This document shows positions 1-64,000 of a DNA stretch of 64,000 nt, one piece after another (within the stretch, counting starts at the first letter, position 1; the number at the start of each line of letters is the position of its first letter). The notes beneath the pieces were generated by a model. It had not been told where the DNA came from. It did no database searches and saw nothing but the letters and a program-made list of their open reading frames with translations. The position numbers and the translations under genes were made by a program. Origin of the DNA: Guillardia theta CCMP2712. Its lineage: Eukaryota > Protista > Cryptophyta. The stretch covers positions 1,194,258-1,258,257 of the forward strand of contig NW_005434670.1 of assembly GCF_000315625.1 (NCBI RefSeq). The letters are read 5' to 3'.

Positions 1-55
1 TATCCACAGAATCAGATCAGACCTTACACCGTTCAGTTCACCATGAGAACCTTGC

Positions 56-703
56 TCAAGAGGTAAATACCTGTAGGTTGCTGGCCCTGGAAAGAACCAC
101 TTGTAATCGCCGGGGCACGTTCCTGTCTCGCTTGTCAACGTGAATTCTCAAAACGAATTGCTTGCCTTTGATTGATGAGGTCACGTCGTGGTCATCCCGT
201 CCCGCCAGAGAGGAGGTTGCCTCCTTGATGATTTCCTGAATTCGATCATTGTACTTCAAGCACTCCATGGTCACATATCCTTGATCTTGAATTGCATGGA
301 AGTTCTCTTCCGATATTATCTTTTCTTTTAGGGAAATTCTAGCTAATGGATCATTCTCTTGAGCATAGAAAAGCTTCTTGCATACGCTGAATGCATCAGA
401 GGTGTATACATCGACGCCTTCTATTCGTGCTTCTTGAATTTGATCCTCCAGGAGATGCCGATTGTTTTGTAGCAGCTGCTCTGCAGACTGCACACCTTCT
501 TCTGTTCCGTTGCCTTCAAAGACACATTTGGCAGTGATAGATTCCAGACCAAAGAACAAGGGCTCGGTACTGTACCCAATCCACTCTAGTTCATCTTGCA
601 ATTTCTCACAGGAAGGAAGGAATCTATTGCATTTTGCGTACACTGTTATGCAGTCTGTTTCTGATGTGTGGTAAACTAATCGAACGTAAGCAACTAATCT
701 CAT
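56..703 (-). CDS. Hypothetical protein, large exon (gene probably spliced, boundaries uncertain)
   Basis: 215-aa ORF of normal globular composition; ends at a likely donor (CAG|GTATTT) near position 70; no family recognised. Confidence 0.45.
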   Translation of the reverse strand: MRLVAYVRLVYHTSETDCITVYAKCNRFLPSCEKLQDELEWIGYSTEPLFFGLESITAKCVFEGNGTEEGVQSAEQLLQNNRHLLEDQIQEARIEGVDVYTSDAFSVCKKLFYAQENDPLARISLKEKIISEENFHAIQDQGYVTMECLKYNDRIQEIIKEATSSLAGRDDHDVTSSIKGKQFVLRIHVDKRDRNVPRRLQVVLSRASNLQVFTS

Positions 704-1130
704 GTGTTAGTTTTCAGCCAGAATTCTTGCTCGCACGATGATAGAAAAGAATGTGATTCGTCTAGTGTTTGTTGGATCGCTAAGACCTGAAGTGAATGAC
801 TTGTTGTATTGCGATTGTTGCTGTGCGTGAGCTCACATGATCGTCTTCATGCCAATACTTGTGCTTCAATCTCCTTTCTCTTCGCTTGACCTTGGACCAT
901 CCCTCAGTCGAACATGAGCATGCGCACTAGCATCCTTCACAAGTTGATCACCCTACCCCCTATGACCACCTCCTTCCCAGGTCATCGCCCCCTATCCCCT
1001 ACCCCATGTCCACTCTATTGCCCCCCCAGTCAAAATGGTTCTACCCCTTTAAACGAAATCGCCACCCCCTACCCCTCTTGTGTACTACCCCATGTTCTTC
1101 ACTCACCCTAGGAACTTTACTCAAAGTTAA

Positions 1131-2420
1131 GTTAAAAAGTTAGAGCTTGACTCAGCCTACTAGTAGGCTAGTAGCCGTTCACAGAGTCCCGGCGGCCTCG
1201 GACTCCGCCCGGCCGGGAGTCTGCCCGAGCGGCTCAGAGTCGCCGGGAGTACGGTCCGCCTTTGGTCCGAAGGCCCGGGCCCCGGGCGGCCGGATCCGAT
1301 CGGATGCCAGGGCATGGGCCCGGGGCCGCGTCCGCGACCGGGCCGACCGGTCCGCCCCCAGGCCCACCGTCCGACCGTACAGGCTGCGGCGGCCTCGGAG
1401 GCTCGGACTCCCGGAGGCTCGCCAGCCGGGCCCTGCGGCCGCTGTGCGGCAGCCGGGGCGGCCACCCGGTGGCACCGTGTGATCGGACTCTCCGACGACT
1501 CGGTCAGGCCCCGCCTCACTGCGGCCGGAGTGCGCCGCGGGCACTGTAACCCGGCGGGCGCGCGGCGCCCCCGGCCCGGCGGGCCCCGCCGCCCCCCCCT
1601 CCGGGCCCCGCCGCATTACCGTTCAGTTACTGCGAGTCCGATCACCGAGTCAGCCGACGGTGGCTCACGGTCAGACCAACTGAGGTGCTCTTCATTGAAA
1701 CCTTACTTAAGTTAACTTAAAGTTACGGCGTCACGGTCCGAGGCGGCGGTAGCCTGCCAGTCACGGCGGGTGGCAGGCTACCGTCGTGCTGCACAACACG
1801 GCTTCATTCTGAAATCATCACAAGTTACTAGTGACAGTCACTGAGTCACCGTGTGCCAGGGGCCCAGGCTTTGACAGTGACTCAGTGATGGCAACCCGGC
1901 AGCGTGTGAGCCCGGGCCGTCACCGTACGGTGAAGGTCGGACCGTTGCTCGAAGCCCGCCGCCGCGGCCCGCCGCAAACTTGAATTCGCAAATTCCGAGT
2001 TCCGGTTCGGAAGTTCCGTTCAACGGCGTGACTAGCCTGGGCGCGGCCTCACCGGGGGCCCGCCCGGGCGGCGGGGCGGGTACCGTACCGCACTGTACCT
2101 CACTGGCTAAATCATCCGCCGATCATTGTCAGTGACGCCCGGACGCCGTCGGTCGGACTCCCGTGCACGGGGGCGCTGGCATCTGATGTGATCCGCCATC
2201 ATGCCACTGATCATGTACTAGTCCGGTCATGGCATCGGCGGATGCGGCACCCCGGCGGAGTACGGTCCCGGCGGCCCGGGCACCGACCGGTGAGCCGCCG
2301 GGCGACGGTGACGGCTGCCGCGCCGCGGCCGCGGCGTCCGAGGGCCGAGCACTGTCATGAGCCTCGGAGTGCCGCCCGCCGCTGTGCGGCCCCGGCGGCC
2401 GCCGGCTGTGATTGTACTCA
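1131..2420. repeat. GC-rich island of nested short palindromes and hairpins (intergenic)
   Basis: Perfect palindromes AGCCTACTAGTAGGCT (1154-1169), TTAAGTTAACTTAA (1707-1720), TCACCGTACGGTGA (1920-1933), CGCCGCGGCCGCGGCG (2321-2336); 13-bp-arm hairpin at 1747-1783. Confidence 0.8.
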
Positions 2421-2425
2421 CTAGA

Positions 2426-4255
2426 TCACTTGTACGTGTCACTGGCGAAGAAAGGATGTGTTTGACAGTCCAGACCGATCCGAAACCCATAAACGATTCC
2501 GCTGGCGACAAGGACGAGTAGAGGGAGATGGACGTAAATGCCCCAGTAGTGCTTGATGATGATGTGAGTTCGGTTGCTCCACTGCACTCTTGGGATGCGA
2601 TACCTGCGAAGTACAAGCATGTCAGCTGCAGGGACCAGCAAGAGGGGCCTGTCAATTACTTGGTCTCTCCTACGTCTTCACGGATGGGAGCAGGACAGCA
2701 CTGCCATCTCAATCACCAACACTCACGGCAGTAACAGAACAGCAATTCCTCACCGATTCAAAGACGATTTCATCTACATTCAGCACAAACATCACTGCCA
2801 CAGTTGACCGAATGACAAGATCAACGGTTGGAGAGGTAGAGATCCACAAAACTCCAGACACCAAGATCGCAGTCCATGTGAAGATCTCAGTCAAGACAGC
2901 AGTGGAAAATATCGCAAGCCTTAAGTAAAAGTTGGCATGCAAATGTTTTGCTTCAACGGAATCTTCGGCTGTTTCTAATGTTCCAACCTTGTCCCCATCG
3001 CCAAGTTGATGATGCGTACTAAATAAACAAATGCTAACAAAGTATGAAAATCAGTAAACCTATTCACAATGAATGAAGAGGAGAAACTTACATAGATTGA
3101 TTCCGCATGTTTCCAACGTTATTCCACATCTGCCATCAGAATCACACAGATCGCATTAATGGCAGGAGATCAACAACCCACCAATGTAATAAAAATCATA
3201 ACCCCACATATCTGCAATGAGGACGGAATTTCACAAATTTGAGTGATCACATCTGCGTTCTCCAAGTCCGGTACATGAATGAGAAACAACTGAACAGAAA
3301 ATACAATTTGAATACATATCGAGACAATTAGCATGGTGCCGCACAGAAATGCAGCTCGAACGTATCCTGTTTGAAGACCCACGTGCAAGAAGGCTCCATA
3401 AGCATTTTGCGATACTTTGACCCAAGAAACCGAAGGATTGGATTCATCATCATCTACACTGTCACCATTATTCTCGTTCCCTTCCTGGCTTTCTGTTGGA
3501 TTCTCCAATTGATTCTCTCTCTCCTTTTCTCTCTCCTTCTTCTTTCCCTTCTCCTTCTGCCTCTCCGCATTTTCTCTTTCTTTGTTCTCATACTCTTCCT
3601 CAGCGATATTTTGTTGATCTGGTGCGACTTTGTTATGAAAGTTTGAATCCTGGATGATAGATTGATGGCTTGCTCCAACTTGATTATCAAACTTCGAGTG
3701 CATTCTGTAAGGGATCCTTATCGCATGCGAGCGAGCCCACCAATTGTTTGCTGATGCAATTGCCTTGGAAGTTGTCTTCAATTTTCTCAGCTTCTCCTGC
3801 CGACGATATTCCTTCGCCTCTGCTTCTGTTTGCGCTGCCGTCGAGTCGCGAGCTTCAACCATTTTTTTTAAAAGGTTGACTTGATCACAATAGTAATCGA
3901 GATACCCCCTCATCTTTTCAACTTGAGAATGAAGATCGTCATCCTCACTCAATGAAGAGAAGTTTTTCAACGTTTCTTGGTTCGAGCTTGTTGACACGTT
4001 GAAAGGGGTATCGGAATTTGGGCTTGCTGTTTCACAATGCCCCGCATAGTCATTGGCACGATCACCTGTAGCAGCTTGCATGCTGTACTTATCAGCAAAC
4101 AGTCGTTTGCAAGTCTGGATTGAGGAAATGCAACGCGATTCTACAACATCACCAAAATGCACCCCATCGCCTCGGTTCGCTGACAGGCACAGAACCGTAG
4201 TACCCTGTAAGAAACAGAAGAAAGAACAATCAGGGCTCTCAATCATACAAGACAC
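2426..4255 (-). CDS. Multi-exon hypothetical multi-pass membrane protein with N-terminal coiled coil (5' exon lies further upstream)
   Basis: Exon ORFs 3170-4255, 2709-2942 and 2426-2641; charged coiled coil followed by hydrophobic helices (AAFLCGTMLIVSICIQIVFSVQLF; LAIFSTAVLTEIFTWTAILVSGVLWI; DLVIRSTVAVMFVLNVDEIVFE). Confidence 0.65.
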
Positions 4256-5942
4256 GTAGAAAATGAAAATGCGAACAGTTCCGGCAGGCAGAGAGCTTCA
4301 TGAAAAATTTGATGTAGCTCTGTGTGATGAAAGCAAAGCAGTACCACAGGAACTCAAAGTGCAAGTGAAGTCGATGAACAAAAATGATAGATACTCTCAT
4401 GGTAGCAAAACAAATACCACAGAATGAGGTTTGCAAGGAAGTATATCAATTTTTCAACAAACATGGGGGGATAAGGGCGCAGGAAGAAATTCGTAGACAA
4501 CAAACACCACTTCGCAGTCTAGCATTGTGCAGCCGAGTACTGCGCTCAGAACTCCGCAACGAGGCCAATGAGACGAAGGGGGGATATGAAAGGAATGGAG
4601 GGAAAGTGAGGAGAGGAAGAGGAGGACCGAGAGGGATGGGGAGGACGGGAGAGGAAGCGCGCGACATTGGAAAGTGCAGGGTGAAGCAGCAGACGGTTTT
4701 CATCTCAATGTGCAGTTTGTACCCCTACCCCCTGAAACGAAATGAGCACCTCAGTGGATCTGGGGTAGGGTATAACATTCCTATTGCTACGAGTGATAGC
4801 ACGGTAGGACCGATGCTGGCTAAAACTCAGATTGTTAACTGCTCGGTGTCAATTTAAAACTGTTAGCTAGATGCTTGCCCGGTGAAGATAGTCCTTTGCT
4901 AGTGACTTTAACCCGTTTCCCCATATATCACCCCCTTCTTTAGTATGGATGAATCCGGTTACCTCCTTCACCTCGAAAGCCAAACAAACAGACAGACTTG
5001 TCTGTCACATATAAGTGTATTGTTATTGGTTTTTGGTTTTAAAAGTTCTATGTAGGCTGGGCTCTCTCTTCATTAGCTAATTTATTAGGTAGGTACCCCA
5101 CGGAGGACAGCCCTAGCGCCTTTAGTCACCGGTAAAAAGTAATAAACATTTCGAAAAAATAATTGACTTATACAGATCATACACTACATTTTTGGAATTA
5201 TAGAGTGCTTTATAAATATTGTACAGATTTGTACGGGTAATGTGACCCTCATCCCTAATCTCATTAGCAGGTATGGAGTGATTTTTAAAAAAAAACATTC
5301 CCCAGAAATTCGCTCCCCACCCCCCTTGGTATGTATGACCCTACCATCATGACACGCAACTGATTATATGGAAAATGACCCCATACTCTGAAACCAATTA
5401 CTCCTGGGAGAACCGGGTAGGTACATTGACAACAGGGGTAGCTGTGGACAACCGGGTTAGGTCGGTTTATCCGAAAGACTCGAAAAAAAATTAAGGAGGC
5501 GAGATGTCACCTCTAAAAAGGACCTGTAAGGACCGAGCCCGCCCCGTCGTATACGGTCGGAGTTTTGGTCCCTGCCGGGGCCCGGACGGCCCCGGCCCGC
5601 CGATCACTAGTGACATGCAGGGGCCTGATGAACTTTTGCAGGTTCTATGAACTTCAAGTGTTCATTTCAGGAACTTTTGACATGTGCGATTCTGCTTGTA
5701 AGTGGGAAAGACGAGCAGAGCAACGAGCAGAGCAACGAGTGAGCCAAGAGAAGAGGAGAAGAGAAGAGGAGAAGAGAAGAGGAGCTGAAGGCAGGAGCAG
5801 GACGACGGCGGTTTCAACCTTTAGCTGCGCAGGAACGATCCTTCGAAGTGTTCCTGGACATTCATTCCCTGAATTTCTGGGGTATCTTTCCTGAGGAACA
5901 TCCATCGTTTGATACAGAACATCTTTATCAGCATTGTGCAAC

Positions 5943-8126
5943 ATGAACGATACGGCAAACAAAGTCATCAAGTTTGCTGATGCTCAATGCCTCCCCATCG
6001 GCCTTGTGTCTGCAATCATCTTCGGCATTGCAGTTCCGATTGTTGGATATAAAGTTGGGTCGGGGAACGTGAGTGTTCGAGACTCTTGTTTTGACATCAT
6101 ACTCGTGACCACATCCTCTTGACAGTATGCGGGAGTTCTTTGCGTCGTCATTATCTTCTTCTTCGCTGGCCTTAAGCTTAAGACGGACGAATGCAAGACT
6201 GCGCTCAAGTCCTACAAGGTCACGACGGTGGGGTTGGTGAGATAAGTTCCGCAGGAGGTCTCTTTGACTTTGACTTGACGGATCTTTCCCAGCTCTCCAT
6301 TCTCGTCTTCACCTGCATGCTCGGCTCTGCGCTCACCCGAGCCGTTCCTCTCGATCCTGTAGATTTCAAACTCGGTATCTGACGTCATCTTGCAAACGCA
6401 GTTGCTCACGTAGCTCGGCAGGGATGATCATATTCTTTTGTATGCCATGCACAATCAACAGCGGTTCTGTGCTAGCAAAACAGGTGAGTGTCTCTGCTAC
6501 TCCTCTGATGTTCGAGCACCAAGATTATACTTCACCCTCTTTCTTTCCTCCATTGCTCACTTTGCTGATGCGATTACAGGCCGGTGGAAACTTTGCTTCA
6601 GCTCTTCTCCTGACTGTGATGGGGAACATGTTGGTGGGCACTACTGAGCTGCTCGCTGTTTCTGCTTCTGATCTCGATGCTTGCAGGGAATTTTTACTTG
6701 CCCTCTCCTGTTGTGGTTGTTCGCTGATCTGCAGAATGTGAGACTGGATGCAAGAGAGGATATTGAGAGTGATGGAAGTTGCGACGATGACGATGACGAT
6801 GACGACGACGACGACGATGACGATGACGATGATGATGACGACTATGGTGTGCATGATGGTGATGGTGATGAAGATGACGGTGATGATATTCTTGGCGGCG
6901 ACAGCCACGACTGCAAATGTAAAGACACCGACTACGATGCTCATGATCGCTTTCAGGTTTCATTTCCTGTTGGCAGCATGGTTTGGAAGTTGTGTCTAAC
7001 AGGTTAACATTGCTATCTCTGTTCCAACAGTCCGTCATCTAGACCTAGTATTTGTTCCCTTGATCATCGGAAAGCTGCTTCAGGAACTCCCTACCTCCGA
7101 TCATCTTGTTGGAGCTTTCTTGGCTCTCCTCCCGCTGATCTGAAATTCCGGAACAGGTCAAGAGGACAGTTGCAACGTACAACAAGCACATCACCTACGC
7201 TTCCAACGCTCTCCTTGTAATGATTCCATGGATGAAGATATCAAAATCCGTCATTGATGGAGACTTCCAGAAGGTGAGAACAGCTACCATCGTTGCAAAG
7301 TGAAATGACTGGAAGAGATTTCAGGCAAGCGTCTTCGACATGCTCGTAGTGCTGCTGTGGACATCGTTTATTCACATCTTATTCTTGGTAACCTCACTCG
7401 TGCCCCACTGCCACTGCCCCTGCTCCTGCTCTTCTCCTCATATTTGCCTCACTAGATTCTCAACTACGGGCTATCCGTCCTCTTGAAGCTCGAAGTCCCT
7501 TTTCAAAAAGCTGTTGTGCTCGTTGGCAGCTCGAAAACCCTTCCAATGGCATTGACGGTGAGGAACTTCCTCTGTCTTGCAAGCTCTTCATTCCTGCTCC
7601 TCTTCAATTTTGTCCTCTTCTCCTGACTGCGTTTGATGCAACTAACCTCCTCGCCAGGTCCTCACTTTCCTCCCTCCCGATGCAGGCAGCCAACCCCTCT
7701 CCCCTCCCAACCTCTGCATGATCCTTCACTGACTGCAAGGCCGACAGGTCAGGATGGGCTCGTGGCGATCCCTTGCATCATCGGGCACATGGGACAAGTA
7801 GGGCGATGCACTGACGTCATTATCACTGACATCTCGGCGCCTTATCAGATCGTCATTGACGGCTTCGTCTCATCTGCCTGGGCAGCGCACACCAAGGGTG
7901 AAGTTTGAGGTTGCTGAATAAGCGCATGTGACCTTGTGGCAGATTCCCAGGCGAGCAAGACGAATCAGATTTCTTTACCTTCTTCTCCTCCTCATGAGCC
8001 CGCGGTCAAGGAAGGTGCCAGAAACTCTTGCTCCTCCTCTCCTTCCCTGAGAGTCTCGTCTTGTTGACAGAGGCAGACACAGCGCCCATGGTCAAGAATG
8101 CGGAGCTGGCGGAAAGCAAAGCATGA
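5943..8126 (+). CDS. SBF-like / BASS4-type sodium:metabolite (bile acid:Na+) symporter, multi-exon
   Basis: Spliced motifs LPIGLVSAIIFG, IIFFFAGLKLKTDE, FFCMPCTINSGSVL, AGGNFASALLLTVMGNML, KTLPMALTV, IPCIIGHMGQIVIDGF, as in the BASS4/SLC10A7 family; last exon ends ...ELAESKA* at 8126. Confidence 0.85.
6783..6890. repeat. Intronic (GAT/GAC/GGT)n trinucleotide microsatellite
   Basis: gacgatgacgatgacgat... run inside an intron of the BASS gene. Confidence 0.9.
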
Positions 8127-8624
8127 ATCTGATAGCACTCATTATTGTTTCAAACAAAGACATATTTCTGATAAGATTGGAGCGGGGGACGATGATGGAA
8201 CCGAGAGGAGCTAGTACAGAGATTGCCAGCAGGGGGGACAAGCAGGAGCAGGAGAAGCAGGAGCTTCAAGCAGGGGCAGGAGAAGCAGGGGCAGGGGCAG
8301 CGCGAAAGTTGCTTTGCCTTGCTTGCGAACTCTTGTTGACATTATAGTACCCCCTTACATAGCTTAAATTTATCCTTGAGAGAACCGGTAGTACACCATG
8401 ACATTCAGGAGGCATGGGTCGGACTGTGCTGTAGGATAGGGGAAGCGAGCGAGTAGGGGAGGAGAAACGGGGAGAGGAAGCGAGAGGAGGAGGGGGAGAA
8501 AGAGAGAGAGGAGAAGGGCTTGTGAACGATGACGATGCTAGTGGTAGAAGGGAGGAAGGAAGGACTTGAGGGAGATGGAGGGGGTGGGGCTCCACGTGGC
8601 TTCGTTTGCTTGATTTGAAGCTAG

Positions 8625-11066
8625 ATGCACGGAAGAGAAGGAGCAAGAGCAGGGGCACAGGAGATGAGCAAGAGGAGAGACAGGGACGAAGAAGAGGATC
8701 AAGAGACTGAAGCATTTAGCAAGGAGGATGATCTCTGCATCCGGGGGGCGAGGATAGTGCCAGCCTTACATCCTCGAACTCTCAATACCGCTGCTGCATC
8801 CCATGCACTTCTAAGCATGCCATCAGGGAGGCAGGAGAAAGACCATTCAACATCTTGTAGCAGCGCATGTCGCTAGGCTTCGGCTTCGAGTACAAGACGC
8901 CGGAGGAGGCGGTGGTCACCGTGGTAGAGCCAGGAGGGCCAGCGGATGCGGCAGGGTGAGCCTCCTCTTCTTCGTGAAGATTCCTTTCTTGATCTCGATG
9001 ACGCAGAGTGAGAGTCGGGGACGTGATCCTTCAAGTCAACGGCGAGCCCGTCCAAAACCTTCCTCGCGGCCTCAAGGAGACGCTGACCATGGGAGGCCTT
9101 GAGGTCAGCCTCCTCCTCCAAGCACAGGAGCAGCTCCTGAGCGCTGGCACGTGGGGATTCATCGGGATGGGAAGTCTGCGATCGAGACCGCAGGCAAGGA
9201 GGAGGAAAGGCGGTGGGGAGGGGTGGGGGGGGTTAGGGGGCGTTCGAGGACAAGGACAAGGAGGAGCACGAGGAGAGGGGGAGAGGAGAGTACATCTGTG
9301 CAAGGAGTGACATCATGCCAGCCAAGGTCGGTGACCATTCGTCGACGACCTCACAAGTCCCCGGGCAAGAGTAGGGAGGTAGGTCAAGTTTCTTGCTCCC
9401 TTCACCCTGTTCACGAGGTGATGGCATGCAGGACGTCTCGCTGCCTCCTGCTGCTGCGGCCCATCGTGAGGTCGGACGGGAGTGCTTCCGGCAGGGCAAG
9501 TGGGACGAGGCCTCACGAGCTTTCACGGTGATCCGATGTGACGACTGCTTGCGAACGTGACCTGTTGGCTGCAGGAAGCGATTTCAGTGTGCTCTGACTC
9601 GCACACGCTCTATACCAACAGGGCACTCTGCCATCAGAAGTTAGGACGGTGAGCCGCCGTTGCGACATCAGAGAGGGGAGGAGGGAGGGAGTTGGAGGAG
9701 GGAGGATAGGAAGAAAGATGGATGGTACAAGAGTCAAAGTTTCGGGACAGGTGGGAGCTGGTGGAACGAGACGCAAGACTTGCACTCTCTCAGCCGAAAG
9801 GAGGCAGCAACTCGGTGAAAGCGCATTATCTGCTGGGAAAGGCCCTCCTGGAACTAGGAAGACACGAGGAGGCGAAACACGAACTGCTCAAGTAATGGCG
9901 ACCTTGCTGCTGCTGGGTACACTGACCCTTGATGCTGCAGATCCATGTCGCTTTCCTCGTCACCCGACTTCAAGAACTACCGAGGAAGGTTGCTATAGCT
10001 CTCGGATTGCGCTGGCTGGCCTGACTGGTGACAAGCATCGACGCTGCTCTGTGTCTTGCAAGGAAGCGGATCTGGGAGAAGGAGCAGGTGAAATTTGTTC
10101 AGTGTGGATGAGGAAGGAAGGGAAGGTGAAGTCACGTTGAAGGTCAAGAGGAGCGGAAGGGATTACGACTTGCGGGAGGAGCTGCTGCAGCTTGCGGAGA
10201 GGTGCCATGAGAGCAAGAAAAGGAAGGGAGCAGACGCGCCGCAGACCTCAGCGTTGGAGGACAGGTCGAATGCGATCTACCTCGTGAGTTGTTCCGCGTG
10301 GGAAGAGGAGGATGAGACGAATTGTTGCAGGTCTTCAAGAATTCGGCGCAGAGAAACGAAGTCAGCTCAATCCCCAAGGTCTCTCTCTCCCCCCCACTGT
10401 CGAGAGCGGCTCCTCTCAGTTGGACAAGAACTTTGACTTAGACGGAGGAGCTCAAGTCAGCCATGGACGCAAGTACATCTACATCATTGAAGAGAGCATG
10501 GGTTTTGTCATCTTGCTTCAAGCTGAGGGATGCCGAGTTGCTCCCAGAATCCAGAAAAATTCTCTGCCACGGACCCGAAGGAATGCTCCTTTCGAACGTC
10601 ACGGCTTCCCTGAGGAAGAGTAGNNNNNNNNNNNNNNNNNNNNNNNNNNNNNNNNNNNNNNNNNNNNNNNNNNNNNNNNNNNNNNNNNNNNNNNNNNNNN
10701 NNNNNNNNNNNNNNNNNNNNNNNTCATTTGCCGGCTCAGCAGGAAGGTCATGATTGACCCCGTCACGTCGCCGTTTGGTCAGGTGGGCAGGATGAGATTC
10801 AAAATTTCCTCCCCTGACTCCAGCTCGGCATGCAGACGTACGACAGAGAGGCGATAGAGGAGCACCTAGCCAAGAGCGGAGGGTGCGACCCTTTCAATGC
10901 TAACGAGAGGTCAGGACGCGCACGGGCCATGTGCTCAGTGTGGATCAAACCATGATGATCATGTTGCAGGTACACGGCCTCACAGCTTATCAACAACTTG
11001 GCTCTGAAGAACTTCATCGATCAGTTCTTGGAGAAGCATCCTTGGGCGTTTGAACATGTTTGCTAA
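8625..11066 (+). CDS. CHIP/STUB1-like TPR + U-box E3 ubiquitin ligase with an N-terminal PDZ domain, multi-exon, spans an N gap
   Basis: PDZ: GFGFEY..VVTVVEPGGPADAAG..VRVGDVILQVNGEPV. TPR: GRECFRQGKWDEA..YTNRALCHQKL..SVKAHYLLGKALLELGRHEEA. CHIP helix SIDAALCLARKRIWEKEQ. U-box: MIDPVTSPFGQTYDREAIEEHL..QLINNLALKNFIDQFLEKHPWAF. Start uncertain (8625 or 8664). Confidence 0.8.
10624..10723. other. Assembly gap (100 N)
   Basis: Run of N. Confidence 1.
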
Positions 11067-11129
11067 GCATGATGGTATCATGAAAGTGAATCTCGTCTCG
11101 GAGAGTCAGTGGGAGAACTTGGAAACTAA

Positions 11130-11600
11130 GCGGCAGCGGACTCGGGGGGTGACGCCGCGAGACGCGGTCTCGGACTAGAATAAGTCGGCTGTCGGTCACT
11201 GTCACCGCTGTCCGAGCGCGGCCCGCCCGGCCGGTCACCGGGTCTCGCGGCTGACTCAGACGGTGACGCACTTCCAGCTGAGGCCCTGAATTGACTCAGT
11301 CGAGTCTCACCTAAAGGCTGGCCGCTGGCTGAGTCCGGTCACCAGTGCTGTGCCGGGCGTCACTGCGCGTCAGGCTGTCAGGCCCGGCCCGGGATTGGTG
11401 ACTTAAGAGTGATTGTGGTAACTGACGGTTCAACCGCCAGTTGTGGCTCGCCATTCCGACCGCCCGGCCGCCACGGTTAAAAAAAAAAAGTTACCTGCCA
11501 GGCTGCAAGTTACTACGGCACCATCACGCTGCTAGACCCGGATGTCCCAGTAAAGCAAGTCGATCAGTCAGTACAAGTACACACAAGTTTGAGTAAACTT
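11130..11600. repeat. GC-rich palindromic intergenic island
   Basis: Dense CCGG/GGCC/GACTC/GTCAC words, e.g. ccggccggtcaccgg, gactcagtcgagtc, aagtttgagtaaactt. Confidence 0.7.
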
Positions 11601-11897
11601 TAGTACCATGATGTGTGTACTTGTATCTTTGCAAGCCCGGCTCATCACTCGCACGGGCAGTGGGTCTTTTTTATTTTTTTTTCTCCAATGTTTTTGGGGT
11701 GTCCCATAGTCGTCATTACGACTTTCCTGGACTACCCCTTCTTTCTACCTGTATGTACCCCTTTCTTTCTATTTTGCACTTATTGGAGGAGCCACCCCCA
11801 CCCCCTACTTTCATATGACCCCTCAGTCGTCAGATTTGGACGCCGTCCCGAAACCGCGGCTCAAGGAGCTGGACAGGTGGGGAAAGAAGAGTAGGGA

Positions 11898-11899
<2 letters not shown>

Positions 11900-11933
<34 letters not shown>

Positions 11934-11950
11934 GAGAGAGAGGAAGAGAG
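11900..11950. repeat. (GA)n microsatellite
   Basis: agagagag run; a second (GA)n lies at 12536-12592 next to the gap. Confidence 0.9.
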
Positions 11951-12201
11951 GGTCACTGAACTTACATCAGCGCTTCGTCCTTGCCGCTACTGAACTCGGT
12001 TTCGATAAGTTCGCTATCCTCCTGGTCATGCTCTCATTCGGTGGCGTGCAGAAGCTGCCGTCCTACCTTGCTGTAACTCTGTAGCCTCCCGTCGTTGCGA
12101 CGGAAATACCACAGGACCGGCATGAAAACCCTACAAAGACAGTGTAAGCATGCACACACGAGCTTGAAATCACTTTGACAGACCGGTCCTCTTGGTCCTG
12201 C

Positions 12202-12543
12202 ATGGCTACTGAAAGATTGAAGTCACACAGAGATACCATCGTTCAACTCAACAGACGCGTAAAGCGCGCAGCAGGTTGTGGATCCACCATGAAAAGAAGT
12301 CGAAGATCGGGACAGTTGCGCGAAGAGGAAGAGTTTTACATGTCACTCATCAATTCAACAACAGATTGATGTCAAAGTTTCACATGAACATGCGGGAAGA
12401 AACAGTGGAAGGAATGTGGCAGGGAAAAAAAAAACNNNNNNNNNNNNNNNNNNNNNNNNNNNNNNNNNNNNNNNNNNNNNNNNNNNNNNNNNNNNNNNNN
12501 NNNNNNNNNNNNNNNNNNNNNNNNNNNNNNNNNNNAGAGAGAC

Positions 12544-12594
<51 letters not shown>

Positions 12595-14471
12595 AAGTAA
12601 GGGGACGAGGATGTGGGAGTAGTACTAGAAGCAGGGAAGGACTTAAAAAAAGAAATGATGAAGTGAGTTTTCATATCATGAGCTATCTGATTGACCTGGC
12701 GCAGGCACCAACGATGGCTCTCGGCGAAGATAAAAAGCTTTATGATGGATTCTTCAGCATTCTGGCGAAGATCCAGAAAAATCCATTCCAATTCATGCTG
12801 GCTGTTTGGTTAGTCATGTGCGTTGGAGCGTGCAACAAGTTTTTCCTTTTCCCGATGCCATGGATTGCCGGCCAGTCAGAATGCAGGAAAGAAGTGCTGA
12901 GCCCCCCGTTCAAGTCGACTTCGGTCGCATCTGGAACGTTCACCTACACTCCAGCTGCATGGATCCAGGTGAAAAACAATTGCACGGAGAAAGCAGAAGT
13001 CTTCACGTTTGTCACCGAGAAATTCACCTTGACCACGTCAAACTTCGTCTTCTTCGGCATCACCAAGGCCATATTCAATTTCACAGTAGGCGTGCTCTCT
13101 GATATCTTTGGTCGCAAGTGGGCTGTTGTGATTGGTTGGGTGCTTTCCTTGCCCATGCCTTTCATGGTTCTGTACGCGAATGACTGGTGGACTGTCGCGA
13201 CAGCCAACATTTTCCTTGGCATTCAACAAGCGTTGGTTTGGAGTGCAACTATCTTCATCATGATCGACTATCTCGGCCAGGAGCACTCGGGCACGGCTGT
13301 TGGGATCAATGAGACTATCGGATACACGGTGATCGCCATCGTGACTGAGATAGCTGCAGCCATTCTCGACGAGCACCATCCTCGTCGCGAGAATTACTAT
13401 GTCGTCCTCGCTATCATCGGCTCCAGCATTGTGATCTCAACCTTGTTTCTCAAGGAGTCCAAACCCTTGGCAGTAGATGAAGAATCTAAAATCACGGGCC
13501 GATCCAAGGAAACCATCGAGAAATCCAAAGAGACCTCGCTAGTGTGGCCCAGCGGCAGAAAGACCCAGGTGGAGGTTGCAAGGAGCGCGTTCATCTACAC
13601 AAGCTTCATCAACATGTCGCTTGTCTCCATCTGTTTTGCCGGCCTCATGGTCAACTTCATCACCGGGTTTGTGTGGGGCCTCTTCACCAAGTGGATGAAG
13701 AATGGCCAGGCGAACCGCTGGAAGCCTCTCAGCAAGGGTGACATCGCCAACATCGTTCTCTGCTACGGTCTCTTCAAGGGAGTCTTGCAATTTATCTTTG
13801 GCTTCATCGGCGACAGGTACGGCAGGAAGTTTGTCATCATCTTCGGCCAACTGTTCAATGTCCTCGGACTCGTCGTCTTTGTTGGCACTGGCCTGGACGA
13901 GAACGACCCGAGGGTTGGCTTCTTCTTTGGCGCCATCTTCCTCGGCCTTGGTACCGCCATGATGTATGCCAACAATCTCGCTGCGGTTTGCGACCATAGC
14001 GACCCGTCCTGGAGGTCGTCTGCCTTGGGAGCTTACAGGTGAGTCGTATCAGCCCTCCACTCTCCTCTGTTCACGAAAGGTGTCAGATTTTGGAGGGACC
14101 TTGGCTATGCTATTGGAGCTCTAGTCACAGGCTCTGTAGCTGACTGGATTGGTATCCCTTGGAGCGTCGGTGTGACTGCGATTCTCGTCGCTCTATCTGC
14201 AGTGCTGCTCCTCATCTGCTATAAGGAAGTGCCTGCTGGAGGGGTTGTCGAGGTGAGCTCGCTTTCAATCAAACCGTCCGAGACCTGAACTCATCTGCTA
14301 CTGCAGGTCTCAGCGGATACCAAGCTGAGCACGGAGGGAGACGTGGGTCTCAAAGCTCAGATGACTCCTTCCGGCTCGCAGATGCTGCTGATGGGAGGGC
14401 TGGACGTGGCACCTCCGATGGTTTTCTTCCCGCCTCCTCCTCAGCCTTTCCCCACCATGGGGATGGCCTGA
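12202..14471 (+). CDS. Major facilitator superfamily transporter (12-TM, prokaryote-like subfamily); 5' end uncertain
   Basis: 1.3-kb exon with MFS motif A twice (GVLSDIFGRK; GFIGDRYGRK), WRSSALGAYR|FWRDLGYAIGALVTG across an intron at ~14039-14087; final exon ends ...PTMGMA* at 14471. Confidence 0.9.
12436..12535. other. Assembly gap (100 N)
   Basis: Run of N. Confidence 1.
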
Positions 14472-14780
14472 GTCATCCGAATCACCCGGCCGGGTTCGGC
14501 TGAAAAGGCCCCGGCAGGCTGGCGCAGGCGGCGAGGCTGCCAGCGCGTCAAAGAAGAAAGGAGGTTGCAAGTTGGTCAGTGTTGCTGAGTTGGGAACAAA
14601 ACTTTCCACTTGGTCATTCTTAAGCGGCTTCCATGCGTGCTATCTCTCAAAGCACCTAATAACCGTCTTATCAGCTCTCCCAGCCTCAATCATGCTTCAC
14701 CGGCCGGGCCCGCCGGCCCCCGCCGGCCCCCGGCTCGGGCTGGCGGGCCCGCCCGGCCGGGGGCCCGGGGCGAGACTTCA
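14472..14780. repeat. GC-rich palindromic intergenic island
   Basis: acccggccgggt palindrome; ccggccgggcccgccggccccc... tract at 14698-14772. Confidence 0.6.
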
Positions 14781-15033
14781 AAAGGCTACTAGCCCTTCAA
14801 CAAGGACTACCCCACCCCCTTCCATGAAAAAGTCCCCACGAGCCTGCCTCTGCAAGCAACAATCCTTTATAATATTCACATTATATATAATTGATCATAA
14901 AGTTGTTTGTTATATCAAAATTGCAATTGACAGATATAGTATAACTTCATAAATTTGATGAATTTATGAAGTTATATAAGCGCTGTTAAACGACATAAGC
15001 AAGAAAAGGTCCTCAAGCTTGCTCTCGACCAGC

Positions 15034-15631
15034 ATGCTCTCCACAACCGCAAGTTTGCGCCTCGCAGCGCGACGAGCATGCGCATTTGGCTCCTCCTCCT
15101 CCCGGACATCTCAAAGACGTGTTTCTTCCTCATGCCTTGGCTGGGTCATTTCTCAAGGAAGGCCTGCTGTGTCGTCGGAGTTGGGTTCTCGTGCATATCC
15201 TGCCTCCTTTCATCGTTTGTCGCAAGGGGCTAGGAGCTTGTCTTCCCCTGGCAAAGTTTCTTTCACCATCATCGATCCTCTTGAAGCCCCTGAAGGAAAG
15301 AAAATTGAAGCCAACATTGGAGATTCGATTCTTGACATTGCACAGAAGAATGATCTGTCGCTGGAGGGAGCATGCGAGGGAACCTTAGCTTGCAGCACAT
15401 GCCATTGCATCCTTCCCAGCGATTTGTTCCAAGAGATTACGCAACCATCTGAAGAAGAGCTTGACTTGCTTGACATCACTGTTGGGCTGACGGAAACGTG
15501 AGTGCGAAACGAAGCCCCTTTCATCCTAGTAAAATGTTTTCAGGTCAAGGCTAGGTTGCCAAGTCAAAGTTGACGAAAGGTTCGAAGGCAAGACCATCAA
15601 CCTGCCTAATGAATTTCATAACTTCCAATGA
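15034..15631 (+). CDS. Mitochondrial adrenodoxin-type [2Fe-2S] ferredoxin (Yah1/FDX-like), 2 exons
   Basis: Arg/Ser-rich presequence; EGACEGTLACSTCH; EEELDLLD; intron ~15499-15543 then SRLGCQV...NEFHNFQ*. Confidence 0.93.
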
Positions 15632-15949
15632 GAAAGCTGATGATGTCAAGGTCCGATAAGCTTTCCTGCCTCCTAAGATCCCGCTTGCTGGTTGTTTGCC
15701 TGGCCAATATATGCTCCAGCATTTCTCTTGGTTTCGTCATACTGGACGTGCATCGGTGCATTTCTTTACAGCAATGGTTGCACCGACAATAAAATATTTT
15801 GCCTGTCACGCGTCTGAAGCTTGCAGCTCACAGACTGAAAATCTCGAAACTTGATCAGTGAGGCGAGACTGAGGCAGAATCAGGTTGATTCGTGAGGTCT
15901 CATTGTAACATAATATTCCCAGACTACATGCATTCCCCAGGATATCCTT

Positions 15950-16910
15950 TAATCATTGTGTTCTACGTCAATAGATTTTGATGGCCGGGTAAGATGATGA
16001 GCTTGTACTACATGTTCACTCCGCTGCCGTCTGCTGTGCTGGCTCTTCAGCCTTTTCTTGCTCCACCTTGTCCAAACCCATTCAGAAAGCATAAAAGAGT
16101 ACTTCGGAAGATCTACTTTGACTCCGTCTTGGTTGGAATCAGCAGTTGGAGCTCCTTGCGCTGAAGTCTCTGGTACAGTCTTTGCTTCCTCCGTAGAAAT
16201 TACACTCGCAGCTTCCTGCATTGCCTTCAGTGCGCAAGTTGGCTTATTGAGACTTCTTGCATCACCTCGTTTGCAGTATCAGTCTCAACAGATTTCTCTT
16301 GCTCCTGTCTCTTTGAATTCATCAATTCACAGAAGCTCAGTCCGTGCTCAACAGTCAGTTGAAAGCATCGAGTTTCACCGCTTCTGCTTGGGCTCGTACA
16401 GTTGCCTCTGACTCCTGCAGAAAACATCACTCACTGCATAGAGGATCTTCATGCTCAAACCTCTTGCTTTCGAAGGTCTTCCTCGTTCACCTACATCCAC
16501 CGACCCAGTCATAACGAAAACTTCGCCTGATCAGCGAAACCTTTTCCACCTTCTGGGCTGTCTCTTCTGTTTCCAGTTTGGCAGCAATGGGCTGAAATAT
16601 GGTGAGTTAGTTCCCTCAAGAGCCGAACTGGTGAACATCTCACAGCGGCTGGCTTCACAGTGCGGAGCAAGTAATTCCAGAGCTTTCCCAAAGGGCGGAA
16701 GACATACTTCATGCAAACAGCCAGAGGAGGAAAGCGCAACGAAAGCTCTTCGAATCGCTTCGAAATCTGATCGGAGATTTTGATCCATTTTTGGATCATG
16801 CTGCCCTTGCAGCATTTCACACCCTCCTCTTCTGAAGCCGCACTGTTGGGCATGAGAACCAAAAGAAGAAGCGCTGCGAAGAGCAGAAACTTGGCGCTCA
16901 TTGTGGACAT
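15950..16910 (-). CDS. Hypothetical signal-peptide-bearing protein, multi-exon (3' end uncertain)
   Basis: MSTMSAKFLLFAALLLLVLMPNSAASEEE signal-peptide-like start; several in-line minus-strand exon ORFs. Confidence 0.45.
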
Positions 16911-17132
16911 CGCTGCTGCCGAGATCCTGGAAAAAGGAAGAGGAGCAGGTCATTGTGCCATTGGCTCTTGATGTGGCAGGGAAAAAGCAGAGATACATTC
17001 AATCACTCGTATCTTGCGTTCTTCTACTTTTCATGTCATCTTCTGGCTCTACGTCTTACACATACACCTCTTATTCATATACCTGTCCCACTCAAAGGGC
17101 TACTGTGCGCCTTCTGTTGCTCTTGCCTTGGA

Positions 17133-17133
<1 letters not shown>

Positions 17134-17165
<32 letters not shown>

Positions 17166-17202
17166 CCTCCTCCTCCTCCTCCTCCTCCTCCTCCTCCTGC
17201 TC
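17134..17202. repeat. (CCTGCT)n-(CCT)n simple repeat
   Basis: Visible directly. Confidence 0.9.
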
Positions 17203-18293
17203 CCGCATGTGTTCTCCTATCCTTTCTCATCAGTGATTCTTCCTCTCCTTCTCCTGCTCTTTCTGCTCCAATGGCTCCCTTGCTTTCCGTAAAAACCCCA
17301 TGCACATTGGCGGGCACTTCAGGCTGCTACGTTTGAGAAAATCGTGCAGGTAGGGTGACATACCCCACCCCTGATAGATCAATTCAATGACCCTATTTAT
17401 CTAAGTAATCTCCTGAAACCTTACCCACCCCCCATTACCGCGTCTCAAAATTCTTTTCAGGAGACATCGAACTTGTTGAAGCTACAAGACAGGTCGCAAG
17501 GACCATATGGAAGGGGAGGAAGGGAAGTAGCGGGCAACGTCGAGGCCGAAGAGATGGAATGGGAGATCGAGAGCAGCGACCGGGTAGATGGAGCAGTAAG
17601 GGGAAGACAGAATAAATGTAGGAAAGCGAGGAGAAGCACCACATGGACATGCACTGAACTTGACATGAACAAAGATTCGAGGATAGTGAAAGAAAGGAGG
17701 GTTGAGGGTGATGAGGACGAGATCAAGAATTGATCTTGTATCCATTCGAAACCACGGGGACAGACTAAATCAACTCACATCGTCATGGTTTTCATGCCTT
17801 TGATTTTTCGAATGTAACAGAGTTGTAGGGAAGTGTACAGAGAAGAGGGAAGAAAGATGATCTCATGAAATCTGTTTTACACTGGTGAGACTTGACCATC
17901 AGTCACATGCCGTCAACACCATAAACGCTGAATTTTCGTAATCGATCCATGATTAATCAACATATAGTTATCTCATCTAGGTTTTGGTTATCACTTCAGA
18001 TAAAACTTTCGGAAGGATGCTGCATAACTTTTCCTGTCCAATGTACCTCAGCCAATCAACCAGTTCTTGAATTTTAACCTCTCTGTGCGGGACCTTTCTC
18101 CTTCCAATCGGTATGCTTCTCATCTTTTCAACCGGAGAAGGTCATATCCTTGTGCTTCGCTCCAGCAATCGCCACAGCCTATCTTCCTCCACATCACGAT
18201 GCCTTGTGCTCCTCAACACTCTGCTTCAGCACATCTGCACTCGCATCTTTCTCGAACCATCCTCTTCCTCCAATCATCTCTTTTCCAAGGCAG

Positions 18294-19649
18294 CTATAGA
18301 CTTTTCTGTTTCCAGGCAATTACATTCAAGCTGATGGGGATCCCAAGGAAACGCTGCGAACTCCTTCAGCCTTTTGTGTAAATTGATAGAGAAATAGTAC
18401 CATCTTGCTGGTGTCGTTGAACAATTCGAAGTTCTCCACCTGAGATCTGCCATCATCTTCTCCCGAACTTTTCTCCAACAATATCGATCTGACCTGCTCA
18501 ACGTCTAAAAAACCCGCAGACCTGAGAAAGCTCTCGAGGATCCCCCGGTCGAAACCTACCTGACAGGACATCATGCACGAGTCTTCTCAATCCTACACAC
18601 CTTGTGAAAGTCCCAGGCATCCATCTGCCCCCCGTAGATCATGCGCATCACTTGCCATCTGCAGCTATTCAGTTCTTGTCCTTTTCCACATGCTATACCT
18701 GACGGGGTTGACGCCGCTCGGAACAATGCTTTGATCGTAGTAGGAGATGGCAGGAGGGTTGGCGAAGAGCGAGCAAAGGACGGAGAGGTCGGGTACACTA
18801 CACTTAAAGCAGCCGCCAGGAACGAGGATTCTGAACCAGAGGAAGGAAACAATCAGGTGAGAGAGGTAAGGGGCAAGCATGCTCATGGAAACGAAAAGGG
18901 CAGGAAGACTGTACCTGTGAACCTCCCTGAGAGCGGAGAGAAGTTGTCCACATGAATTGTACCCCAGGTGCTCGAAACAGTGGCTGGAGTAGACCTGGCA
19001 AGGATGAGCGAGCGGTGGCAGGGAGGTTGCAATCAAACTTCTTGCACTGTCGCACTGGGGATGAAAGACAAGTCTGTACAGGAGCCGACAATGTCCACGT
19101 TTGGTCCAGGCACTGTGTTGAGGATGCTCCATCCTTTGCGTTGCTCTACCCCTCCCACATGCAACCTAGTGATCCTTGGAGATCCTGTTGCATCCAGACT
19201 GCCTGCATGCTGAAGCAACAGAGCATGAGAGGCAAGCAAGGATACCTGCCTTCTCGTAGCACCTGAATCAACTTGTTCGAGACTTCGCCCCCTCCTTCTC
19301 TCGTTGGCTCTGATTCAACCTGAAGTTTGACCTTCCCCTCGAGATACTTCACTAGCAAATCCCCTGCAGCTCCTTCAGCACAGCAACCTCTGCCTCGACC
19401 GCCTGCGCCTCATGGCGCACACTTTCCTGCCTCTTCTGTATCATTGATCCATGACCTCAACATCTCCTCGCATGTTTGCAACCCCGCGACCTGCAAGATT
19501 AAAAGGAACTTCATCAAACTCTAACTCCAAATCCCTTCCAGCATCCAGCATGCAACCCTTTACAATCTTTCCCTTCATCCCTTCCCTCCTTCCGTCCCTT
19601 CCGTCCTTTCCGTCCCTTCCGTCACTCCCTTCCTCCTTACCCGCGCCAT
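18294..19649 (-). CDS. Class I SAM-dependent methyltransferase (type 11 / COG4627-like), multi-exon
   Basis: Spliced motifs RLHVGG..GWSILN..VDIVGSCTDLS, VYSSHCFEHL, LREVHR-ILVPGG..SVPDL, MRMIYGGQMDAWDFHK-VGFD, FELFNDTSKM, PISLNVIAWK. Confidence 0.8.
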
Positions 19650-19769
19650 GGCAAGAAGATCAACCCCACGATGCTGCAGGGTTGCTTGCATTTTTGGTGG
19701 GTGGAACCACTTCCGACTTTAAAAAAGCGGATTGCTAACCCGCCTCAGAGGGGTGAACTTGTACTCACT

Positions 19770-20150
19770 GGTTGGTCGGACCCCGGCGGCGCCAGTGCGC
19801 GGCAGTGACTCAGGACCGTCGACTCGGCGGCGAGTCGCCGGCCGGGAGGCGGATTGCATGGGTTAATCCTGGACTATATCTGAATGATCAGTGAATCGTG
19901 TGCGTGAGCCTGTGAGCGAGTCACTGCGAGTGAGATGATACAGTTTTTACTTGAAGCTTTACTCGAAGGTAAACTGAGTTACCCTGATATCATTCGCGTT
20001 AGCTTACAAGTTATGAGGCTTCATTAATGACTTACGACTAGCCTGAGTTTCATGCCTTCATGCCTTGATTACATGATTCAGTGATTCATTACCACTCAGT
20101 GATCCGACAGGCCTTTCAATCATAATCGAAGCCATGATCAACGATCGATT
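19770..20150. repeat. Palindrome-rich intergenic island (GC-rich, then AAGTT/TCATG-rich)
   Basis: cgactcg-gcgg-cgagtcg hairpin, ccggccgg, repeated catg/tgatca/aagtt words. Confidence 0.55.
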
Positions 20151-20567
20151 GATGTTGCCATTCTTCAAGTAGCTTTGCTTGTATGTGCGCAGGATGAGAG
20201 ACGGGTTGATCTACCATGAGTGATGAGGCAGGGAAAAAAGCTTTTAGGGCGAAAACATTATTGTTTCTCAGATCCATCATCAGGTTTATTCCCCAGGTAA
20301 GTTTCTTTTGACTTAGATGCTATCATGCTTTGCATCATCACAGCGTTGTCTCCTAGGTAGAATGACTGACGGATGGTAGAATCAGCAACAGGGGAGGAGA
20401 GGGAGGATGGTATAGGATCAACACTAATTGTTAACACTCCTCTACATGTTCAATAGCCCTCCCTTCCTTTGGATTTGTGTCAATGACCCGAGCATCTCGC
20501 ATGTGAACAATGCTCTTTCACAGCATCGGTGATAACATGGAGAAACATGTGCAGCACTTTAAGCCGT

Positions 20568-20971
20568 TCATTCTTCTCCTGCCGTCGCCATGAGCCACAC
20601 GAAAGCGGCCATGAAAGCTGCTGCAAGAACCACAATGACGATGACGACAGTTATGCTAACCTGCAAGAGAATATCGAATCAGTGAGACACCAACAAGAGG
20701 AATCTTATCGCTCAAGCAAATTTGATATATGAACCAACTCACGGCAAGCCAAATAGCGGGCAACAGCAGGCCTATGTCACGGCAACAAGAATGTTAAAAT
20801 CACCTTTGGCACAATCTCCTGCTTCCCAGCCTTGAGAGTTTTCCGCTCCTTCTTTCCTACCGAGTAGTTGAACTTTCCTGACTTCTCTTTGATCTGACGG
20901 TTCACATCGAAGCGCTTCTTGCTCCCCGTGTCCGGCGCTCGTACGCCACTGTCATTCGCTCTCCTCCCCAT
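20568..20971 (-). CDS. Small basic tail-anchored single-pass membrane protein (TRIQK/SMCO4-like architecture)
   Basis: MGRRANDSG...KKERKTLKAGKQEIVPK exon plus last exon VSITVVIVIVVLAAAFMAAFVWLMATAGEE*. Confidence 0.55.
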
Positions 20972-21009
20972 GGTTTTCCTCTGGCGCCGCCCCTCATCCC
21001 CACCTCGTG

Positions 21010-21320
21010 CTTGCCTGAGTTCCCTCTGGCCGGGCGCCGCGGCCGAGTTCCCTCAGTGGAGTTCCGACGAACCGGGTTCCAAGTTCCGAGCCTCGGAGGC
21101 TCCCGGCCCGCCTCGGAACCGAACGGTCTGTCCTGGAGTTCCTCCCCGGGAATCCGAAGGAGCTGCTCCAGGATCGGACTGAGTTCAACAGTTCCTCCGC
21201 CGGAGAGTCCCCGGAGTCCCGGAGTCACAGTTGTGACGACGGTCACAATTCAAGTTGACGGTTCAAGGGCCGGGCCGTTCGACGTCCGTAGTAACCCGGC
21301 TAAGTAAACTTGAGTCGCCG
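21010..21320. repeat. GC-rich palindromic island with local GAGTTCC/GGAGTC repeats
   Basis: GAGTTCC repeated about 4 times; GAGCCT-CGG-AGGCTC hairpin (GCCTCGGAGGCTC also at ~1392); gtcaca-gt-tgtgac. Confidence 0.7.
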
Positions 21321-21386
21321 TATCAAGCGAACACTTTTTTACACTACCACAGTGAAAACTAAATAGTGAAGCAGTCTACAAACGGA

Positions 21387-23085
21387 TCAAACTACTTCGA
21401 ACTTCCCTGGAATTAATCCGTGCGGGAGAAATCGAGGATCGATAAAGGGATGGGACTTGAAGACAGACCTCCAGTGATCCTTCTGTTTGCTGGTCGGATC
21501 TTGTTTCTGCAACACGATCAAGACCTGTCAGCCCAACTTTCAGCAACTTCATGTGTCAGGTTGGCTACTATCGAGAGCAAACAAGTTCGGCATCAGAAGC
21601 ATTGGCAACCTTGTTTTTCTTGTCTTTTTTGTCATGGTGCAAGATCCACGCAATCTACAACATGGTAAGCTCTGTCGAAATAACGAAAGTCTATGATACA
21701 TCAGTGTGCGAGACAGGTTTTGTGAACTCGCCGGCCAAGAGAATCTGGTAGCACATGACCATCCACATGGCAGTATTGCAACAGATGTAAACCTTATTCT
21801 CGCCCATTCCTTTGTCAGAGACGCATAGACCGAGAGGCTTGCAGTCGACCACAATGTCCTTGGGTCTTGCGTCTGCTCGACATTCCAAGCATAGCTACAG
21901 CAGCCACAGCGTGTGAGCGATTACTAACTCCTCCTCCTCCCCCCTCCCTCCCATATGTTACTTGAATCTCTTGCGAGTTCTGACGCCAAATGTAACCAGG
22001 TCCACTGCCTCCATTCTGCACAGGTTCTTGTCTTGTCTCAAACTCGCCAGTTGTCCAACTAGCCAACGGGTTACTGACAATTCTGGCAGAAAGCTTTCAA
22101 ACACCTCGAGGTCCCTTTACTGTTGAATATTCTGACCCGAAATCTGTATCTTGTTGCCTGTACTGAGTCATCACATCATTGACATCACTGGATATAGAAG
22201 CACCTGGACAAGATCCTTGCAATCATATTTACATTCTTCCCCTCGATAAGACTCCTCCCACATCGCATCGAGTATGTCAGTGTTTGCATTCAAATCTTTG
22301 CAAATCTGTTTAACGATACTTCAAAACCATGAAAGCCGGTGGAGCTCGACAAACCTGGAGCTCATACATGTTTTCTATCCATCTGCATGCTTTCTGTGCT
22401 TCCCAATTTAAAATGATCCTATCACTTTGGGTTTGAATTATTGTGAATTTCACTCTCGTATTCGTTGGTGGGCTGACAAGCGTCTCATTGAAGAGCGTCT
22501 TATCAACCATTACGGCGAGAGAAACAAACTTAGAGAAGGCCCATTGAGCGATGCGGAAGAACGGCCCTTCCTTGCTTATCCTCCAATACTTCCTCAGAAG
22601 TTTCCTTCCTCTCTTGAACATCATGGCGGATCCTATGAGGGTGATGAAGGTGCAGATGTGTGCATAGAAGAGGATGGATAGAAGCCGGGTCAGCGACTTC
22701 GGGTCCATGCCGAGCATGGCGCCAAGCCAGGTGACCATGTCCGTCATCGCTACTGCATCCTTCCAGAAAGTCTTCAGCTCCTTCAACAAAAAAACGCGAA
22801 AACAATAGAAATTTAGTGCATCAGTGCTATTGGATGTGGGTCAGGACAATAAAGTGTCTTATATAATGATTTTAATATGTAGTTTGCTATTTTTAAACGG
22901 AGGGGCACGGATCATGTTCACCAGTCGCACCTCAATCCTGTTCCCGTTTCATCCCTCAGCTCTGTCCTCTCTTCTCTCGCTGCCTACCTGATCTCCTCGC
23001 TCCCCTGCTGTCCTTCGCTACCTTTGTCAGCTCGAGTTGTAGTAACAGCAGCATCTTGAGCAGTTGTGCCTTCATGGGCATCCAT
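21387..23085 (-). CDS. Membrane protein with fibronectin type III domain and C-terminal CS (NudC/p23-like) domain, multi-exon
   Basis: TM helix LLSILFYAHICTFITLIGSAMMF; FN3 cues IILNWE..YELQ..YRGEE..YRFRVRIFNSKG; CS cues GPGYIWRQNSQEI..ARPKDIVVDCKP..LLAGEFTKPV..HWRSVFKSHPFID; stop at 21387. Confidence 0.7.
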
Positions 23086-23309
23086 TTGGTGCTGTTCTAT
23101 GTGACCCGATTCTGATACCTTCACGTCTCACGTGCCTAGCAGAAAGATCAGCGCTTGATGCTCTTACTTGACCTGGTCGTGGTTCTGACTTGTGCCATCC
23201 AGGACCCTTCCACCATCTCCGCTGCATTCTCTCACGTTCGTATCCTGTACGAGAGTGGAAGTGATTAGCTAAGAAGGATCGATAGGGTAAGATCATTGAA
23301 GTAGCCAAC

Positions 23310-25540
23310 ATGGAGGCAGGACTCTCCTACCATCTAGTGCGACTGGTGCGCGCATACTGTGGAAGGAGAGGCCGTGAAGAGGCTCTTGCAGCTTGCAGTC
23401 AACACAAAGTGAAACCTCGCCCAGATCCTGTCATAGCAGCCTTCGGTTCAGAAACAAGCACAGACAGCGACTTGAAAGACCTTGGAGAGCACCGCATCAG
23501 CATCATTGAAAGTGGAGTTGCTGATGGAGTAAGGATCGTATTTGATAACCAGGAGGAGAACCTTTCGCAGATGGTTGATGCTTCTCTAAACGCAATTGGC
23601 TCAACTTGCTGTGACATGTAACTCAAACACCTCCAAGCTTTGCCTCTGTAACCGTGATTGACAGTGAAAAATTTCACATATCTACCCTTGCATTCCTCAG
23701 CGGATGTTTCTGGTCATCCTGGATGCTGAATCTTTCATCGATGGCCGAACGATCACTGATAGTGTTGAATCAAAGCTTTCACAGGTTCTTTGCTCGAACT
23801 TTTCAAAGGTTGTACTGACAACCGCCAAACTCGAAAGATCTCATTGGCGTCATGATAAATGGTTGGGTGCGAATCTTGGTGGATGGTTTCTGTTGGAGCC
23901 AGGACCAGGTTGAATTTGTTCGTTGTTGCTTCTGGTTGAGTCCTGCCGTCCAACAGCCTCGCCGTTGTTCGAAGACTGTCAAGAAATGTTGAAATCACGA
24001 GGAGAAGAAAAGGCTTCGTGTGGTTGTGAATGGTCCCTGTGTAGTTGTCTGGACAAGGTGGAGAAGGGTGTCAAATCTGAAGTGAGACCAGCGATCGATG
24101 TGTCTCTCCTTGATGGCATCGATGATTGCATAACATCTTGCACGTTTCAATGTCTGACCTGCCTGTCTGCTTCACATGTCATTCTTCGTCGCTGCCTCAT
24201 TTTCTCTCATGAATGTTTATTTTTTGCAGGTGCTTCGAAAGCACAGGAAAAATCATTTCGACGCATCCACGTTCAAGAAGATAGCAGACCATGGGCTGAA
24301 TGCTGTCAGGATTCCCTTTGGCTACTGGATCGTTACGGGGCCTACGAATGCAGATGTCTACGATGGCCCGGCGTTAGATCAGCTTGACGAAGCCGTGAAA
24401 ATGGCAAGAACGTGCAACCTTCAGGTATTTACAGATCGCAGGTTGCCATCTTGACGAAGGTGACCTCGATTAAGGTTGTGCTTGATCTTCATGGCAACCC
24501 TGGGGGAGAGAATGGACTTCGACCTTGTGGGCGAGAGAAACAAGATTGGACATGGAAAGAGTGGAGGCAAGAAGAGGCTCTGTAAGATTGATCTCAAGGA
24601 AGCTTGAGTTGACGACGGTCTGTCTTTGCTACAGGGAGTGTTTGCGACAAGTCGTTGTGAGATACAGGGGCTTTGATAACGTTACTGGAATTCAAGTGAT
24701 TAATTTATTGCTGCCTTACCTCGAATTTGACATTTGGAAAGGTCTGCAATGAGCCTTCGCCTGCTATTCCTTCTAACGTCTTGTGCGACTTCTATGAGGA
24801 GGTTGTTGGCTTCTAGGAGAGTAGAGATGTTCATCGTTGTCTGCAGTCAATTAGGGTTGTCCGTGAGGCTGGAATGTCTCCACATGATGTTTGCATCATT
24901 CTCCCCATCTTTACTCAGTGGCGCATACGAGAAATTTCGAGGCTGTGGCTGGAACGTGGAAATATTCACAGATACGACAACGTTGCATGGGATATTCATT
25001 TTTATCACGGTGAAATCAATCATTTCCTCCTCCCTCTTATCCATCGCAGATTTTCATTCTGCCTGGTCGCTGCTAAGCCACGAACAAGTAAGGGATTTCC
25101 GCTTTCATTTTCAAGCTTTGACATGCTTTTTCTCCTGTGAACCTGTACCTCCCACCGTAATTTGCTTGCACCTTCTTGTATGAGCTCAGCATGTCGCAGT
25201 GCTGCAGGATGAAGCAAGGGAGCTGACGCATCTTCATGCTGCGATGGTCGGAGAATGGTCAGCCTCGCGCCCAGGACCGTACCCGGAGGAGGAAGTCAAG
25301 GACTTTGTGATGCAGCAGGTTCTCGCGTATAATCACTCGTCGCACGGATGGTTTTTTTGGAATTGGCACGACTATTCCGTAACACATACCACTAACGTAC
25401 GCTTGGTTAACTTTCAACACCAGTTTTATGACAAGTGGGATATGGAAAATGGCGTGATTGGCAACGGAAGATTGCCGAGATCTTTATCAGAACTGAAATC
25501 ACAGTCTGCACAGCGTTTCTTGAGTCTTCAAGACTTGTGA
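23310..25540 (+). CDS. Glycoside hydrolase family 5 exo-beta-1,3-glucanase with N-terminal extension, multi-exon
   Basis: GANLGGWFLLEP, GLNAVRIPFGYW, VVLDLHGNPGGEN, NEP (acid/base), DIHFYH, VGEWS (nucleophile), GWFFWNW. Confidence 0.92.
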
Positions 25541-26194
25541 CTTATGACACAGATGCCTTGTTTCTGCATGGAGAGAGTCTCCCTTCAGCGTCCCAACTTC
25601 AGCTCCGTCGGTTTGTCTGATTCGTGCTCCCTGAATCCTTTGTCTGACTCTCTCCACCTCCTTTGCCCAAGCACTTCTCCGTATTGTCTTCCATTTCTTC
25701 CACCTCCTTTCCCTTCTCATCTTTTGCTTTGTGTGCATGTGTTGACATGGTTCTTCGGCAGGGCAGTCTCGCCATGCTCGTCTCCTGGATTGGCCGATCT
25801 GTCGGAAACCCTTTAGTTGCATTGTACGACGGAGGGTTTGCTGCATCCTTCCTGTCATGGCGATCGGCCTTCTCCTGAGAAACAGAGGGTTTGCAACCTG
25901 AGGCCCAATAGAAACAACGTGATTGAATCGAAATAGTCCTTGAGTGACATTCCAGAGAACAGAGGAGAACGAGTTGCGACTCGATCTTGTCACTACCAGT
26001 TATCGCACTCAGGTAAAAGCGCTCCGGCGCTCATGTTCAGCAGCATGTCATGCAACCCTGCTGATGTGAAGGAAGCAAGAAGCATACCCTATCATTTCAG
26101 TGATCTTCCCCTTCGGTTTCGCAAAAAAAATGCCTTTTGTAGTGGATGATTGTCCTCGTACGGACGATCAAGTTGTTGTTTGTCGCGTCAATCA

Positions 26195-26583
26195 TGATGT
26201 TGCACCCGCATGACGTTACGTCAGTAACGGACATGGCAGCATCATGCGAGTAGTCGCAAGAGGCTACGTACGCTGGCGAGGTGTATAATGCTAGAATCGA
26301 AGATGTGTACTGGACGTAGACGTACGTACAACACATTGGTATGATGAAAGCATGAGGCTGGTATAAACCGATACACATGTTTACTCATTGCTGTATTACG
26401 GGTTAAGCCTGACCTCGACATATAAGCAACCCATCTTAGACGTTGGCCACGTCATCGGAATGGGATTGCACGAACATTGACGTGTGTTCTCTTACTGCTG
26501 TACATAAACAAATCTAGCTTCATTGTTCATCTGTTCTACTCCTAAGTGCACTATCGCTCAGTTGCTGGACTATACCCGCATCA
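26195..26583 (+). repeat. Element A 5' LTR (389 bp)
   Basis: Matches 33603-33775 + 42937-43152 (173 + 216 = 389 bp), no differences seen by eye. Confidence 0.97.
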
Positions 26584-26594
26584 GGTTATGAGCC
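26584..26594 (+). promoter_or_regulatory. Primer-binding site complementary to the tRNA-iMet anticodon arm (half-tRNA priming, Ty5/copia type)
   Basis: GGTTATGAGCC directly after the LTR-terminal CA; reverse complement of GGCUCAUAACC. Confidence 0.88.
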
Positions 26595-29500
26595 TCGCGT
26601 TAAAGGAACAGATGTCACCATACCGTCTACAATGGCCGCCAATCAATCAGCCTCAGGACTCGATGATTACAGCAGTAACACCCGAGAATATGCAAAGACT
26701 TGCCCCAGATATCGAGAACTTTATACAGTTCGAGTTGATAGGGCAATACTATGCATACCTCAACTCTGAAGGGAATCCAGAAAACATGAGAGCCTACTTC
26801 GATTGTCATTTTCCCATCAGAGATACTCAATCAGAAGAATTACAGGAAAACATGAGACAGAAAAGGAGAGAATTTGTACGAGAAGCAGATGCTGCTTTGA
26901 CGCAAATCCTCCACACTGTTTACATGCAATGCCCTGGCAGGATTCAGATTCTGAAAGCCCACATGGAAGAAGAACACAAATCCCCCGAGACGCCTACAAA
27001 GCTTTGCTTAGCTGGGATCAAGGCATGGACAGACTTTAAAAGACTAGACAAGCCAACCGAAGCAACAAAAGCTGAACAGACCCTTGCCAATCTCAAAGAA
27101 CTAGAGCAAGCAGTAATCTACAACGGAGACTACCAGAGTTACATCCCCAATGTGGTTAGGACCTTGAAGAAATTTGCTTCACAAGGCAAAGACTGCACTT
27201 TTATCTACACCCGTGCTTTCAAAGACGTTATCGACAACCTCAGAGCAATCGACGAAACGGGCGTTCAAGCAGAACTAGGTAGTTGGATAACATCTCAAAT
27301 CCATCGCAACGCAACGGAAGAAAATTTCTTCTACGAAGGAGAGCCACAGATTGAAGATTTTTTGAAATTCCATCAACATATGATGAACTTCACTACCAGA
27401 GGCACGAAACACCCAATACCTATCCTTCAAGCAGGACAAGAAAGCTCTGGCAAGAAATCAACAGAAGCACATCATTCAGGTCAGAAACGAAAGGCGAACG
27501 CCGTGTTTTCAGCCTCCATCAAGCAAAACAATACACCACAGAAAATCAGGAGACAACAACAAGAAAACTTTACTGGATGCAAAATCTGCAAAGAAAAACG
27601 ACTTCCAGCAAGGATTTCTCTCAGTCACGCTACCAGCGAGCATGACGCATCTAGGATCGGAGAAAGAGCCACTGGCAATAAAACAGCGCCAACCATGAAG
27701 AGGATCACAGGAAGCATTTCAACCGGTTTTCAGACAAGGGCAGGAAGATCCGCAAAATTTACCGCCAAGAGTCATCGCTCGTCGAACCCAAACCGTTCAA
27801 ACGAGGAGAGCGGACAATACCCGAAGTCAAAATACAAGCAAACAGTCAGCATCGACAAGAAGGTCCTCGTGAACCTCACAAAAGCGCTGCAAGAAGCCAC
27901 CTCTACCGACCAAACCGAAACCCAAGAATCCGTTCAAGAATCACCTAGCAGTGATGAAGACGAATCCGATGAACCGTCCTCATCTCGAACACCTCCGAAA
28001 CGACTGAAAGAAGTCGTAAAAGAGACGTTCCGAGGCACACTAGGACGCAGTTCTAGAAAGAATAAATCTCCCAAGGAGTATCCCTGTTCTAAAAATTATG
28101 TTGTATATCAAAGTGATACCAGGTCGAAAACTGACGAGATCCAACTGCACAAGCTTGATGCAGCTCTGTTCTCAAAAGTTTCAAAACCATGGTACCTTGA
28201 ATACATCTTTCATATACCCAGACTACTGATCAGGAACACTGATCGGTATCAAGTTTTCCTACACGCGTTAAAAGCGAAAGAACAACAAGAGTCCCTGTAC
28301 GCTATTGTCGACTCAGGTGCAACTGTAAGCGTACTCTGCAATCCAAGTTGGTTACAGAGATCGTTTACACACAAAACTGAGATCACCGGCGTGGGGGGCA
28401 GCAAGATCAATACATCGCTCGGAGGAATTCTAGCAGGAACGATAGCATCAATCGAAGGAAAACGTTTTGCATTTGCAACTATAGCAACAGTAATCAGCGA
28501 CGAAAATGCTAAAATCAACCTGTTATCCATCTGGCGAATTACAAATAGTGGTCATACAATAATCCACAAAGGTAAACCAGAAGGAGGACTACACGGAATC
28601 ATTACACTCAACAATGAATTTATACCTTTCTACTTCTGCCCAAGCACCTACCTATGGTACGTCGAAATTCAAAGACCAAACAGGAAGACCAATAAGATAA
28701 TCTCCAAGCTATCAGCAAAAACCATCTGGGATAAAGACACAATTCTCAGAGAAATTCAAGAAGGCGAAATACCACTCACGGCAACAATCAAGGAGTCAAC
28801 ACAAACGACAAATACACAAAGTACATCAAAACGCAGAATCCACCTGATCATCCATGGCGCAAGATTGGAGAGCGTACCTCGTTGGGGGGGAAGCATCCAC
28901 ATCTACCAAGCTGCGATGCAGGGGGAGAGCACAACTTCGGCAACAGCTTTCAAGCCCACGCACATGAAGACCTTTCCTATCAGCATGCGAGATGTACGAC
29001 CTGAATTAGACACGTCAGAAGAGTCAGACAGTGAAAATGGAGAGACCTTGGACAGTTGCAGCAGCTCCGATGACGAGCTGATGACTACTGACAACACTCC
29101 ATTAGAACCTGCAAGACAATTCACGACGGAAGAGATTCAACAGCAAACCAAGGAGTATCTTAACGATCCAAGATCATTTACAGATTTTGACGACTTTACA
29201 AACACAACGATCGAAGAACTTGACGAAAACGACAAGGAATACGAAGAACAATTGAAGAATGACAAATCAGATCTCAAGAATATTTACCTATATTCAACGG
29301 GAGAACGCATCAAAGGAACAAGAGCATCAGCGATTCTGCTCAAGTGGCACGTAAGAACCAACCACATCGGCAAGAAATACCTTTTCCAACTGGCAGAAAA
29401 CATCGAAGGCATGGAGGAATTGAAGAGAATCAATCCAAAAACACCCCTGCCGACATGTCACACATGCCGCAGAGCGAAAACCAAGGCAGCTCCATTACCA

Positions 29501-32500
29501 AAATTCAGACACAAAAGATCCGATGTCAGATTTCACAGGCTGCATGGGGATATGAGCTCCTATCGAGTCCGCTCGATCGAAGGAGCAAAGTACCTCCAAC
29601 TCTGGAAAGACGACTTCTCAGGATTCAAGATGCCTGTAGGTTTAGCGAGCAAGAAAGGTTACAGGAAATCGTTACGACTTGTTGTCACGAGATTCAACAA
29701 TGGGGTCTACCCCAAAGTGATTCGAGTTGACAATGGGAGCGAAATGGTTTCAAAGAAATCACTGAAGATGTACGAGAAGCACAACATCCACCTAGAAAGA
29801 AGCGCACCATATGAGCATTGGCAAAATGGAAGAGCTGAATCTGGAATCTACTCGTTAGATACAAGGACTAGATTGGCAATCGTACACTCAAACGTTCCGA
29901 AAAATCTCTGGCTCAGCGCTATATATTACAACGCAGAGATCGAGAATGCATTCCTTCCTACCAGCAGAAACTCAAACATCAGTTGCTACCAAGCGTTTAC
30001 AGGTACATCACCAAACGCAGAACACTTCCATCCATTCGGTTGCCTCTGCTACGTTCATATCCTAAAGGACAGAAGATTAGATCAAAAGAAAGACAAAAAA
30101 CTCGAGCCAACAGCAGAAGTTTGCGTGTTTCTTGGCTTCGCCCACCACCTAGGAATGAAAGGTTATTTGGCAGCAGCACTGAATGGGAAACAACTGTACG
30201 TCACACAGAACAATATAAGTTTCAACGAAGAAGTATTCCCCTACAGATTTTCTCACCCGGAGGACAGATCTTGGAAAATACCATACGGCGGAACTGATGA
30301 TTTTGGCGACGACAACGTCATTGTGCTCAAAAGAGCCGGTGAACGATTGATCGAAATGTCAGATACATCAGACGCATCAGATTCAGAATCTGAAGATGCC
30401 GGTGGAAACTCCAGCGCCCAACCTGAAGAAAGAAATCGACGACCGTTTGCAGATCAACAACATGGCATAGCACACAATGATCCCATGGTGATCCAAGTGA
30501 GGCAACAAGCTATTGAAGTTGACAACCATCTCACGAGAACCTGTTCTGAGACATCAGTTGTAAGAGAGAGTGATATCACACAAGACGAACAAGTAGCGGT
30601 GGATCCAGGACTATCAGAAAGAGGGCACATGAACCGTGAACTAGCCAGTCTTCAAGTCGAAACCTACAACAGTGGTGAAAAGGATTTTGAGTGGGATAAA
30701 CTCACCCAAATACCTGAACATCAACTGAGGTCAGGACGAATTGTACAGAAGACGAATGTGGACACACCGACAAGTGATTCAGACCACGAAGACAATGATC
30801 TTCCAGCAGGAATTGAAGAGTTCGACAATCAAGACTTCATCAATGCGACACTACTTCCCTTAACGAAGCGACAATACTGTGGAGTACTTGTCGACACATA
30901 CAATAACCTGGAAGAGAAAATCATGACATGGTCACACGGGCCACCACAACGAAACATGTACAACGAAAATCATTACAACGAAGAAATCGACAGCTTGATG
31001 TCTTTTCTTCAAGGATGCAAGAAAGATGAAAGAAGAGAATCAAGGATACAAAAAGCTCAACTATTCTACACAGGCATGTTGTCGGCAACCAGCCATATCG
31101 CGTTTGACAATGACGAACCAAGCATCAAAGAAGCTCTCAACAACAACAACCCAGAGAGACACCATTGGATAACAGCAATTCAGTCAGAGGCACGATCATG
31201 GAACGGACTAAAAGTATTCGAAGAAGTCGACAACATCCCAGACGGAAGAAAGGCAATCGGATGCAGAATCATCCTTAAAAGGAAAAGAGGACCGAATGGA
31301 GAAGTATTGAAATACAAGGCAAGAGCGATCATACAAGGTTACAACGCGGTACAAGGGATCGATTACCTCGACTCCTTCTCAGCGACAGCGAACCCAGTTA
31401 CGATCAGACTCCTTCTGACAATCGCCAGAGCAAACAAATGGCACGTCAGATGTCAAGATATCTCAACTGCATACCTGATGGCACCACTTCCTACAGTTGT
31501 ATATATCAGGACCCCAAAGGAATTTCAAGAGTTCTGCAACATTAGAGCAGCATACTTGAAGATCCTGAGTTCAGTCTATGGACTTCCTTCATCAGGTCGA
31601 AACTTCTGGAAGAAGCTCTGCCAAGACCTACGCGATTTCGGTTTCAAAGCCTGCACGTCAGATGATTGTTTGTTTCTATATCATGACGAGCAAGGGGAAG
31701 AGATCATCATCGCATTAGTAGTCGACGACATCATCCAAGCTAGCAACAGCCAAGCACTATTTGCAAAGTTCGACGACTTCATGATGAACACAAAAGGATA
31801 CAGCGTAACAACTGACAACGATCTTAGCTTCTATCTGGGAGTCGCGTACAAGAGGGACGAAGCTGGAGACTTCATCAGCAACCAGCAAGCGTACATCGAA
31901 AAATGTTTGAAAAGATTCAACCTTGAGGGGATCGACCCTACAGGGAAATTCACCACGCCAATGGATCCCAAGTTCGTGATCGAACCAGAAGACGTTGATC
32001 CGCACGCGCCTGAAGACTTAGTCAAAATTTACAGAAGCCAAGTAGCAAGTCTGATATACATAGCAACATGGTCAAGACCAGAAATCAGCTATGCAGTATC
32101 ATTGCTATCAAGATATCTCACAAGTCCTACGAAGAAACTGTTAATGGCAGTGCACAGAGTATACGCTTATCTCAAGAACACCAAGACACTAGGAATCAGA
32201 TACACCGACAACGATGACAACGGACACAAGAAAATGGAACTAGTCGCATTCTGCGATAGCTCAGACGCCGATTGCAAGCTCACAAGCAGATCAACCGGTG
32301 GATACGTCATTTTCCTCAATGGGACACCAATCTCATGGAAATCAGCAAGACACAACACAGTCTCACTGTCTACCATGGAAAGCGAATACATCCAAAGCAC
32401 GCTTACAGCTATCGAGATTTTGTACTTGCGAGAGACGCTCGAGTTCATGGGATACAAGCAACCTACGACGATATGCTATCAAGACAACGCCGCCTGCATC

Positions 32501-32734
32501 AAGCTCAGCGAGAATCCCGTCAGCAAGAGCAGATCGAAACACATCAAGAGAAGACACCACTTCATACGACAATGCGTTGCCAACAAGGAGATCACCTTGG
32601 AAGCAATTCATACAAGCGAGCAAGTTGCTGATATATTCACAAAACCGCTGCCCGCTGATCAGTTTCTCTACCTAAGAGACCAATTGTTGAACCTCCCTGA
32701 AGCAATACGCTATCAAAGGAAAACAAAAAAGTAA
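26588..32734 (+). CDS. Element A single gag-pol polyprotein (~2048 aa)
   Basis: Protease IVDSGAT; IN WHVRTNH..CHTC, LHGD..RVDNGSE..NGRAE; RT KYKARAIIQG, QDISTAYL, VYGLPSSGR, LVVDDI; RNase H FCDSS, STMESEY, YQDNAAC, VADIFTKPL. Confidence 0.96.
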   Translation: MSLALKEQMSPYRLQWPPINQPQDSMITAVTPENMQRLAPDIENFIQFELIGQYYAYLNSEGNPENMRAYFDCHFPIRDTQSEELQENMRQKRREFVREADAALTQILHTVYMQCPGRIQILKAHMEEEHKSPETPTKLCLAGIKAWTDFKRLDKPTEATKAEQTLANLKELEQAVIYNGDYQSYIPNVVRTLKKFASQGKDCTFIYTRAFKDVIDNLRAIDETGVQAELGSWITSQIHRNATEENFFYEGEPQIEDFLKFHQHMMNFTTRGTKHPIPILQAGQESSGKKSTEAHHSGQKRKANAVFSASIKQNNTPQKIRRQQQENFTGCKICKEKRLPARISLSHATSEHDASRIGERATGNKTAPTMKRITGSISTGFQTRAGRSAKFTAKSHRSSNPNRSNEESGQYPKSKYKQTVSIDKKVLVNLTKALQEATSTDQTETQESVQESPSSDEDESDEPSSSRTPPKRLKEVVKETFRGTLGRSSRKNKSPKEYPCSKNYVVYQSDTRSKTDEIQLHKLDAALFSKVSKPWYLEYIFHIPRLLIRNTDRYQVFLHALKAKEQQESLYAIVDSGATVSVLCNPSWLQRSFTHKTEITGVGGSKINTSLGGILAGTIASIEGKRFAFATIATVISDENAKINLLSIWRITNSGHTIIHKGKPEGGLHGIITLNNEFIPFYFCPSTYLWYVEIQRPNRKTNKIISKLSAKTIWDKDTILREIQEGEIPLTATIKESTQTTNTQSTSKRRIHLIIHGARLESVPRWGGSIHIYQAAMQGESTTSATAFKPTHMKTFPISMRDVRPELDTSEESDSENGETLDSCSSSDDELMTTDNTPLEPARQFTTEEIQQQTKEYLNDPRSFTDFDDFTNTTIEELDENDKEYEEQLKNDKSDLKNIYLYSTGERIKGTRASAILLKWHVRTNHIGKKYLFQLAENIEGMEELKRINPKTPLPTCHTCRRAKTKAAPLPKFRHKRSDVRFHRLHGDMSSYRVRSIEGAKYLQLWKDDFSGFKMPVGLASKKGYRKSLRLVVTRFNNGVYPKVIRVDNGSEMVSKKSLKMYEKHNIHLERSAPYEHWQNGRAESGIYSLDTRTRLAIVHSNVPKNLWLSAIYYNAEIENAFLPTSRNSNISCYQAFTGTSPNAEHFHPFGCLCYVHILKDRRLDQKKDKKLEPTAEVCVFLGFAHHLGMKGYLAAALNGKQLYVTQNNISFNEEVFPYRFSHPEDRSWKIPYGGTDDFGDDNVIVLKRAGERLIEMSDTSDASDSESEDAGGNSSAQPEERNRRPFADQQHGIAHNDPMVIQVRQQAIEVDNHLTRTCSETSVVRESDITQDEQVAVDPGLSERGHMNRELASLQVETYNSGEKDFEWDKLTQIPEHQLRSGRIVQKTNVDTPTSDSDHEDNDLPAGIEEFDNQDFINATLLPLTKRQYCGVLVDTYNNLEEKIMTWSHGPPQRNMYNENHYNEEIDSLMSFLQGCKKDERRESRIQKAQLFYTGMLSATSHIAFDNDEPSIKEALNNNNPERHHWITAIQSEARSWNGLKVFEEVDNIPDGRKAIGCRIILKRKRGPNGEVLKYKARAIIQGYNAVQGIDYLDSFSATANPVTIRLLLTIARANKWHVRCQDISTAYLMAPLPTVVYIRTPKEFQEFCNIRAAYLKILSSVYGLPSSGRNFWKKLCQDLRDFGFKACTSDDCLFLYHDEQGEEIIIALVVDDIIQASNSQALFAKFDDFMMNTKGYSVTTDNDLSFYLGVAYKRDEAGDFISNQQAYIEKCLKRFNLEGIDPTGKFTTPMDPKFVIEPEDVDPHAPEDLVKIYRSQVASLIYIATWSRPEISYAVSLLSRYLTSPTKKLLMAVHRVYAYLKNTKTLGIRYTDNDDNGHKKMELVAFCDSSDADCKLTSRSTGGYVIFLNGTPISWKSARHNTVSLSTMESEYIQSTLTAIEILYLRETLEFMGYKQPTTICYQDNAACIKLSENPVSKSRSKHIKRRHHFIRQCVANKEITLEAIHTSEQVADIFTKPLPADQFLYLRDQLLNLPEAIRYQRKTKK

Positions 32735-33602
32735 TTCATACGATGATTACCTTTGGTAATTTTCAAAATGAATAAACTTTTCTCAAACTTGTCTAAGATC
32801 CTTCGAAGGACAAAGACGCATACGCGAAGTGCTGAGCGCCTCTGGACTGTTCTAGTACCAGGGAGTAGCATAGTACAAGCGAAACCATAAGCATGTGGCA
32901 CAACTTGAGCATCCCTGGGGCATTGCGACTTCAGTGGGTAGTGATAGTTGCTTGCAAACGCAAATGGACATGGGAGAAAGGAGTAAGAGTTTCATAGCAC
33001 AGCTTCCCCATAGTGCATGGGCTGATATGGTGACATGGAAACATGATTGCTAATCAGGGCGATGGCGCGTAACATGATTTCTTTTGAAACATGGAAACGT
33101 ACTCTTCGTTAACTCACTACGTGGGTAACCGGCGTGTAGCAAAATGCTGCATAGCTGCTCTAAACTTCCATTGAAGCTAGTTGATGATGCGAAAAGCTAC
33201 ATCAGGGTTTGGAATTGCTTACCCCACACAATCAGCAGTGTGTGAAAGGCAATCCAACGTCTCGTTACCTCAAAAATGCTACACGCAATTCCTCACGTGC
33301 ATCCACAAAATGCTACGAAGGAAACGTAAAAGCATGTGGAAACGACGTGTTATGCTCACTGAAAGGCATATGAATGCATGTATGACTTTGGAACCTATGT
33401 CATTTGCTGAAACGTACTGGGAACTCACCGTCCTGGGCCACATTTGCATTTTGGCTTTCTGCCATTTTCGCATTTTGTTGGTTAGTTCGCGAAGAGACAA
33501 AGGGAGACCCTCATACAGCACCAGAATCGTTGGGTCGGTCCCGGTGTTGCATAAATCAATGCTCTCACGCAGTGACGACACTGAGTTTCGAGCAAGGGGG
33601 AG

Positions 33603-33775
33603 TGATGTTGCACCCGCATGACGTTACGTCAGTAACGGACATGGCAGCATCATGCGAGTAGTCGCAAGAGGCTACGTACGCTGGCGAGGTGTATAATGCT
33701 AGAATCGAAGATGTGTACTGGACGTAGACGTACGTACAACACATTGGTATGATGAAAGCATGAGGCTGGTATAAA
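33603..33775 (+). repeat. Element A 3' LTR, left part
   Basis: Same sequence as 26195-26367; ends in ATAAA, the TSD of element B. Confidence 0.96.
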
Positions 33776-34699
33776 TGTTGAAGCACCTGATAGGAGGAAG
33801 CTTCACCTCAGACAATGCCAAGTAATCGACGTGGCTCAAGTGCACAGATGCTTAGAGCCTCGGAATGCATCCCTGGAGAGGACAGCAACAGCTACAATAA
33901 GGACGACGTAGGAGAATCATGAAGAAGACAGCAAGAACTTAGGAATCGTGGATGGCAGCAGGAGATAAGCGAGCCAGCTTATATCAGTCCACGACAGGAC
34001 AGCAGATGACACGGTGGCAGGATATGGCTACACTCAAGGGGAGATTGGAAGTATCACCCCTGAAGTCATGGACATGGGAGAACAAGGGGTCTGATCAAAG
34101 AAGACAGTACTATCATGATCATCTTAGCGGAGGACATACAAGGAATGCACGAGACCACCTCCAAGCATGCTCCTACGGAGACACAGGACCTGTCAAGGTC
34201 AAGGGAGCAGCTACATCAACTTCACAGAGAGCGTTGGATGAGAATCGAAGACCTCGTCATGTCAAGCCTATGACTCTTTCTCAGGGGACCCTCAAGGTAC
34301 GGAACCAGGCCTCGGACCGGTCGAAGAATCATATCGCAGATAAGAAGCGTAGAGTACCGGTAGTGGTAGTTCCTAGGACCGGGCAGCCCCTATTTTAGGG
34401 ACCGAGGAAGAGGAAGAAGGGCCGCACGCATTGGCAGGACAGGGAAAGGAGAACGAGGTGTACAGTCTCTGTGAGACTGGGTTGCTTGAAGTAAACAAGC
34501 TTGACCATCTATACCAATCTCTTATCTCCTCCGTTTGTTCTCTGTATCCTGATATCATTCCTGCGTGGCCACCATTCGTGATATCTATTACCGCTGCTAC
34601 AGAAACTTGCAGTCGGTGCTATCACTGTCTACTTCGGGTGTCACTGCTACTGTGACTGTGTCACCGTCTGTGGAGAGAAGGTTACTGGGAACTTCAACA
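33776..34699 (+). repeat. Element B 5' LTR (924 bp)
   Basis: Repeated at 42008-42931 with a constant offset of 8232; internal ORF translations are identical. Confidence 0.97.
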
Positions 34700-34751
34700 T
34701 ATTCTAAAAATTTTAGAATATCAGTGCCTAGATATTCTATTTCTCGAGAAA
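34699..34751 (+). promoter_or_regulatory. Hairpin/palindrome cluster at the PBS position of element B
   Basis: ATATTCTAAAA-A-TTTTAGAATAT (34699-34721); alternative stem TAGAATATC/GATATTCTA (34714-34739); palindrome TTTCTCGAGAAA (34740-34751). Function is inferred. Confidence 0.7.
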
Positions 34752-34860
34752 CCTTGTATCACGGCAACCAGTGGACTCTTACTCTCACATTCGGAGTGAC
34801 ATCAGCGGGAGAGTATCTGTGGAGTGACAACGGTAGTAACAGCTGAGCCTGGAATCAAAC

Positions 34861-37791
34861 ATGGGCTCTGATATCAAAATGGCTATGGAAATTCATGAAG
34901 CGTTCTCAAAGACAAGCATTGACCTGACTAAGCTGAAGGATAATTCGGGCAACAATGTTTTTAAGACGGAGGAGGAAATGTGGGGTACGCTCAATCCGTT
35001 TTTCACAACTCTCGAACGAGTCAGGCCAGGACTACGAGACGTGTTCATGAATATCTTGTCATTGTTCCCGATCACCGAAGAAGACAGTGTAAACTTGGGT
35101 TCCAGGCTGGAGAAGAGTCTTACGTCTTGGGAAGAGCATGTAGATTTCGATGATGACGAAGGAAAGTTTTACACGACAATCGAATGGAAAGGAATCGTCG
35201 TGGGAGTTTTTCTCAGGAAAAACTGGCCGTTCAAGTCCATCAAGCGAGTAGAGGCAACTGTAACCGATCTGAAGAGACGTTTCGACGAGTTCCAGGAGGA
35301 GTCACAGGAGCCTGAGGACCAAGAAAACTACCAGTGGTTAATCGATGCAGAAGTCACTGCTAGCGGGGAAAGCAGAAGGGCAAGACTGAGGCAGAGATTA
35401 CCTTGGGATTTGACAAATGATAAAACAGTACAGGGCATTGCGGCCCTATACAAAGACGTGATGGAGATTACGGAAGAAATCAATCAGTTCTTCAAAAATC
35501 GACTGACGGAGATCTTTCCTAGAGCATTACGACTGTCGGGGCAAGAAGATTATCCTCTGTCTGGATACCTCGGATTCTCTTATGTGAAATATTGGATATC
35601 ACTTCAATTCAGGAACCGTACAGCACCGAGAAATCTGATTGACCGCGTCAAGAGTCTAGTCTCGGAGGCTGAAGTTGATGACTTCGAGAAACTGCTTGAC
35701 ATCCCCCTAGAGGTTTGCTCCCTCCTCAAGCAGTTGAAAAGGAAAGAAGCAATCTCGACGGGTGGCACTCAAGAAGTTGTTGACTTGGAAAAGGAATTAG
35801 TGCGGAGTCTTCTGGGCAAATGTAAGACGTCGAAGATCGACGAAGTATCTTTCTTGGGGAGGATACAGGCTGCTGAGGGTAGATTGATAACCATGTCGGA
35901 AGTTCAGCGCAGAATTTCTAATATCTACGCCGAGCACAAGGCGCGAAGACAGTATGAAGGGCCTACACTGCGTCATCATAAGACAGCTAACTTGGGCCAT
36001 GCTCAAACAGGGGCCACCAAACATTCCGATCATCCATCGTCAGAGCCAGGATCAAGTGGTGCTCGACATGGCAGGAATAACGATGTACCGGGACGAGGAT
36101 TCCAGCATGGGAGACATCGTGGTTCGGACTCGCGCGGCGGAGGATGGCGTGACTCGCAGTCACTCCCGGATGGCAATCCGATCCGGTATGATCAGCAACA
36201 AGCCTCTGATCATTCTCCCTGGCAGGCTCATGGTAACACTCATCGGCGAGGACAATGGCGAAATCCCTCACGCGGCAGATCGCAAGAACAGCAAGCGTTG
36301 CATACGCGAGAAGAAGGCAACGGCAGCTGCGAAGGAGCTCCATCATACAGGCAACACGATGGGAGAGGTCGCTTCAATCCAAGAGGGAAGGGAGCCAATC
36401 GTGGGGGACGAGGGCGGATGCAACCAGGTCGCAGAGGACGACGAGAGCACTGGACGGGCCCTCTGATCCCGCACCGTGATGATCACCAGCCTCGGGTGCA
36501 ATCTGACGAAGAGCAGGAGGACTCGGTTGTAGGACGAGCAGCAGGCGGCACTGCGGGCAGCTCGGGAGATTCGTGGCAAAGAAGGAGACAGAGGGGACAC
36601 GGGCCTGGACATGCGACTAGGGGCATGAGGCACGATCCCGGGACTCGTATGTATGAAAACAGTCGTGTTGCATTGCTGGAAGAAAAACTCGATATTTTGA
36701 CAGACCGACTGATGGAGAGACTTGCTCCTGATCATTCCAGCCGGACAGAAGTATCACGGAGGCAAGCCGCTCCTCATGCAAATGAGAGGAGGGTCCTGTA
36801 CCTGACAGATGGTCGATCGGCGGTGGACGATGTGGCCTTGATAGGTCAGGCACCAGCAACCTCGGATAGGAGAACAAGAAATGTGAGCCAGAGGCTTGGC
36901 GAACGAGAAGAAGTGGATTCTTGTCAGGAAGCCTCAGATACAGATAATCCATTTCAATCAGGTGACATTCATGTACGACGAGTTATGCGCAGGGTGCACG
37001 TCTGTCTTGATATCGAAAAATTGCTCAGAGCTAAGGCGTTCCTGAACGTACACTTACCGGGTTGTCACCATATGTTACTCGATACCGGAGCTAATATCAG
37101 TCTCTGCGGTGACAGATCTCTATTGACGAATGTGCGTAAAAGTCTACAAGCCACTGTTGTCAGCACAGCCAGCGGGGAGACATTTACGTGCGAGGAAGAA
37201 GGAGAAATGAGAGTGCAATGTGCAATTACAAGCAATGGAAATGTTACTATCGCACATACATTCGTACTTACAGCAATGGTATGTGCAGAGACTCCGCTCA
37301 CCATCTTTTCAATGAGTCAATTTCTTGGAGAAGAGACAACTGTGGAACTGTCTGGGAAGTCAACTGGATCTTGGGTTCGTATGCCAGATAACTTACTGTT
37401 ACCTGTACACCTTTGGGAGGGAATCTATGTGCTTAAAGCAGCAGTTGATAAGTCTCGACACTCACTTGTCATCGCAGCACAGTCAAGCAGCCGTAATACT
37501 GAGGCAGCGGCCCTACTGACAAAGTGTGCAGCAGAGCCCTCCACTGCTGAAGAAGACAAGGTATCACTGAAATCCTTGAGCAACAAGGACATTCCAGCCT
37601 CCCCATTCAACCCAATTCCAACCATTCTGTGGCACTGGAGACTTGGGCTTGGCAAAAGGGAACAACAAAGTGACATACAGTCCAACCCATCGCACAGCAG
37701 GTCCTTGTCATGTTTGTCAAACCAGCAAATTCTCAAAGCTACCTATCAAAACCCAAGGCGGCTACCGACAAGAAAGAGCCGAAAGGATTAA
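34861..37791 (+). CDS. Element B ORF1: Gag (RGG-rich) + aspartic protease + start of integrase zinc finger
   Basis: 976 aa; MLLDTGANIS protease; ILWHWRLG pre-integrase motif near 37630. Confidence 0.9.
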   Translation: MGSDIKMAMEIHEAFSKTSIDLTKLKDNSGNNVFKTEEEMWGTLNPFFTTLERVRPGLRDVFMNILSLFPITEEDSVNLGSRLEKSLTSWEEHVDFDDDEGKFYTTIEWKGIVVGVFLRKNWPFKSIKRVEATVTDLKRRFDEFQEESQEPEDQENYQWLIDAEVTASGESRRARLRQRLPWDLTNDKTVQGIAALYKDVMEITEEINQFFKNRLTEIFPRALRLSGQEDYPLSGYLGFSYVKYWISLQFRNRTAPRNLIDRVKSLVSEAEVDDFEKLLDIPLEVCSLLKQLKRKEAISTGGTQEVVDLEKELVRSLLGKCKTSKIDEVSFLGRIQAAEGRLITMSEVQRRISNIYAEHKARRQYEGPTLRHHKTANLGHAQTGATKHSDHPSSEPGSSGARHGRNNDVPGRGFQHGRHRGSDSRGGGWRDSQSLPDGNPIRYDQQQASDHSPWQAHGNTHRRGQWRNPSRGRSQEQQALHTREEGNGSCEGAPSYRQHDGRGRFNPRGKGANRGGRGRMQPGRRGRREHWTGPLIPHRDDHQPRVQSDEEQEDSVVGRAAGGTAGSSGDSWQRRRQRGHGPGHATRGMRHDPGTRMYENSRVALLEEKLDILTDRLMERLAPDHSSRTEVSRRQAAPHANERRVLYLTDGRSAVDDVALIGQAPATSDRRTRNVSQRLGEREEVDSCQEASDTDNPFQSGDIHVRRVMRRVHVCLDIEKLLRAKAFLNVHLPGCHHMLLDTGANISLCGDRSLLTNVRKSLQATVVSTASGETFTCEEEGEMRVQCAITSNGNVTIAHTFVLTAMVCAETPLTIFSMSQFLGEETTVELSGKSTGSWVRMPDNLLLPVHLWEGIYVLKAAVDKSRHSLVIAAQSSSRNTEAAALLTKCAAEPSTAEEDKVSLKSLSNKDIPASPFNPIPTILWHWRLGLGKREQQSDIQSNPSHSRSLSCLSNQQILKATYQNPRRLPTRKSRKD

Positions 37792-40700
37792 TAGCCAGTG
37801 GAATGTGGATTTGAAAGACATGGGGACAGTCTCGGAGCCAGGAAGATTTCGTTACTTCTTGGTCGTGGTCGATGCCTACAGTGGATTTATTATAACGATT
37901 CCATTGACGTCAAAAGGCGAAACTAAGGAAGTCATGCAGAGTTTGATCTTGCAGGAAGAACGCTCAGGTCGACCAGCAGTCATAACAGTAGTGAGTGACA
38001 ACGGCTCGGAGTTTGCAAACCTCCAGTTGCAGTCATTCGTGAAGATGAAGGGGATCATCTGGAATTTTACCCCGGACTACACAAGTGCTGCCAACGGTCG
38101 AGCAGAGAGGGCGATCCGAACAGTGACTACCATCCATCGAGCAATCTCGTACCAAGCACAAGTCCCGCAGCGCTTCTGGCACTTCTCCGTCCAACAAGCA
38201 ACGCTGATCTTCAACAGTTTACCCAACCTGACGAATCGGGACGGCCTATCTCCCTGGCAACTTTATCAGGGACGAGAATTCGACTATGATAAACTGAAGG
38301 TGTTCGGATGTACGGTATTTGTTGCCAACGAGGAGAAATTGAAGAATGATATGCCTGCTATTACTGCTGTTAACCTGGGAAATTCAGAGGCTCACATGGG
38401 TTACCAGCCAGGGTACTTGGTATTCAATCCAGCTACCAACAAGGTGATACATACGCGACAAGCAAGATTTGATGAGACCTTCTTTCATTTCAGAAGGACC
38501 AGTAGACTGCATCTACCCCCAGGACAGGAGTATGTTGGACTGCGCGAGGTGGATGAACATTGCTCAACTCAGAATGATCATGGAGCAACCAGCTCGGAAG
38601 CCTCGGATGGCAGTATGGCAGAGTCCAGTGAAGACGATGGACACGATGCAGACTGGCAACCTGAACAGTCCGCAGATCAGAAGCAATCGATAACTGCTGG
38701 GGAACCTGTGCTGGGAAGCGAGGACGGCGAAGTCGGCAGAAAACGTACAAGAAGCGATTTTCGATCGGATCGAACCTTAATGGAACGGCAGTATGTCAAC
38801 CGCAAAGTAACATATGGAACAAGGGCGGCGACGATAACGCAGATTGTGTTCAGAAACGGGGCATTTTACTTGAAAATCAAATATGACGATTCAGACAATG
38901 ATTGGATTATTGTTCCTACAACGGACCCGAAACTACGTCTGACATCTGAACGCGTGAATCTGGTCACAATGATCCGTTCTAGACGGTCAGGAAGCCAATC
39001 GACCTTAACAGGAATGTTTAATCAATCCCGGACGGCAGAAGCGGCCTATTCCTTCTGTGCAAGGGGCATATCTCAGCCTGCCGAGGACGACAGTAACCAG
39101 ACGAACGTCGGGCCGGAGCAAGCGTCTCACAGCAAAATGCTGATAGCCTACATGTGTAAATTCATGGATGTCTCAGAAGCTCAGGGAAATACAGTTCAAT
39201 TATTGCAGACAAGTGCGGCAGACAATTCGGCCAGCAGCAGGATCGACACTACCGGTAGAATCCAAGCTCCGAAGACCAGAAAGCAAATGTTGCTGAGCGC
39301 AGAAAGACACCAATGGTTGCAAGCTGAGCTTAAAGAACTCAACAGTATGAAGGAAAAGGGAGTGTGGGAAGAAGTGGATTATCCCAGCAACCGAAAGGCG
39401 AAGATCGCTCCATTCCAATGGGTGTATACTTTGAAATACAATACTGAAGGTGAGATTGCGAAATTTAAGGCGAGGTTGGTCATCCTGGGCAATCTAGTTC
39501 CCACTGATGGTCCAGTATATGCTCCAACGTCAGATTTCCAGAACGTTAGGCTCATTTGTGCAATTGCCGCTGGAAACGCCTGGTTGTTGACGATGCGAGA
39601 TATTTCGACCGCGTTTTTGAATGCAGATATCGACGAGGAAATTTACATGTTACCTCCAGAACAGCTCGCCTTACCAAGGGGAAGACTACTTCGTCTGAAG
39701 AAGAGCCTGTATGGCCTGTCAACCAGCCCGCGGAGTTGGTTCAAATGTTTCACGAAGACTCTGAAGAAGATGGGATGTCGTCTAGTCGGCGTCGACGAGG
39801 TACTTTTTGTCTACGAGAATGCCAGTGGTCATCGAATCATTGGGACCATCTTCGTTGACGATATCTTGCTGGCTTCTCAGTCAGAAGCAATCTTGTCTGA
39901 ATTCCTGCTCAAACTCTCTGACCATTTTGAATTTTCCGAGTCCCCTCAGGCGACTGGAACATTCCTGGGAGTCAAAATAACACAAGACTTGGCTCAAGGC
40001 ACCGTCGAGCTCAACCAGACACATTTTATCCATCAGATTGTTGAGCGATTCGAAATACCTCAAAAGTCAGTGCGAAGCGTCTTACCACACGATTATGTCT
40101 CCTCCTACCACCTAGAGGATGATCTGGTGTTGAATGAGAAGCAAATTCGACTGTACCAAGCTCTGCTAGGTTCACTTCTGTACCTCACCGCCGCGACCAG
40201 GCCAGATATATGTTTTGCGGTCAGCCTGCTGAGCCGATTTGCCAAACGGCCTCGGATTAGCGACGTCAAGGCCGTAATCCATCTGACTCAATACGTTTAT
40301 AACACTCGTGAACAGAGCTTAACGTTCTCCCAATCGGGTACATTCTTCAATCAACAGCATTATCACAACACTCTGATAGCTGCGAGTGATTCCACCTGGG
40401 GAACAGATCCAATTACACGTCGTTCTCAAGGAGGGATTGTGATTTCTTTTAACGGAGGTCCAGTTAACTTCTCCAGCAAACTGCAGAAGGTCGTCAGCTT
40501 ATCGAGTACGGAAGCCGAGTTGTACAGTTGCTCCAACTGTGCGAAGGCGATACGGACGCTGCGATCCATCCTGCTCGAACTGGGGTTTGTACAGCGTGAC
40601 CCAACAATCATTCTCGTTGATAATGCAGCGGTCATCCATCTGCTGAGGGACCGTCGCGCATTTTCGAAGCTTAAGCATATTGCAATTCGACATCGGTTCA

Positions 40701-40855
40701 CTCTTCAGATGGTGGATGAAAACGAAATCATCGCTGTGAAGATTGCTACTACATACAACCCTGCGGACATTCTCACCAAGATCTGCCCAGTCTCCAAAAT
40801 TCGTCAGCTAGCATCGTTCTTGTTCGGCAACGACATGTCTCAGGTCTCCGTTTGA
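37643..40855 (+). CDS. Element B ORF2 (+1 frame): integrase, reverse transcriptase, RNase H
   Basis: CHVC; WNVDL..VVSDNGSEF..NGRAER; KFKARLV, RDISTAFL, LYGLSTSPR, IFVDDI; ASDSTW, SSTEAEL, VDNAAV, NPADILTK. Confidence 0.93.
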   Translation: MGLAKGNNKVTYSPTHRTAGPCHVCQTSKFSKLPIKTQGGYRQERAERINSQWNVDLKDMGTVSEPGRFRYFLVVVDAYSGFIITIPLTSKGETKEVMQSLILQEERSGRPAVITVVSDNGSEFANLQLQSFVKMKGIIWNFTPDYTSAANGRAERAIRTVTTIHRAISYQAQVPQRFWHFSVQQATLIFNSLPNLTNRDGLSPWQLYQGREFDYDKLKVFGCTVFVANEEKLKNDMPAITAVNLGNSEAHMGYQPGYLVFNPATNKVIHTRQARFDETFFHFRRTSRLHLPPGQEYVGLREVDEHCSTQNDHGATSSEASDGSMAESSEDDGHDADWQPEQSADQKQSITAGEPVLGSEDGEVGRKRTRSDFRSDRTLMERQYVNRKVTYGTRAATITQIVFRNGAFYLKIKYDDSDNDWIIVPTTDPKLRLTSERVNLVTMIRSRRSGSQSTLTGMFNQSRTAEAAYSFCARGISQPAEDDSNQTNVGPEQASHSKMLIAYMCKFMDVSEAQGNTVQLLQTSAADNSASSRIDTTGRIQAPKTRKQMLLSAERHQWLQAELKELNSMKEKGVWEEVDYPSNRKAKIAPFQWVYTLKYNTEGEIAKFKARLVILGNLVPTDGPVYAPTSDFQNVRLICAIAAGNAWLLTMRDISTAFLNADIDEEIYMLPPEQLALPRGRLLRLKKSLYGLSTSPRSWFKCFTKTLKKMGCRLVGVDEVLFVYENASGHRIIGTIFVDDILLASQSEAILSEFLLKLSDHFEFSESPQATGTFLGVKITQDLAQGTVELNQTHFIHQIVERFEIPQKSVRSVLPHDYVSSYHLEDDLVLNEKQIRLYQALLGSLLYLTAATRPDICFAVSLLSRFAKRPRISDVKAVIHLTQYVYNTREQSLTFSQSGTFFNQQHYHNTLIAASDSTWGTDPITRRSQGGIVISFNGGPVNFSSKLQKVVSLSSTEAELYSCSNCAKAIRTLRSILLELGFVQRDPTIILVDNAAVIHLLRDRRAFSKLKHIAIRHRFTLQMVDENEIIAVKIATTYNPADILTKICPVSKIRQLASFLFGNDMSQVSV

Positions 40856-42007
40856 CCATCATTACGCCGCTGCTTCATGCAAGACCTTGTCAAGCTAGCC
40901 AAGCTCCCTGTACCTCGTCAGGGAGGGAGATGGATGATGCGAAGTCACAGGGGACCCACTTCAGCCTGAGGTCATCTGTTCGACACCAGAGACAGTCAGG
41001 GAGGGGTTCACTAAATGAACAATCAAAATCAGGGAATATCATATCTTTTCACTATCATACCTGAATACTGAACTTCATGACAGGCTGAACCTCTGAGAAC
41101 ATCTGATGATGACATCAGCATCGAGCCTCGCATCATACCTATGTCATGTGACATGGACGAGTCACAGGGATCCCCCAAGCAGAGCCAAGAGTCGCACAAG
41201 ATGACGACGAGGCCACCAGATAGCTCTCCCACCATGATGATGAGTGTGGCAAAGAAGCTGAGGGGTGACATGACAGCGAGAAAATCTCGATGATGGAGGG
41301 ATCAGTCCTGATCAAAGTCGCTCTGAATGTCAAAAGTGACAAGAGCTGTTTTCAATCCAACCTGGCAAAGCCTGTACGTGGCCAACCAGTGAGGAGAGGA
41401 ATTACCTCATGATTCCACTGGTCAAGCACCGCGATGATTGAAGCGGCAAGCCTAGAGCACGGCAGATGAAAGCTTGAAGGTTGTGAAGATCGAGGAAGGG
41501 AGACGTCCCATTGAAGCCTCATTGCATGCCACGATCTCACGATGGCGATATGATCTCACGAAGCAACTCTACAGCAGAGTTGAAGAAATGAAAGGCAGCT
41601 TGAAGCGCCAAGCCTTCGCAAGACGAAGAAGCAGACGATGAAGACATACCTTCGATCGAAGTTATGAAATGATGCTGCAGAAATGAAGGAGGTTCTAAGT
41701 CGCCAGGCACATCAGTGCTGATGGGCGCTGAGGAGAACCTTTCAGTACCATGCACAGCCCTACTGCGAAAGTCAAGTCAAGAGGCTGATCGCTTATGGAA
41801 AGAGGAATATCAAGTCTGATGAGCAACCATACAGCTTCAAGGCAGACGACCAGAGACCAAGCATGAGTCCACCTTGCTGTCAAGCAACAGCTCCCGCCTA
41901 CTCTAGGCAAGGGAGGAAATACTGCGGCGACGACGCGCGAAGAGTCAACCGCAGCAGGCGCGGCAAAGCAACAATGCTGGCATCGGCACACAAGAGCCAA
42001 GGGAGGG

Positions 42008-42931
42008 TGTTGAAGCACCTGATAGGAGGAAGCTTCACCTCAGACAATGCCAAGTAATCGACGTGGCTCAAGTGCACAGATGCTTAGAGCCTCGGAATGC
42101 ATCCCTGGAGAGGACAGCAACAGCTACAATAAGGACGACGTAGGAGAATCATGAAGAAGACAGCAAGAACTTAGGAATCGTGGATGGCAGCAGGAGATAA
42201 GCGAGCCAGCTTATATCAGTCCACGACAGGACAGCAGATGACACGGTGGCAGGATATGGCTACACTCAAGGGGAGATTGGAAGTATCACCCCTGAAGTCA
42301 TGGACATGGGAGAACAAGGGGTCTGATCAAAGAAGACAGTACTATCATGATCATCTTAGCGGAGGACATACAAGGAATGCACGAGACCACCTCCAAGCAT
42401 GCTCCTACGGAGACACAGGACCTGTCAAGGTCAAGGGAGCAGCTACATCAACTTCACAGAGAGCGTTGGATGAGAATCGAAGACCTCGTCATGTCAAGCC
42501 TATGACTCTTTCTCAGGGGACCCTCAAGGTACGGAACCAGGCCTCGGACCGGTCGAAGAATCATATCGCAGATAAGAAGCGTAGAGTACCGGTAGTGGTA
42601 GTTCCTAGGACCGGGCAGCCCCTATTTTAGGGACCGAGGAAGAGGAAGAAGGGCCGCACGCATTGGCAGGACAGGGAAAGGAGAACGAGGTGTACAGTCT
42701 CTGTGAGACTGGGTTGCTTGAAGTAAACAAGCTTGACCATCTATACCAATCTCTTATCTCCTCCGTTTGTTCTCTGTATCCTGATATCATTCCTGCGTGG
42801 CCACCATTCGTGATATCTATTACCGCTGCTACAGAAACTTGCAGTCGGTGCTATCACTGTCTACTTCGGGTGTCACTGCTACTGTGACTGTGTCACCGTC
42901 TGTGGAGAGAAGGTTACTGGGAACTTCAACA
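42008..42931 (+). repeat. Element B 3' LTR (924 bp)
   Basis: Direct repeat of 33776-34699. Confidence 0.97.
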
Positions 42932-42936
42932 ATAAA

Positions 42937-43152
42937 CCGATACACATGTTTACTCATTGCTGTATTACGGGTTAAGCCTGACCTCGACATATAAGCAACC
43001 CATCTTAGACGTTGGCCACGTCATCGGAATGGGATTGCACGAACATTGACGTGTGTTCTCTTACTGCTGTACATAAACAAATCTAGCTTCATTGTTCATC
43101 TGTTCTACTCCTAAGTGCACTATCGCTCAGTTGCTGGACTATACCCGCATCA
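42937..43152 (+). repeat. Element A 3' LTR, right part
   Basis: Same sequence as 26368-26583, followed by TSD AATCA. Confidence 0.96.
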
Positions 43153-44047
43153 AATCAGTCAATATTCTGAGATTTGATGTGCGCTTGGTATGCTTCGCAA
43201 CATCGTTCTGAGACATCTTATCCTTTGTTTTTCACCATGGCATCGTTTTCTCGCGCATTCAGAGGATCGGAAGCGCGATTGTTACCGCCAGGATCTGATT
43301 GCCTGCCATATCTCATGCTTCCGATCTCTTCAGTTCACATGCAGCTAAGGTACTATGTTCATGTGGTAAAGAAACGATAAGGCATGATTTCAAGAAGATA
43401 AAATTCAAAAATAATTTAAGATTTGACTAAAACTTGAATCCATCATATCCGACCAATTCCCTTGCAACCTCTTATCACCCCCCCAATCTCCCTTGATCAC
43501 CCCACCCTTTCTAGTGTCGTAACAGTGAAATCCCGTGCCATTGCGCCCCTGCTGACATAACCCCCCTGTCAGTCGGATTAACTTTGAAGCCAGTTACCCC
43601 CAGTCTTCTTGTTGCACCGGTGCCTTTATCTTCAATTTATGGGGATTATCTTAACTTCTTTGGTACCCCTACCCATTTCTCTTCTCAAGTACCCCTCATC
43701 AAGATACCCTGTATCCATGCAGAAGTCACCCCTTCTATTTCTTCCGACCTGACCCACCCTAATCAACACACATCGAAGCTCTACCCCCTGTTTCCTCACC
43801 CATGACCGGTCATTTACACACACAGATTTACGGACCCGACCATGTTTACTAGCGTTGATAAACCACCCCACCCCCCTCGACTCACGCGCGCCTGTGCGCC
43901 TTGAATTAGCTGATTGCAGCTACTCTCATGTACCCCACCCCTTCAATTCTAATAAACTACCCCTCATTTAGTAGTCGTTGAGAACCACCCCTACCACAGG
44001 TGTACGGACGGCCGAAAAACACTCATTTTGTTCTCCATGGCGAACAA

Positions 44048-47000
44048 ATGACAGTGCGATCGGGGGATGGCAATGCAGGGGCAGAGGAAAGGGATGTGAT
44101 ATTTACAGGATCAAACAAGCACGACATGCAAGTAGAGCAAAATCATCAGGTGAATGATCCGAAAAAAATGCTTCCAAGGAGCCATTCACTTGCGGAACTG
44201 CATCGGCCCGGGGAGAAACACTGGCTTCATGGACGCGGATTCGAAGAGAGAAAGATGACAATGAAGGACATCCAACAGCCATCTCTCCTCTCTCTGGCCA
44301 ATAACATTCCAGAGAATGTGTGCGATAATTGTAATTTTCAGGAAGCAAACTATCAACCACGCATTATTTTCATGGCGAGCGTTTTCACCGCGCTTGGTGG
44401 CATCATGCTCTTTGTTCTAAAATTTTTGATCAAGGAAAACATAGGAGGAGGTTTTGCATGGCAGTTCTTGCAAGAGTTGCCTTTCTTGCTCATCGCCTTC
44501 TATTCAGGGACTTATGCCTTGATCTTTTCCCAGGCCCGACTGCGTTTGTTTTGCATTCGAAATTATTCTTTCCTTGTGGTGGCATTTCTTTTTGTCGTGT
44601 ATTTGGGGTTCTTATTATCAGATTTCATGACCGAGCTAAGACGTTCTGAATTCGAAGTGTCTTTTCATCTGAACATCTCCTGGGTTATCGACTTTTCTCA
44701 CTTCCCTCCGGATAGAAATTGCACAGACCAATCTCCTGTAACGACAATGTTATTGTGGCCGCACTTCACCAGTATCGGCTGCGTAAACCTCTTGCTTGGA
44801 GGAGACAAGTTTTGTCTTTATATTCTTTTCATTCTTCAGCCACTGATCTATACCATCCCCGGCCGACCTGCATTATTGTTGTGTGTCATGAATGTGACAG
44901 TGTTCATAATCGCAGTTGTCCTTCTGGGAAGTGTAAGCTGGAGTTTACTCACCTGCACATTATTCCAGCTGATTGCTGGATTATCAACTGCCTACTTGTG
45001 CCAAAGAGATCTGCGTGATTCACAGCATCAATTCATCATCACAAAAAAGACCAAGTATGCTTCCAGCCAGAGCAAGATGTTGTTGTACACATTGATCCCC
45101 GAGAACGTGATGTCAAAGCTGACCTTTCATGATGATAGTGGCCTTTTAGGTGTTAAGATACCTCATTGCACAATTCTATTCTGTTCGTTCGTGCAGCAGG
45201 ACAGGATCAAGGCAAAGGGTGCAGTTCAGACATTTCAGATCCTTGATGGTATCTTTGAAGTGTTTGACAACATTGTGGAGAAGTATGGGATGTACAAATA
45301 TCAGCATGTAGGTGACTGGTATATTGTCACATGTCCAAGGGCTGCTCGACCATTTGATGAAAAGTTCCAGCAGGAAGAATATCCTCATCACTACACCCAA
45401 GGGATGGTGCACATGGCAAGGGAGCTCATTGAAGCCACCAGGAGCTTTCGTATAGATCAGTATGCCCTTGGGCTGAAGGTTGGAGTGAGTTGTGGGTCTG
45501 CAGCGGGTGCGGTGATAGGGTCTCACCGGGCGTTCTACTGTGTTTATGGGGACACTGTCAATACAGCCGCCAGAATGTGCAAGTATGCGAAAGAGGGACA
45601 AATATTGTGCACAAGGGAATTTGCTGATTCGATCTACTCTCTAGCTTGTGATTATATAACCTGCGAGTCATCCGGTGAGCTGGAGGTCAAGGGCAAAGGT
45701 TTGATGTCAGTGTTCAATGTCGTGTGGGACCCTCATGTGGTGATGGACGACCAGATCAGTGGAGCAGAGAGTCAGAGAATGGAGGATACAAGATCGACTG
45801 CAAGTCTGACTACTGCAGGTTTGGAATTTGAATACGAAAATCTGAGCCCAGAGGGAAAACAACTTTTGAAAAGCAACACCTACAGGCTGAGCAACTTTTG
45901 GGTGGAGTTTGTCCATCCAAAATCCGAATCTCAATTCTTCGAGGACACAACTGAAAAGTTCACGTTCATAGTTTCCATAGGCCTCTCTGTACATTTCTTT
46001 GCAGTGCTGTGCCAATGGCAGGCGGTGAATTTCCCGGACTACGAATACGATTTTGCAGCTCTTGGAAACCAAGATCTTGAGTATCAAAAACTACGTGCGC
46101 GCTGGGTTCTGACTGGACATTTGATTTTTGTTTTCATCCATAGCGTCATTCTTCAATACCTCCTTTTCACCAGCAGGCTGGCATATCGAAATTTACAGCG
46201 GAATGTTGTCATTCAGAAAATGTTTTTTGTCGTGGTATCAGGTCTAGTCAATCTGAGGTATCACGTAGGCGATTGGTTGATCTTATTTCCCGCAGTTTTT
46301 TCAATCATTCACTCTTCTGTTTGTGGGTTAACGTTTCGCAAGAATTTGCTCTCAAGTTCGATTTGTGCATGCTTCAGCATGGTCATGGTGTTCTTTGCCC
46401 CGCATAAGGTGTACCGATTCCGAGCGATCCTCCAGATCTTCTTCGTAGCTGTCATCTCCATCGTGTTCTCGAGGATCAAGAATCTTGCTGAGCGGAAGCG
46501 ATGGCGTCTGGACAAACTCTTCGAGGTTGAGTTCAAGAGGCTCAAGGAGGTGATGATCGACCTCATCCCAAGACATGTGGCCATGGAGATGCTCCAGTTC
46601 TCGGGGAAGATCCCTTGCGCCATGCAAAGAGCTGCTGTGCTCCAGCTAGACATCTGCAACTTCACGGGCATGTCGCAGACGATGGACGCGTTAGAGCTAG
46701 CAAACATGGTGCACGACTTGTTCTCTCACTTCGACGACGCGGTCAGGCGATGGGGCCTCTTCAAGATGGACACAGTAGGCGACGCCTACATAGTTGCTGG
46801 ATGGCTCCCCAACAGGACCGACTGGCTCATGCGCAAAGAGACGCAAGTGACCTGCCAACACCTGCTACAACTGGCGCGAGTTATGTTGACCACTATGGCC
46901 GACTATCGCCGTAGGACAGGGAGGACGGTCAACTGCAGGATCGGCATCTCCACTGGGGTCGTGGCGACAGGAGTGCTCGGAAGGATCCAGTCCAGGTTTC

Positions 47001-47443
47001 ACATGATTGGGGACGCGCTGACCGAGTCAGAGCTGTTGGAGCAGAGTTGCTGGCATGGCGCTGTCCACGTCAGCGACAAGTTCTTGCAATGCATGCGATG
47101 CATGAACCCCGAAGTCTCTCCTGAGATGCCCATGCTTGCTGTTCGGCCCTCCAAGAGACAGAGCAACTGTAGCAGATCCAGCTCGATCTGTGCAGTGATG
47201 GGCACTGACTCGTTCCCTTCCCGGCGTCAGTCTGTTCACGTCATCGCAAGAAAATGGAAGACGATGTCGAGGCTGGAGGGCATCGAGGGAAAACCTTCGT
47301 TACCCCAACCTTGGCGATGCGTCGCTGTCAACGAGCACGAGACAAAGGCCAAGAAGCACGACACTGTGCAAGCGTGCGAGTTCAACATGAAGCTGAGTTA
47401 TATCCTTGTTTTTGATGAGGGAAGAGAGAAAGATGTATCGTAA
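44048..47443 (+). CDS. Intronless membrane class III nucleotide cyclase (TM-cyclase-TM-cyclase), probably guanylyl-type, paralogue 1
   Basis: Two hydrophobic blocks; domain 1 KYQHVGDWY, GSAAGAVIG, FYCVYGDTVNTAARM, VKGKG; domain 2 LQLDICNFT, KMDTVGDAY, RIGISTG. First ATG at 44048. Confidence 0.9.
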   Translation: MTVRSGDGNAGAEERDVIFTGSNKHDMQVEQNHQVNDPKKMLPRSHSLAELHRPGEKHWLHGRGFEERKMTMKDIQQPSLLSLANNIPENVCDNCNFQEANYQPRIIFMASVFTALGGIMLFVLKFLIKENIGGGFAWQFLQELPFLLIAFYSGTYALIFSQARLRLFCIRNYSFLVVAFLFVVYLGFLLSDFMTELRRSEFEVSFHLNISWVIDFSHFPPDRNCTDQSPVTTMLLWPHFTSIGCVNLLLGGDKFCLYILFILQPLIYTIPGRPALLLCVMNVTVFIIAVVLLGSVSWSLLTCTLFQLIAGLSTAYLCQRDLRDSQHQFIITKKTKYASSQSKMLLYTLIPENVMSKLTFHDDSGLLGVKIPHCTILFCSFVQQDRIKAKGAVQTFQILDGIFEVFDNIVEKYGMYKYQHVGDWYIVTCPRAARPFDEKFQQEEYPHHYTQGMVHMARELIEATRSFRIDQYALGLKVGVSCGSAAGAVIGSHRAFYCVYGDTVNTAARMCKYAKEGQILCTREFADSIYSLACDYITCESSGELEVKGKGLMSVFNVVWDPHVVMDDQISGAESQRMEDTRSTASLTTAGLEFEYENLSPEGKQLLKSNTYRLSNFWVEFVHPKSESQFFEDTTEKFTFIVSIGLSVHFFAVLCQWQAVNFPDYEYDFAALGNQDLEYQKLRARWVLTGHLIFVFIHSVILQYLLFTSRLAYRNLQRNVVIQKMFFVVVSGLVNLRYHVGDWLILFPAVFSIIHSSVCGLTFRKNLLSSSICACFSMVMVFFAPHKVYRFRAILQIFFVAVISIVFSRIKNLAERKRWRLDKLFEVEFKRLKEVMIDLIPRHVAMEMLQFSGKIPCAMQRAAVLQLDICNFTGMSQTMDALELANMVHDLFSHFDDAVRRWGLFKMDTVGDAYIVAGWLPNRTDWLMRKETQVTCQHLLQLARVMLTTMADYRRRTGRTVNCRIGISTGVVATGVLGRIQSRFHMIGDALTESELLEQSCWHGAVHVSDKFLQCMRCMNPEVSPEMPMLAVRPSKRQSNCSRSSSICAVMGTDSFPSRRQSVHVIARKWKTMSRLEGIEGKPSLPQPWRCVAVNEHETKAKKHDTVQACEFNMKLSYILVFDEGREKDVS

Positions 47444-47829
47444 AGATGTATCGTAAAGATGTTATGTTTAATGAAAACTAATCAAGATAGCGGAGCTCGA
47501 TTGTTTCATCCGTTGTCGTTTGGTTTTAGGTGAATCGAACCAATCACGCAAGACTGATCGACATCAATCAAGCAAGACAGATCTTTACTAATCAACCTGC
47601 AATATTGTGACCAATCTCGGTCTATGACAAATTTCTAACAACGTTGGAACATACTTCAGAACCTTTCCTATCAAGATCATGCCCATAATGCAACTCTCCC
47701 TTCGATTGCTTATCATGTGTATCCAACGTGTAGAATATTATCTGCTTTCTGCCTGCTTTTCGTCATCCTCTGTTATCTCGTTCTGTCTCTTCCTTGCCCC
47801 GTCGCGTGGCCTTCCGGAACCCTCCCTCT

Positions 47830-48620
47830 CCCCCGTCCCTCCTACCCCCCATCATCATTGCAATGATCATCACCATTACCACCATTCCGTACATCGGCAT
47901 TATCATCGTCATATGTGTGCCATCGTTATCGACATCGTCGATAAAATTTCTCTCTCATCAACTCAATCTCAGCCGTTGACATCATCATCATCATCATCAT
48001 CATCATCCTTATCATCATCTCTTCATCATCTTCATTGACATTACCCTGTCACCTTTGAACTATCATTCAATCCGTCATCATGAAAGTTGCCACGCGTATC
48101 ATCTTCTCAACCGTACAAGTACTTACAGCGCTTTAAACACAAAACTTCGCTCGCACCACATAACCATCTATTCATCGTCATCAACATCACCACCGCCCGC
48201 ATCAATGTCATCTCCATCATCATCAGCATCACCACCCTCTTTACCACCACCAGCAGCGTCATCATCACCACAACAGCAACCATCAGTACCAGCACCAGCA
48301 GCATCTCCATTACAGCCATTATCACCATCACCATCGTCGTCATCATATCTTCACCACCACCACCACCACTACTATCTCTTTCCTCATCTTCATCATCATA
48401 ATAATCACTCTTATCCTAACCCTTATCACCACCATTATCATCACCACCATCTCCATCATCTCCATCATCTCCATCATCTCCATGGTTGTTGTTGTTGTTG
48501 TTGTTGATCATCGCTGCATTGTCGTAATCGTCATCATCATCACCATCATCACCATCATCATCACCATCACCATCACCATCACCACCGCCACCATTCAACA
48601 CCATTCCCCTCTCTACCACT
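47830..48620. repeat. (CAT/CAC)n-rich low-complexity tract
   Basis: Long degenerate catcat/caccac trinucleotide array between the cyclases. Confidence 0.9.
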
Positions 48621-49138
48621 GAAGCATTTTATTATGCGAGCACCGGTCAATGACTTTACAACTTGACTATAGATTTCAAATCATGGTACCTCTGTATCTT
48701 CAAAAATTTCACCAAAACTTCAAATTGCTGCCCTCAAATCACTGGCCGCATCTTCTCCGACTCTCTCCAGTACCCCTCATTTTCCCCCTTACGACCTCAA
48801 TACCCACCCACATGGTTATGATCGCTCGTACATTGATATCGTGTACCCCCACCCCAGCAATTATGAGTTTCTCTACACCACCGGTGGTGGGTTTTTGACT
48901 ACAAACTGAACACCCACCCCCAGTTTGACTCTATCCCACCTTCTTCACCACCCCATAAACCCCTACCCTCTCTAAGAATGTATATCTGTTGTGATTGGCA
49001 GTCTTAGAGTACCCTACCACCCCACATTATATCAATTCACTCTTCAAAGTACCCGTTCTCGGAGAACGAGGAGGATACGAGAGGACCCACCCACCCTACC
49101 TACGGATCTCGAGGTTTTCCGGCCAAGACGCCCCAAGT

Positions 49139-49250
49139 TCAAGTTACTACTACGAACAAGTTATACTACTACAACACAAGTTACTACTACAACACAAGTT
49201 ACTACTACTACAACACAAGTTACTACTACTACAACACAAGTTACTACCAC
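49139..49250. repeat. Minisatellite, 18-21-bp unit CAAGTT(ACT)nACAACA, about 6 copies
   Basis: caagttactactacaaca repeated directly. Confidence 0.9.
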
Positions 49251-49579
49251 ACTGCGAGTTGTTCTTACAACCCAAACAAAGCTGATTACACAACGACGTA
49301 ATCTATCACTAGTAGAATTTTGGCTGCTCTGTCGTAGCATCTGCGAGATGCTTACAGTCATTCCATGCATAGGTTGAATGCACATGGAAGAAGAAGAACA
49401 TTTGACTTTTATTGTTGAACACAGCATTTGTAGCTGAAGGGAGCTGTGGATTGCAAAGTTGCAGGTTTAACTTCCTGTCATGTGGTACCCTTGTGGCATT
49501 TTCAGACGTTGGAGTTCATTGCGGCCTCAAAGTTGTGCAATGAACATTCAGATTGATGTAACCGTATGAAGATCTAAAA

Positions 49580-52500
49580 ATGGTTGAAGAAACAGCGAAA
49601 TTTGTTGGCTGGAGGCAACATCGAAAGGAAAATGTTGCCAAGGCTTCAGAAGCTCAGCTTAATGCTCGGCGAGGGAGCAAGGAGCACATTTCCATCTATA
49701 TCTCCAGCTCTCCAGAAGATGAGAATGCTTCCCCGTCTGATTCCAAGTTCATGAGTCTGAAGTCTCGTCTCCGAAGTCGCGCACTCAAGAGCATGTTTGG
49801 ACATCAATCCGTTGTGGGCGAGAACCTGATTTTTCCTACCTCGACATCTCCTCTGAAAAATCTCGTTTACAAACAGGAAATGAATAGAAATTTTCGTGAA
49901 GAGACCTTTGATCCGTTTCCAGCAAAGTCATGCTGCATGGTCTTGGCGCCCATGTTTTTCCTCTCGGCGCTCGGCGAGATGTTTTCTTCTGAACTTTATG
50001 GTGGAGGGATGAAATGGGCCATGTACAATTCATTGCCATTTTGGTTTGGATTTTTCCTCACATCAACAGTTGGTATTACAGTAAGTTTTACATGCCTGAG
50101 AGGAGTTTACTCGAGATTTTACAATTTGATCATGTCTGTGTTGGTGGTGTGTGTTTTTTCTTGCTTGATTTCCGATTCCATTCTCCTCGAGCTCAGGCTC
50201 GTTCTCTTCCAAGCATCTTTCGCCCCTCAGATCTCGTGGAGCATGACACACGTACATGGTTGGCCCGTACAGGTATGTAACGACACGAACCCGGTCAAGA
50301 CTATCAAGGATTGGCCGATGTTCAACGCAATAGGATGCGAAGGCGCGATGCTCAGTGGCGAGTCCTATGGGTTCTGCCTGGGTTGCCTGGTGCTGCCGAT
50401 CATCCTCAGAATGAGTGGAAAGAGTGCGCTGATTGTTGCGTTTGTTAACTCATCTTTGCACACTATCTCCATCCTCTTGATAGGCCACCGGGACGTTGCC
50501 ATTGTGACTGCAGCGGTTTTCTTGCTCTCCGTCGGACTCTCGAGTGCATATTTCTGCGCATGCCAGACAGCAAATGACAAAGAGCAGTACGTCATGATGG
50601 AAGGCACTCGTTATGCAACAGACCAGAGCAGAAAGCTTGTGAGCACTTTGATCCCCGAGAACGTGCTGAACAAGCTAGCGGCTCAGCGAGGGGACGCCAT
50701 GCTCGGCGTAAGCATTCCCCAGTGCTGCATCATGTTCTGCTCCTTGGAGCCGCAGGTTGTTCTCAAATCGCGTCCCCCGTTGGAGGTTTTTGATCTGCTT
50801 GACGAGATCTTTGAGGCTTTTGACACGACAGTTGAGAAGTATGGCATGTACAAGTACCAGCATGTCGGAGATTGGTATATCATCACCTGCCCTCGTGCCT
50901 GCCGCCCCTTCGATGAGGAGCTCCAAGCTTCCAACTACCCGCCCTCTCACTTCGACGACATGGTCCAGCTGGGAAAGGAGCTGATTTGTATCACGAAGAG
51001 GTTCAACATAGCTGGAGTGGAGCTGAGCCTGCGGGTGGGGATCAGCTTTGGTTCAGCAGCTGGGGCTGTCATTGGCGTACATCGCGCCTTCTACTGCGTT
51101 TATGGAGACACGACCAATACTGCTGCTCGGATGTGTAAAGCTGCTCGTCCGAACCAGATCATGTGCTCGGAGAACTTTGCCTCTGCCATCCTCGTTTTCC
51201 AGCCCAGCAAGGTTATCTGCCGGCACGAAGGAAGCATGCTCATCAAGGGGAAGGGTGAGCTGGACGTCTATGATGTGGATTTGCATCGTTCTAGCATGGC
51301 ATTGTCCTCAGAAGCTCATCTTTCTACTCCTCAGCAGAGCTACCGAAGCAGGAGGTCAACCATGAGGTCGCTTATCAGGATGGATAGCTTGGGGTCCTCG
51401 TCGCGCAGCAGGAGCTCGAGCTTTCAATCGACATCCCGGGAGCAGCAGACATTTTTCGGAGGAATCAACTACGAGATTGACATGCTGCGAATGAAGTTCA
51501 AGGACGAGGAGACAGAAGCGATGTTTTTGACGGAGAACGCAAGAAGTCAAAGGATCGCTATCACCATCGGCCTCTTGATTCACTTTCTCGCGGTGATGTG
51601 TGGGTTCCAATTTGTCAACTATCCCGAGCAGTCTTATGATTATGCCGAATACGGTGACATCGTGCTGGAGAGAGGCAGAGACCTCGTCCGGGCCCTCCTC
51701 ACCGCACACCTTCTTTTCGCCATCGCGTGGTCTGCGGGTCTGGTGCTGTACATGTGGCGGGGCATCCATGTCTGTAGGATCTACCAGTGGCACGTGCTAG
51801 GCATGAAGCTCGTCTTCCTCCTGGTGTCTTTCACCGCCTCGCTCTACCTGCCCTCGGAGGGTTGGCTCATCATCTTCCCAAGTCTCTTCGTCTGCATGAA
51901 CTCCATCATTACGGGCTTTCGCTTCATTCACATCTTCACCATCAACCTCCTCACCTTCCTCCTCTCTGCCATTTTCATCCTCCTCACGAACAAGCAGCAG
52001 GGGGAAAAGTGGCTGATCATCGTCGAGGTGCTGGTGACCTGCATGGCCATCAGTTGGCTGGGGAGGAGGATCTGCTTCGCGGAGAAGGAGCACTGGCGGC
52101 AGGCAAGGCTGTACGAGGCAGAGCTGCAACGGCTGAAGCAGATCCTCGTTGACCTCATCCCTTCCAATGTGGCGCAGCACATGATCCGGTGTGCCGCTAA
52201 GATGCAGTGCCTGATGCAGCGAGCCGTCGTCCTCCAGCTTGACCTATGCAGCTTCACCAAGATGTCCCAGGAGAGGAGCGCCATGGACATGGCGACGATG
52301 GTCCACGAGCTCTTTCTGACCTTCGATAGGGGCGTCATGCAGCGCGGCCTCTACAAGATGGACACGGTGGGGGACGCGTACATCGTAGCTGGATGGCTCT
52401 CCTGCGACCGCGACTGGTTCCTGCAGGACGACACAAGAAGCCGCTGCAGTACCGTCTTGTCTCTGGCGCACCTGATGTTGGAGTCAATGGCGGAGTACCG

Positions 52501-53053
52501 GAAGAGGACGGGGAAGGAGGTGAACTGCAGGATCGGCGTCTCCATCGGGGTTGTTGCTACGGGGCTGCTCGGGAGGATGCAGTCTCGCTTTCACATCATC
52601 GGGCAGACGATGCTGGACGTGGACACGCTCGAGTCAAGCGCGAAGATGAACTGCGTGCACGTTAGCGACAAGTTCCTGCGAGGCCTGGGAAGCATCCGAT
52701 ACAAACAGCAGCCCCTCCTTCCCGGTTGTCCTCCTCGATCACAGTGGAACCTCTTCCGGAGGATGAGCTCGATCGGGCCAGATGCTTACGAGCTGCTGGA
52801 GGTATGCGATGATCGATGCAAGACCAGGAAGAGGGCGGGGAGAAACAGCGTGGCGGAGGTGGAGAAGATTGAAGGAGAGGTCGTGATCCCGCAGGGCTGG
52901 AAGTGCGTTGAAGAGCTAGAGAGGAGAGAGTCTGTGTCCGGGTTGAGCTCTGCAGTGGACGGGGAATACAACAAGCAGCTGCTTGACAGCAACGGGCTGG
53001 ATTATCGAGTGTGCAGGAGTTACATTCTTGCGCTTGATCATAAGGAGGAGGGG

Positions 53054-53106
<53 letters not shown>

Positions 53107-53116
53107 GTGTACATAG
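49580..53116 (+). CDS. Intronless membrane class III nucleotide cyclase, paralogue 2
   Basis: Same layout as paralogue 1: KYQHVGDWY, FYCVYGDTTNTAARM, IKGKG; LQLDLCSFT, KMDTVGDAY; C-terminal (GGAGCA)n encodes GAGAGA. Confidence 0.9.
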
Positions 53117-53243
53117 ACGGGATGATCACGGGTGTCAGTTTCCAACGTTCATTCTTTATAACTTGATGACTTGTTTGATTTCTGTAAAGTGAAGAAGCAC
53201 AAGTTTGTTTGTCCTCCCTCCTCCTGCTCCTCCTATTTCTAGC

Positions 53244-56056
53244 TCATGCAGCGTCCTCAGGGTCGATGAATTCAGTTCGAACTTCCTCGATAGATTGTTT
53301 GATCATGTCCTGCAAGCTTGTGTCAAAGATTCTGCCTTCCTTCTCTCTCTCACCCCGCTCTTTCCTCTCATTTCTCTAGTCGATCCTCTCCCACAACTGT
53401 CCTTGCTCTCCTTGATTGCTCCACCATCCTTTTCCTTCCTTGTCTGCCTCCCCGCTCCCCTCTCTACAGCCTCCTCCTTCCTCCCCCCCTCACCACGTTG
53501 TCCTCCAGGACTTGAAGTCCAAATTCCTTCGAGATCTGAAGGCAAAAGATTAGAGAATGCATTCCCCTCTCCCCTTGCCCCTTTCTAGTCTCCTCCCTTC
53601 CTCCATCTCTCCATCCTTTTCTTCTCTACTGCCGCCTTTCCTCTTCCTACCCGCTCCTTGCACATGCGGCGGGTAAGATTTGTGATTCCGTCTTTTTCCA
53701 CAATGAGATCTCGGATGCATTGCTTGATCTTCGCCTGCTCGCTAGTCAATATTCATTTCTGTACCTCTGCAAGTCAAACCTTCAACTGCCCTTCCACTTC
53801 TTCGACATCTCCTTTGCCGTTCTGTTCGTCCTCCTTCTCCTCTTCCTTCTCCTCCTCCTCATCCTCTTTCCCTTTCTTCTTTTCGTCTTCCTCGCTTTTC
53901 TCATCCTCTGACTGTTTCTCAATTTGCTGCAAGATGTCACGATGGAACATGTAGACATACAAAGATGGCAACCTCCTCTTCCTCTTCCTCTTCCTCCTCC
54001 GAGACTTTCTCCTCTTCGGAAGAGGATTCTTTTTGTTTCCTCTTGCCTGATGGAAGCGAAGTTTGAGCAGGAAGAGAAGTAGAACAAGTAGCAAGTAGCT
54101 CACGTTTCTTCTTACTCTCCTTGTCCTTCCTTTTTCTCTTCTTTTCTGATTCATCTTTCTCTTTGCTCTTTTCCTTTCGCTTGCTCTGCTGTGAAGTCAC
54201 TCTGACGAGACGACGAGGATAAGAATGGGAAGGGAAGAGGGGAAGGGATGATAACAATGGGAGTGAGGAGTGATTCTTCACCTTCTTGCGCTTCTTAGTC
54301 TCACTTCTTTCCTCCTGCTCACGATAAAATCACGACGATCATGAAAAGACGGAGAAGAACAAGGAGACAGACAAAGGGAAGGGGGGGGCGAGTAGGTAAG
54401 AGGGATCATCACCTCAGATCCATCGTCGATGATGTCATCTTCGGGTCTCTTCTTCTTCTTTCTCCTATTCCAACATTCAGTTCTTTCACTCCCTCCTCCT
54501 CCCCCCCCACTCTCCCTTCTCCCTCCTTCCTTTCCCACCCTCTCCCCTTCCCCCCTTCTCCCTCGATCCCTCGATCCCTCGCACTCCCCTTGCCCCCTGC
54601 CCCCTCCTCCCCCCCCCGGGTCCCTCAACCTTCCTGTCTCCCTCCCTCCCTCACATCTCTTCCTCCCTCTCACTTGCTCTCTGTGTCTTTTGGTTTGCTC
54701 TTCCTCTTCTTCGAATTCATCTTCGCCATCAGCGCCTCATACTCGGTCGTCACCCTATCAACTTGTCAATAGGCCTCTCTCGACCAATTCCCTCCCTCCC
54801 TCCTCCTCGTCCTCCTCGTCCTCCTCATGAAATTCGACCTCTCGTGATAGCGTGTGTGTAAGATCCCAGCTTTCTTCTGCATCTGTTCGTCCTCATGCTT
54901 CCTCAGGCGCCGCACGAGCATTCCCTGTGCTGCACGTTAGTTTCGATCCTCCTCCTCTTCCTTGGTTCCATTTGCTCCTCCTCCTCTTCTCTAAATTCTT
55001 GCTTGTATCTTCCCTTTCGAACTGTTCTGCTGCCATACTCGCGCTTCCCCCACATTCTTCTCTTCTCACCAAGCTCTTGTACTCTCCGATCACGATGTCC
55101 CTCACGCTGACCGAGTCCCACATGTTCTGTAGGGCGTCCAGGATGTTGTAGGCGCTCGCCAGGTCAACATCCTTCGCGTCTACGATCTTATGTAGCTTGT
55201 TCCTCATTGCAAGGGCTCCGCTCTCCTTCGCCTCCGGATCAGCATCGTTGCCTTCCTCTGAGTCGCTGGCCCCTCCCTTGTTGTTGTCACTGTCCTCTTC
55301 CATCTTATCCTCCTTGTCGTCGTTCTTCTCCACTGCATCATCGTCCGGGCGATCTACTTGCATCGCCTCATCATCCTTGACGTCCCCGGAATCTTCGTTC
55401 CCTTCCTGCCCCTCCTTCCTCATCTCCTCTTTACCACCCTCCTCCCCTTCCTTCTCCTCCTCCCCTTCCTTCTCCTCCTCCCCTTCCTTTGCTTGCTTGG
55501 CTTCCTCCTCCTCCTCCTCCGCCTCCTTGTCCTTCACCTCCTTGTCCTCCTCTACATCTTGTATGCTCTCTCTCTCACTCAGTGCATTTGAGGCGTCTCT
55601 GCCCATTCCGTCCTGTCGCTCCTCGGCAACGGGCAATGAGGTCTCCTCCTGCAGTCTCGCTGCTGAGTTTGGCTCGTCTTCGTTCACGTCCGCCATGGCA
55701 ACTGAAGGCCAGCAGTCAGTCTCAAGCTTATCTTGCTAGCGTCTTGCGCTCCTTCACTTCTCCACTCCCTACAGTCGTTTGCGCACACTTGGATTTTGGC
55801 TGATCATTTCTCTACCTTGTGTCCTCAACCTTTCCTATCCTGTATGGTGATAGGCCTCTCTCATGTTTACACCTCTTGACGATTGACAACGTTCTCCTCC
55901 ATCTCCACCTTGGCTCCACATCTCCTCTTCGTCAAGGTTTCTCTGTTCTTCTCTTCTCTCCGTCCTCCCCCTCCCCCTCCTCCCCTCTCCTCGCCCCTCG
56001 CATCGCTCGTTTTCTTTTTCTCCGCCTCGTGTACGGTATGAGGGCCGGGGATCCAT
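53244..56056 (-). CDS. Acidic/basic low-complexity nuclear protein with C-terminal DEK_C domain, multi-exon
   Basis: E/D/K-rich exons (e.g. 54893-55696); spliced C-terminus IKQCIRDLIVEKDGITNLTRRMCKER-ISKEFGLQVLEDN-DMIKQSIEEVR fits the DEK_C pattern; stop at 53244; start uncertain. Confidence 0.65.
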
Positions 56057-56291
56057 GGCGCCAACGACTGTGGCGAAGCTACTCCGAGCAGTCGATGGAA
56101 CAGGAGGAGGAGGTGGAGGAGGTGGAGGTGGAGGTGGAGGAGTAACGAGAGGCGAGGAGCATGCATGGTAGATATGAAGAAGAGAGGGGGAGGATGAGGA
56201 GGAGGAGACGGGAATGGAGCGAATTCGAACTCAATCTTTGAAATTCTAGAAATTAGAGCAGAATGCCAGCCAATAGTCGTGTGAGCTGCAC

Positions 56292-59124
56292 ATGGTGAAG
56301 GTTTTGCTCCTGTTCCTGTCGACATGCTCGCTTGTCCATGTCCTCTTCATAGCTCAGAGAACAGCAAAGTTGCATCCTCCGGTCCTTCGCTTGCCCGTGC
56401 TCGTTGAGGTGCGGCTCCGTGGGGGTCAAGATGAAACCGACTGGTGGAACTTTGAGGAGCGGACGTTACAGAGCGACAAGGAGGAAGGAGGAGCAGCAGA
56501 CATGTGACTCGCTGCCTCTCTTGTCGCCTCGGAACTGACTCTTGCTTTCAGCTTCCTTTCCGAATCGAAACCGCCGCAAGGGGATGTGTTCATCGCCTCT
56601 GCCCAGCCCGAGGAGGAGCAGGAAGGCAGCATGGAAGCAGCTCCTCACAGCGAGCAAGACGGGCTTGACGTTCAGTGTGCATGGATGACCTTCATCGACA
56701 TGCTGCATCAGAGGAACCTTTGCCAAGAGATCGTGAGCTGGCAGCCGCATGACGCGCTAGGTAGTGAGGGGAACGTGGCGGGAGGAGCGCATCTCCGACG
56801 AGCGATCAAGGCTGCGAGGTCGAGGTACAAGAGGTTGCTCTCCCGACTGACTTGTCTCACAGCAACGCTTCAGTCTTCCGCATCTCACCCCACAAGTACC
56901 AGCTGGACTCAACCTGCCGTGTTCGTCTGAAGCGAAGGCTGCGGTACAAGCCGACGAGTGGTCAAGCTCGGTACCTCTCTTGCGTCAGGAGCGAGCTCAA
57001 CAGGTTTCTCTTCCTCGAGCATGCAGACCTGCAGCTTTCCGAGCGCGTGCAGCTCGTCGGCAGGTGGGAGTTGAACATGGCGACGAGAGGGATGTTAAGC
57101 TCCCTCGACTTTCACCTCGTAGCCACCCAGGCAGATGACACGTGAGAGTCGATGATTTCCTCCTCCTCATCCTCCTCCTTCTACTTCTTCTCATGCTGTC
57201 TGCAGCTTGTTCTGTGTGGAGGGAGGCCCGTGGGTCTTCTCCTCCTGTGAACTTCGAGCACCCGCAGCCATCGCCATGATCGTCGTCCGCAAGGGGAGGG
57301 CGAGCATGGTTCACTGCTCTGTGAGGGGGGAAGGTTCAGACAAGCCGATGGAGGATGGAGTAGTTTGCCGAGAGGATGTGAGCATGTGTATCTGTTGCTG
57401 GTCCCCTCCTCTATTTCTCTTCTCTTCCCCCCTCCTGCTTTTGTGAGTTGGGTCCTTCTTATCAGAGATGTTTTATCAGGCTGTTTTTGCTGCAGATTTC
57501 TGCACTTTTCGCTTCATCGGGATCGTCGAAGAGCAGGTCACGCCTCACTTCGAGGTGATGGGGGGTCGCCAAGAGGTGACCCTGGCATCAACGTCTGGCA
57601 CAGTACTCTCGTGCTTCGATGTAAGCAGCACCTGCTTGCGCCTCCGCCACAACCACCACCTGCTCTTCTCCTTTCCACCCTTTCATTCCATCCTGATCTC
57701 TTACGTCCATCACAGAGGAGCAAGGCAAGAGTCCGATCCTCCCTATTCCTTCAATGCGGTAACTGGTTGGCATTCTTGCGCTGCTTGTGAGGTGTGCACT
57801 GCAGGAATCGGAATCATCCTCGGGGACTTTGCACAAGTTTCGGTTTCTTCCTCCTCCTTTCACGAGATGGATGCCGCGTTTGAAGTCTACGAGGATAGGA
57901 AGGTAGAACCTCCTCCCTCTCCGTCCAGCACTCACCTGTCGCAGGATTGTTTCCTCTCAGCTCGTCAAGTGAGCGTGTCGCGGGGAGTGCAAGAGATGTT
58001 GGTCAACGACACTGAATTCCAAGAGTACGAGTGGTTGTCTGATTGTCAACTGTGGCACTCCGACGATCGGCCTCCCCGTTTGGAGGAGCAGGACTGCAAT
58101 GTGAGGGTTTGTAGTTTGTGATCCCGCGATTGTTTTGTTCTCCGTCATGTCTCCCTCTTCCAGGTTGGGTTCAAAGCGACCTACATCCACAAAGTGGAAG
58201 CGTGGTACGACAAGTTTCTGCAGCTCATCCTGGTTCCTGCTTCCCGCCTCCTTGGCTTTTGTTCATCTCACAACATTGCAGGATATGAGTAGAATTCGTG
58301 CGCACCCGCTTGCTAAGGTAATCCTGCTCCTTCTCTTTTTGTTTCCCCATAACCTCTTCCCCTACAATCTCTTCTCCTCCTCAACTTCACGTGTTGCTGC
58401 CTCTAAGATCCCTTTCTTTTCTTGTTTCTTTTCTTGTTGATTGTTTCTCCTATCCCTCTGTTGCCGCCATCCTGTCGACCCTGAAGGCCCCTCGCAGCCA
58501 AGATGGGAAAAGTTCCTGGAAAAGCATCCAGATTTCTTGAAGATCATGTCGTTTGACATGACGGAGGATGAAATCGATCAGCACATGTTCGTTTTTCTGT
58601 CTGTTCCTGCTGCTCTTTTGACTGAGAGCAGAATGGCGGAGTACCCGGAGTTCGAGAGGATCAAGGAGGAAATTGAGCGCAACGTCACTCAGCAGGAGCA
58701 GGAGCAGAGGAGCATCGTCTACAAGTAAGATTATCGCCCCCCTCTGTGTTGCTCGCTCTCATCCTCCAACAGCATCTTTCTCCCAACCCCGGGGCCTCCT
58801 GTACCTGGCGATATCGGACACTACGAGGTTGACCCAGAGAAGGAGATCCGATATGTGAGATCCTTGTCTTCTTTACTTCCTTCCCGCGCCCCCTCCCCCC
58901 TCCTCCTCTCCCTAATGACTGCGCAGGCTCTTCGTGCTAAGACTTACCTGGAGAGAGATCCGAGACTTGTGAGGTTTGTGATTGCTCGCTGGCTTCTACT
59001 CAGACTGCCACAGGCACCTCTCATTCCTCCATTTCCGGGTGTGGACGAGGATTACTTCCGTGAGGCATACAAGAAGCCGATTGAAGCAGAAGAGGACGCA
59101 GTTGCTAAAGCATTCAAGAGCGAT

Positions 59125-59159
<35 letters not shown>

Positions 59160-59196
59160 ATCAGTCCAAGATGCGAACACGATGCAAGATGAATGA
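56292..59196 (+). CDS. Hypothetical signal-peptide protein with VRLRGG motif, possible beta-helix region and acidic tail, multi-exon
   Basis: MVKVLLLFLSTCSLVHVLFIAQ..VEVRLRGG; consecutive plus-strand exons; ends (DE)n..NTMQDE*. Confidence 0.6.
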
Positions 59197-59282
59197 AGGA
59201 ATAATCAATCCATTAATCCACAAGGATTCAGTGAATGAATTTAATCCTAGAGCCGAGTCTTCGCAATAATAATCTTCACCAT

Positions 59283-59643
59283 CTAGTGGAACACAACTGG
59301 GGGACCCTCCCAAGGAACGCCGTTCTTCCAGTAGTCGTAGGTGGAGTTCATCGGGGCGCAGCCGAACATGCCAGCAACAGCGCAGGGGGCATCAGGACCA
59401 TCATCAGCGATGCCACCCCAGGCAGGAGGAGGACCGACGTCACCGGCGTGGTGGTGGGCCAAGAAGGCCTCCACTCCCATAAGCTGCAGCACATGTCATT
59501 GTTGGATTTCGTAGATGCGATGAAGTTGAATACATGCCAACCCGATCCAAGTTCAATTTTCTTTTTCATCAGTCAACAAGATCGATCAATTTCAAAGAAC
59601 GAGAGATGTACTGAATACAACACTACTCACTGGATGACCACAT
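59283..59643 (-). CDS. Small hypothetical Gly/Pro/Trp-rich protein (short 5' exons)
   Basis: GC-rich last exon LMGVEAFLAHHHAGDVGPPPAWGG...WEGPPVVFH* after an acceptor CAG; candidate ATGTGGTCATCCA|GTGAGT first exon. Confidence 0.45.
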
Positions 59644-60392
59644 TTCAAGGCAGGTACAAATAATGGCATCAACAGACACCCAGATGAAATGGAACACAAA
59701 GCAAAAAAAAAAAGCACAAGAAATGATTTGAACATCTTGTTTGAGTTTAAATGCACAAGATACTATCAACGATCATCACTGCAGCAACAGAATACTCCAT
59801 GAAAAACCAGCTAACCCATCATGTCAACACACATAGCAAGACTTCTAAGAGTGACGGCCCATAATCAAGTAGTGAAACAAATGCCACAATCATGCTCTGC
59901 ATTAATATCTCCCCTTCTTTCAACATATTATTTACAGTCGCTCCTCAAACAAGTCGCAATCCGCTGCCATCTTACCTTTTGGAAGAACATTTCCCGTGCG
60001 AAGAGACGCGGCTCTTGGTTTTATACCATCTCAATCTCGTACCCCCCCACCCCCTTTATCCCACATACTACCTACCCCATGGGGTAACCGAAGAGCCAAG
60101 AGTCAAGAGACAGGTACCAATCCGGATCGACAGAACATTTTATGCATTATTTAAAGCTGCTCTTGGTACAATACTAAAATTATATAAAGTATGATTCCTA
60201 CTCAGAGTAAGTCCGCGCAGGAGGAAACAATAATAGCCACAAGTTTTAAAAGCTTAGTTCAGTCTCCGGCTCAACTAAACTTGGCGCCCGGGTCATCTGG
60301 CCGGGCCGTTACTGAGGTTCGAGTCATCGGCCGGCCCGGGGGCGGTTGCCGGGCGGCCCGGAGAGGCGGACAGTGTGACGTACGCGTGCAAC

Positions 60393-61636
60393 ATGCTAGA
60401 TCGTAGTGTTGCGATGGTTGACGGTATGATCGAGGAGCTTGAGGCTTTCCTGGGGGTATCGTCCAAGAATAATTGCGCCATGAAGGATGAGAAGAAGAAG
60501 AAGGTCGAGAAGGTGTGAGGTGATCGTAACGTCGTTCGCGGCTAATTGAGTTGTTAGGAACAAGCTAAACAACCTGACAAAGTAAAGGATGAGAAGAGAA
60601 CAGAGAAAGGCATCGAAAACAAAAAGACAGACAGCAAACCTGATGAAAAGAAGAACAAAGCTGAGAAGCAAAACAAAGAGCCGAAAGCTGCTGGGGACAC
60701 GAAGGCCGCACCTGCTTCAGAAGGCGAGCAGGTGAGATTATTTCACTTGTACGAATTATCATTGAAGTACACAAAATCCAGCCTGAATTCACCAAGCTTG
60801 AGCTCAAAGTTGGAGTTCTCACCAAGACATGGTTTCATCCAGATTCCGAAAAGCTTTACTGCGAAGAAATAGATGTTGGCGAGGTTTCACAGCTGTTATT
60901 TTCTTTATTTCTTTGACCAACCCATTTTGTACAGGAGGCACAGCGTCAGGTTGCGTCAGGGCTCAGGCATCATTTTTCTCTTGAGGAATTCTGTACGCAT
61001 TTTGACACTGGAATACCCTATATTTCTGATCAGAAACTATAAGGTCCGGGGAGGAAAGTTGTAGTCGTTACAAACCTAAAGGCAGCAAAAATGGCTGGAT
61101 TCGAATCGCAAGGTTCGATCTTGTCGTGCCTTTCTACAGCGAAGAAACTAATCACCTTTGAAATCAGGTATGGTGATGGCAAGCACCAGTCCTGATGGGA
61201 AGGTTGAGTTACTAGATCCTCCCCATGATGCAAAGGTTGCAGAAATTGGTTTTGATGTTCCAAACTCATGTCAACTTTTTCTAGGTTGGAGAGAGGATTT
61301 TCATAGAAGGATTGACAGGAGAGCCATTCAATCCTAATCAGGTCCAAAAGAAGAAAGTTTTGCAGGTACACTACTCCATGTCGCAATGACCTCATACTGA
61401 ACTGCATTCCGCAGGCTGTTTTGCCAGATCTACAAACAAATGACGATTGTGTTGCTTGCTGGCAGGTGACTACTTGTCCTGACATCTCGCTCCATTAATT
61501 CGTTGATTTATTTGATCGTAGGGCAAGCCATTCATGACAAGTGCTGGCCCCATCAAGGTGATGTACTGCCGTACTTTCTATTTCGGATGACCGACATTCA
61601 CAGGTTAAATCAAACAAGAAGTGTCCAATCGGTTGA
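60393..61636 (+). CDS. tRNA-binding OB-fold protein (Arc1p/AIMP1-EMAPII/MetRS C-domain-like), multi-exon
   Basis: Lys-rich N-terminus then FTKLELKVG..HPDSEKLYCEEIDVGE..RQVASGL..VVVTNLKAAKMAGFESQGMVM..VELLDPP..VGERI; ends KKCPIG* at 61636. Confidence 0.9.
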
Positions 61637-61811
61637 TTTATATTTCTTACAATGTCGTCCACAACCTCTTATTCCCCAAAATGGAACAATTAAAGCTGTT
61701 TTGTTTGTGTGACTGCGACTTATAAGCTTTTGCGACAAAGTGATGTTCGAAAAAGGGAGCTTGGACTACAGTATCCGTTGCACTGCTTCAATCTGGTCCA
61801 AGACGTGCGCA

Positions 61812-62009
61812 TCAACCAATTGGTTGCATATAATAATAAGGATCGTACGCTCCTGCTGCTGCACCCGCAGGTTCTGTGACAAAAGATCCTGAAGCCATGT
61901 ACGAGGGATAATACTCATTTGGTGGCGGTAAAGCAGGGGCGTAAGGGTACGCAGGAGGAATTAGGGTAAAGTACATTTTAGGCCCCAGCCTCGTATCTGA
62001 GCCCTGCAT
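61812..62009 (-). CDS. Small Tyr/Pro-rich hypothetical protein
   Basis: 65-aa ATG-initiated ORF with strongly biased YP composition (PPAYPYAP..YDPYYYMQP). Confidence 0.4.
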   Translation of the reverse strand: MQGSDTRLGPKMYFTLIPPAYPYAPALPPPNEYYPSYMASGSFVTEPAGAAAGAYDPYYYMQPIG

Positions 62010-63376
62010 TTAATCATCACTGTCGTACTCGAACAAAGCAAAAAGGTCACCCCGTCCCAAGAGAGGAAACAAGCTCAACAACTTCAAAAGATACCGAGAG
62101 TGGATTTTCAATCGAGAAGGAAATCAAGGCACCCTAAAATATAGGATAGAAATCATCTGATTGATATAAATATAAAACTACTTCGAATCATTTGCTGACC
62201 ATGTTCGCACTTCTCACTCAACCGAAGATTGACAACTGTTCTGATGTCCCTCATACAACTTTAAATCCAATCTCCTTTCATACCTCTGACTCTTCGAGTG
62301 AGTTTGTCACACTTGCTTAACCTAGTCATATGAACGTTTTGACACGTCAATGGCAACAGGATTCATGAACAAACGTGGTGTTCTCTATCATCCACGCATT
62401 CCACTCGAATCACGGCGCTTCGCATTTTTGCTAGATGCAACGGAATATAACGTCTGGATAACGGAAATTTTAAAAGACAGTTATAAGAACCATGTCAGTA
62501 CGAATTATTTCAAAAGGCCCGGGGCGTCTAGCTACACGGCTGCCGAATCCCGCTACCAGAGCACCGTTCTTGTACCATCATTCTGTCACCAAAAGTGTTA
62601 TAAATTTCTATACTTGACTAAACATTGAATAAATTTATTTTAAAAAATTATTAAAGATAAAATCTCAGTTGTATGATTCTTATGGTGGGGTGATTGAATG
62701 GGACGGTAGGGTAGTGTGGACATCGAAGGGTCCCCTCTTGTGTGAGAGTACCCCTCCATTTATGTCAACAATCGCCTGCTCATTGTTTTGGTGATGTTAC
62801 CCTGGCGTCCATGGGGAAGGGTAAATCCCATCATTTGAGGGGGTAGGGGTGTTAATGAGGGGGTCAGAATTGAAGTCAAAAGCTCCACTCTGAATGGGTG
62901 GGGTACTGAGATCCTGAAATCAAAGACGGGTCGGGTACTGATTATGATTCAGGGTGGTGTGATGGGTGGCAAGGTACACTTCGTGGGGCGGGGGGTACAA
63001 TTCTGGTTTTTGAAATTGCACCCCCTACTACCCTATTACCCCACCCCCCTCAACATCGAAGCTAACTACTACCCCTCCCCAACATTCAGCCATTGCATTC
63101 AGCTCATTGATGCCGCAGGGAACAGGAGGGCAATGTATGCAGCGAACATGAAGTTCTCTGGATAGCATCGTGATGCTCAGGCAGTGCACGCAAAATTTGT
63201 AAGAATGTTGCGGGAATGACGAGGCGGAACGAGAAGATAATGCTTCAACCCCTTGATTGGCTGCATTACGACTGAACGGAATTTCAACTTGTAAAAACGG
63301 GCCCTTTCGTTTTCTACTCCAAAGCTAAGAATTACAGCAATATCAGTCCGTGAAATAAAAGATTCCTGAGGAAGTC

Positions 63377-64000
63377 ATGGGAGCAGAAACATCAAAGCAA
63401 GGTTCGAAAATGGGCGTGGAAGCTCTAGGTTGTGTTGACTGCCTTTCAGCAAACCATGCGAAGGTAAGTCAAGAAGTCTTTTTTCCAAACCCTTACGCGT
63501 CTGCTTATTTTGCTTGCTCAGAATCGAGTGCCATCAACGTCCAGCCTTCTCTCGCGGTCTCCGGCACATTCCGGATTTTATTCCATGAGCTCCGACGATC
63601 TTAGATTTTCGGAAGGACAAAGCGGCAAAGAGACAAGAAGTTCACACGATCTTTCTACATACCAATCAGAGTTTTCTGAGCCAGAAAACACAGATCAGGT
63701 CAATGCTTGATCACACCGTATGTTTGTTTGACGAGACTCACACGATTATTACAGCCTAGCAGATTGAAAGTCTATGATCACTCAGCCAGCAAAAAAACAC
63801 ATCAGGTGTTAGACAAAGCAGCTCTCAAGACTGAAAGTCTCTGTGTGCAACGATCAACACCTCATTTTGATTCTTTTTTCACTTGTTATGTGCATGCACT
63901 CAAAGAAAAAAAAACGTTGATCATTATCCTAAATTACGGGACAGGATTTGCGGGAACAGCGAACACTGGATTCTGACGCTACTGACACTCTGCTAAAGGT
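63377..64000 (+). CDS. 5' part of a multi-exon protein with N-myristoylation motif (runs off window)
   Basis: MGAETSK fits MGxxxS/K; nearby CVDC; GTAAGT donor at ~63464 and following Ser-rich exons. Confidence 0.55.

Follow-up and report, generated by a model that had tools for sequence, protein, structure and literature searches.

Element B, a complete Ty1/copia LTR retrotransposon of 9.2 kb (33776–42931), lies within the window, i.e. the whole 64-kb stretch of DNA analysed here, and it raises the question of how reverse transcription is started where the usual binding site for a tRNA primer is missing. The original prediction was that a hairpin with two alternative folds stands in the place of the primer-binding site (PBS) and might itself be involved in priming. 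The analysis points to a three-part cis-acting RNA module that has replaced the tRNA PBS, and the most likely mechanism, to which a probability of about one half is given, is minus-strand self-priming from the element's own 3' arm. A lineage of large copia elements in this cryptophyte genome probably starts reverse transcription from its own RNA.

Element B is read on the + strand. The 5' LTR of 924 bp (33776–34699, with the ends TGTTGAAG...CTTCAACA) is the same as the 3' LTR (42008–42931) at 924 of 924 bases, and the pair is flanked by the target-site duplication ATAAA (33771–33775 on the left, 42932–42936 on the right). The interior holds ORF1, a gag-protease frame of 976 aa (34861–37791), and ORF2 in the +1 frame (37643–40855), with an integrase core, an SH3-like domain, an RVT_2 reverse transcriptase and RNase H; a polypurine tract, AGAGCCAAGGGAGGG (41993–42007), adjoins the 3' LTR. 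The Pfam matches of ORF2 are rve (residues 48–146), SH3_retrovirus (210–282) and RVT_2 (574–807), and residues 739–797 of ORF1 give a weak match to Pol_BBD (E 0.0021; 18.8 bits, under the 27-bit cut-off). The motifs DTGA, KARLVI, FVDD, TRPDI and ADILTK were found. Both the order protease–integrase–RVT_2–RNase H and the combination of LTRs bounded by TG...CA, a target duplication of 5 bp and a polypurine tract next to the 3' LTR are those of Ty1/copia elements (Pseudoviridae). A further ORF of 148 aa inside the LTR (33952–34398) has no Pfam match. Another contig of the genome encodes a sequence 100% identical over 1257 residues to a UniRef protein labelled Guillardia theta, which makes the host this cryptophyte or one that cannot be told apart from it.

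Compared with a metagenomic relative (L081), element B lacks 26 nt at about 37649/37650, within the WHWRLGH/HHCC zinc-finger region of the integrase. This gap shifts the frame and thereby splits gag-pol into ORF1 and ORF2; an assembly error might also account for it. A copy of the same family (family 1) on contig C251 has gag-pol as one open frame of 2015 aa. The earlier view that element B moved recently agrees with the identity of its LTRs and the intact target duplication but had overlooked the frameshift in the integrase. Either this copy was mobilised by proteins supplied in trans or it was damaged after insertion.

The search for a primer

The original prediction was right that neither TGG nor GGTTAT follows the CA that ends the 5' LTR of element B: TATTCTAAAAA stands there, and the first TGG is found ~70 nt downstream. 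Element B has neither a PBS of the TGG type, as in elements primed by a tRNA 3' end, nor one of the tRNA-iMet anticodon stem-loop type (GGTTATGAG...) or of a comparable type for another tRNA, as in elements primed by a half-tRNA. The 11-mer complement of the site, TTTTTAGAATA, has 29 matches in the 87-Mb genome, against 34 for a reversed-pattern control. Eight of these 29 are family 1 copies, and not one of the remaining 21 sites in this genome-wide search with exact 11-mers coincides with a tRNA. Direct inspection covered 19 distinct host tRNA sequences and an initiator-type tRNA-Met, among which the best match to the 11-mer was 8/11 with G-U pairs included. No tRNA complementary to the PBS was found at the 21 genomic sites or among the inspected tRNAs, in line with the original prediction. 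A comparison of 33776–34900 with Rfam, at E values up to 1, returned no known RNA family.

A positive control was available in element A (26195–33775 and 42932–43152), the copia element within whose 3' LTR element B sits, splitting it in two. Element A has an LTR at 26195–26583 and a 2062-aa ORF at 26546–32734. Its PBS, GGTTATGAGCCTCGCG (26584–26599), is by its sequence a classical half-tRNA-iMet site. The 14-mer complement of this PBS has 52 genomic matches against 0 for the control, and the test found two gene copies of tRNA-Met(CAT) with GCGAGGCTCATAACC, which offers 15 complementary bases. The search method therefore works, and the genome hosts copia elements that are primed in the conventional manner; from the 52 matches it appears that several LTR families probably use one primer. 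The pol proteins of elements A and B are 27% identical. With this control in place, a tRNA primer for element B was rejected on the strength of the genome-wide 11-mer search. The nuclear tRNA set (loci L031–L060) includes tRNA-Ile(GAT) in multiple copies and a tRNA-Ile(TAT).

A primer of the Tf1/sushi type, located in the LTR, was rejected as well. No complement of at least 8 nt to 34700–34730 exists elsewhere in element B, LTR included, and the best LTR match to the 11-mer, again with G-U pairs, is 8/11, which is no better than the 8–10 reached by shuffled LTRs. A transcript 5' end complementary to the PBS was another observation that the original prediction had named as contrary to it; the sequence at 34433–34448, where RNA reads pile up (see below), has no complementarity to the PBS of element B.

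The palindrome, its two folds and its sister families

The sequence that occupies the primer site is a perfect palindrome, ATATTCTAAAA-A-TTTTAGAATAT (34699–34721), which starts on the last base of the LTR and so lies at the exact annealing place for a primer. The inverted repeat with 11-nt arms that had been predicted is borne out without a mismatch, with ATATTCTAAAA at 34699–34709, the central A at 34710 and TTTTAGAATAT at 34711–34721. The 5' arm beyond the LTR, TATTCTAAAA, holds together with the central A the position of a functional PBS (34700–34710), and the 3' arm (34711–34721) is a candidate self-primer on account of its regular placement relative to the LTR boundary. The second, mutually exclusive pairing is equally real at the level of complementarity: TAGAATATC (34714–34722) is the complement of GATATTCTA (34731–34739), a competing repeat, called A2 here, that has a counterpart in each of two further families. 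The spacer between them (34723–34730) would form the loop of the alternative fold and is the sole poorly conserved stretch of the leader. A 12-nt palindrome, TTTCTCGAGAAA (34740–34751), follows as claimed and opens a nearly invariant part of the leader (34740–34800); it is kept within family 1 and in a metagenomic relative (L119, 83–85% identical), no counterpart was recognised in family 2, and it could be a dimerisation signal. Among perfect palindromes whose arms measure 10 nt or more and whose spacer does not exceed 1 nt, 34699–34721 is unique in the window, for which shuffled sequence gives an expectation of 0.15.

Family 1 comprises eight genomic copies, in which the leader is unchanged except for the central base (34710), which is A or T. 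A gag search revealed two more families in the same genome, with intact frames of 2042–2179 aa. Their gag proteins are 23–25% identical to that of family 1, and identity in pol is 38–47% between families 3 and 1 and 53–62% between families 2 and 3. Each has a different perfect palindrome at the end of its 5' LTR, namely (A)ATACAAAAAGAAAA/TTTTCTTTTTGTAT(T) in family 2 and ACAAAGAGAAAA/TTTTCTCTTTGT in family 3. Counted outward from the dyad, family 1 departs from families 2 and 3 at positions 5, 6, 7, 8, 10 and 11 of either arm, and the arms of families 2 and 3 are distinguished by a single compensated pair (A:T versus G:C), with which the downstream repeat changes. The A2 counterparts, GATATTCTA in family 1, GGAATACAAAAAGA in family 2 and GAACTGGAACAAAGAG in family 3, lie 9, 13 and ~70 nt downstream across the three families, and each pairs with the 3' arm of its own family and with the bases just 3' of that arm. 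The 5' arm, the 3' arm and the downstream repeat therefore all co-vary from family to family. Pairs were tabulated by script: the odd dyad of family 1 and the even dyads of families 2 and 3 lack a common ungapped column structure. One decayed copy of family 2 has G:T where G:C stood before.

The palindrome overlaps the LTR by 1 nt in family 1, by 3–4 nt in family 2 (4 nt in the copies with a 30-bp palindrome) and by 1 nt in family 3, the LTR ends being placed from the limits of LTR-only matches, and the centre of the dyad lies 10–11 nt beyond the LTR end in all three. By the same limits, ...CCAATA is the LTR end of family 2 and ...CGATTA that of family 3 (L089:1233–1235, L099:1145), so that their termini appear to be TG...TA as against the canonical TG...CA. 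The alignment of family copies and relatives that had been proposed as a check thus found the hairpin kept, both stems co-varying and a normal PBS in none of the three families. The shared architecture is a matter of common ancestry and not of three independent inventions.

The relative L119 adds a finer comparison. All 22 arm bases are kept, only the central A being missing, A2 is kept too, and the next 60 nt of the leader are almost unchanged. Of the 7 aligned positions of the spacer that separates A2 from the 3' arm, 4 have changed, and a 16-nt insertion lies downstream of A2. This concentration of changes in the spacer is the pattern to be expected of stems and a loop. Elsewhere the yield was smaller: a gag profile search of the genome gave no clear family beyond the three, a gag scan of metagenomes returned only the contig already known, which begins 260 nt after the hairpin, and a protein Atlas search for further relatives produced nothing usable. 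One weak and more diverged gag match on contig C120 has no recognisable 5' end. On contig C44 (L008, L015), a family 1 copy is broken after TATTC, the first five bases of the PBS, by an insertion of ~2 kb whose ends are GC-rich inverted repeats (CAGACGGTCCGATCC...), a type of sequence that flanks many family 1 solo LTRs.

Folding calculations give both structures a place. The isolated hairpin of family 1 has a folding z of –4.7, and the palindromic hairpin is present in the minimum-free-energy fold of contexts of 131–146 nt (131 nt for element B). In short constructs, the helix between the 3' arm and A2 is the minimum-free-energy fold, at –8.9, –12.0 and –30.2 kcal/mol in families 1, 2 and 3, respectively, and the 3' arm–A2 fold is thus predicted to be competitive in all three. 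The stem of family 1 is weak at –5.7 kcal/mol, which counts against its use in self-priming.

Proposed self-priming and its rivals

Conservation and covariation of the hairpin and of its two folds in three families and in L119 argue that the hairpin is functional, and its place is the site at which a primer has to anneal. As the PBS is specific to each family and compensated in a way that is beyond the reach of a host primer, the partner of the PBS would be the element's own 3' arm. The fixed distance of 10–11 nt between LTR end and dyad equals the length of a primer–PBS duplex (the Tf1 primer has 11 nt), and this favours self-priming. We infer that the 3' arm acts as the primer once it has been cut, and likewise its use in cis or in trans and the role of A2.

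On this model, the 10–11 nt of the 3' arm beside the dyad would pair with the first 10–11 nt downstream of the LTR. If the arm were then cut endonucleolytically at its 3' end (boundary 34720–34721), perhaps by the element's own RNase H if the analogy with Tf1 holds, a 3'-OH would come to lie opposite the first base past U5, and reverse transcriptase would elongate it into U5-R. The predicted primer would end in ...UUUUAGAAUA (34711–34720 or 34721) and be joined to DNA complementary to 34699 and the bases to its left. A2 would compete for the 3' arm, so that each RNA would adopt either a hairpin state, in which the 3' arm occupies the PBS, or an open state, in which the 3' arm is bound to A2 and the PBS is free for a primer from a sibling RNA. 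An RNA in the open state would be an intact template that could be copied completely, the cut sibling RNAs acting as primer donors. A cut strictly in cis would split the hairpin from the remaining template and so yield progeny without the 3' arm and the spacer; a fold-back in cis would therefore require that another intact RNA be copied, or that the polymerase jump the nick or pass end to end between templates.

It weighs against self-priming that a perfect palindrome without a loop is equally fit for dimerisation between RNA molecules. The palindrome might then be mainly a signal for dimerisation and packaging of the genomic RNA, forming an intermolecular duplex of 22–30 bp like the retroviral DIS, and the true primer would be something else. 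The absence of a loop in families 2 and 3, and a single central base in family 1, would suit a symmetric duplex ideally, cofolding prefers the dimer over two monomers by 7–15 kcal/mol, and the analogy with the DIS was raised by Donnart et al. too (PMC5445492). We nevertheless regard this as unlikely, for it accounts neither for the distance to the dyad, fixed at 10–11 nt despite a varying outer limit of the palindrome, nor for the lack of any further PBS candidate behind the LTR. The element would still need a primer, and the tRNA and LTR searches found none; moreover, dimerisation is compatible with self-priming in trans. A host RNA other than a tRNA might instead prime on TATTCTAAAAA, as might a modified or organellar tRNA that the assembly does not contain, with the hairpin regulating access. 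Such an RNA could have escaped a genome-wide search that was confined to exact 11-mers and in which the 21 other sites were checked for tRNA genes only, and the tRNA set inspected directly is incomplete. This is very unlikely all the same, given three different PBSs that are each matched by their own 3' arm, including one compensated change between families 2 and 3, 11-mer matches at the level of the control (29 versus 34) and an empty Rfam result for 33776–34900.

The palindrome could also act as DNA, either as the binding site of a dimeric protein or as a snap-back primer for the second strand. Perfect palindromes with no spacer are typical of dimeric DNA-binding sites, and in families 2 and 3 the 5' arm is a polypurine run, like the plus-strand primers that resist RNase H. 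The co-varying A2, 9–70 nt away behind a variable spacer, points to RNA helices instead. A weak pointer in the same direction, since it comes from the single decayed family 2 copy, is its G:T in place of an earlier G:C, a pair that only RNA tolerates. Priming of the minus strand would in any case be left unsolved, and a function as DNA is hardly likely. The frameshifted integrase of element B would suit a dead element with a decayed PBS and a chance palindrome, but the comparative data effectively refute this: the LTRs are the same, eight copies share one leader, sister copies have intact frames of 2015–2179 aa and the module is present in all three families as well as in L119. Chance would supply 0.15 such palindromes per 64 kb, and the interior is deeply covered in probable RNA runs next to a flank near zero.

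Known systems and evidence of transcription

The closest precedent is in fungal copia elements of the GalEa type, which have no PBS and carry a Conserved Hairpin Site instead (Donnart 2017, BMC Genomics 18:410, PMC5445492). This site consists of 9 bp that form a palindrome once the LTR's last base, an A, is counted in, and of an inverse-complementary sequence 12–41 bp downstream, and according to Donnart et al. it fits no priming model (PMC5445492). In the literature after 2017, one paper that mentions the Conserved Hairpin Site, with no mechanism, was found and none that resolves it. The original prediction named tRNA and Tf1-type priming as the known modes and left out the GalEa precedent (PMC5445492).

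The likenesses are several. Both are copia elements without a PBS of the tRNA type; in both, element B included, the palindrome after the LTR is perfect only if the terminal A of the LTR is counted; in both, the extended leader is better conserved than the LTR; and neither has a complement in U5 or R, so that neither is Tf1-like. Each also has a complementary partner a little further downstream that makes a hairpin possible, though the agreement is partial: the cryptophyte partner, 9, 13 and ~70 nt away in the three families as against 12–41 bp in GalEa, complements the 3' arm and not the palindrome as a whole. The differences are of sequence and geometry. The CHSeq1 of GalEa is a 9-mer that hardly varies, CTGATCAGT or CTAATTAGT, with its dyad ~4 nt from the LTR end, whereas the cryptophyte palindromes are 23–30 bp long and family-specific with the dyad at 10–11 nt. 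In GalEa CHSeq2 the palindrome is repeated in full, apart from an A/A mismatch that is fixed, whereas the cryptophyte A2 complements only the 3' arm and its adjoining 3' bases, with no fixed mismatch. The arms of element B are accordingly unrelated to the CHSeq1 consensus and much longer, and its helices are perfect, lacking the A/A mismatch. The cryptophyte elements are of 9.2 kb with LTRs of 490–924 bp and a polyprotein of ~2000 aa, as against 5.4–7 kb and LTRs of ~235 bp in GalEa, and the reverse transcriptase and RNase H motifs are KARLVI, FVDD and TRPDI in element B but KSRLVI, QTDD and CQPEA in fungal GalEa. The hosts are a cryptophyte and fungi, respectively; size, LTR length and motifs set the two apart but are not decisive for membership of the GalEa clade. 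Judged from the sequences, the cryptophyte module would follow the logic of the Conserved Hairpin Site with another length, sequence, geometry, element size and host, possibly by convergence.

Tf1 uses as its primer the 11 nt with which its transcript begins, within the LTR (Levin; Lin and Levin 1997, cited in PMC5445492, PMC6934838), and Tf1-like self-priming has been predicted for the TAR copia elements of plants (Neumann et al. 2019, PMC6317226). The mechanism proposed here shares with Tf1 the absence of a tRNA primer, a primer taken from the element's own RNA, a primer–PBS duplex of ~11 bp and, as a candidate step, a cut by RNase H in an RNA:RNA duplex. It differs in that the LTR of element B contains no complement, the sole complement lying right 3' of the PBS, and in that a third, competing segment is conserved. 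Copia elements primed by half-tRNA-iMet, such as Drosophila copia, Ty5, Osser and Bryco (PMC6317226), belong to the same superfamily as element B, and element A is of that type; element B and its sister families, in contrast, have no complementarity to tRNA-iMet or to any tRNA inspected. We would suggest, tentatively and with somewhat less assurance than for self-priming as such, a third priming route for LTR elements, in which the primer is cut from the element's own RNA right 3' of the PBS and a conserved competitor helix sets the role of donor or template; the GalEa hairpin would be a second, shorter version of it.

How copia elements without a tRNA site are primed has been a standing question since the GalEa hairpin was reported in 2017. 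Covariation among three families of a single genome identifies the pairing partners, and the fixed geometry of 10–11 nt predicts the end of the primer. With a culturable host and apparent transcription, the RNA–DNA junction of strong-stop cDNA is open to direct sequencing. Independence from host tRNA would free the elements from defences in which tRNA-derived small RNAs hit the tRNA primer site.

Transcription is indicated by two probable host RNA assemblies (X1 and X5), in which the whole interior of element B is represented with no differences at a word depth of 243–625, against 0–5 right beside the element; family 1 therefore appears to be transcribed. In raw reads from one RNA run, of which 6% was read, sense-strand coverage is confined to 34266–34709 with no read across the hairpin, and these reads speak neither for nor against a cut. 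Sense-strand read starts pile up in a 16-nt window at 34433–34448, 35–50 nt downstream of CTATTTTAGG (34390–34399). This may be the transcription start, i.e. the start of R. The piled reads each have ~10 unmatched, non-consensus leading bases, probably a tag belonging to the read structure. Contig ends at 34670, 34699 and 34711 were considered as RNA ends and rejected, being explained by branching of the assembly graph where the LTR ends and where 34710 varies between A and T. The middle of the LTR (33970–34340) reaches a word depth of 4,700–28,000 in the probable RNA assemblies, compared with the 243–625 of the interior, and this signal comes either from a very abundant LTR-derived transcript or from an unrelated repeat with the same segment.
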